Shown here in pieces: positions 1 through 27,454 of a stretch of DNA of 27,454 nt. Every line of letters begins with the position of its first letter. Position 1 is the first letter of the stretch. Below the pieces are notes generated by a model. That model did no database searches and had not been told where the DNA came from. It worked only from the letters and a program-made list of their open reading frames with translations. The DNA comes from a virus (Duplodnaviria; Caudoviricetes), in IMG/VR virus record IMGVR_UViG_3300044911_002392, positions 1 through 27,454 of that record, one strand, 5' to 3'. Both the position numbers and the translations under genes were made by a program.

Positions 1-61
1 CCCCGGGGTACCGGGCCCCTCCCCCCCGGGGTCCACGACCCCTCCCCCCCGGGGGGAGGGG
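1..61. repeat. Iteron-like CCCCTCCCCCCCGGGG repeats with 23-bp period (candidate origin inside rep)
   Basis: Full copies at 16-31 and 39-54; the tail of a third copy (CCCCGGGG) is at 1-8; GGGGGGAGGGG at 51-61 is an inverted partial copy. Confidence 0.6.
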
Positions 62-390
62 AGCGTTGACCCACCCCCCACCTGCGCCACCACGGGCTCC
101 GTCGGGATGGGGTCGTCCAGCCGCACCGAGATGAGGCTGGTGGCGGTCCCGCCGCCGGGGTGCACCCGCCGAATACGCGACAGGTAGCCCATCTCCTCCA
201 GCTCACGGAGGCATCGACGGAGGTCGCGCACGTCCATGCGCGCCTCGACCGCCAGCGTGGAGTTCGAGGCCCACACGTTGTCGCCATAGCGGTCCGTATG
301 GAGTCCTACCGCCAGCAGCGCGCGGAGCTGGGGATAGGTCAGCTCCGGATCAAACAACGCCCGGGCCGGGATGATGCACAGGTTCGGCAT
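1..390 (-). CDS. Phage replication initiator with N-terminal winged HTH (3' part runs off the window)
   Basis: Absent from the ORF track; translated by hand from ATG at 390: MPNLCIIPARALFDPELTYPQLRALLAVGLHTDRYGDNVWASNSTLAVEARMDVRDLRRCLRELEEMGYLSRIRR..., open to base 1. The 'W-S--TLA-E------VRR-L-ELE--GYL' pattern is typical of phage replisome-organiser HTH proteins. Confidence 0.8.
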   Translation of the reverse strand, partial: MPNLCIIPARALFDPELTYPQLRALLAVGLHTDRYGDNVWASNSTLAVEARMDVRDLRRCLRELEEMGYLSRIRRVHPGGGTATSLISVRLDDPIPTEPVVAQVGGGSTLPSPRGGGVVDPGGEGPGTPG

Positions 391-405
391 AGGGTCCAAA
401 GCATA

Positions 406-482
406 GCCCCCCGCTGCAGGGGTGGAGTCCGTCGCGCCGAGCAAGGGGGGTGTCGGCGGACGGCACCCTGCAGACGGGGGGC
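406..482 (-). promoter_or_regulatory. Long stem-loop in the 5' leader of rep (candidate cis-regulatory RNA)
   Basis: Watson-Crick arms 406-413/475-482, 414-421/466-473, 429-433/459-463 and 435-440/453-458. It ends about 15 nt before the rep ATG. Confidence 0.6.
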
Positions 483-539
483 CGGGATGCTACGGGCTCG
501 GCGTCCTGCTCCAACAGGGCCGTGCGTCAGTTGTCCCGC

Positions 540-568
540 ACAATGCCACCGGAGCGGTGATTCGTCAA
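540..568 (-). promoter_or_regulatory. Sigma70-like promoter facing rep
   Basis: Minus strand reads TTGACG-17 nt-CATTGT, with TGG just before the -10 box (extended -10-like). Confidence 0.5.
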
Positions 569-588
569 CCCGTAGGGTATGCTACGTG

Positions 589-1764
589 CTAGTGCGGTGA
601 GTTCTTCGCATCCCCTGTCTGATAAGCGTGAGGTCCGAGGTTCAACTCCTCGCTGGCCCATCGTCGTTCGTTTCGGACGCGCGCCCGTAGGCGTGCGGCC
701 TCTGCCCGCGCGTACTCGGCCTGCTGCTCGGCGTAGATGCGGTCCGGGACGGCCGTGTCCGTCCAGCCGCCGTGCGCCATCAGCCCCTCGCGCGACACCC
801 CCAGCGCCTTCACCGCGTCCACCGCCGCGCGCCGGATCCCATACGCCCCCCGGCCCGGGCGGTGCGGCACGCCGGCAGCCGCCTCCACCATCGCGAACTG
901 GGCCACCACCCACCGCCGGCCAACCGGGCGCGCGGACAGGTGCCGGGTGGGACAGGCCCGTGCTGCCCCGCTGCGGCCCCCGGGAAGCTGTCCGCACGGG
1001 AATAAGGGGTAATCCTGCCCTGAGCCCTCCAGCTCGCTCAGATAGCCCTCCAGCGCCTCTAGCGCGGCTGCCTGCTGGCCGGCGGTAAGCTCGACCACCA
1101 CGCCCCGCTTCCGGCCCCGGCCGCGCACGGTCAGGGTGCCCCCCTGCAGGTCGAGGTCGCGGCGCCGGCAGCGCACCACCTGCCCCAGCCGGAGCTCGGC
1201 GCCCAGCGCCAGCAGCAGCCGGAACCGAGGGTCGGCTTGTTCCGCCGCCTGCAGGATCCGGCGCAGCTCCTCGAGGGTGTGGCGGGGTCGGCGCGGCTCC
1301 GGGCCGTCCCCGGCCAGCCGGTGGTAGTCCTCGGCCAGCCGGAGGCGCCACTCCCGCTCCGGGCCGACGATGCGGACCACGTGGCCCTCCTCCACCAGCC
1401 ACCGCGCCACGGTGGCGGCGCGCTGCACCACCAGCTCGGTGCCCCGGTGCCCGCCGTGGCCGGCCTCGCGCAGCACGGTGAGGCGCCACCGCCAGAGGCT
1501 GCGCCAGTCACCCCGGGTGAGGGTGCCCCACGGCCGGTCGGCGCCCCAGTGTGCAGCCGCCAGCGCCAGCGCGCGCGCCACCTCCTTCCCGTGCCCCGTC
1601 TCGCGCGACCAGCGGCCCGTGGCCGGGTCCAGCGCCACCTCGGCCGCCTCGCCCACGGTCATGGGGCCGCCGCCCGCCGCAGGGCGGATCCACTGTCGCA
1701 CCCGCTGCCCCCAACGCAAAGGGGCGGACCCGTGGCCCGCCCCTTTGTCCTTCGCTCCGCTCAT
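589..1764 (-). CDS. int: Tyrosine recombinase / phage integrase
   Basis: Catalytic motifs: LLLALGAELRLGQV (R), GRGRKRG (K), AYGIRR (H-x-x-R variant), GGW...DRIY (W, Y). Overlaps the tRNA-derived att core. Confidence 0.9.
   Translation of the reverse strand: MSGAKDKGAGHGSAPLRWGQRVRQWIRPAAGGGPMTVGEAAEVALDPATGRWSRETGHGKEVARALALAAAHWGADRPWGTLTRGDWRSLWRWRLTVLREAGHGGHRGTELVVQRAATVARWLVEEGHVVRIVGPEREWRLRLAEDYHRLAGDGPEPRRPRHTLEELRRILQAAEQADPRFRLLLALGAELRLGQVVRCRRRDLDLQGGTLTVRGRGRKRGVVVELTAGQQAAALEALEGYLSELEGSGQDYPLFPCGQLPGGRSGAARACPTRHLSARPVGRRWVVAQFAMVEAAAGVPHRPGRGAYGIRRAAVDAVKALGVSREGLMAHGGWTDTAVPDRIYAEQQAEYARAEAARLRARVRNERRWASEELNLGPHAYQTGDAKNSPH
619..660 (+). other. attP core candidate: 3' half of tRNA-Ile(GAU)
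   Basis: CT-GAT-AA anticodon loop, GCGTG, AGGTC variable loop, T-arm CGAGG-TTCAACT-CCTCG, acceptor strand CTGGCCC-A. No D-arm or 5' acceptor strand upstream. It lies within an integrase gene. Confidence 0.88.
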
Positions 1765-2021
1765 GCCTCCTGCGCTTTCTCCGGCTCACCCGGCTTGTCG
1801 TCACTCTGGCCCTGCTCCTGCGCCGGCCCCTGCATCGCCTGCTGCATGTACTCGTCCCACGCCATGGTCAGCGGCACCGGCTGCATCCGCCCCCAGCGCC
1901 GTTCCTTGCTGCTCCACTCCCACATGTTGCCGGCGGCCGTCAGCACCAGCAGCTTACCGCTCGCGCCGACCGTCATCGACACCGGGATGTCGTGAACGGT
2001 CTTCTCGGTCACGTCGCTCAT
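1761..2021 (-). CDS. Hypothetical protein (86 aa, [14 protein letters not shown]...)
   Basis: ATGA overlaps with bet upstream and int downstream. True start inferred at 2021 rather than 2546. Confidence 0.7.
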
Positions 2022-2884
2022 GCCACCAGCCCCTCGGCTTCCGCCGCGTCCTCGTCCATGTCCTGCTGCGCCGCCCGGTCGAACAGCACCAGCTCCACCG
2101 CGTGGGCCATCACGACGTTCTCCTTCTCTATCGCCCACGCCAGCAACTTCTCGAGGTGCTCCGTGCTCATGTCGCCCAGCGTCCGCCCCTTCACCGTGAT
2201 GCGCAGCGCCTCGTCCAGCGTCGGCAGCGCCGGTGCCGGCGCGGGGAGGGCCGGAATCTCCTCCTGCGCCTCCCCGGACGACTCCGTGGGCGCCACGCTG
2301 GCCTGCCCCATCTCGTCGCTGGTGTAGAGGCCGCTCAGTTCCTGCGGGAACGCCTTCCGCAACGCGAGCGCCTCGGCACACTTCGCCAGCATCACCGCCG
2401 GCATCTTGCCCCACAGCCCGCTGGGCTTCCCTTCCTTGGTCAACTGCCGGTATTCGGGCAGCGTGGCGACGGCGTACAGCGGCTGCGCGAAGTCGTGCCG
2501 CAGCACGCCTACCCGGGCGGCGGCCGGTGGGTGCGACTTCAGCCACACGTCACACCACACGCCGTCCTCGCCGCACCACTGCGCGGGCGTCTGGCCGGCG
2601 TAGCGCGCTGTGCGCTCCGCGATCAGCCGGAACCCGTCGATGCTCACCTGCACCGCCATCACCTCGCGACGCTCGCGGCTGTCCCAGCGCTTGATGGCGT
2701 AAATCTGCCGCGCGAACGGGTCCAGCCCGGTGCGCTGCACCTGCTGCGCGAACAGCGCCAGCTCGTCGTCCGTCGCGCCCTTGGCGATGGTGCGCTTGAT
2801 CAGCTCCACCTGCTCCCGGGACAGCGCCGCCCCCTCCATGGGGGCGACGGTCCCGTTGTTCATCTTCGTCACGGCAGTGCTCAC
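2018..2884 (-). CDS. bet: Phage recombination protein Bet (Red-beta/RecT ssDNA annealing family)
   Basis: [17 protein letters not shown]...[15 protein letters not shown]...[12 protein letters not shown]...[20 protein letters not shown]...[11 protein letters not shown] start with AAGGGGGAG RBS and GTGA overlap. Confidence 0.92.
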
Positions 2885-3267
2885 AGCTCCCCCTTGTCGA
2901 TATTGTCGAGAATCTCGGTGTCGAGGCCCCACATGTGCGGTTGGCGCCGCACGCCTTTGATGTCCTCGTCGGTCCAGTGACGAAGGACACGGCCCACCGC
3001 ACGGCGTACATCCAATGCATGGTCCGTCATCTCGCGCATTGAGTTGTACATCAGCGTCGCTCGCATATGCCCCATGTCAACAATGCACGCCACGATGTCG
3101 GCCCCGCCCTTGTCCACCAGTCCGGCGACGTAGCTGTCGCGGCGCACTACTTTCTCCGTCGGCCAGTCAAGGCACAGCAGCGCCATCTCCTTGCGGGCAT
3201 TCTCGAGTTGGTGCAGCACCCGCTGCACGCCTTCGTCGGACTGAGTCCTCCACTCGTTAAGCGTCAC
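2881..3267 (-). CDS. Hypothetical protein (128 aa)
   Basis: GTGA overlaps at both ends; protein-like composition from [13 protein letters not shown] onward. Confidence 0.7.
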
Positions 3268-3992
3268 AGGCCGGCCTCCAGCACGTGTGGCACGCCCCAC
3301 GAAGAGAACGTCGGCGCAATGCGGCGGAAGATGTCGCGCGTGGTCCGCACGTCCTGCCGGCAGTACTCCGCGATGGCCTCGAACTGCCCCGCGTTGTACA
3401 GCGGCCACACCGCGCCGCCGTCCATCCCCGGGGTCTTGCCCGCCACGCCCAGCGCCTGCGCCCACTCGTCCAGCCCCTCGCCGCTCACGCGCACTTCGTG
3501 GTTCATCAGCGCCGCCTTGCAGTCGAAGTGCGGGTACAGCGTGTACCGCTTGAACCACCCCTGCACGCGGTTCGTGTACAGCAGGCGCTTGGGGAGCTCG
3601 ACGCCAAGGATCAGCCCGCGCACCAGCAGGAACCGGAGGTCAAAGTGCCCGTTCCACGTCACCACCTCCCCCTCGCGAAGCGCCAGCAACTCGAAGGTGC
3701 GCCACACCGCGAAGCGCTCCTCCGACTCGTTCCACGCCTCCATCACCTGCACGTCGTCACCGCCGACGGCGGGCGTCAGCCCCACGCACAGCACGCGCCC
3801 CAGCCGGGGGTTGAGGCTGTACGCCTTGACGCGCTCCGTCTCCCACGCCGCGCGGTCGGCCTCGCGCCAGCGGCTGATCGCCTCCTCGCTCTTGTAGTTC
3901 GCGGGCGGCTGCCGCTGCGCCTCGGGGTAGGGCAGCGCCATGCTGCTCGCGAGCGGGACCGTCTCAATGTCAAGCACGACCGGGTTGTCCAT
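3264..3992 (-). CDS. DEDD (DnaQ/PolB-like) 3'-5' exonuclease, RNase H fold
   Basis: ExoI LDIET, ExoII VTWNGHFDL, ExoIII YCRQDV. Start at the ATG of MDNPVVLDIET. Confidence 0.88.
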   Translation of the reverse strand: MDNPVVLDIETVPLASSMALPYPEAQRQPPANYKSEEAISRWREADRAAWETERVKAYSLNPRLGRVLCVGLTPAVGGDDVQVMEAWNESEERFAVWRTFELLALREGEVVTWNGHFDLRFLLVRGLILGVELPKRLLYTNRVQGWFKRYTLYPHFDCKAALMNHEVRVSGEGLDEWAQALGVAGKTPGMDGGAVWPLYNAGQFEAIAEYCRQDVRTTRDIFRRIAPTFSSWGVPHVLEAGL

Positions 3993-4159
3993 CACGCATC
4001 CCCCCGGCCAAACGACGCATCCACCAACCGCGCCAGCCGCTGCTGCGCCTGCTCCTCGCGACGCGCCGCCTCCACCTCCAGCTCGTCCACCCGCTGCTCC
4101 AGCCGCGCCACCGCCTCCTGCAGCGCACGGATCGCGTCCCGCGTCTCGTCCAACATCAT
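3992..4159 (-). CDS. Small coiled-coil hypothetical protein (55 aa)
   Basis: AAGGGGG RBS, heptad-like IRALQEAVARLEQRVDELE, stop overlaps the exonuclease start. Confidence 0.65.
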   Translation of the reverse strand: MMLDETRDAIRALQEAVARLEQRVDELEVEAARREEQAQQRLARLVDASFGRGDA

Positions 4160-4220
4160 CGTGCCCCCTTGCGTAGTTGATGAACCTGCTGCGGACCTCA
4201 CGTGGAACCACCACATCGAC

Positions 4221-4487
4221 CTACGCCTGCGACGCCGCCTCATGCCGCGCCTCGGGGCTGCCTTCGCCGGCGGTGTCGTCCGCCAGCACGCCCGCGATGA
4301 AGTCGTCCAGCACCTGACGCAACCGGCGCGATTGCCGCCGGCCCGTGCTGACCATGTACAGGTGGTCGGGGGTCACCCCCAAGTCCTGTGCGACCTGCCG
4401 CACGGACAGCCCCGACAATGCCAGCGCGGCACGTAACTCGCGGTGGATGCTGTCACGCGGCGGCGGCTGAGGGACTGGTGCCGTCAT
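4221..4487 (-). CDS. Cro-like XRE HTH regulator
   Basis: ELRAALALSGLSVRQVAQDLGVTPDHLYMVSTGRRQS; first gene of the early operon, divergent from the repressor. Confidence 0.8.
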   Translation of the reverse strand: MTAPVPQPPPRDSIHRELRAALALSGLSVRQVAQDLGVTPDHLYMVSTGRRQSRRLRQVLDDFIAGVLADDTAGEGSPEARHEAASQA

Positions 4488-4554
4488 ACGAAATCCCCTA
4501 TGCTGGAGGTTGGCTATGCTGCTCGACGCGGAGAAGATCCTACCCGCACGGAGT

Positions 4555-4583
4555 AAACTACACCGGGGCGGTAGGATGCGCAA
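4555..4583 (-). promoter_or_regulatory. Early (lytic) promoter candidate
   Basis: Minus strand reads TTGCGC-17 nt-TAGTTT, overlapped by the ATCCTACC/GGTAGGAT inverted repeat. Confidence 0.5.
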
Positions 4584-4677
4584 CGGGTCGGGGCGCCTAC
4601 CTTACGGCCGCCAGCCCTTGACGGCCGGAAGCATTCCTGTTAGCGGTAAGGCATTGCCGCAGAAAGTGTTGCGTTCA

Positions 4678-5142
4678 ATGGCGAGAGGGGAGCCCGCGAT
4701 CTATATGTCGCACGGTTTGGGCCGGAGGCTGTTCCAAGCGCGCCACGCGCTGTCCGTGGAGCTCGGCTACAACGTCACGCAAACCAGCGTCGCGAAGGCG
4801 CTGGGGACCACCGGCACCTCCATTGGGCGCTACGAGGCCGGGATCAAGATCCCCGACCTCGAGATGCTCGAGCGGCTTGCGATGGTGCTGCGGGTGACGC
4901 CCTGCTACCTCGCGTTCGGGTGCGAGCACCCCATGACGGGGCGCGACATCACCGACGAAGAAACAGAACCAGCGCCGCGCCTGCCAACGCACCGGCCCCG
5001 GCGTCGCGAGCTCGAGTCCGAAGGGAGGGACGCCCGGGCGGTGCCGCCAGTGCCGATTCAGCGGCCAGCCGCAGCCGGTGCTCGAGCGCGGCCCGCTGCT
5101 CGCACGTCAGCACCGAAGAGACACACGCGCGGAGGGCGGTAG
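4678..5142 (+). CDS. CI-like XRE-family repressor (no peptidase S24 domain seen)
   Basis: LGRRLFQARHAL...TQTSVAKALGTTGTSIGRYEAGIKIPDLEMLERLAMVLRVTPCYLAFG. The only convincing plus-strand gene; start at 4678 or 4705. Confidence 0.85.
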   Translation: MARGEPAIYMSHGLGRRLFQARHALSVELGYNVTQTSVAKALGTTGTSIGRYEAGIKIPDLEMLERLAMVLRVTPCYLAFGCEHPMTGRDITDEETEPAPRLPTHRPRRRELESEGRDARAVPPVPIQRPAAAGARARPAARTSAPKRHTRGGR

Positions 5143-5455
5143 TCGTCACGCGCAGCGCGCTGTCCGCCCGCGCGCTGTCGGCTGCGATCACCGGGATGGA
5201 ATCGACCCGCACGAGCGTGTCCACCTGCCGCACCAGCCGCCACAGCCGCACCGTGTCTGCGCGGTACACTGTGTCGAGCTGGCGCAGCAGTACCCGCACC
5301 GTGTCCGTCCGCTGCCGGTAGCCTTCCCGGTGCGCCGCCGCGCGCCCCTCCCGGTAGGCGTGCGCCCACACCGCGCCCACCGCCGCCGACGCGAGCGCCA
5401 GCACCAGCGCCACCTGCCCGGGCCAGCTCCCCAGCCGTTCCAGCGCCTTCCGCAT
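4949..5455 (-). CDS. Putative spanin/Rz-like membrane protein
   Basis: Directly after the endolysin; N-terminal hydrophobic segment, helical middle with two Cys, C-terminal hydrophobic segment. Confidence 0.55.
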   Translation of the reverse strand: MRKALERLGSWPGQVALVLALASAAVGAVWAHAYREGRAAAHREGYRQRTDTVRVLLRQLDTVYRADTVRLWRLVRQVDTLVRVDSIPVIAADSARADSALRVTTTALRACVSSVLTCEQRAALEHRLRLAAESALAAPPGRPSLRTRARDAGAGALAGAALVLFLRR

Positions 5456-5898
5456 CACACCCTCACGAAAAGGAGGCCCTTGCGTCGCCGCTCCCGAGCA
5501 AACACACCCCAGCCCTCGCGCGTCCCCCCCGGCCCCGTGTTGCCCTCGATGGTGCCCACCACCTCCGGCGTCACCCGGGTGACGAACCCCGTGTGCACCG
5601 CGTCCGTGGGGCTGCGCATCACGAGGAACAGGTCTCCGGGCACCGGCTCGGCCGTCACCCGGCCGCCCTTCCGCGCCCACTCGAGGAGCACGTCGCAGCT
5701 CGCGGTCGCCGGCAGCGGGTTCTTGCCCCGGTAGGCGATCCCCAGCACGAACGCCACGAACGATGCGCACCACGGGTCACCGCGCCGGTTCCCCGTCGTG
5801 CGCTGGATGGCCTCCACCCACGGCCCGTCGTTGGCGCCCGTCCCTTCCTTTACCCACCCCACAAAGCGCTCCGCCACCAGCACCACCTCGTCCTTCAC
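5455..5898 (-). CDS. CHAP-domain endolysin
   Basis: PWCASFV...PGDL...HTGFV...TIEGNT (Cys/His/Glu-Asn CHAP motifs). GTG start overlaps the holin stop. Confidence 0.88.
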   Translation of the reverse strand: MKDEVVLVAERFVGWVKEGTGANDGPWVEAIQRTTGNRRGDPWCASFVAFVLGIAYRGKNPLPATASCDVLLEWARKGGRVTAEPVPGDLFLVMRSPTDAVHTGFVTRVTPEVVGTIEGNTGPGGTREGWGVFARERRRKGLLFVRV

Positions 5899-6215
5899 TT
5901 GCTCACCTCGTATCCCTCCTCCGGGCGCCGGCGCGCCTGCACCTTCTCGCGCAGCGCCTGCCCCACCGCCGCAGCCGCCGCGCCCACCTGCGGCCCGAGG
6001 TACTGGGCGATGCGCGGGCCAGCCGCCCACGCAATCAGCGCCACCTCCACCGCCGAGAGGAAGGACAGCGCGCCGTTGCTCACCGTCGCCCACGTCAGCG
6101 ACAGGAAACACAGGCTGTAGATGCTCCACCCCCACAGCAGCGAGCGCGCCGTAGACAGCCGCCCCCGCTCGTCCTCCACCAGCTCGAGCAGCTTCGCCTT
6201 AGTGCTGGTGGTCAC
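5895..6215 (-). CDS. Putative holin
   Basis: 106 aa with hydrophobic segments and a charged C-terminus; DERGRLSTAR motif before the first TM; immediately upstream of the endolysin. Confidence 0.65.
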   Translation of the reverse strand: MTTSTKAKLLELVEDERGRLSTARSLLWGWSIYSLCFLSLTWATVSNGALSFLSAVEVALIAWAAGPRIAQYLGPQVGAAAAAVGQALREKVQARRRPEEGYEVSK

Positions 6216-6450
6216 TGTGCCCGTGCTCCACGTGGTGGAAATTCTCGAGCTGCCGGATCCGCTGCTCGTGGTCCTTGGTGATTCCGTTGATCCCGTTGCT
6301 GCCCGTGGCCCCGAACAGCACCACGTCGATCTTGGCCTGCCATTTGCCCACGTCCCGCTTGAACATGTGGATCTCGCGCCAGAATCCCGCGAGCACGAAA
6401 CCGGCGAACGTGATGGCGAACGACTGGAAGTCCATGCTGGCGAGATCCAT
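6199..6450 (-). CDS. Small membrane/coiled-coil protein of the lysis cassette
   Basis: N-terminal TM (FAITFAGFVLAGFW) followed by DHEQRIRQLE coiled coil. Confidence 0.65.
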   Translation of the reverse strand: MDLASMDFQSFAITFAGFVLAGFWREIHMFKRDVGKWQAKIDVVLFGATGSNGINGITKDHEQRIRQLENFHHVEHGHSDHQH

Positions 6451-6631
6451 GAGGGTCGGTTATGTTACGGGTGGTGTTTCCTGCTCGCACTCTTTCCCGG
6501 GTTCAACGATGCGACGGCAGTACAAAAACTTGACGTACAACCTTCCGCAGTCCGACGTAGACGCAGCCATCTGGTATCGCGACCATCCCGAGGGGTCAGC
6601 GGTGGCGGCACCCGCTCGCGCGATGCACGCC

Positions 6632-6669
6632 TCCGCGTCGGTGACTTTCACGGTCTGCACCGACGCGGA
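6632..6669 (-). terminator. Strong GC hairpin downstream of the last ejection gene
   Basis: Perfect 12-bp arms TCCGCGTCGGTG (6632-6643) and CACCGACGCGGA (6658-6669). No U-tract, so terminator function is uncertain. Confidence 0.45.
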
Positions 6670-6683
6670 AGGCGACGCGCCCT

Positions 6684-9164
6684 CTACCGTTCGTTCTGGT
6701 TCCGTGGACCGGCGCCAGCCATCCCCATAGCCCCCGCACCGCCAGCCATCAGGCCGACAGCCGGCAGCCCCTGATAGCCTTGCCGGCGCACGTAGTCCTG
6801 AAAGGACCGGAACCCGCCGCCGGAGCTGGCCGACAGGAGGTCGAGCAGGCGCTGAACGTCCGGGCGGTTGGCGGCGGCCTGCGGACCCAGAACCCGCTGC
6901 GCGACGGCGCGACGCGCGTCCAGCATGGCTGGCACCCCCGCCACGTCGAGGCGCTGCGCGGCGTTGATCACGTCGGGCCGGTTGAGCGTCTCATCGAGGA
7001 ACCGGGCCACCTGCCCGGACCCCTCCTCGCCCCACGGCACCGTGGTGAGGCCGCTCTCCAGCCGCCCCGGGGTGATCTCGTAGTTGCCTTTGAGCTTCGT
7101 GAGCGTCTGCTTGATCACCTTCTGCACGTCCTTGCCATCCACGGTGGTGTTCCACACCGTGCCGGGAGTCGTGAAGTCGGAGTCGGCGTACCGGCCCACG
7201 TAGAAGCCGGTGTCGCCGTAGTCCATGATGTTCAGGCCGGCCGCCTCCAGCGCGGCTTTGGCTTGCGCGAGATCGTTCGGGTTGCCCATCACGTGCGCGC
7301 CGGTCTTCTCGGAACCCTTCATGCTAGAGTTCTGGGGCGTGAACTTGCCCAACCCGACGCCCTGCTGGCCGCGAATGACGCCCTCGATGGCGCTCTGGAC
7401 CTCGAGGCCACCCCGGCTGGCGTCGTCCATCATAGGGCCTCCACGCTTGAGGTTGCCCTTGGCGTTGCGCCCCAGCACCGAGCTCTGCATCCCCACCAGC
7501 GGGCGCGCCACGTCGGTGACGCTTTGCGTGATCTCGCCCGTCGCCGGATCTGTCCACTGACCGCGCACCACGCGCGTGGGCTCCTGAAACATCTGGAACG
7601 CCGACAGCAACGGGTTGCGCTCGCCGGTCGCCGCCAGTGACTCGCGCGCGAACTGCTCCTGCGCCTCGGCTGGCAACGCCCCGAACCCTTCGTACATGCC
7701 GCTGGTGGAGCCGGGGGCGAACTCGGCCGTGATCGCCGCCACCTGACGCCGCGCTGCGTCGTCGATGCCGGCGTTCGCCTTCGCGCGCATTTCCTGCAGC
7801 GTCAGCAGCTTGGGCGCCGTCGGGCGCGTCGCCTTCTTTCCCTTTGCCTTGGCACGGTCGAACTTCGCCATGTCCTTCTGGTACTTCGCCAGCATGGCGT
7901 TCTGCGCCTCAAGCATCTGCTGAAAGCGCTCCGCACCCCACGTAGCAGCCTGCGCGGCGCGGGGCGACCACGTGAATGACGAGTAGCCCGGTGGCAAGAG
8001 CCCCGCGCGCTGCGCCCGCTCTGCCACAAGCAGGTTCTCGCCCGTCAGGAAGCCGTGCTCTTGCGGCGTGAAGCCGCGCGAGAACAGCGCATCGGGGTTG
8101 TTCTTGCTTCCCTGATAGCCGAACACGCGCCCGTGCCAGATGTCGTTGGCCGTCTTGTACAGCTCGTCCTCCGGCACCGTCGGATCCTTGGCGTCCGCGT
8201 ACGGTCCGGTCTTCTTGCCCAGCCGAATGCGGGCCGGCTCAAGCGTGAATCCGCCAGTCACTGGATTGTACACGTAGGCGGTTGCCACATTGCGCGCCTG
8301 CGCCCCGGTGCGCGGAGTGATGTCGTCGCCGCGCAGCACCTTCGCGTTGTGCTGGCGCAGCATGGCGTTGATTTCGGTGGGCGGGGTCGCCTGCGGGCTG
8401 TATGCAGCGCCGCTGCGCGCGAAAAGCGACGCCATGCGGCCCTCTTCGGAAAGCGGATCCATCCCCTGCTGGAATCCCGACACGTCTTCAGCCGTGTCGC
8501 GCGCGCGGGTGTACCACGCCGCATTGGAAAGCCCACCCTCCACCTTCTGGTCAACCTGCGACCGCATGGCGCCCAGCTTCTGGGGCGAATCGACGCCGCG
8601 CGGCGCGCCGATGTACTGGCCCGTGGTCGGGTTCTGCTTGAGGTGCTCGCCGCGCAGGGATGCCTGCAGCGCTTCAGCCGCGTTCATGTCATCGAACACG
8701 GTGGCAACGCTCTGGTCAGTGAGGTTGGATGCCGCCACCCGGCCACTCCGCGCCGCTTCATCCGTCACGTCCGCCAGCTTCTTGAGCTTGCGCGCCGCCT
8801 TTACCTTGCTGCCGACGCCGGCCGTGGAAAGACCAATCGCGAGGTCGGCGCCGATCTTGCCGGCGCCACCACGCACGTCGCCGCGCAGCATGTCGGCCAG
8901 TCCACTGATGACCGTCCCAGCGCCAACGGGCCCCGGCGTCAGCACGTCCGCGCCGATGCCTAACAGCTCGCCCACACTCGGGCCGCGCAGCCCGCTGGGT
9001 ACGCCCATGCTGCCGGCACCCGCGCGACGCGCCTGCTCCTGCATCGCCATCAGGTCACGCAGCGCGCGCGTCGCGGTCGCATCCGACGGCTCCGGACGCA
9101 CCAGCGTGAGCGGGCGGTAGTCGTCCAGCGACGGCCGGCGACGGGGAGGAAACAGCGGATCCAT
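6684..9164 (-). CDS. Large putative internal virion/ejection protein with a central HhH-glycosylase-like motif set
   Basis: Last gene of the ejection cluster; Gly/Ala-rich hydrophobic ends; central WY...AAYSPQ...GKKT..Y...DIWHGR...QAATW. Confidence 0.6.
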   Translation of the reverse strand: MDPLFPPRRRPSLDDYRPLTLVRPEPSDATATRALRDLMAMQEQARRAGAGSMGVPSGLRGPSVGELLGIGADVLTPGPVGAGTVISGLADMLRGDVRGGAGKIGADLAIGLSTAGVGSKVKAARKLKKLADVTDEAARSGRVAASNLTDQSVATVFDDMNAAEALQASLRGEHLKQNPTTGQYIGAPRGVDSPQKLGAMRSQVDQKVEGGLSNAAWYTRARDTAEDVSGFQQGMDPLSEEGRMASLFARSGAAYSPQATPPTEINAMLRQHNAKVLRGDDITPRTGAQARNVATAYVYNPVTGGFTLEPARIRLGKKTGPYADAKDPTVPEDELYKTANDIWHGRVFGYQGSKNNPDALFSRGFTPQEHGFLTGENLLVAERAQRAGLLPPGYSSFTWSPRAAQAATWGAERFQQMLEAQNAMLAKYQKDMAKFDRAKAKGKKATRPTAPKLLTLQEMRAKANAGIDDAARRQVAAITAEFAPGSTSGMYEGFGALPAEAQEQFARESLAATGERNPLLSAFQMFQEPTRVVRGQWTDPATGEITQSVTDVARPLVGMQSSVLGRNAKGNLKRGGPMMDDASRGGLEVQSAIEGVIRGQQGVGLGKFTPQNSSMKGSEKTGAHVMGNPNDLAQAKAALEAAGLNIMDYGDTGFYVGRYADSDFTTPGTVWNTTVDGKDVQKVIKQTLTKLKGNYEITPGRLESGLTTVPWGEEGSGQVARFLDETLNRPDVINAAQRLDVAGVPAMLDARRAVAQRVLGPQAAANRPDVQRLLDLLSASSGGGFRSFQDYVRRQGYQGLPAVGLMAGGAGAMGMAGAGPRNQNER

Positions 9165-9167
9165 GCG

Positions 9168-11306
9168 TCAGTACCCTCGGATGAGTTGTCCGCCCACCAC
9201 GCCACCGAGCCGACCGCCGGCCCGGGCGCCGATCTGTGCGCGCTGCGCCGCCGCCGCCGCTGCCGGCGACAGCCCGCGCAGGTACGCCACCGCCTCCGGC
9301 CCCTGCTGCGTCAGCAGGTCCGCAAGCTGCGCCGCCGTGCTGGTGCGCGCGCGCGAAGCGCCCGCGTTTGCCAGCCCCATGAGCGCCAGCCGCGCCAGCC
9401 CCATCGCATCCATCGACAAGTCACCGGGCCGGAAGTCCGTCGCGAAGTCCAGCAGCCCCGCAAGGTTCTGCGCCGTCTGCGACTGCCGCGTCATGCGCGC
9501 ATACGGGCCCGCCATGCGCAGCTCGTCCTCCACCATGCTCCGCAGCATCTCGAACGACTCCTCGTCCGGGTACAGCTTGCGCAGGCGCTGCTGCGCGGTC
9601 GGGTCAGTGAGGATGTTCACCGCCACCGCGCGCCCCTCCCGCCGCCGAAGCTGCTCCGCGATGGCGTTGGCCGCCCCTAGCCGGTACATGTCCCGCTCGT
9701 CCGGGTTGAGGCCGGCCAGCGTGTCCTCGAAGTCGTCCGCGCCGCCCCGCAGGAACCGCTTTCCAGACTCGAGCGCGTCCATCAGCCCCTGCTGCCCGCC
9801 CCAGAACTGCCGCGCCTTCTTGTAGGCCGGTGCCTGCACGTCCACCTGCGTGACCAGCGTGTTCTTTGCCCCCGTCAGGATGCGCGCAAGATCCGCGTCC
9901 TCGTTCCGCTGCGCTGCCCCGATCAGGGCGTCAAAGCCGCGTTTGACTACGTCAATGTCGCGCACCGTGGGGTCGCGCAGCAGCTCGATGGTCTCCTCGC
10001 CGTCGTTGTACTTGGTCACGCGGAACAGCGCCGGCAGCGGCTTCTTGTCTGCGTCCGTGAACGCCTCGAGGCGCGAGCGGCGCAGCCCCTCGAACCACGC
10101 CTTCCGCGCGTCCGAGGTCAGCAGCAGGTTGATCCCATCCTCGTTGAGCTGCACCGGGCCGTGCGCGTACGCCTCCTCGTACAGCAGCTTGGCGGGCGGC
10201 TTGCGGTCCGCGTCGATCTGGCGGACCACCTGATTGATGTTCTGCAGCTTGGACCGGCTGGTTTTCTCGACGCCCTCGGCCAGCCGGCCGCTGGCGCCCT
10301 GCACGCGACCCTGAAAGAATTCCGCCACCCGGCGCCGCCCTTGCCCGGGGATCAGGTACGCCGTGTTCGCCAGCTCAAGGAGGTTCTCCTCCCCCACGTC
10401 CGCGACCGCGCCCGGGGCCCCGCGCGCCTGCATCGCCTCGAGGCGCTGCGCCGCCATCTCCGGGGTGAGCTCGTCGTCGGCCAGCGCCTGCATCAGCTTG
10501 CCCTCGGCGCGGCGCTGCGCGCGCCGGTCCAGCGGGCCCGCCGTCAGCTTCTGCGCCGCAAGCGCGGGCGCGTTCGTGGCCGTCCGGACGGCGCGCTGAA
10601 ACGGGTTGGCGCTTCCCGGGAGGGGCGGCGGCGCGTTTTCGGCCATTGCCCGAATTGGCGTCTCCAGCACGTCCACTGCCCGACTGCCCAGCGCGCGCAT
10701 CCCGGCGCCGACGGCGGGAATGGCGCCGCCCACCACCGTCCCCACGCCCGCGCCCAGCCCCGCCGCCGCCGGCACGTCCTCCATCTCCGGCGCTGCCCCT
10801 GCGCCCGTCACCGCCCCGGAGGCGGCGCCGGCCGCCGCCGCCCGCGCCACCCGGGCGCCCAGCGGAGCCATGCGCGCCGCCACCCCGGGCGCCGCCGCGC
10901 CGCCAGAGGCGATCAGCGCGGCCGCGCTGGGGATGATAGCGCCGCCGATCTCGGCCGGGATGCTCAGGCCCGGGTACTGGTCCGCGAACTCGGCCTGCTC
11001 GCTGCGGATCTGGTCCCGCGTCGCCTTGTAGTCGCCCAGCTTGCCGAAGCCCGTGCGGAACCCCGCCTCGATCTCGTCCCCGAACTGGAACCCGAGTCCC
11101 TGCCCCAGCGCGCTGCGCGCCACGCCCTTGGCGATGTCGCCCATCCCCATCGCCGGCTTGGCTGCTGCCGGCTGCGGTGCCGCCTGCTGCTTAGACAGCT
11201 CGCGCTGGAGGTACGCCCGGATGACCTCCTCCGGCGCCCCGTTGCGGCGCATCGTCTCCACGTCTCGGCGGATCCGCTCCTCGTCAGGGTTCTGCAGTCC
11301 GTCCAT
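9168..11306 (-). CDS. Putative DNA ejection/internal virion protein (712 aa)
   Basis: GQGLGFQFGDEIEAG motif followed by long Ala/Gly hydrophobic stretches, as in podophage DNA-transfer proteins; position after the tail genes. Confidence 0.7.
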   Translation of the reverse strand: MDGLQNPDEERIRRDVETMRRNGAPEEVIRAYLQRELSKQQAAPQPAAAKPAMGMGDIAKGVARSALGQGLGFQFGDEIEAGFRTGFGKLGDYKATRDQIRSEQAEFADQYPGLSIPAEIGGAIIPSAAALIASGGAAAPGVAARMAPLGARVARAAAAGAASGAVTGAGAAPEMEDVPAAAGLGAGVGTVVGGAIPAVGAGMRALGSRAVDVLETPIRAMAENAPPPLPGSANPFQRAVRTATNAPALAAQKLTAGPLDRRAQRRAEGKLMQALADDELTPEMAAQRLEAMQARGAPGAVADVGEENLLELANTAYLIPGQGRRRVAEFFQGRVQGASGRLAEGVEKTSRSKLQNINQVVRQIDADRKPPAKLLYEEAYAHGPVQLNEDGINLLLTSDARKAWFEGLRRSRLEAFTDADKKPLPALFRVTKYNDGEETIELLRDPTVRDIDVVKRGFDALIGAAQRNEDADLARILTGAKNTLVTQVDVQAPAYKKARQFWGGQQGLMDALESGKRFLRGGADDFEDTLAGLNPDERDMYRLGAANAIAEQLRRREGRAVAVNILTDPTAQQRLRKLYPDEESFEMLRSMVEDELRMAGPYARMTRQSQTAQNLAGLLDFATDFRPGDLSMDAMGLARLALMGLANAGASRARTSTAAQLADLLTQQGPEAVAYLRGLSPAAAAAAQRAQIGARAGGRLGGVVGGQLIRGY

Positions 11307-11310
11307 CAGG

Positions 11311-12480
11311 TCACCCCGGGTTCAGGAAGTACTGAATCATCTCATCCATGGACATGCTGTCGCCACCGGCGCCCTGCGGGGTGTTGCTGTAGTCGTAGTA
11401 CCTACGCGCAGGCTCCGCGAGCTTTCGCATCGACTGCATGTAGGTGGCGCGCGCAGCCGACTTGGCCTTGGCGAGATCCGGCGAGTCTCCGGGCGCCGGC
11501 ACGTAGCGCTGGAACACGTCCCGCAGCTCGTTCGGCGTGATGGCTGCGCCAGACTCCTTGCGGAGCACACCGGCCGCGAAGTCACGCGCGGCGCGCAGGT
11601 ACTCCTGCTCCTCGTCGTTCAGGATGACGTTGCCGGCCCCAAACGGCGTGCGGAGGGCTGACGCCAGCTTCCAGCCGCTGATCTTGCCACTCTGGCCCAG
11701 CTCGTCCATGGTGACGCTCGCGTCGTCCATCAGCTTGGCATACAGGTAGCTTTTCTCCTGCGCCTCCGTCGGACGAGCGGGCGGGCGCGGCACCGACGGT
11801 CGGGTGCCAGTGGGCACGCGCTCGCGCATCCCGGTGTCGAACCGCTGCCCGGGCTGGAGTTCCGGCACCTGCACGAAGGCGACGCTACCGTCAGCCTGCA
11901 CGACCCGCTGCGGCGCCCCGGGCTGCTGCGGCTTGGGGCGCAGCCGGTCCAGCAGCGCCCCCCGCATGTTTTCTGGGGACGCCATGATGGCCTGCGACTC
12001 CTGCGGGGTGAACCCTGCCGCCTGCAGCGCCTGCACGCCCTGCCGCGTCGCCATCTCGGCCTTGCCGGCCTCCGTCCGCTCGTACGGCTGGAAGTACTTC
12101 GTCGCCTTGCCGGCGCTGTCGGTGTAGTCGAACGTGCGCCCCTTCTGCAGCCGCTCGCGCGCCTGCTTGCCCATCATCGCAAGCGCGTCGCCCGCCATCC
12201 CCAGCGACCCGGGTGCACCACGCAGCCCGCCGAGCTGCTCCATCTGCGCGGCCTGCTGCTCCAGCGGCGCGTACTCCTCCAGCCCCAGCTCGAAGCGCTT
12301 GAGGTTGAACTGCTGCTCCTGCGCACGCTGCTGCGCCTCGCGGGCCAACCGCTCCTTTTCCTCCTGCCGCTCGCGCTCCTCCCGCAAAGCACGGCGCTGC
12401 TGCTCCTGTGCCAAGAGCTGCATCCCCGTAGACCCCAGTGACTGCAACCCAGCACCCAACCCGGCAAGAAAGTCAGACAT
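11311..12480 (-). CDS. Putative DNA ejection/internal virion protein (389 aa)
   Basis: N-terminal FLAGLGAGL plus coiled coil; C-terminal TEAQEK...LRKESGAAI...YVPAPGD block. Confidence 0.7.
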   Translation of the reverse strand: MSDFLAGLGAGLQSLGSTGMQLLAQEQQRRALREERERQEEKERLAREAQQRAQEQQFNLKRFELGLEEYAPLEQQAAQMEQLGGLRGAPGSLGMAGDALAMMGKQARERLQKGRTFDYTDSAGKATKYFQPYERTEAGKAEMATRQGVQALQAAGFTPQESQAIMASPENMRGALLDRLRPKPQQPGAPQRVVQADGSVAFVQVPELQPGQRFDTGMRERVPTGTRPSVPRPPARPTEAQEKSYLYAKLMDDASVTMDELGQSGKISGWKLASALRTPFGAGNVILNDEEQEYLRAARDFAAGVLRKESGAAITPNELRDVFQRYVPAPGDSPDLAKAKSAARATYMQSMRKLAEPARRYYDYSNTPQGAGGDSMSMDEMIQYFLNPG

Positions 12481-12483
12481 GCG

Positions 12484-14514
12484 TTAGCCCCCGAGCCCAA
12501 GCAACTGCAGGAAGAAACGGTCCTGATCGCTCAAGACCCCTTGGTTGAAGCGCGCCCTCTCGAGGTCGTTGCTGAACGCATCCTGCCCCATCCCGCGCAA
12601 AAACTGCGACCAGTTGAGGTTCTGCGAAAAGCGGTCGTTGCCAGCGTTGCGGCTGAAGTTGGCTACGTCCATCTGGTTCTGGAACCCCTGCTGCCCGAGC
12701 TGATTCTGGAACTGCAACCCCTGCATCCCCTGCCCAAAGCTCTGCGCGTTCCGCCGCAGCCCGAAATCCGCCGTCCCGATGCGCTGGTTGAACCCTTGCG
12801 CCTCCCGCCGCAGCCCGAAATCCTGCTGCGCCATGGCGTTGTTGAACGCCGCGTTCTGTTGCGCCAGCGACAACTGCTGCCCCTGCAGTCCAAGGTTGGC
12901 GCGCCCCATCTCCTCGCTCAACGCTGCCGCGCGCTGACCCTGCCCCATCCCGATGGCCTGCGCGCGTGCGCCGGCAAAGTCGCGCGCCCGCTGCCCCGCG
13001 AGATCGGACGCCAACTGTGCCTGAGCGCTCCTCTGCTGCACGTTCAAGTCGGACAACCGCCCGCCCATGATGCTCGAGTCCGACAACCCCCGCGCCGCCA
13101 TCTCCTCGCGCAACGCCGTCTGCCGCTGCGCAAACTCGTCGTCGATGTTCTGCCCCATCTCGCCGTACAGCCGTCGCACCTCCGCGTTGTCGAACGCGGA
13201 CGGGTTCTGCAGCGCCTCACGCAGGGACTGCTCGGTCAACGAGTTCACGTCGAGCATCTGCGCGCCTTGCGCACCGCCGCCAATCGCTGCGAAGCCGGGA
13301 GATGCGCTCGCCGCCGGTGACCCGGCAGCACCGCCACTGGGCGCGGCCGCAGGCGCGCTTTGGCCCGCTTGTAGTTGCGCAAGCCGCTCCTGTGAAGGCG
13401 GAGTGGTCGTCCACTGCCCGTCGTAGTAGTACTTGATCGGCTGCCCAGCCGTTTGCCCCTGCAGGTACTCTGCGCCGGGGTTAGCCTCCAAAACGGAACG
13501 AAGGATCAGATCCTCGGTGGACTCCCCGGGGCGTGCCGATACGGAACGAACAGGCCCCGGAATGGAGACTGGTCCCTGCGTCGCCTGCGTCGCCTGCCTC
13601 GCCTGCGTTGCCTGCGTTGCCTGCGCAGCCGCTGGGAATGCCGCCGCCTGCGCAGGCGTCTGCATAGACGATTGCGCCAGCATCACCGGATCGACGCCTT
13701 CCGACGTGAGCCCAGCCGGCATCGCCTGCGCAGCCTCCGCAAGCCCCGGCGCGTTGCGGCCGAGTTCCATGAGCTGCCGCAGTTGTTCAAGAAACGATTG
13801 CGGAGCAGTGTACGGGGTTGGAGCCGTCGGCAAGGCGCCCGTCTGCAACTGGCCGGCCGCAAAGCCAGCAAGGTCAAACGGCGCCGGCGCTGCCGCCGAA
13901 TTTTGCTCCTGACGCTGCATAAACTGCTGCTGCGCCGCCATCTGCCGCTGGAACCCCTCCGGATCCATCATGGCTGCCATGGGGTCCAGCCCCATTTGCT
14001 GGGCCTGCTGCATGGCCGCTTCCTGCTGTGGCGAGCGCTGGCCCTGCAGTGCGCCCATCTGCTGCTCGAACTGCTGCCGCGCGTTGGCATCCCACTGCGA
14101 ACCGTACTGCTGCTGCGCCTGCCGCATCGTCGCCAACTGCGCGTCCACGGACGCCTGCGGGTTGTAGCCTCCCTGCGCCTGCGGCGCCTGCCGCGAATAC
14201 CCCTGCGTCTGCACCGGCGGGGGCGCAGGACGCGCCTGACCCTGCCGCTGAAGCTCCGCGAACGTGGGCTGCGGCGCCTTGTTCACCGGGCGCGGCGCAT
14301 CGACAGCCTGAAGTCCCTGCTCGAAATCGCCGTCCGTTTGCTGCTGGGGCTGCGGCGGGGCTTGCTGCGACGGGGGCGGCGAAGGCGTTGGCCTCTGTTG
14401 GGCCCCCGCCTGTGCACGGCGACGGCGCTCCTCCTCGTCAGTCGCCGTCTGCCCGTAGCCCGCCGCCCGCTGATCTCCGCCGTAACCAGCGGCCGGGTTG
14501 TACATCATGCGCAT
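12484..14514 (-). CDS. Gln/Ala-rich putative ejection (pilot-like) protein (676 aa)
   Basis: Low-complexity Q/A/P N-terminus; helical C-terminus with 9-residue Phe periodicity. Confidence 0.7.
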   Translation of the reverse strand: MRMMYNPAAGYGGDQRAAGYGQTATDEEERRRRAQAGAQQRPTPSPPPSQQAPPQPQQQTDGDFEQGLQAVDAPRPVNKAPQPTFAELQRQGQARPAPPPVQTQGYSRQAPQAQGGYNPQASVDAQLATMRQAQQQYGSQWDANARQQFEQQMGALQGQRSPQQEAAMQQAQQMGLDPMAAMMDPEGFQRQMAAQQQFMQRQEQNSAAAPAPFDLAGFAAGQLQTGALPTAPTPYTAPQSFLEQLRQLMELGRNAPGLAEAAQAMPAGLTSEGVDPVMLAQSSMQTPAQAAAFPAAAQATQATQARQATQATQGPVSIPGPVRSVSARPGESTEDLILRSVLEANPGAEYLQGQTAGQPIKYYYDGQWTTTPPSQERLAQLQAGQSAPAAAPSGGAAGSPAASASPGFAAIGGGAQGAQMLDVNSLTEQSLREALQNPSAFDNAEVRRLYGEMGQNIDDEFAQRQTALREEMAARGLSDSSIMGGRLSDLNVQQRSAQAQLASDLAGQRARDFAGARAQAIGMGQGQRAAALSEEMGRANLGLQGQQLSLAQQNAAFNNAMAQQDFGLRREAQGFNQRIGTADFGLRRNAQSFGQGMQGLQFQNQLGQQGFQNQMDVANFSRNAGNDRFSQNLNWSQFLRGMGQDAFSNDLERARFNQGVLSDQDRFFLQLLGLGG
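13575..13625. repeat. 9-bp tandem repeat (CCTGCGTYG, about 5.7 copies) encoding QAT repeats
   Basis: Read directly from the sequence; protein QATQATQARQATQATQ. Confidence 0.9.
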
Positions 14515-14523
14515 AGCGTGCCC

Positions 14524-15237
14524 TCAGAAAAGCAGGTAAGGGGTGAACCGCGCCATCATCATTTCCTCCTCAGCCGTCCGCCCGCCACCGCCACCGCCAC
14601 CGCCACCCACACCGCCACCGCCACCCATTCCGCCGCCAGTCCCGCCGCTCATTCCGCCATCCGACGGGGGAGGCGTCTGCGCGCTGTACATCCCCGGCAT
14701 GTCGCCCTGAAACTGCAGCCGGTTCCGCGCCGCAATCAGCGCGGCCGGATCCATTCCGCCCATGCCGGCCTTGTAGTTGCCAGCCGCCGTCCGCTGGGCG
14801 TTCAGCACGTCGGCAAGGCCGCCCGTGGCCTGCCCGCGCCCGGGGATCCCGCCCTGCGTGTAGTCGCGCGGCTGGAACGCCGCCGGCATGGCGCCCGCGC
14901 GCTGCGCCAACATGTACGCGGCGCGATCCGCCAGCGGGTTCAGGTTGATCTGGCGCTGCAGCGCCGCCGCCTGCTGCGCGCGCTGGTCCATCTGGCCGAC
15001 GCGATTCGTGTTGAAGTTGGCACCGAACTGCCGGTCGCTCTGGCCCATCTGGTCGCGCTGCAGCGTGTTGCCCTGCGCCATCTGCTCGCGCTGGAGCTGC
15101 TGCTGCTTCGCGAACTGCTCTGCCTGCTGGCGCAGTTCTTGGCGCTTCATGCGGTTGTTTGAAGCGCCCGTCAGCGCACTCCCTAGCGTGCTGGCACCAG
15201 CCAGAATCAGGCTGCCGGTCACCGGGTCGATTGGCAT
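14524..15237 (-). CDS. Small putative ejection protein (237 aa)
   Basis: MPIDPVTGSLILAGASTLGSALTG N-terminus, like the first ejection genes of podophages; Gln-rich 11-mer repeats; poly-Gly near the C-terminus. Confidence 0.7.
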   Translation of the reverse strand: MPIDPVTGSLILAGASTLGSALTGASNNRMKRQELRQQAEQFAKQQQLQREQMAQGNTLQRDQMGQSDRQFGANFNTNRVGQMDQRAQQAAALQRQINLNPLADRAAYMLAQRAGAMPAAFQPRDYTQGGIPGRGQATGGLADVLNAQRTAAGNYKAGMGGMDPAALIAARNRLQFQGDMPGMYSAQTPPPSDGGMSGGTGGGMGGGGGVGGGGGGGGGRTAEEEMMMARFTPYLLF

Positions 15238-15238
15238 G

Positions 15239-15517
15239 CTATTCGCTCCTGAACGTGATGAGGTCCACCGTGCCACCTGCCGGCGCGACGGTCCCGAAGT
15301 TGACCGTGCAGCCTGTCGTGCTCTTCGCTGTCACCCACACCGTCGTCCCCCAGCTCGGCGTCGCGCACACGCCAAACGCCGCGTCCACTTCCGCGCGGGG
15401 GAAGGTCACCGCCACGCTGCCCGCCCCCGTCGTCACGGTCTGCCCCACGATGTTGCCCGCCGAAGTCAGGAACCGGCGCCGCAACCGCAGCCAGTAGGTG
15501 TCGTCACGACCCGTCAC
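15239..15517 (-). CDS. Small beta-rich structural protein
   Basis: Inferred GTG start just after the previous stop; VAVTFP...FGVCATPSW...KSTTGCTVNF. Confidence 0.6.
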   Translation of the reverse strand: MTGRDDTYWLRLRRRFLTSAGNIVGQTVTTGAGSVAVTFPRAEVDAAFGVCATPSWGTTVWVTAKSTTGCTVNFGTVAPAGGTVDLITFRSE

Positions 15518-15518
15518 G

Positions 15519-15719
15519 TCACGGCTCAGGCGGCGGTTCCGGCGGCGGCGAAAACGTGCCGGTCCCGGGGTCGTACATGTACTCTGGGCCCACGTCCTTG
15601 CCGGTGCCGTCAATCAACACGATCCCGGCTGGAGAAGTATATGGCGTGACGCCATCCCACTCGATGACGTTCACGACCACGTTGTCGCTGGTGCGCACCA
15701 TCGCCCATCGCCCCATCAT
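15519..15719 (-). CDS. Putative tail fibre assembly/chaperone protein
   Basis: NVVVNVIEWDG...YDPGTGTFSPPP, directly downstream of the Gly-rich fibre. Confidence 0.6.
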   Translation of the reverse strand: MMGRWAMVRTSDNVVVNVIEWDGVTPYTSPAGIVLIDGTGKDVGPEYMYDPGTGTFSPPPEPPPEP

Positions 15720-15734
15720 CAGTCTCGCCCTCCC

Positions 15735-17708
15735 TTACCAAACGGTGACACGCACGCGGCCCGCGCCGCCTGCGCCACTAGTCCCGCCGCCCGTGCCCGA
15801 ACCGCGCCCGCCACCTCCTGCGGGCTGCGTGCCCGCCACGCCCTCAGCGCCGCCCGCTCCGCCGTAGACGCTCGTCCCGGCGGTCACCGTCCCGCCGTCG
15901 TTTCGACTGGCGCCTGCGCCTCCACCGTAGATGGCATTCCGGTATCTGTCGTACACGGCGTGGACACTAGCGCCAACTGTTGATCCGGGCGCGACGCCAC
16001 CGACAAACGGCCCCTGAAAGAAGTCCATGTTGGCAAGCGACACTGCGGTCCAGTCGGTAATTTCGGTGCCAATGCGGTAGTTCGACCCGCCACCGACAGG
16101 CAAACCGCTAGTGCGCCCGCCGCTGCCGCCATAGGCGGTGCAATGCGACCCCAGCGACGAATTGCCGCCCGCGATCCCGTTGGCGGCGGTAGTGCGCGCG
16201 CTACCGCCAGCGCCCACCGTCGCCGTCTCCGTCGCCCCCAAGTCCGACAGCTTCATCAGCACGAACATGTAGCCGCCGCCACCGCCGCCGTTGCGGCCGG
16301 CGGTCGTGCTGTCGTTTGAGCCGCTGCCGCCAGCACCCCAGCATTCCACCAGCGCCATCGAGCCCAGCGCCGGCTTGGTCCACGTCCCCGAGCTGTTGAA
16401 CGTCTGCTGGTCCAACGGCTGCGCCGTCGTCACCCACGACAGGTTGCCACTGCCGTCGTTCGTCAGGCACGTATTGGCCGCGCCTTGCGCGGTCGGCACC
16501 GTGTAGTCCACCGTGTTGAGCCGCAACTGCGCGCGCTCCAACGACACCTTGCTGCCGTTATCCTTGACCGCGCTGTCAGCAAGCTGCGAGCTCGTGCCGC
16601 CGCCCGTGAAGCGGGGCAACGTGTCGGTCGTGCCCGCGCCGCTGACCCCAGACGCCAGCCCCACCACGTCCAATCGAATGTCCCCGGACGTGTTGGTGAC
16701 GGTGATGTTGTTGCCAGCCGTCAACGTCTTCAGCGTGTAGCCGGTCCCGTTGCCAATCGGGAGCTGACCGTTGCTCGGCGCGCTCGTCAGCCCCGTCCCG
16801 CCCTTGCTCACGGGCACCGTTGCGAGGGTCGTGCTGATGCTGGCGCCGCTGCTCAAGTCGGAGGACACGGACCCGCTCACATCGCCCGTCAGCGCAAACG
16901 TGCGCGCGCTCGACAAGGCGGTGGCCGTGCCCGCATTGCCCGTCACGTTGCCCGTCACGTTGCCCGTCAGCGCCCCAATGAAGCGGGTCGTTGCCGTGAT
17001 CTCGTTCCCCGCAAAATTGCCGCTGCCGTTGCGAATCACGGCGGTGTTGGGCGTGTCACTGGCGCTCTGGACGTACTGCGGCTCCGAAGCCTCAACGAGG
17101 ATCACGCCGTTGCTGGCGTGCGCCCGCAGCACATACGCCAGCGCCTGATACAGCCCGCTAGCCGGCTTGCTGGCCGTGAATCCGCCCGTCGTGTTCGGGT
17201 ACAGGAGGTCACCGGCGTTGAAGGCTACCGTGTTGATGTTGCGAATCACGCCGGTGTTCGTGACATAGCCCGTCGCGCCGTTGGCGATGTCGTCGCGAGC
17301 CACGCCCAGTGCCACGTCCGTCGCGCTCGAGACCTTCGCCACCTCCGTGACCCCAAGCCCAACATTGAACCCGGTCGCCTTGACGACATCGCCCTTGACC
17401 AACGTCTGCGTGGCCTTGACCGGGAAGTTGATGTGATCGGCGCCCATCTCGTGCCACGCGGAGCCGTCATCGTACCACCAGCGATACTCGCCCGTGTCCG
17501 TGGTGGCCCAAATGCGCCCCGCTGTCCCGGGCACCGGCCGCGAGCCAATCGCGGACGACTGGACGTGAATCGTCGCGTCCGCGTCGTGCGCGTTGTACTG
17601 CGTGACGGTGGCGTTGTCGTTCAACCGCACCTCGTCCGCGTTGACCGGCGACGTGCCGTTGACCGGAATCGTGAATTGTGCCTGCTGATGCGAGCCGATA
17701 ATCGGCAT
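15735..17708 (-). CDS. Tail fibre protein with glycine-rich C-terminal domain
   Basis: TGNV repeats, VSKGGTG, LTNDGSGNLSW, TFNSSGTWTKP...WGAGGSG...GGAGRVRVTVW. Confidence 0.85.
   Translation of the reverse strand: MPIIGSHQQAQFTIPVNGTSPVNADEVRLNDNATVTQYNAHDADATIHVQSSAIGSRPVPGTAGRIWATTDTGEYRWWYDDGSAWHEMGADHINFPVKATQTLVKGDVVKATGFNVGLGVTEVAKVSSATDVALGVARDDIANGATGYVTNTGVIRNINTVAFNAGDLLYPNTTGGFTASKPASGLYQALAYVLRAHASNGVILVEASEPQYVQSASDTPNTAVIRNGSGNFAGNEITATTRFIGALTGNVTGNVTGNAGTATALSSARTFALTGDVSGSVSSDLSSGASISTTLATVPVSKGGTGLTSAPSNGQLPIGNGTGYTLKTLTAGNNITVTNTSGDIRLDVVGLASGVSGAGTTDTLPRFTGGGTSSQLADSAVKDNGSKVSLERAQLRLNTVDYTVPTAQGAANTCLTNDGSGNLSWVTTAQPLDQQTFNSSGTWTKPALGSMALVECWGAGGSGSNDSTTAGRNGGGGGGYMFVLMKLSDLGATETATVGAGGSARTTAANGIAGGNSSLGSHCTAYGGSGGRTSGLPVGGGSNYRIGTEITDWTAVSLANMDFFQGPFVGGVAPGSTVGASVHAVYDRYRNAIYGGGAGASRNDGGTVTAGTSVYGGAGGAEGVAGTQPAGGGGRGSGTGGGTSGAGGAGRVRVTVW
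16936..16969. repeat. 12-bp tandem repeat TTGCCCGTCACG (about 2.8 copies)
   Basis: Encodes LTGNVTGNVTGN in the fibre shaft. Confidence 0.85.
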
Positions 17709-19231
17709 CAGAACCGTCTCCCGTAAAAGAAGCCCTCAACCTCGGCACGGCTCCACACGCTCTGCGCTTCGCCGCTATCGGTCAGCAACACGTCGATGTA
17801 CGGCCCGTAGCCGTTCACCGGCACCCGTTCCGGCTTCTGCGCCCCCCCGCCCCACGTCCCCGTGCCCCACGTGCCCGTGCCCCATTGCCCGAGCCCCGCG
17901 CCGTTGTTCGGCAACGTCGAGGAGCCGGATCCGTTGTCCGTCAGCCACGTGACCGCACACTGCGACGAAGACTTCTGCCACACCTGCAGATACACCCACT
18001 TGTACGCCTTGAATGTCAGCGAATCGCCCAGCACCATGCGGCGGCAGCGGACAGCCATGCTGAACACGGTGCCGCCCGTGCCGGCCGCCGGCACGTTGTC
18101 GCGAAACACATTCGACGCGTCGCACTCCGTCACGTATCCGCCGGCGTCTCCGCGCAGCACGATGGGCTGCTTCACGTCATCTTCTGCTTCCCACAGCGCC
18201 TTGGTGTTGGGATCCAAGTAGCCCGCCGCGCACGGCCCCGTCCACGCGCTCAACGCATAGTTGTAGCGCAAGACGCCCTTCCCGGGGATGAACCACCACA
18301 CCTCGCGCAGTGCACGGCGGTGCACACCGACCACGTTCTGCGCCGTGGTCAAATTCAGCGACCGCACCAGCGGGTCCAGCTTCAGGCTAATCGGAGCAAC
18401 CTGCGTTTCCGTCGCCACGTAGAACCCGCGATCCGACAGGAAGTAGACGCCCTGCGGCGTCGCGACAATGCTGCGCCCACTGATAGCGCCCACGTCTCCC
18501 GTGACGCCCTGCGCGCCTGCCGCAATGGCGATGTCGTCCTGCGTCAGCCCCGTGAAGCGCGAGATCCCGGACACGTGGAAGATCAGCAGGCTGGCGCCAA
18601 ACGTCGCCAGCCCCGTGATGTTCTGGTCGCTGAAGGTACGGATGATCGCTTCGCCGCCTCCCGACGCCGTCACGCCCAGCGTGTCGCCGTTGTTGATCGC
18701 GCTCCAAAACACCTTCTGGTCCGCGCCCGTGCAGCCAAACAAGCGCTGGTTGTACACGGCGAGCTGCGTGATGCCCGCTGGCGTGTTGACGAGGTTGGTC
18801 GCCAGCGCCGTGCCGTTCCAGCGATTCAGGCTGGTGGCGCTGTCGCCGTCCGCGATGTACACCACTTCTGCCGTCGTCGTGCGGAAGCTGGCGAATGCCG
18901 GCGCGCCGGTCGCATTCAACGCCCCCGACTGACTCGTGAAGGTCGCTGGGATGGCGTAGGTGCCGGTGTACAGCGTCCCGTTGGCGACCGCCAGCAACTG
19001 CTGCGTGCCGTTGTCGCGCAGCCACGCATAGCCGTTTTGCACCCCGCTGGCGTGCAGCGGCGTGTCCGACAGGCGCTGCGTGCCCAAACGCTTCTTGATG
19101 GCGCCGAACTCGTCCAACACCGCCTCGTCCGCGCGTCGCACCTCATCCTCGGCCAACTTGTACTCGTCGGCCGCGAGGTTCAGTCCCCCCCGGAAGTCTG
19201 CTTGCACGTCGCGCACGACCGGCCGTGGCAT
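17708..19231 (-). CDS. Tail nozzle / tubular protein B (P22 gp10, T7 gp12-like position)
   Basis: About 507 aa, beta-rich, starts DFRGGLN...GAIKKRLG; follows the adaptor with stop/start overlap. Confidence 0.75.
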   Translation of the reverse strand: MPRPVVRDVQADFRGGLNLAADEYKLAEDEVRRADEAVLDEFGAIKKRLGTQRLSDTPLHASGVQNGYAWLRDNGTQQLLAVANGTLYTGTYAIPATFTSQSGALNATGAPAFASFRTTTAEVVYIADGDSATSLNRWNGTALATNLVNTPAGITQLAVYNQRLFGCTGADQKVFWSAINNGDTLGVTASGGGEAIIRTFSDQNITGLATFGASLLIFHVSGISRFTGLTQDDIAIAAGAQGVTGDVGAISGRSIVATPQGVYFLSDRGFYVATETQVAPISLKLDPLVRSLNLTTAQNVVGVHRRALREVWWFIPGKGVLRYNYALSAWTGPCAAGYLDPNTKALWEAEDDVKQPIVLRGDAGGYVTECDASNVFRDNVPAAGTGGTVFSMAVRCRRMVLGDSLTFKAYKWVYLQVWQKSSSQCAVTWLTDNGSGSSTLPNNGAGLGQWGTGTWGTGTWGGGAQKPERVPVNGYGPYIDVLLTDSGEAQSVWSRAEVEGFFYGRRF

Positions 19232-19908
19232 TACACGCCACCCCACTCGTACTGGTCGTCCGTGTACCCCATCCGCAGCGGCCGCGTGCTCATCCGGCCC
19301 AGATCCTGATGCATCGACTCGCGGAGCTGCTGCGCGCGCATCGACAGCTCGGCCGACAAGTTCGTCTCGGCCGCGCCCTTCATCAGCATGGAAGCTGCCG
19401 TCTCGTAGGCCAGAATGAGGTCGTACCCGTCGGGGAACACGACCGTGCTGCTATCGCTGACCAGCAGGTCGGCGCGCTGCGGGAAGTGGTTCACCACCAC
19501 CGTGATGGGCGTGCTCTGGACCGGCCCCGGGATGAGCTGGATGGCGTCGCCGTACTCGTACCAGATGTACGGAAGCGACACTGCCGTGGGCGACACCGGG
19601 TAGTCTTCGTACTTGGCCGGCTGGTAGAACTGCTGGTCCAACCGCAGCGACAGCACCCGGAACCACGTCTCGGTGGCGTCGCCGCTGCCGTCGTTCAGCG
19701 CCGTCTTCAGAATCCGGCCGTCCGCGTCCGTGGCCGGCGTGCGCGTGCCCACCCGCAACATCCGGTTGACGGACAACAGCGTGCGCCACTCGCGCCAGTG
19801 CACGTCGCCCAAGAGCTGCCGCTTGAGCGTGGTGCCCCAGCGCGGCGAGCCCACGGCGTCCGCCATCTCGTCCACCAGCGTCATCAGGGTGCCGCGCGGC
19901 ATGCCCAT
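19231..19908 (-). CDS. Head-tail adaptor / tubular protein A
   Basis: Size, position, PYIWYEYGDAIQLIPGP and FPDGYDLILAY motifs. Confidence 0.7.
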   Translation of the reverse strand: MGMPRGTLMTLVDEMADAVGSPRWGTTLKRQLLGDVHWREWRTLLSVNRMLRVGTRTPATDADGRILKTALNDGSGDATETWFRVLSLRLDQQFYQPAKYEDYPVSPTAVSLPYIWYEYGDAIQLIPGPVQSTPITVVVNHFPQRADLLVSDSSTVVFPDGYDLILAYETAASMLMKGAAETNLSAELSMRAQQLRESMHQDLGRMSTRPLRMGYTDDQYEWGGV

Positions 19909-19911
19909 GCG

Positions 19912-20445
19912 TTACACCTCGCTCGTGCGGCGCACGATGCGCTTGCGGCGCGCCACCACCTGCGCGCCTTCCGTCGTTCCCTCCCCAAAGCCGTGCGAGA
20001 TCGGGTGCGCCTCAGCCACGCCGAGCTGCACCTCGTACTCGTGCTTCGAGGTCGTGGCCGTCTTGAGCTCCTGCTCTTCCATGAACCGCTCCATGTGCGC
20101 CGCCTTCACGGCCTTGTTCTCGCGGTCCACTCTTTCCATCTTCGCGGCGGCCTGCTTCGCCGGATCCGTCACCGGCTCGAAGAAGCGCTCCACGAACCCG
20201 ACCGCCTCCTCCGCGCTGCAGTCGGGCGGCAGCATGGCGCGCAGGTCAAACGCCTGCTCCTCGCGAATTTCGCCGGAGTTGACGCGCGCCCAGCGCTCGT
20301 CGCCCTGCTTCCACGTCTCGATGATGCCCCAGTACGGGCCGGAGGCAGACGGCACCCACTTCACCGACAGGCGCTCGTCAATCTCGCGCAGGCGGCGCAC
20401 GGCCTCCTGTGGGGGAACCGGCTCGCCTCGAGGGGTGATCAGCAT
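19912..20445 (-). CDS. Hypothetical protein (177 aa)
   Basis: AGGA RBS, protein-like composition, fills the gap in the structural operon. Confidence 0.75.
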   Translation of the reverse strand: MLITPRGEPVPPQEAVRRLREIDERLSVKWVPSASGPYWGIIETWKQGDERWARVNSGEIREEQAFDLRAMLPPDCSAEEAVGFVERFFEPVTDPAKQAAAKMERVDRENKAVKAAHMERFMEEQELKTATTSKHEYEVQLGVAEAHPISHGFGEGTTEGAQVVARRKRIVRRTSEV

Positions 20446-20467
20446 GATGTCCTACGGGTTGGAGGTG

Positions 20468-20499
20468 AGGGCGGGTGCGCCGTCTGACGCACCCTCCCT
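20468..20499 (-). terminator. GC hairpin after the decoration gene
   Basis: AGGGCGGGTGCG / CGCACCCTCCCT arms with one mismatch, 3 nt after the stop; no U-tract. Confidence 0.4.
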
Positions 20500-20502
20500 G
20501 TC

Positions 20503-20934
20503 CTAGTAGAGGTACTGCAGCTCGACGGTGACCACGAGGTCGTCGGGCTGCACCGAGACCGCGCCGGTCGTGACCAGCGAAATCTTGACGGTGTCGCCCG
20601 TGTCGAGCAGACGCTGCGCGTCGGTGAGGGTGGTGAGCAGCGATCCGGCCTGCACCGTCTCGGCCGTCTTCGCGTTGATGTCGATGGCCGAACTGAGCGT
20701 GACGTTGCCAGCCGCCGAGGCGTCCCGCTTGACCAGCGTGACCGTGCAGTTGGTCGCGGCGGTCGGATACGTATCGGCCGACACCTGCACCGCGCTGATG
20801 ATGGCCTTGTGGGGCAGTCCGCCGAGGTTGTGGGTCTGCGTACCGGCCGCCAGCGTGCCGGTGTTGATGCGCTGCTGGATGATGACCGGCTGGATCCCGA
20901 AACGCCCGGGGCGTGGCGAGAAGAAGTTCAGCAT
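20503..20934 (-). CDS. Putative capsid decoration/cement protein
   Basis: 143 aa, Thr/Val-rich beta composition, immediately after the major capsid gene. Confidence 0.65.
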   Translation of the reverse strand: MLNFFSPRPGRFGIQPVIIQQRINTGTLAAGTQTHNLGGLPHKAIISAVQVSADTYPTAATNCTVTLVKRDASAAGNVTLSSAIDINAKTAETVQAGSLLTTLTDAQRLLDTGDTVKISLVTTGAVSVQPDDLVVTVELQYLY

Positions 20935-20950
20935 GTAGGCTCTCCGTGCT

Positions 20951-20977
20951 GGGGTGGGGGCTCGTCACCCCCACCCC
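20951..20977 (-). promoter_or_regulatory. Perfect 10-bp hairpin between the capsid and decoration genes
   Basis: GGGGTGGGGG-7 nt-CCCCCACCCC; no U-tract; sits just upstream of a GGAGAG RBS. Confidence 0.5.
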
Positions 20978-20990
20978 GCGCCGTCAGGGT

Positions 20991-22316
20991 TTAGACCACC
21001 GGGGTGTAGCGCTGCGTGTCGGCGTACCCGACGATGGACCCGTGCGCGTTGCGCTGGAAGGTCATCAGGTTGAAGTACACCTTGAAGCTGGTCTGGAAGG
21101 CGTCGCGCCCGTCGATGAAGCGCACCGCCCCCGAGTTCTCGTACTGCACCGGCGACCAGTCGGCCGCGTCCACCCACGCCAGCGACGGCTTGTGGACCAT
21201 GTAGAACGTGCCGGCCGGGTTGTACTCGTCGGCCACCACGGCCATCCCGTGCAGCTTGAGCGCCTTGTACCCGCCGTTGAGCTCCAGCTCCTCGCCGCCG
21301 GTGACGTTGAAGCGCCGCTGCGCGAGGAACGACTCGATGAGCTTCTGCTGCACACCGTAGGTGGTGAGGCACAGGAACTCGTCCGGGCTCGAAAGCGGGC
21401 GCTTGCCGCTGCGCGCGCCGATGGTGGCGCCCAGCTTCCATGCGTCCATCTCGTTCGGGTTGGCCGCGTCGTCGGTGTCGGTGCCCGCCGTGAACCGCAC
21501 GGCGTTCCACCGCTCCTGCCCCGCCGTGCCAGCGTTGATCCCGTGGAGGGTGTTGTACGACCCGCCCCGGTTGGTGATGTTGATGAGCCCGTTCGCGTAC
21601 TGGTTGTACGCATCGTCGTTGGCCGTCGCCGCCACGATGATGTCGGTCCCGGTGGTGCCGCTGATGGCGGCCGACAGCGTCAGGGTGACGTTGTCGCCCG
21701 AGTTCGACACCGCCGTCACGGTCGCCCGCCCGCGCAGCGTGGCGCCGGTCGCGTCACGCACCGCGATCAGCATCCCGGGGTACAGCCACAGCCCGCCCTG
21801 ACCGGCGCCGGAGACGCCGTAGGGGCTGGTCGCCACGATGGTGACCGGCGGGCCGGCCGAGTAGGACGAGACGATGGCGCGGATGCCGAGCCCGTTGCCA
21901 TGCACGTGCTCCTGCATGCCGAGCTGCATGGCGCCGTCGATCTCCTCGGTGATCTTGGCCTTCAGGCTGGTGAAGGCCGCCTGCTTCGACTGCGTGCCCA
22001 GAATGCCGAGGTTGTCGAACTCGCGGGTCACGTAGAAGCGCCGGATGCCGACGTTGCCCTGCACTTCGGTCGTCTCGGAGCTGTTCGGCAGGTAGCCGGC
22101 GTCCGAGGCGCCCCAGTTGACGGGCGGGTTCACCACCACGTCGAAGTACACGTTGCGCCCGCCCCACTTGAGGGAGCGGAGCCCGCCCGGGCCGGCCTTC
22201 TTGATCTGGGCCAGCAGGACGGTGCTGATCGGGAAGAGCTGCTGCCGGATGTCGGCGTACACGTTCTTCAGGTTGCCCTGCAGCTCCGTGTCGGTGATCA
22301 GAATCGGGTTTGCCAC
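20991..22316 (-). CDS. Major capsid protein
   Basis: 441 aa after the scaffold; LKNVY, GNGLGIRA, NGLINI, LHGIN, LNGGYKAL, RNAHGSI motifs; strongly biased codon use. Confidence 0.88.
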   Translation of the reverse strand: MANPILITDTELQGNLKNVYADIRQQLFPISTVLLAQIKKAGPGGLRSLKWGGRNVYFDVVVNPPVNWGASDAGYLPNSSETTEVQGNVGIRRFYVTREFDNLGILGTQSKQAAFTSLKAKITEEIDGAMQLGMQEHVHGNGLGIRAIVSSYSAGPPVTIVATSPYGVSGAGQGGLWLYPGMLIAVRDATGATLRGRATVTAVSNSGDNVTLTLSAAISGTTGTDIIVAATANDDAYNQYANGLINITNRGGSYNTLHGINAGTAGQERWNAVRFTAGTDTDDAANPNEMDAWKLGATIGARSGKRPLSSPDEFLCLTTYGVQQKLIESFLAQRRFNVTGGEELELNGGYKALKLHGMAVVADEYNPAGTFYMVHKPSLAWVDAADWSPVQYENSGAVRFIDGRDAFQTSFKVYFNLMTFQRNAHGSIVGYADTQRYTPVV

Positions 22317-22341
22317 GGGTTACTCCGTCGTATGAGGTCGG

Positions 22342-23424
22342 TCAATCCTGCCACGCGCGCCCGAGGATCATGGCCTTGGCCTCCTCGCGCGTGCGGGCCT
22401 TCTTGGGGGGCGGCGGCGCATCCAATCCCGCGCGGCCGGCCGGCGTGAGCTGCTTGCCCACACTCTGCACGACCTGCTGGGCCTTCTGGCGCTCCGCACG
22501 GATCTGCTGCTCGAGCTCGGCACGACGCTGCGCTGACATCTGCTGCACCTGCGCCGACCGCTGCCGCACCCACTCGCGGAAGGGGCCGTCCAAATACGCC
22601 CGGTACTCCGGAAGGCGATCCGGCGGGATCACACCGTTCCGCATGAGCGGCGCGGTGTCGATGCTGATCCGGCCCATCTTCTCCTCCAGCGACACGTCGG
22701 CGTACTGCGTCAGCAGCTCGTCCTGCACCGGCTTGAGTTCCTGCGCGTAGTACTGCATGAGCACCTGTTGCGTCTGCGCGGCCTGCGAGGCGGCCATCCG
22801 CTGCTGGTACTCCTGCTGCTGCTGCTCTTCCATCCGCCGCAAGCGCTCTTGGGGCGAGTTGAGCGTGTCCCACTCTTCCCGACGGGCCAGATACCGCGTC
22901 TCGTCGGTCAGCATCTCGAGGTTCAGGGCGCGCTGGGCTTCCAGATCGGCCTGCAGCGACTCGTACTGCTGCACCAACTGCGGCACCTGCTCGCGGTACT
23001 GCTGCACCTCCTGACGGAACTGCTGGCCGGCAACGCCGTCGCGGGCCATCCGCACCAACTCGGCGGGAGACTTGAGGTACACCTTCTCCCCCACCTGAAA
23101 CTCCAGCTTCACGTCCGGGGCGGCGGCGTACTTGCCGTCCGTCGTCCGCACCACGATGCGCGTCCCACCGTCTCCGATCACCGCCTCCGGGGGAGGCTCG
23201 CCCGCTTCCGGCTCCGGCGTCTCGGCCGTCTCCGTGCCGCCCTGCTGGGCCGGCGCCGCTGCTGCCGGCTGCTCCGGGGTGGCGTCCCCTCCCTCTTCCT
23301 GCTCGAACTCCGCGTTGATGAGCCGGTCGCGCACCTCGTCGCGGCGGACAATAGCCGGCGCGGATTCGGTGGGCGGCAGGACTTCAGCGACGACGGACTC
23401 CACTGCTGCTGCGGTGTCAGACAT
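22342..23424 (-). CDS. Capsid scaffolding protein
   Basis: Acidic Pro-rich N-terminus, coiled coil, C-terminal KARTREEAKAMIL; lies between portal and capsid genes. Confidence 0.78.
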   Translation of the reverse strand: MSDTAAAVESVVAEVLPPTESAPAIVRRDEVRDRLINAEFEQEEGGDATPEQPAAAAPAQQGGTETAETPEPEAGEPPPEAVIGDGGTRIVVRTTDGKYAAAPDVKLEFQVGEKVYLKSPAELVRMARDGVAGQQFRQEVQQYREQVPQLVQQYESLQADLEAQRALNLEMLTDETRYLARREEWDTLNSPQERLRRMEEQQQQEYQQRMAASQAAQTQQVLMQYYAQELKPVQDELLTQYADVSLEEKMGRISIDTAPLMRNGVIPPDRLPEYRAYLDGPFREWVRQRSAQVQQMSAQRRAELEQQIRAERQKAQQVVQSVGKQLTPAGRAGLDAPPPPKKARTREEAKAMILGRAWQD

Positions 23425-23448
23425 GCGGCCTCTGCATCACTGCGCTCC

Positions 23449-25716
23449 TCACATCACCGGGAGTGCGGTCGGTGCGGCCGCGCTTCCGCCCTGATCCGGC
23501 GGGGCCGCCGGGAGGCCAGACTCGCTGCCGAACGTCGGCGCCATGGATGGCGGCAACGGGGTGGGGGCCGGTACGCCCTGCGGGGCTCCCTGCGGAGCGC
23601 CTCCACCCGGGGGTTCCTGCTGTTGCTGCGGCGCCGCTCCCATCCCGGGCTGGCCGGGGGGAGGGGCGCCCTGCTTCTGCGCGGCCTGATTCGCCAGCGC
23701 CGTCCACCGCTCCTGCGCGGCAGCCCGGACCTCCGGCGACACGTCAGCGGCCAAGATGATGTCGCGGTCCAGCACGTCCTGATGGACCGCCTCGTCGTCC
23801 TGCCACACAATCGCCTCCGGCTCCATCCCCATCCGGATTGCTTCGGACACCCGCTTCGCCTTCGCCTCCTGCACGTCGTACGGCGTCGTCGAGTCGGGCG
23901 CGTACGCGAACGGGCGCAGTCGGCGGTACTCCTTCGGGTCGATGATGCCCTTTTCCAGATCCTGATCCAGCAGGAACAAGCGCATGGTGCGCGGCATGGG
24001 CATGAGCGTCTCCGCGTCCACCTGCACGTCCACCACCTCGTCGAAGTCCACGCTCGAGAACTCGCGCGCCAAGTCGGGGCGGTTGGCCCCCACGACCGCC
24101 AGCACGCGCGGCAGCCGGTAGCCCCACCGCATCCACGCCACCTGACACTCCGCCCACTCCGTCATGGCGTCGGACACGGCGTACACGAATGGGGCGAACG
24201 TGCGCTCAAGCTGCTCGCGGATGGCGATGATAGCCCGACCTGACTGGTCCGAGCTGAACTGGCCGCGCGCATTGTCGTTCCACCCCGAACGGTCCTCCAG
24301 CTTCTTGGTCTCCAGCCGCAGGAGCTCCTTCGCGTCGCCCCCTACGCTGAATCCCTGCAGCGGCTGCAGCGTCTCCGAAATCGGCGCCGCCCCCTTAACC
24401 TCGATCACCGAGTTCTGGCCGCCCACGAACGTCTCGCCCACGATGGCGCCGGTCTTGCTGATGAACTTTCCGCCCGCGTTGGCGCGCACCGACTCGATCC
24501 ACTTGGAGAGGATCATGTTCACGCGCATCTGCGGCGCGATCCACTCGTTCATGCGCGCCGCGCAGTAGAAATCCGGCGAGCTCGAGCCGTCGGTGACGCG
24601 CACCACCGGCACCCGGCCGCACACCAGCCCCGCCGGCTGGAACACCACCTTGTTCCCCACCACGATGAGCTGCAGCCCCTCCGGGAGAGCTTCGCACTTC
24701 TCGCAAAACACCGTCAGCCGGTCCACCGTCCGCTGGTCCTGATACAGCGGCGACTGCGTGAAGCGCAGGTCGTTCGTCTGAAAGACCTGATTGCCCACGA
24801 AGTACTCGTCCGTCTCGTCCGCCACATCCGCGCCGAACTGCCCCACCGCCTGCGACAGCGGCAGCACGTCGCGCAGGATCCAGTAGCTCGGCGCCTGCGT
24901 GGCCGTCGCCTCCGCCGACACGCGCACCTGCTCGATGGTGTAAACCTTCGTCGCCACGTCGCCAATCGGCCGCCGTCCGGAGCCTGCCTCCAGCTCCTCC
25001 CACGGCCCTGCTTCCGTATTCCACCACGTCAGCAGGAAGGCGCACCCGTCCGTCTGGGCGTGGTAGCCCATTTCGCGGATCAGGTTGCGCATTTTCTGGC
25101 GGTGGAACTGGTACTCCACCGCGAGCTGCATGGCCTGCGCCTTGCGCTGCCGGTCAGGATCGGGGTTGACGGGCGAGAAACGGAACCCGGGCCGCTGCTC
25201 GGACAGCACCTGCAGGTGCCAGTCCAGCGCCGGCCCAATCTGGTTGTCCACCGCGCGCACCGCGTCCTTCGGCATGGGCGGCTCGCGCCAGCTCCCCCGG
25301 TTCGCAGTGCTGCTCACCCACTGAATGCCCTTGCGGAACAGCCGGTTGCGGCTGGCGTCGTAGATGGCGTCCTGCACGCCGGCACGGTGCTTCTCCCACC
25401 GCCCCTTCGCCCACGACACCCAATCGTCCTGCCCGGGGTCGCCGTCCATCGCCAGCGGGAAATCGTCGCCGTAGGCCGCACGAAGCGCCGCCTTGCGGCT
25501 CCGCTCCGCCTCCCGCGCCGCCTCCGCGTTCTGCTCTGCCATCTGCTCGGCCTGCCGGCGCAGCGCCTCCGCCTCCGCCTCCGCCGCTGCTGTCGCCTCC
25601 TCCTCGCTGGGCGCCTCGTAGCCGCCCAGCAGGAACGCCTCCGCCCCCAACGGCGCGTCCTCGAACTCGTCCTCGAGCTCGTCGTCCATCAGCGGCAGTC
25701 GGGGCGTCGTCATCAC
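23449..25716 (-). CDS. Portal protein
   Basis: 755 aa upstream of scaffold and capsid; FRKGIQW, DNQIGP, SGRAIIAIREQ motifs and a Pro/Gln-rich tail typical of podovirus-type portals. Confidence 0.85.
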   Translation of the reverse strand: MMTTPRLPLMDDELEDEFEDAPLGAEAFLLGGYEAPSEEEATAAAEAEAEALRRQAEQMAEQNAEAAREAERSRKAALRAAYGDDFPLAMDGDPGQDDWVSWAKGRWEKHRAGVQDAIYDASRNRLFRKGIQWVSSTANRGSWREPPMPKDAVRAVDNQIGPALDWHLQVLSEQRPGFRFSPVNPDPDRQRKAQAMQLAVEYQFHRQKMRNLIREMGYHAQTDGCAFLLTWWNTEAGPWEELEAGSGRRPIGDVATKVYTIEQVRVSAEATATQAPSYWILRDVLPLSQAVGQFGADVADETDEYFVGNQVFQTNDLRFTQSPLYQDQRTVDRLTVFCEKCEALPEGLQLIVVGNKVVFQPAGLVCGRVPVVRVTDGSSSPDFYCAARMNEWIAPQMRVNMILSKWIESVRANAGGKFISKTGAIVGETFVGGQNSVIEVKGAAPISETLQPLQGFSVGGDAKELLRLETKKLEDRSGWNDNARGQFSSDQSGRAIIAIREQLERTFAPFVYAVSDAMTEWAECQVAWMRWGYRLPRVLAVVGANRPDLAREFSSVDFDEVVDVQVDAETLMPMPRTMRLFLLDQDLEKGIIDPKEYRRLRPFAYAPDSTTPYDVQEAKAKRVSEAIRMGMEPEAIVWQDDEAVHQDVLDRDIILAADVSPEVRAAAQERWTALANQAAQKQGAPPPGQPGMGAAPQQQQEPPGGGAPQGAPQGVPAPTPLPPSMAPTFGSESGLPAAPPDQGGSAAAPTALPVM

Positions 25717-26093
25717 GCCATCCCGGTCTGCGACCAGCCCGGGGGCGCCAGCATCGCCTGCGCATCCATGCGGCCCATCTCAGCCCGCACGCTGTCCCAG
25801 TTCCGGTGCTTCATGTACAGCTCGCGCGCCAGCGCCTGCATCGAATCGCGCGCCCACGTCTCCGTCTCGGCGTTGATGCGAAGCTGCAGGTCCACGGGGA
25901 TGTCCTCCTCCACGCTAGCCGGCAGAATGGCGCGCTGCTCTTCCAGCGTCAAACGCCGCTCCTCCAGCGTCAAACGCCGCTCCTCGAGCTGCGCGCGCTG
26001 TGCACGGTCCTCGCGCGCCAGCGACAGCAGCCCCCACCCGCAGGCCGCCATCGAGACCGTCAGTACTAGCAGGATCGCGGTGTCCACGCTCAC
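25713..26093 (-). CDS. Membrane-anchored coiled-coil hypothetical protein (126 aa)
   Basis: Inferred GTG start overlapping the previous stop; TM AILLVLTVSMAACGWGLL; ATGA overlap with the portal. Confidence 0.7.
   Translation of the reverse strand: MSVDTAILLVLTVSMAACGWGLLSLAREDRAQRAQLEERRLTLEERRLTLEEQRAILPASVEEDIPVDLQLRINAETETWARDSMQALARELYMKHRNWDSVRAEMGRMDAQAMLAPPGWSQTGMA
25942..25983. repeat. Exact 21-bp tandem duplication TCCAGCGTCAAACGCCGCTCC x2
   Basis: Adds exactly one heptad (ERRLTLE) to the coiled coil. Confidence 0.9.
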
Positions 26094-26548
26094 AGCCCGT
26101 TGTACTCGGCTTGCGTGAACGTCACGTTGGGCGAGGACGCCAGCGTCAGGGTCATTCGCGCGAACTGCTCGCCGCGCAGCGTGCTGATGGTGGACGACTG
26201 CCGGGTGGTGGTCGTCAGCGACCCCGCTCCCGACCCCGCCGTCTTGTTGACCCACGTGGAAGGCGACGAGGCGTTCGACACGTAGTACAGCGTGTTGAGC
26301 GCACTGGACACGGTGCCGGCGGCGATGGTGGCCGTCAGGTGGACCTCGAGGGCCGTGCTGATCCCCGAGAGGGGGATGAGCACCTCGTAGGTGCCGGCAA
26401 CGGTGAGGGCGCCGCAGTCCACGAGGTTCTTGCCCACGAGCGACTGCGCCGCTGCGGCAGGGACGGAGACCAGCACCAGCCGGTCCTGCGCGCCCCACGC
26501 GGCCTGATTGTAGCGCTGCACTTCGGTCAGCGGCACGGCACGTGCCAT
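26090..26548 (-). CDS. Beta-rich putative structural protein (152 aa)
   Basis: Thr/Ser/Val-rich; GGAG RBS region nearly identical to that of the capsid gene. Confidence 0.7.
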   Translation of the reverse strand: MARAVPLTEVQRYNQAAWGAQDRLVLVSVPAAAAQSLVGKNLVDCGALTVAGTYEVLIPLSGISTALEVHLTATIAAGTVSSALNTLYYVSNASSPSTWVNKTAGSGAGSLTTTTRQSSTISTLRGEQFARMTLTLASSPNVTFTQAEYNGL

Positions 26549-26597
26549 GGGTTACTCCGCGTGTATGGTTGCCTGCGATTCCTGCATGATCACCGAC

Positions 26598-26819
26598 TCA
26601 GAGCCCCAAACGCCGCTCGTCCACCGGCTCCGGCGTGGGCTCCGGCGGCAGGCTGGCGTTGTATGCCTCGCGAGCAGCCGTGATGCCAGCATCCACCGTG
26701 GCGGTCTTGTACTGCACTTGGTACGACAGCGCCGCGTTCGCCATCACGAACTGGCAGTACTCGGCATCCGTGGCGAACGGCCCCGGCGCGGCGTTGTCGG
26801 TGTCGATGGTGACGATCAT
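26598..26819 (-). CDS. Small fibre-associated hypothetical protein (73 aa)
   Basis: AAGGAGG RBS and ATGA overlap with the upstream 57-aa gene. Confidence 0.7.
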   Translation of the reverse strand: MIVTIDTDNAAPGPFATDAEYCQFVMANAALSYQVQYKTATVDAGITAAREAYNASLPPEPTPEPVDERRLGL

Positions 26820-26989
26820 GCGGCATCCTCCTTCGCGGTGCTGGTCTTCGTTTCTGCGTCGATGGCCGTCTGAATCTTGATGGCGAGGGGCAGCGCCGCC
26901 TGTGCGATCTCAAGCCCGCCGCTCTTGGTGGCGATGTCCAGCAGGCCGACGAGGGCCTGCGCTTCGGTGACGGTGAAGTCGAGGGTCAT
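26816..26989 (-). CDS. Small helical fibre-associated protein (57 aa)
   Basis: Absent from the ORF track; translated by hand: MTLDFTVTEAQALVGLLDIATKSGGLEIAQAALPLAIKIQTAIDAETKTSTAKEDAA. Confidence 0.7.
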   Translation of the reverse strand: MTLDFTVTEAQALVGLLDIATKSGGLEIAQAALPLAIKIQTAIDAETKTSTAKEDAA

Positions 26990-27006
26990 GGGTGTGTGGT
27001 CAGAGG

Positions 27007-27454
27007 TTACGTCAGCGCAGCGGTCCAGATCCAGCCGCCGTCGTAAACGCCGAGCTTGTTGTTGGTGCTGTCAAAGATCAGCGCCACTTGTCCGGTGGGA
27101 ATGTCCGCCGGGACGCCCGTGGCAATCCCCGCGCACGACGGAATCATGATGTGACCGCGCGTAGCTGTGGTTGCCAACGCTGCGGTGCCGAACGCAAGGT
27201 TGCCACGCGTACCAGTTCCAGCGCCTTCGGTCGCAACAATCACCGTGCTGTTGGACCAGTTCAGCGACAGTCGTTCGTGGTTGCTTGCGTCGGTGAAGGT
27301 GCGGTAGACACGGAACGTCTGCGCGGTGGTGCCAGTGCGAAGCGCCAGCACGCTCGCGGCGTCACGGAACAGCGTGACATCGAAAGCGGTGGTAACGGGA
27401 CTGCCACTTGCCCACCCAAACGCAATGCCAGAAGCAAGGCGAGCAACCGTCGTG
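27007..27454 (-). CDS. C-terminal part of a fibre/spike-like protein (5' end outside the window)
   Basis: Frame is open to the window edge: ...DVTLFRDAASVLALRTGTTAQTFRVYRTFTDASNHERL...IFDSTNNKLGVYDGGW. Confidence 0.7.
   Translation of the reverse strand, partial: TTVARLASGIAFGWASGSPVTTAFDVTLFRDAASVLALRTGTTAQTFRVYRTFTDASNHERLSLNWSNSTVIVATEGAGTGTRGNLAFGTAALATTATRGHIMIPSCAGIATGVPADIPTGQVALIFDSTNNKLGVYDGGWIWTAALT

Follow-up and report, generated by a model that had tools for sequence, protein, structure and literature searches.

Attachment sites that lie inside the integrase gene are already known from Mx8 and SSV1. In Mx8 a long C-terminal segment of Int is reportedly exchanged, about 112 residues by 13, with a measured effect on activity. 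Integration of Mx8 gives int a new 3' end and the enzyme is still active (PMC6070905, PMC4383910). Sites centred on the anticodon are a known class (PMC4383910), and the residue at the catalytic His position is given as Lys in SSV1 and Tyr in pNOB8 (PMC5861418). In phages BPs and Brujita there is no RDF, host sequence provides a stop at attL and the amount of Int sets recombination, and their integrases act on core sites alone in both directions (PMC9262239, PMC3694055, PMC8138268). Two further papers served as background only (PMC10865867, PMC11610982).

The window analysed here, meaning the whole stretch of 27,454 nucleotides, covers 27.5 kb of a temperate tailed phage from freshwater. The same phage is present as a complete 39,403-bp record with terminal repeats (G406), which is identical over the 1,401 bases compared. 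Its int ORF runs through a tRNA-Ile core, probably because the arm domain, the arm repeats and the int-to-core spacer are gone. The reading preferred here, with a probability of roughly 55%, is that Int is a secondarily simplified Brujita/Cre-like integrase controlled by its expression within an early operon, that a deletion fused its ORF into the core, and that the exchange of the Int tail predicted on integration is a tolerated side effect. The integrase and attachment site features are as follows.

589 to 1764, minus strand: tyrosine integrase with core-binding and catalytic domains only (phrog_1, E 9e-11; PF00589, weak).
1663 to 1764, minus strand: N-terminal 34 residues, at the place where relatives carry an arm-binding-like domain of about 80 aa.
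733 to 735, minus strand: codon of the catalytic Tyr344, outside the crossover (Tyr in 118 of 119 homologues).
661 to 666, minus strand: 6-bp remnant of the int-to-core spacer (RR; MS in other alleles).
619 to 662, plus strand: att common core, the 3' half of tRNA-Ile(GAT), with the opposite strand encoding WASEELNLGPHAYQ (43-44 bp identity, 9 host loci).
619 to 625, plus strand: anticodon loop, the predicted 7-bp overlap for strand exchange, with a predicted cleavage position.
589 to 618, minus strand: phage-form tail TGDAKNSPH-stop, residues 383-391, replaced on predicted integration by ACALTT-stop.
391 to 618, no strand: far arm of attP, in which a repeat and motif scan found no arm-type repeat of the family.

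The minus-strand ORF encodes 391 aa and ends ...RARVRNE-RR-WASEELNLGPHAYQ-TGDAKNSPH-stop. Int belongs to the tyrosine recombinase superfamily, as it has both the catalytic set (R192, K219, Y308-x-x-R311, W334 and Y344) and the core-binding/catalytic fold. The residues of the set are conserved in 118-119 of 119 homologues, with R311 present in 110 of them. The AlphaFold model (pLDDT 76, falling below 50 at residues 1-31 and 369-391) was matched by Foldseek to lambda Int(75-356), the best hit, and to XerA, Brujita Int and Cre (E 4e-7 to 2e-5); a sequence search of the PDB gave weak Xer matches only. Crossover is predicted after residue 382, so that all catalytic residues precede it and the swap point lies 38 residues beyond Tyr344. 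Two features of the active site were noted separately: a Tyr replaces the His of the H-x-x-R motif in all 119 family members (window 1189-1191, 832-843), and R312 is an invariant second Arg, next to R311 which is Lys in 9 of the 119.

The conserved part of the integrase family ends at E366, and the protein could start at either Met1 or Met35. Both points would be in keeping with an extension that is never made, the protein ending earlier or starting elsewhere and the overlap with the core being an artefact. This is highly improbable, since no stop codon interrupts the frame from E366 to 591, whether in the window, in G406 or in two other alleles that were assembled independently, and since the choice of start leaves the tail untouched.

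The tRNA origin of the core was examined with several tools. Rfam gave a tRNA-like match at 586-660 (plus strand) in which the 3' half was well aligned, with a score of 22.7 bits that is below the gathering score, and ARAGORN found no whole tRNA in the window. The 34-mer 619-652 matched 126 listed GTDB genome stretches exactly, most of them labelled Gemmatimonadota. Whole tRNA-Ile(GAT) genes account for 87 of these, ten of which match all 42 bases of 619-660; the remaining 39 are 3'-half remnants or are cut at a contig end. In the nine exact-match loci that were checked, identity with the host begins exactly at 619, the first base of the anticodon loop, and extends to 661 or 662. On this comparison the identity of the phage core with the host tRNA is far beyond chance, and tRNA-Ile(GAT) is, judging from the matches, a heavily used integration site in Gemmatimonadota. 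The attP and attR copies of relatives diverge at, or within a few bases of, the start of the anticodon loop. The core is the same in all alleles of the phage and both flanks vary; in allele X17 it shows no differences, whereas the flanks have 12 substitutions and 2 gaps, although taken alone this invariance is weak (no change in 43 bases where the flanks diverge by about 5%). A loxP-like symmetry around the anticodon loop was considered and discarded, as the 6 of 12 (attP) and 8 of 12 (attB) matching positions are unremarkable.

Among L002-L127, most of the 39 exact core matches that are not whole tRNAs are 3'-half remnants, and several genomes carry more than one. A whole tRNA-Ile was also seen in an 81-kb IMG/VR contig (L167), in a cluster of seven tRNA genes, one of which was called tRNA-Pyl(CUA) by ARAGORN.

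The preliminary description had placed the attP core inside the int ORF, with the C-terminal residues of Int encoded antisense to 619-660 and the frame continuing into TGDAKNSPH-stop, and had predicted a host tRNA-Ile matching 619-660. The first is borne out by the ORF, and the second by the exact Gemmatimonadota tRNA genes in GTDB. A crossover in the anticodon loop would yield an Int of 388 aa in which nine residues are swapped for six encoded by the host, with the catalytic Tyr intact, and all 87 whole host tRNAs supply ACALTT-stop in the Int frame. The earlier version of this end was ACALTN-stop: its in-frame host TGA stands, but the Gemmatimonadota tRNAs give ACALTT, and ACALTN belongs to another tRNA allele. 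As had been anticipated, relatives are integrated at the same tRNA and in the same orientation, and two integrated relatives carry the exchanged tail in nature. Both read through in the same frame, L140 (about 46% identical) ending ...HAYQACALTT-stop and L180 (about 32% identical) ending ...HAYQACALTN-stop.

The larger change, which the preliminary description had missed, is the loss of the arm-binding-like domain and of the arm sites. Full-length relatives (about 420-450 aa) start with a domain of about 80 residues that resembles the arm-binding domains of Tn916 and lambda, and it looks arm-binding (score 0.95, with 10 of 10 best named hits in one clan). An HMM built from 98 homologue N-termini matched the integrase of the relative G407 (E 1e-32) and found nothing in the present Int or in six frames of the complete genome G406, which excludes that the domain is encoded elsewhere or in another frame. 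The domain is present in 244 of 286 tree rows, and many of the remainder are fragments. In the FastTree phylogeny the present Int nests among relatives that have the domain (P0011, P0002-P0005; supports 0.88 and 0.76, moderate near this phage), and its loss would therefore be derived. L140 keeps both the N domain and the repeats, so read-through into the core does not need their loss.

The int-to-core spacer measures 6 bp here. Among 13 relatives it is 89-233 bp in nine and 421-1928 bp in four. In the nearer relatives the arm repeats lie in the spacer of 89-233 bp; G407, L146 and L156 carry one 7-mer twice at about -91 to -70, inverted once near -50, and twice on the far side. The int side has at least two copies of the arm motif in 9 of 13 relatives, where the motif pattern was drawn from these relatives themselves and the repeat scan was not. 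The same search in this phage returned no arm-type repeats in 389-618 and a single match at 755, inside int, compared with 4-5 copies in G407, L146 and L156. The far arm, measured to the start of rep, is also shorter: it spans 228 bp, and its counterparts in the two nearest relatives for which DNA exists measure 307 and 338 bp. The far arm of the present phage contains two-copy repeats (TCACCGC, CGTAGCAT) that were rejected as new arm sites, being present in about the number estimated by chance for 220 GC-rich bases. With neither an arm-binding domain nor flanking arm-type repeats, Int is not of the lambda type.

A GC-rich hairpin was seen at 661-720 (about -27.6 kcal/mol over 60 bases, with no shuffle control, and no U run), which lies inside the int coding region and, at the predicted attL, immediately follows the tRNA on its 3' side. 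Read-through from the tRNA there would run antisense to int.

The genes upstream of int, and the one beyond attP, are the following.

1 to 390, minus strand: replication initiator, rep (HTH, lambda O-like), cut by the window end (phrog_270, E 2e-8).
1761 to 2021, minus strand: 86-aa ORF of no known family, with its stop overlapping the int start (ATGA).
2018 to 2932, minus strand: RecT/Bet single-strand annealing protein, in the operon direction of int (PF03837, E 3e-31).
3264 to 4214, minus strand: PolB-type 3'-5' exonuclease (PF10108, E 4e-21).
4221 to 4583, minus strand: Cro-like HTH gene heading the early run to int and rep (HTH_31, E 1e-4; 46% to its G407 counterpart), a role suggested by position.
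4510 to 5142, plus strand: repressor-like HTH gene, divergent from the cro-like gene (HTH_3, E 5e-10; 66% to G407).

Together they form a same-strand run, cro-exo-recT-ORF-int-attP-rep, opposite the repressor-like gene. A promoter scan returned no sites, so the operon is deduced from gene order and the ATGA overlap. The order int-attP-rep is common to the two nearest relatives with DNA, G407 and L146. The position of attP between int and rep, inside an apparent early operon, is an observation of its own (window 1-4583, minus strand; also G407 (L188/L189) and L146). No member of an Xis family was detected among 27 window ORFs, 20 + 17 selected proteins and 65 of 103 small early-region ORFs of G406, in scans that can easily miss small divergent RDFs; this agrees with the earlier remark that no excisionase is recognisable. 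The 86-aa ORF upstream of int was considered as Xis and set aside, as it has no family and no HTH-like match.

Other features of the window were also recorded. Imperfect 23-bp G/C-rich direct repeats lie inside the rep gene (window 1-72; L001 4690-4810) and are iteron-like, as in lambda O, and a weak terminator-like hairpin occurs just ahead of the rep start codon (407-422, minus strand). The region 6684-14514, which follows genes for a P22-like portal and capsid, holds four large ORFs on the minus strand (826, 712, 389 and 676 aa) that have no Pfam hit and probably encode podovirus-type ejection or internal virion proteins.

The simplification preferred here can be set out as a series of steps. 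The relatives closest to the ancestral state are lambda-type, with an arm domain, paired repeats on both sides and a stop some 90-200 bp ahead of the core. From the tree, this lineage would have deleted the arm domain, and also the stop codon together with the near arm, and the far arm would have been shortened. Int would then bind only the core-type half sites around the anticodon loop and may recombine attP x attB and attL x attR alike, without Xis, the direction being set by the timing of Int production. Int production would start on infection, be silenced by the repressor during lysogeny and resume on induction. Integration would move rep to the other end of the prophage, away from the cro-side promoter, and as rep is separated from the early run replication would follow excision. 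At attL, int would be faced by the tRNA, without any spacer between the two. The surviving frame may be the one in which the tRNA D-arm stops six codons on, which would keep the prophage protein short.

How often related integrases reach their core was assessed from 59 locus rows. Two of these are the present phage, a further 8 duplicate other rows, and 19 lack either an identifiable tRNA core or enough DNA, which leaves 30 mapped relatives, one of them mapped in a separate analysis. Twenty-three stop before the core, one stops inside it and six cross it; at tRNA-Ile the read-through is seen in 2 of 18 mapped relatives. In L135, L142, L144, L148, L155, L174, L198, L201 and others, int is followed closely downstream by a whole tRNA-Ile gene in antisense orientation. 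After the conserved R-x-E the tail has a median of 3 residues in 118 near homologues, of which 83 have five or fewer. Homologues that stop before the core, which the preliminary description had named as counting against its proposal, are thus the large majority. The read-through cases fall on separate tree branches, at tRNA-Ile, -Gly, -Pro and -Ala/Thr and in different frames, and read-through is thus, on the tree, sporadic and repeated in the family. Among 250 proteins with the C-terminal block, tRNA-antisense tails were found in six, which scored above all 303 shuffles, and unconserved tails longer than 15 residues in 75. As long unconserved tails are common, reaching the tRNA would be an expected accident. 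The tail of the present Int was absent from other proteins in a region search with residues 325-391 (9 hits among 57 candidates), and a metagenome scan with the single Int protein gave no matches.

A distant branch at tRNA-Gly(CCC) (L205, L206, P0235, P0224, P0256) shows repeated attL read-through that ends ...GSWHSTN at the D-arm TGA. Its tails are 63-139 aa long and one clade keeps the frame over different lengths; a selected tail is more plausible in this branch than in the present phage. In another relative, L173 (G147), int is cut near its C-terminus by what appears to be another inserted element.

The preliminary description went further and proposed that the tail swap acts as a stability or directionality switch. 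Such a switch would replace control by arms and Xis: the polar phage tail would be stable, the hydrophobic CALTT end would cause the prophage Int to be degraded or less active, and the prophage would stay in place. The loss of the arms and the fusion to the core do fall in the same lineage, where no Xis is recognised, and the mean hydropathy of the last five residues changes from -2.6 (phage) to +1.34 (prophage), which leaves an effect of the tail on stability possible. Mx8 offers a precedent (PMC6070905). Against this, 23 of the 30 mapped relatives stop before the core, and the phage tail, which is predicted to be disordered, varies between alleles. The three allelic forms are TGDAKNSPH, TEDAKKPPN and TGDAKSSPN; they differ at 4/9 and 2/9 tail residues vs 7 and 11/332 in the body and 0/14 in the core, and both tail substitutions of allele X17 are non-synonymous. 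Between alleles, no part of Int varies more than the phage tail, which looks unconstrained as judged from these substitutions. Against the preferred reading, all three alleles stay in frame even though both codons of the 6-bp linker differ. The host ssrA tag is ANSNMALAA, ending MALAA in 4 of 4 loci, and CALTT can be aligned with that end at A-L. The terminal Ala-Ala counts most for ClpXP (PMC7652416), and neither Int form has it, the phage end being KNSPH and the prophage end CALTT; mimicry of ssrA by the tails was rejected.

The frame in which relatives read through also bears on the switch. Six of seven independent read-throughs at Ile or Gly use the frame where the D-arm gives TGA (post hoc p 0.026, or 0.058 with P0257 counted as a miss), and one tRNA-Gly clade holds the host-stop frame over tails of 86, 94 and 98 aa. 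This bias shows some selection on the prophage-form end, and it fits the removal of long run-on tails as well as it fits a switch. On balance the proposal of a working switch is not upheld, and we consider it unlikely for this phage. A broader version is likewise unlikely: directionality would have been traded from arm domain, arm sites and Xis to a control written by recombination, with the host tRNA antisense providing a destabilising C-terminus for the prophage Int, as a complex-to-simple reversal within one family in which tRNA D-arm stops were used repeatedly for the same purpose.

The preferred reading, a simplified enzyme with a tolerated tail, requires that the phage still integrates. 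The site is found in the attP form, with contigs of X5, X13, X17 and X2, a possible source, spanning the core unbroken. In run X10 the core is a separate 44-nt unitig at a depth of 42.6 vs about 7.5 for the flanks, which implies that a host-like copy shares it. Eight of 20 listed runs were examined, all as contigs, in which junctions cannot appear because the 44-bp core exceeds the word length of the assembly; run X7 had no cover left of the core and was left out of this reading. Loose contig ends at 619 and 660 trace to tRNA genes of various organisms. No close lysogen was found: a relative occurs in 8 of 401 genomes chosen at the level of the phylum and in 17 of 401 at that of the family, none of them close (best match 49% among the latter), and a DNA query over 301 genomes matched the tRNA core only. 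No attL or attR of this lineage was found in these data, so integration by the arm-less enzyme is inferred.

A phage that no longer integrates, its Int being a decaying relic or serving only multimer resolution or circularisation at its own core, would show the attP form only and no lysogen, and no tail swap would occur. The arm domain is moreover normally required by lambda-type integrases (PMC8138268). However, the available contigs could not have revealed a junction, the repressor and cro-like genes are intact, and int is, from 14 synonymous vs 4 non-synonymous codon changes in the Int body between alleles, under purifying selection. In addition the whole 43-bp tRNA half, which is beyond what recombinase binding needs, is identical to the host gene when the arms are gone on both sides. 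This loss of function is therefore improbable. Continued integration is likely, given the apparent purifying selection, catalytic residues that are all in place and a tRNA half that is still exact after the loss of both arms.

If the preferred reading is correct, one family provides a natural before and after pair at about 70% identity, G407, which has the arm domain, arm repeats in five copies and a spacer of 207 bp, and this phage, which has none of these; the pair lets prophage stability without arms or Xis be tested directly. It would also mean that designs with attP inside int can arise by one deletion, the tRNA D-arm being a ready stop. The enzyme may provide a compact integration tool for Gemmatimonadota if it works on a site of 40-50 bp. 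An inert tail would make the swap no more than a curiosity. A literature search that lay largely outside subscription papers turned up no description of this family, nor of any phage integrase losing its arm domain while fusing to a tRNA core.

Compared with the described systems, the locus is most like Mx8 (and Mx9) in its arrangement, with a tyrosine integrase, a tRNA target and attP inside int (PMC6070905, PMC4383910), and as in Mx8 the core lies inside the int ORF downstream of the nucleophile. It differs in that nine unconserved residues are exchanged for six and in that most family members have no overlap; its sequence could not be related to Mx8 Int, a search of 50,697 phage records (E 1e-3) giving no match. 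The SSV1 type shares an att site inside int and a non-canonical residue at the His position (PMC5861418). There, int is interrupted by integration, whereas here the catalytic domain stays whole, and the phage is thus not of the SSV1 type.

With BPs and Brujita the phage shares the lack of an arm domain and arm sites, a tRNA target and an attP inside an ORF (PMC9262239, PMC3694055 and PMC8138268). In those phages, however, it is the repressor gene that contains attP, ssrA-like tags are present on both proteins and int is co-transcribed with the repressor; here the core (619-662) is in int and away from the repressor-like gene (4510-5142), there is no Ala-Ala tag and int is in the cro-side run. 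With attP outside the repressor and no tag, the phage is not a member of the integration-dependent immunity group of BPs and Brujita. Rci, the shufflon recombinase, likewise lacks an arm domain within a subgroup that mostly has it (PMC8138268) and is thus a precedent for loss of the arm domain alone, but it is a plasmid invertase and the present enzyme is a predicted tRNA-targeting phage integrase. The lambda type, which is the state of the relatives, has the same core-binding and catalytic fold and an anticodon-loop crossover, and it differs in the arm domain, arm sites and Xis that are missing or not recognised in this lineage. The BPs and Brujita enzymes belong to a simple Xer-related group proposed as an early state, whereas here the arm-less state is derived. 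Published models (PMC3694055, PMC8138268) run from simple to arm-bearing integrases, and this lineage appears to be the reverse step, from an arm-bearing enzyme to a simple one.
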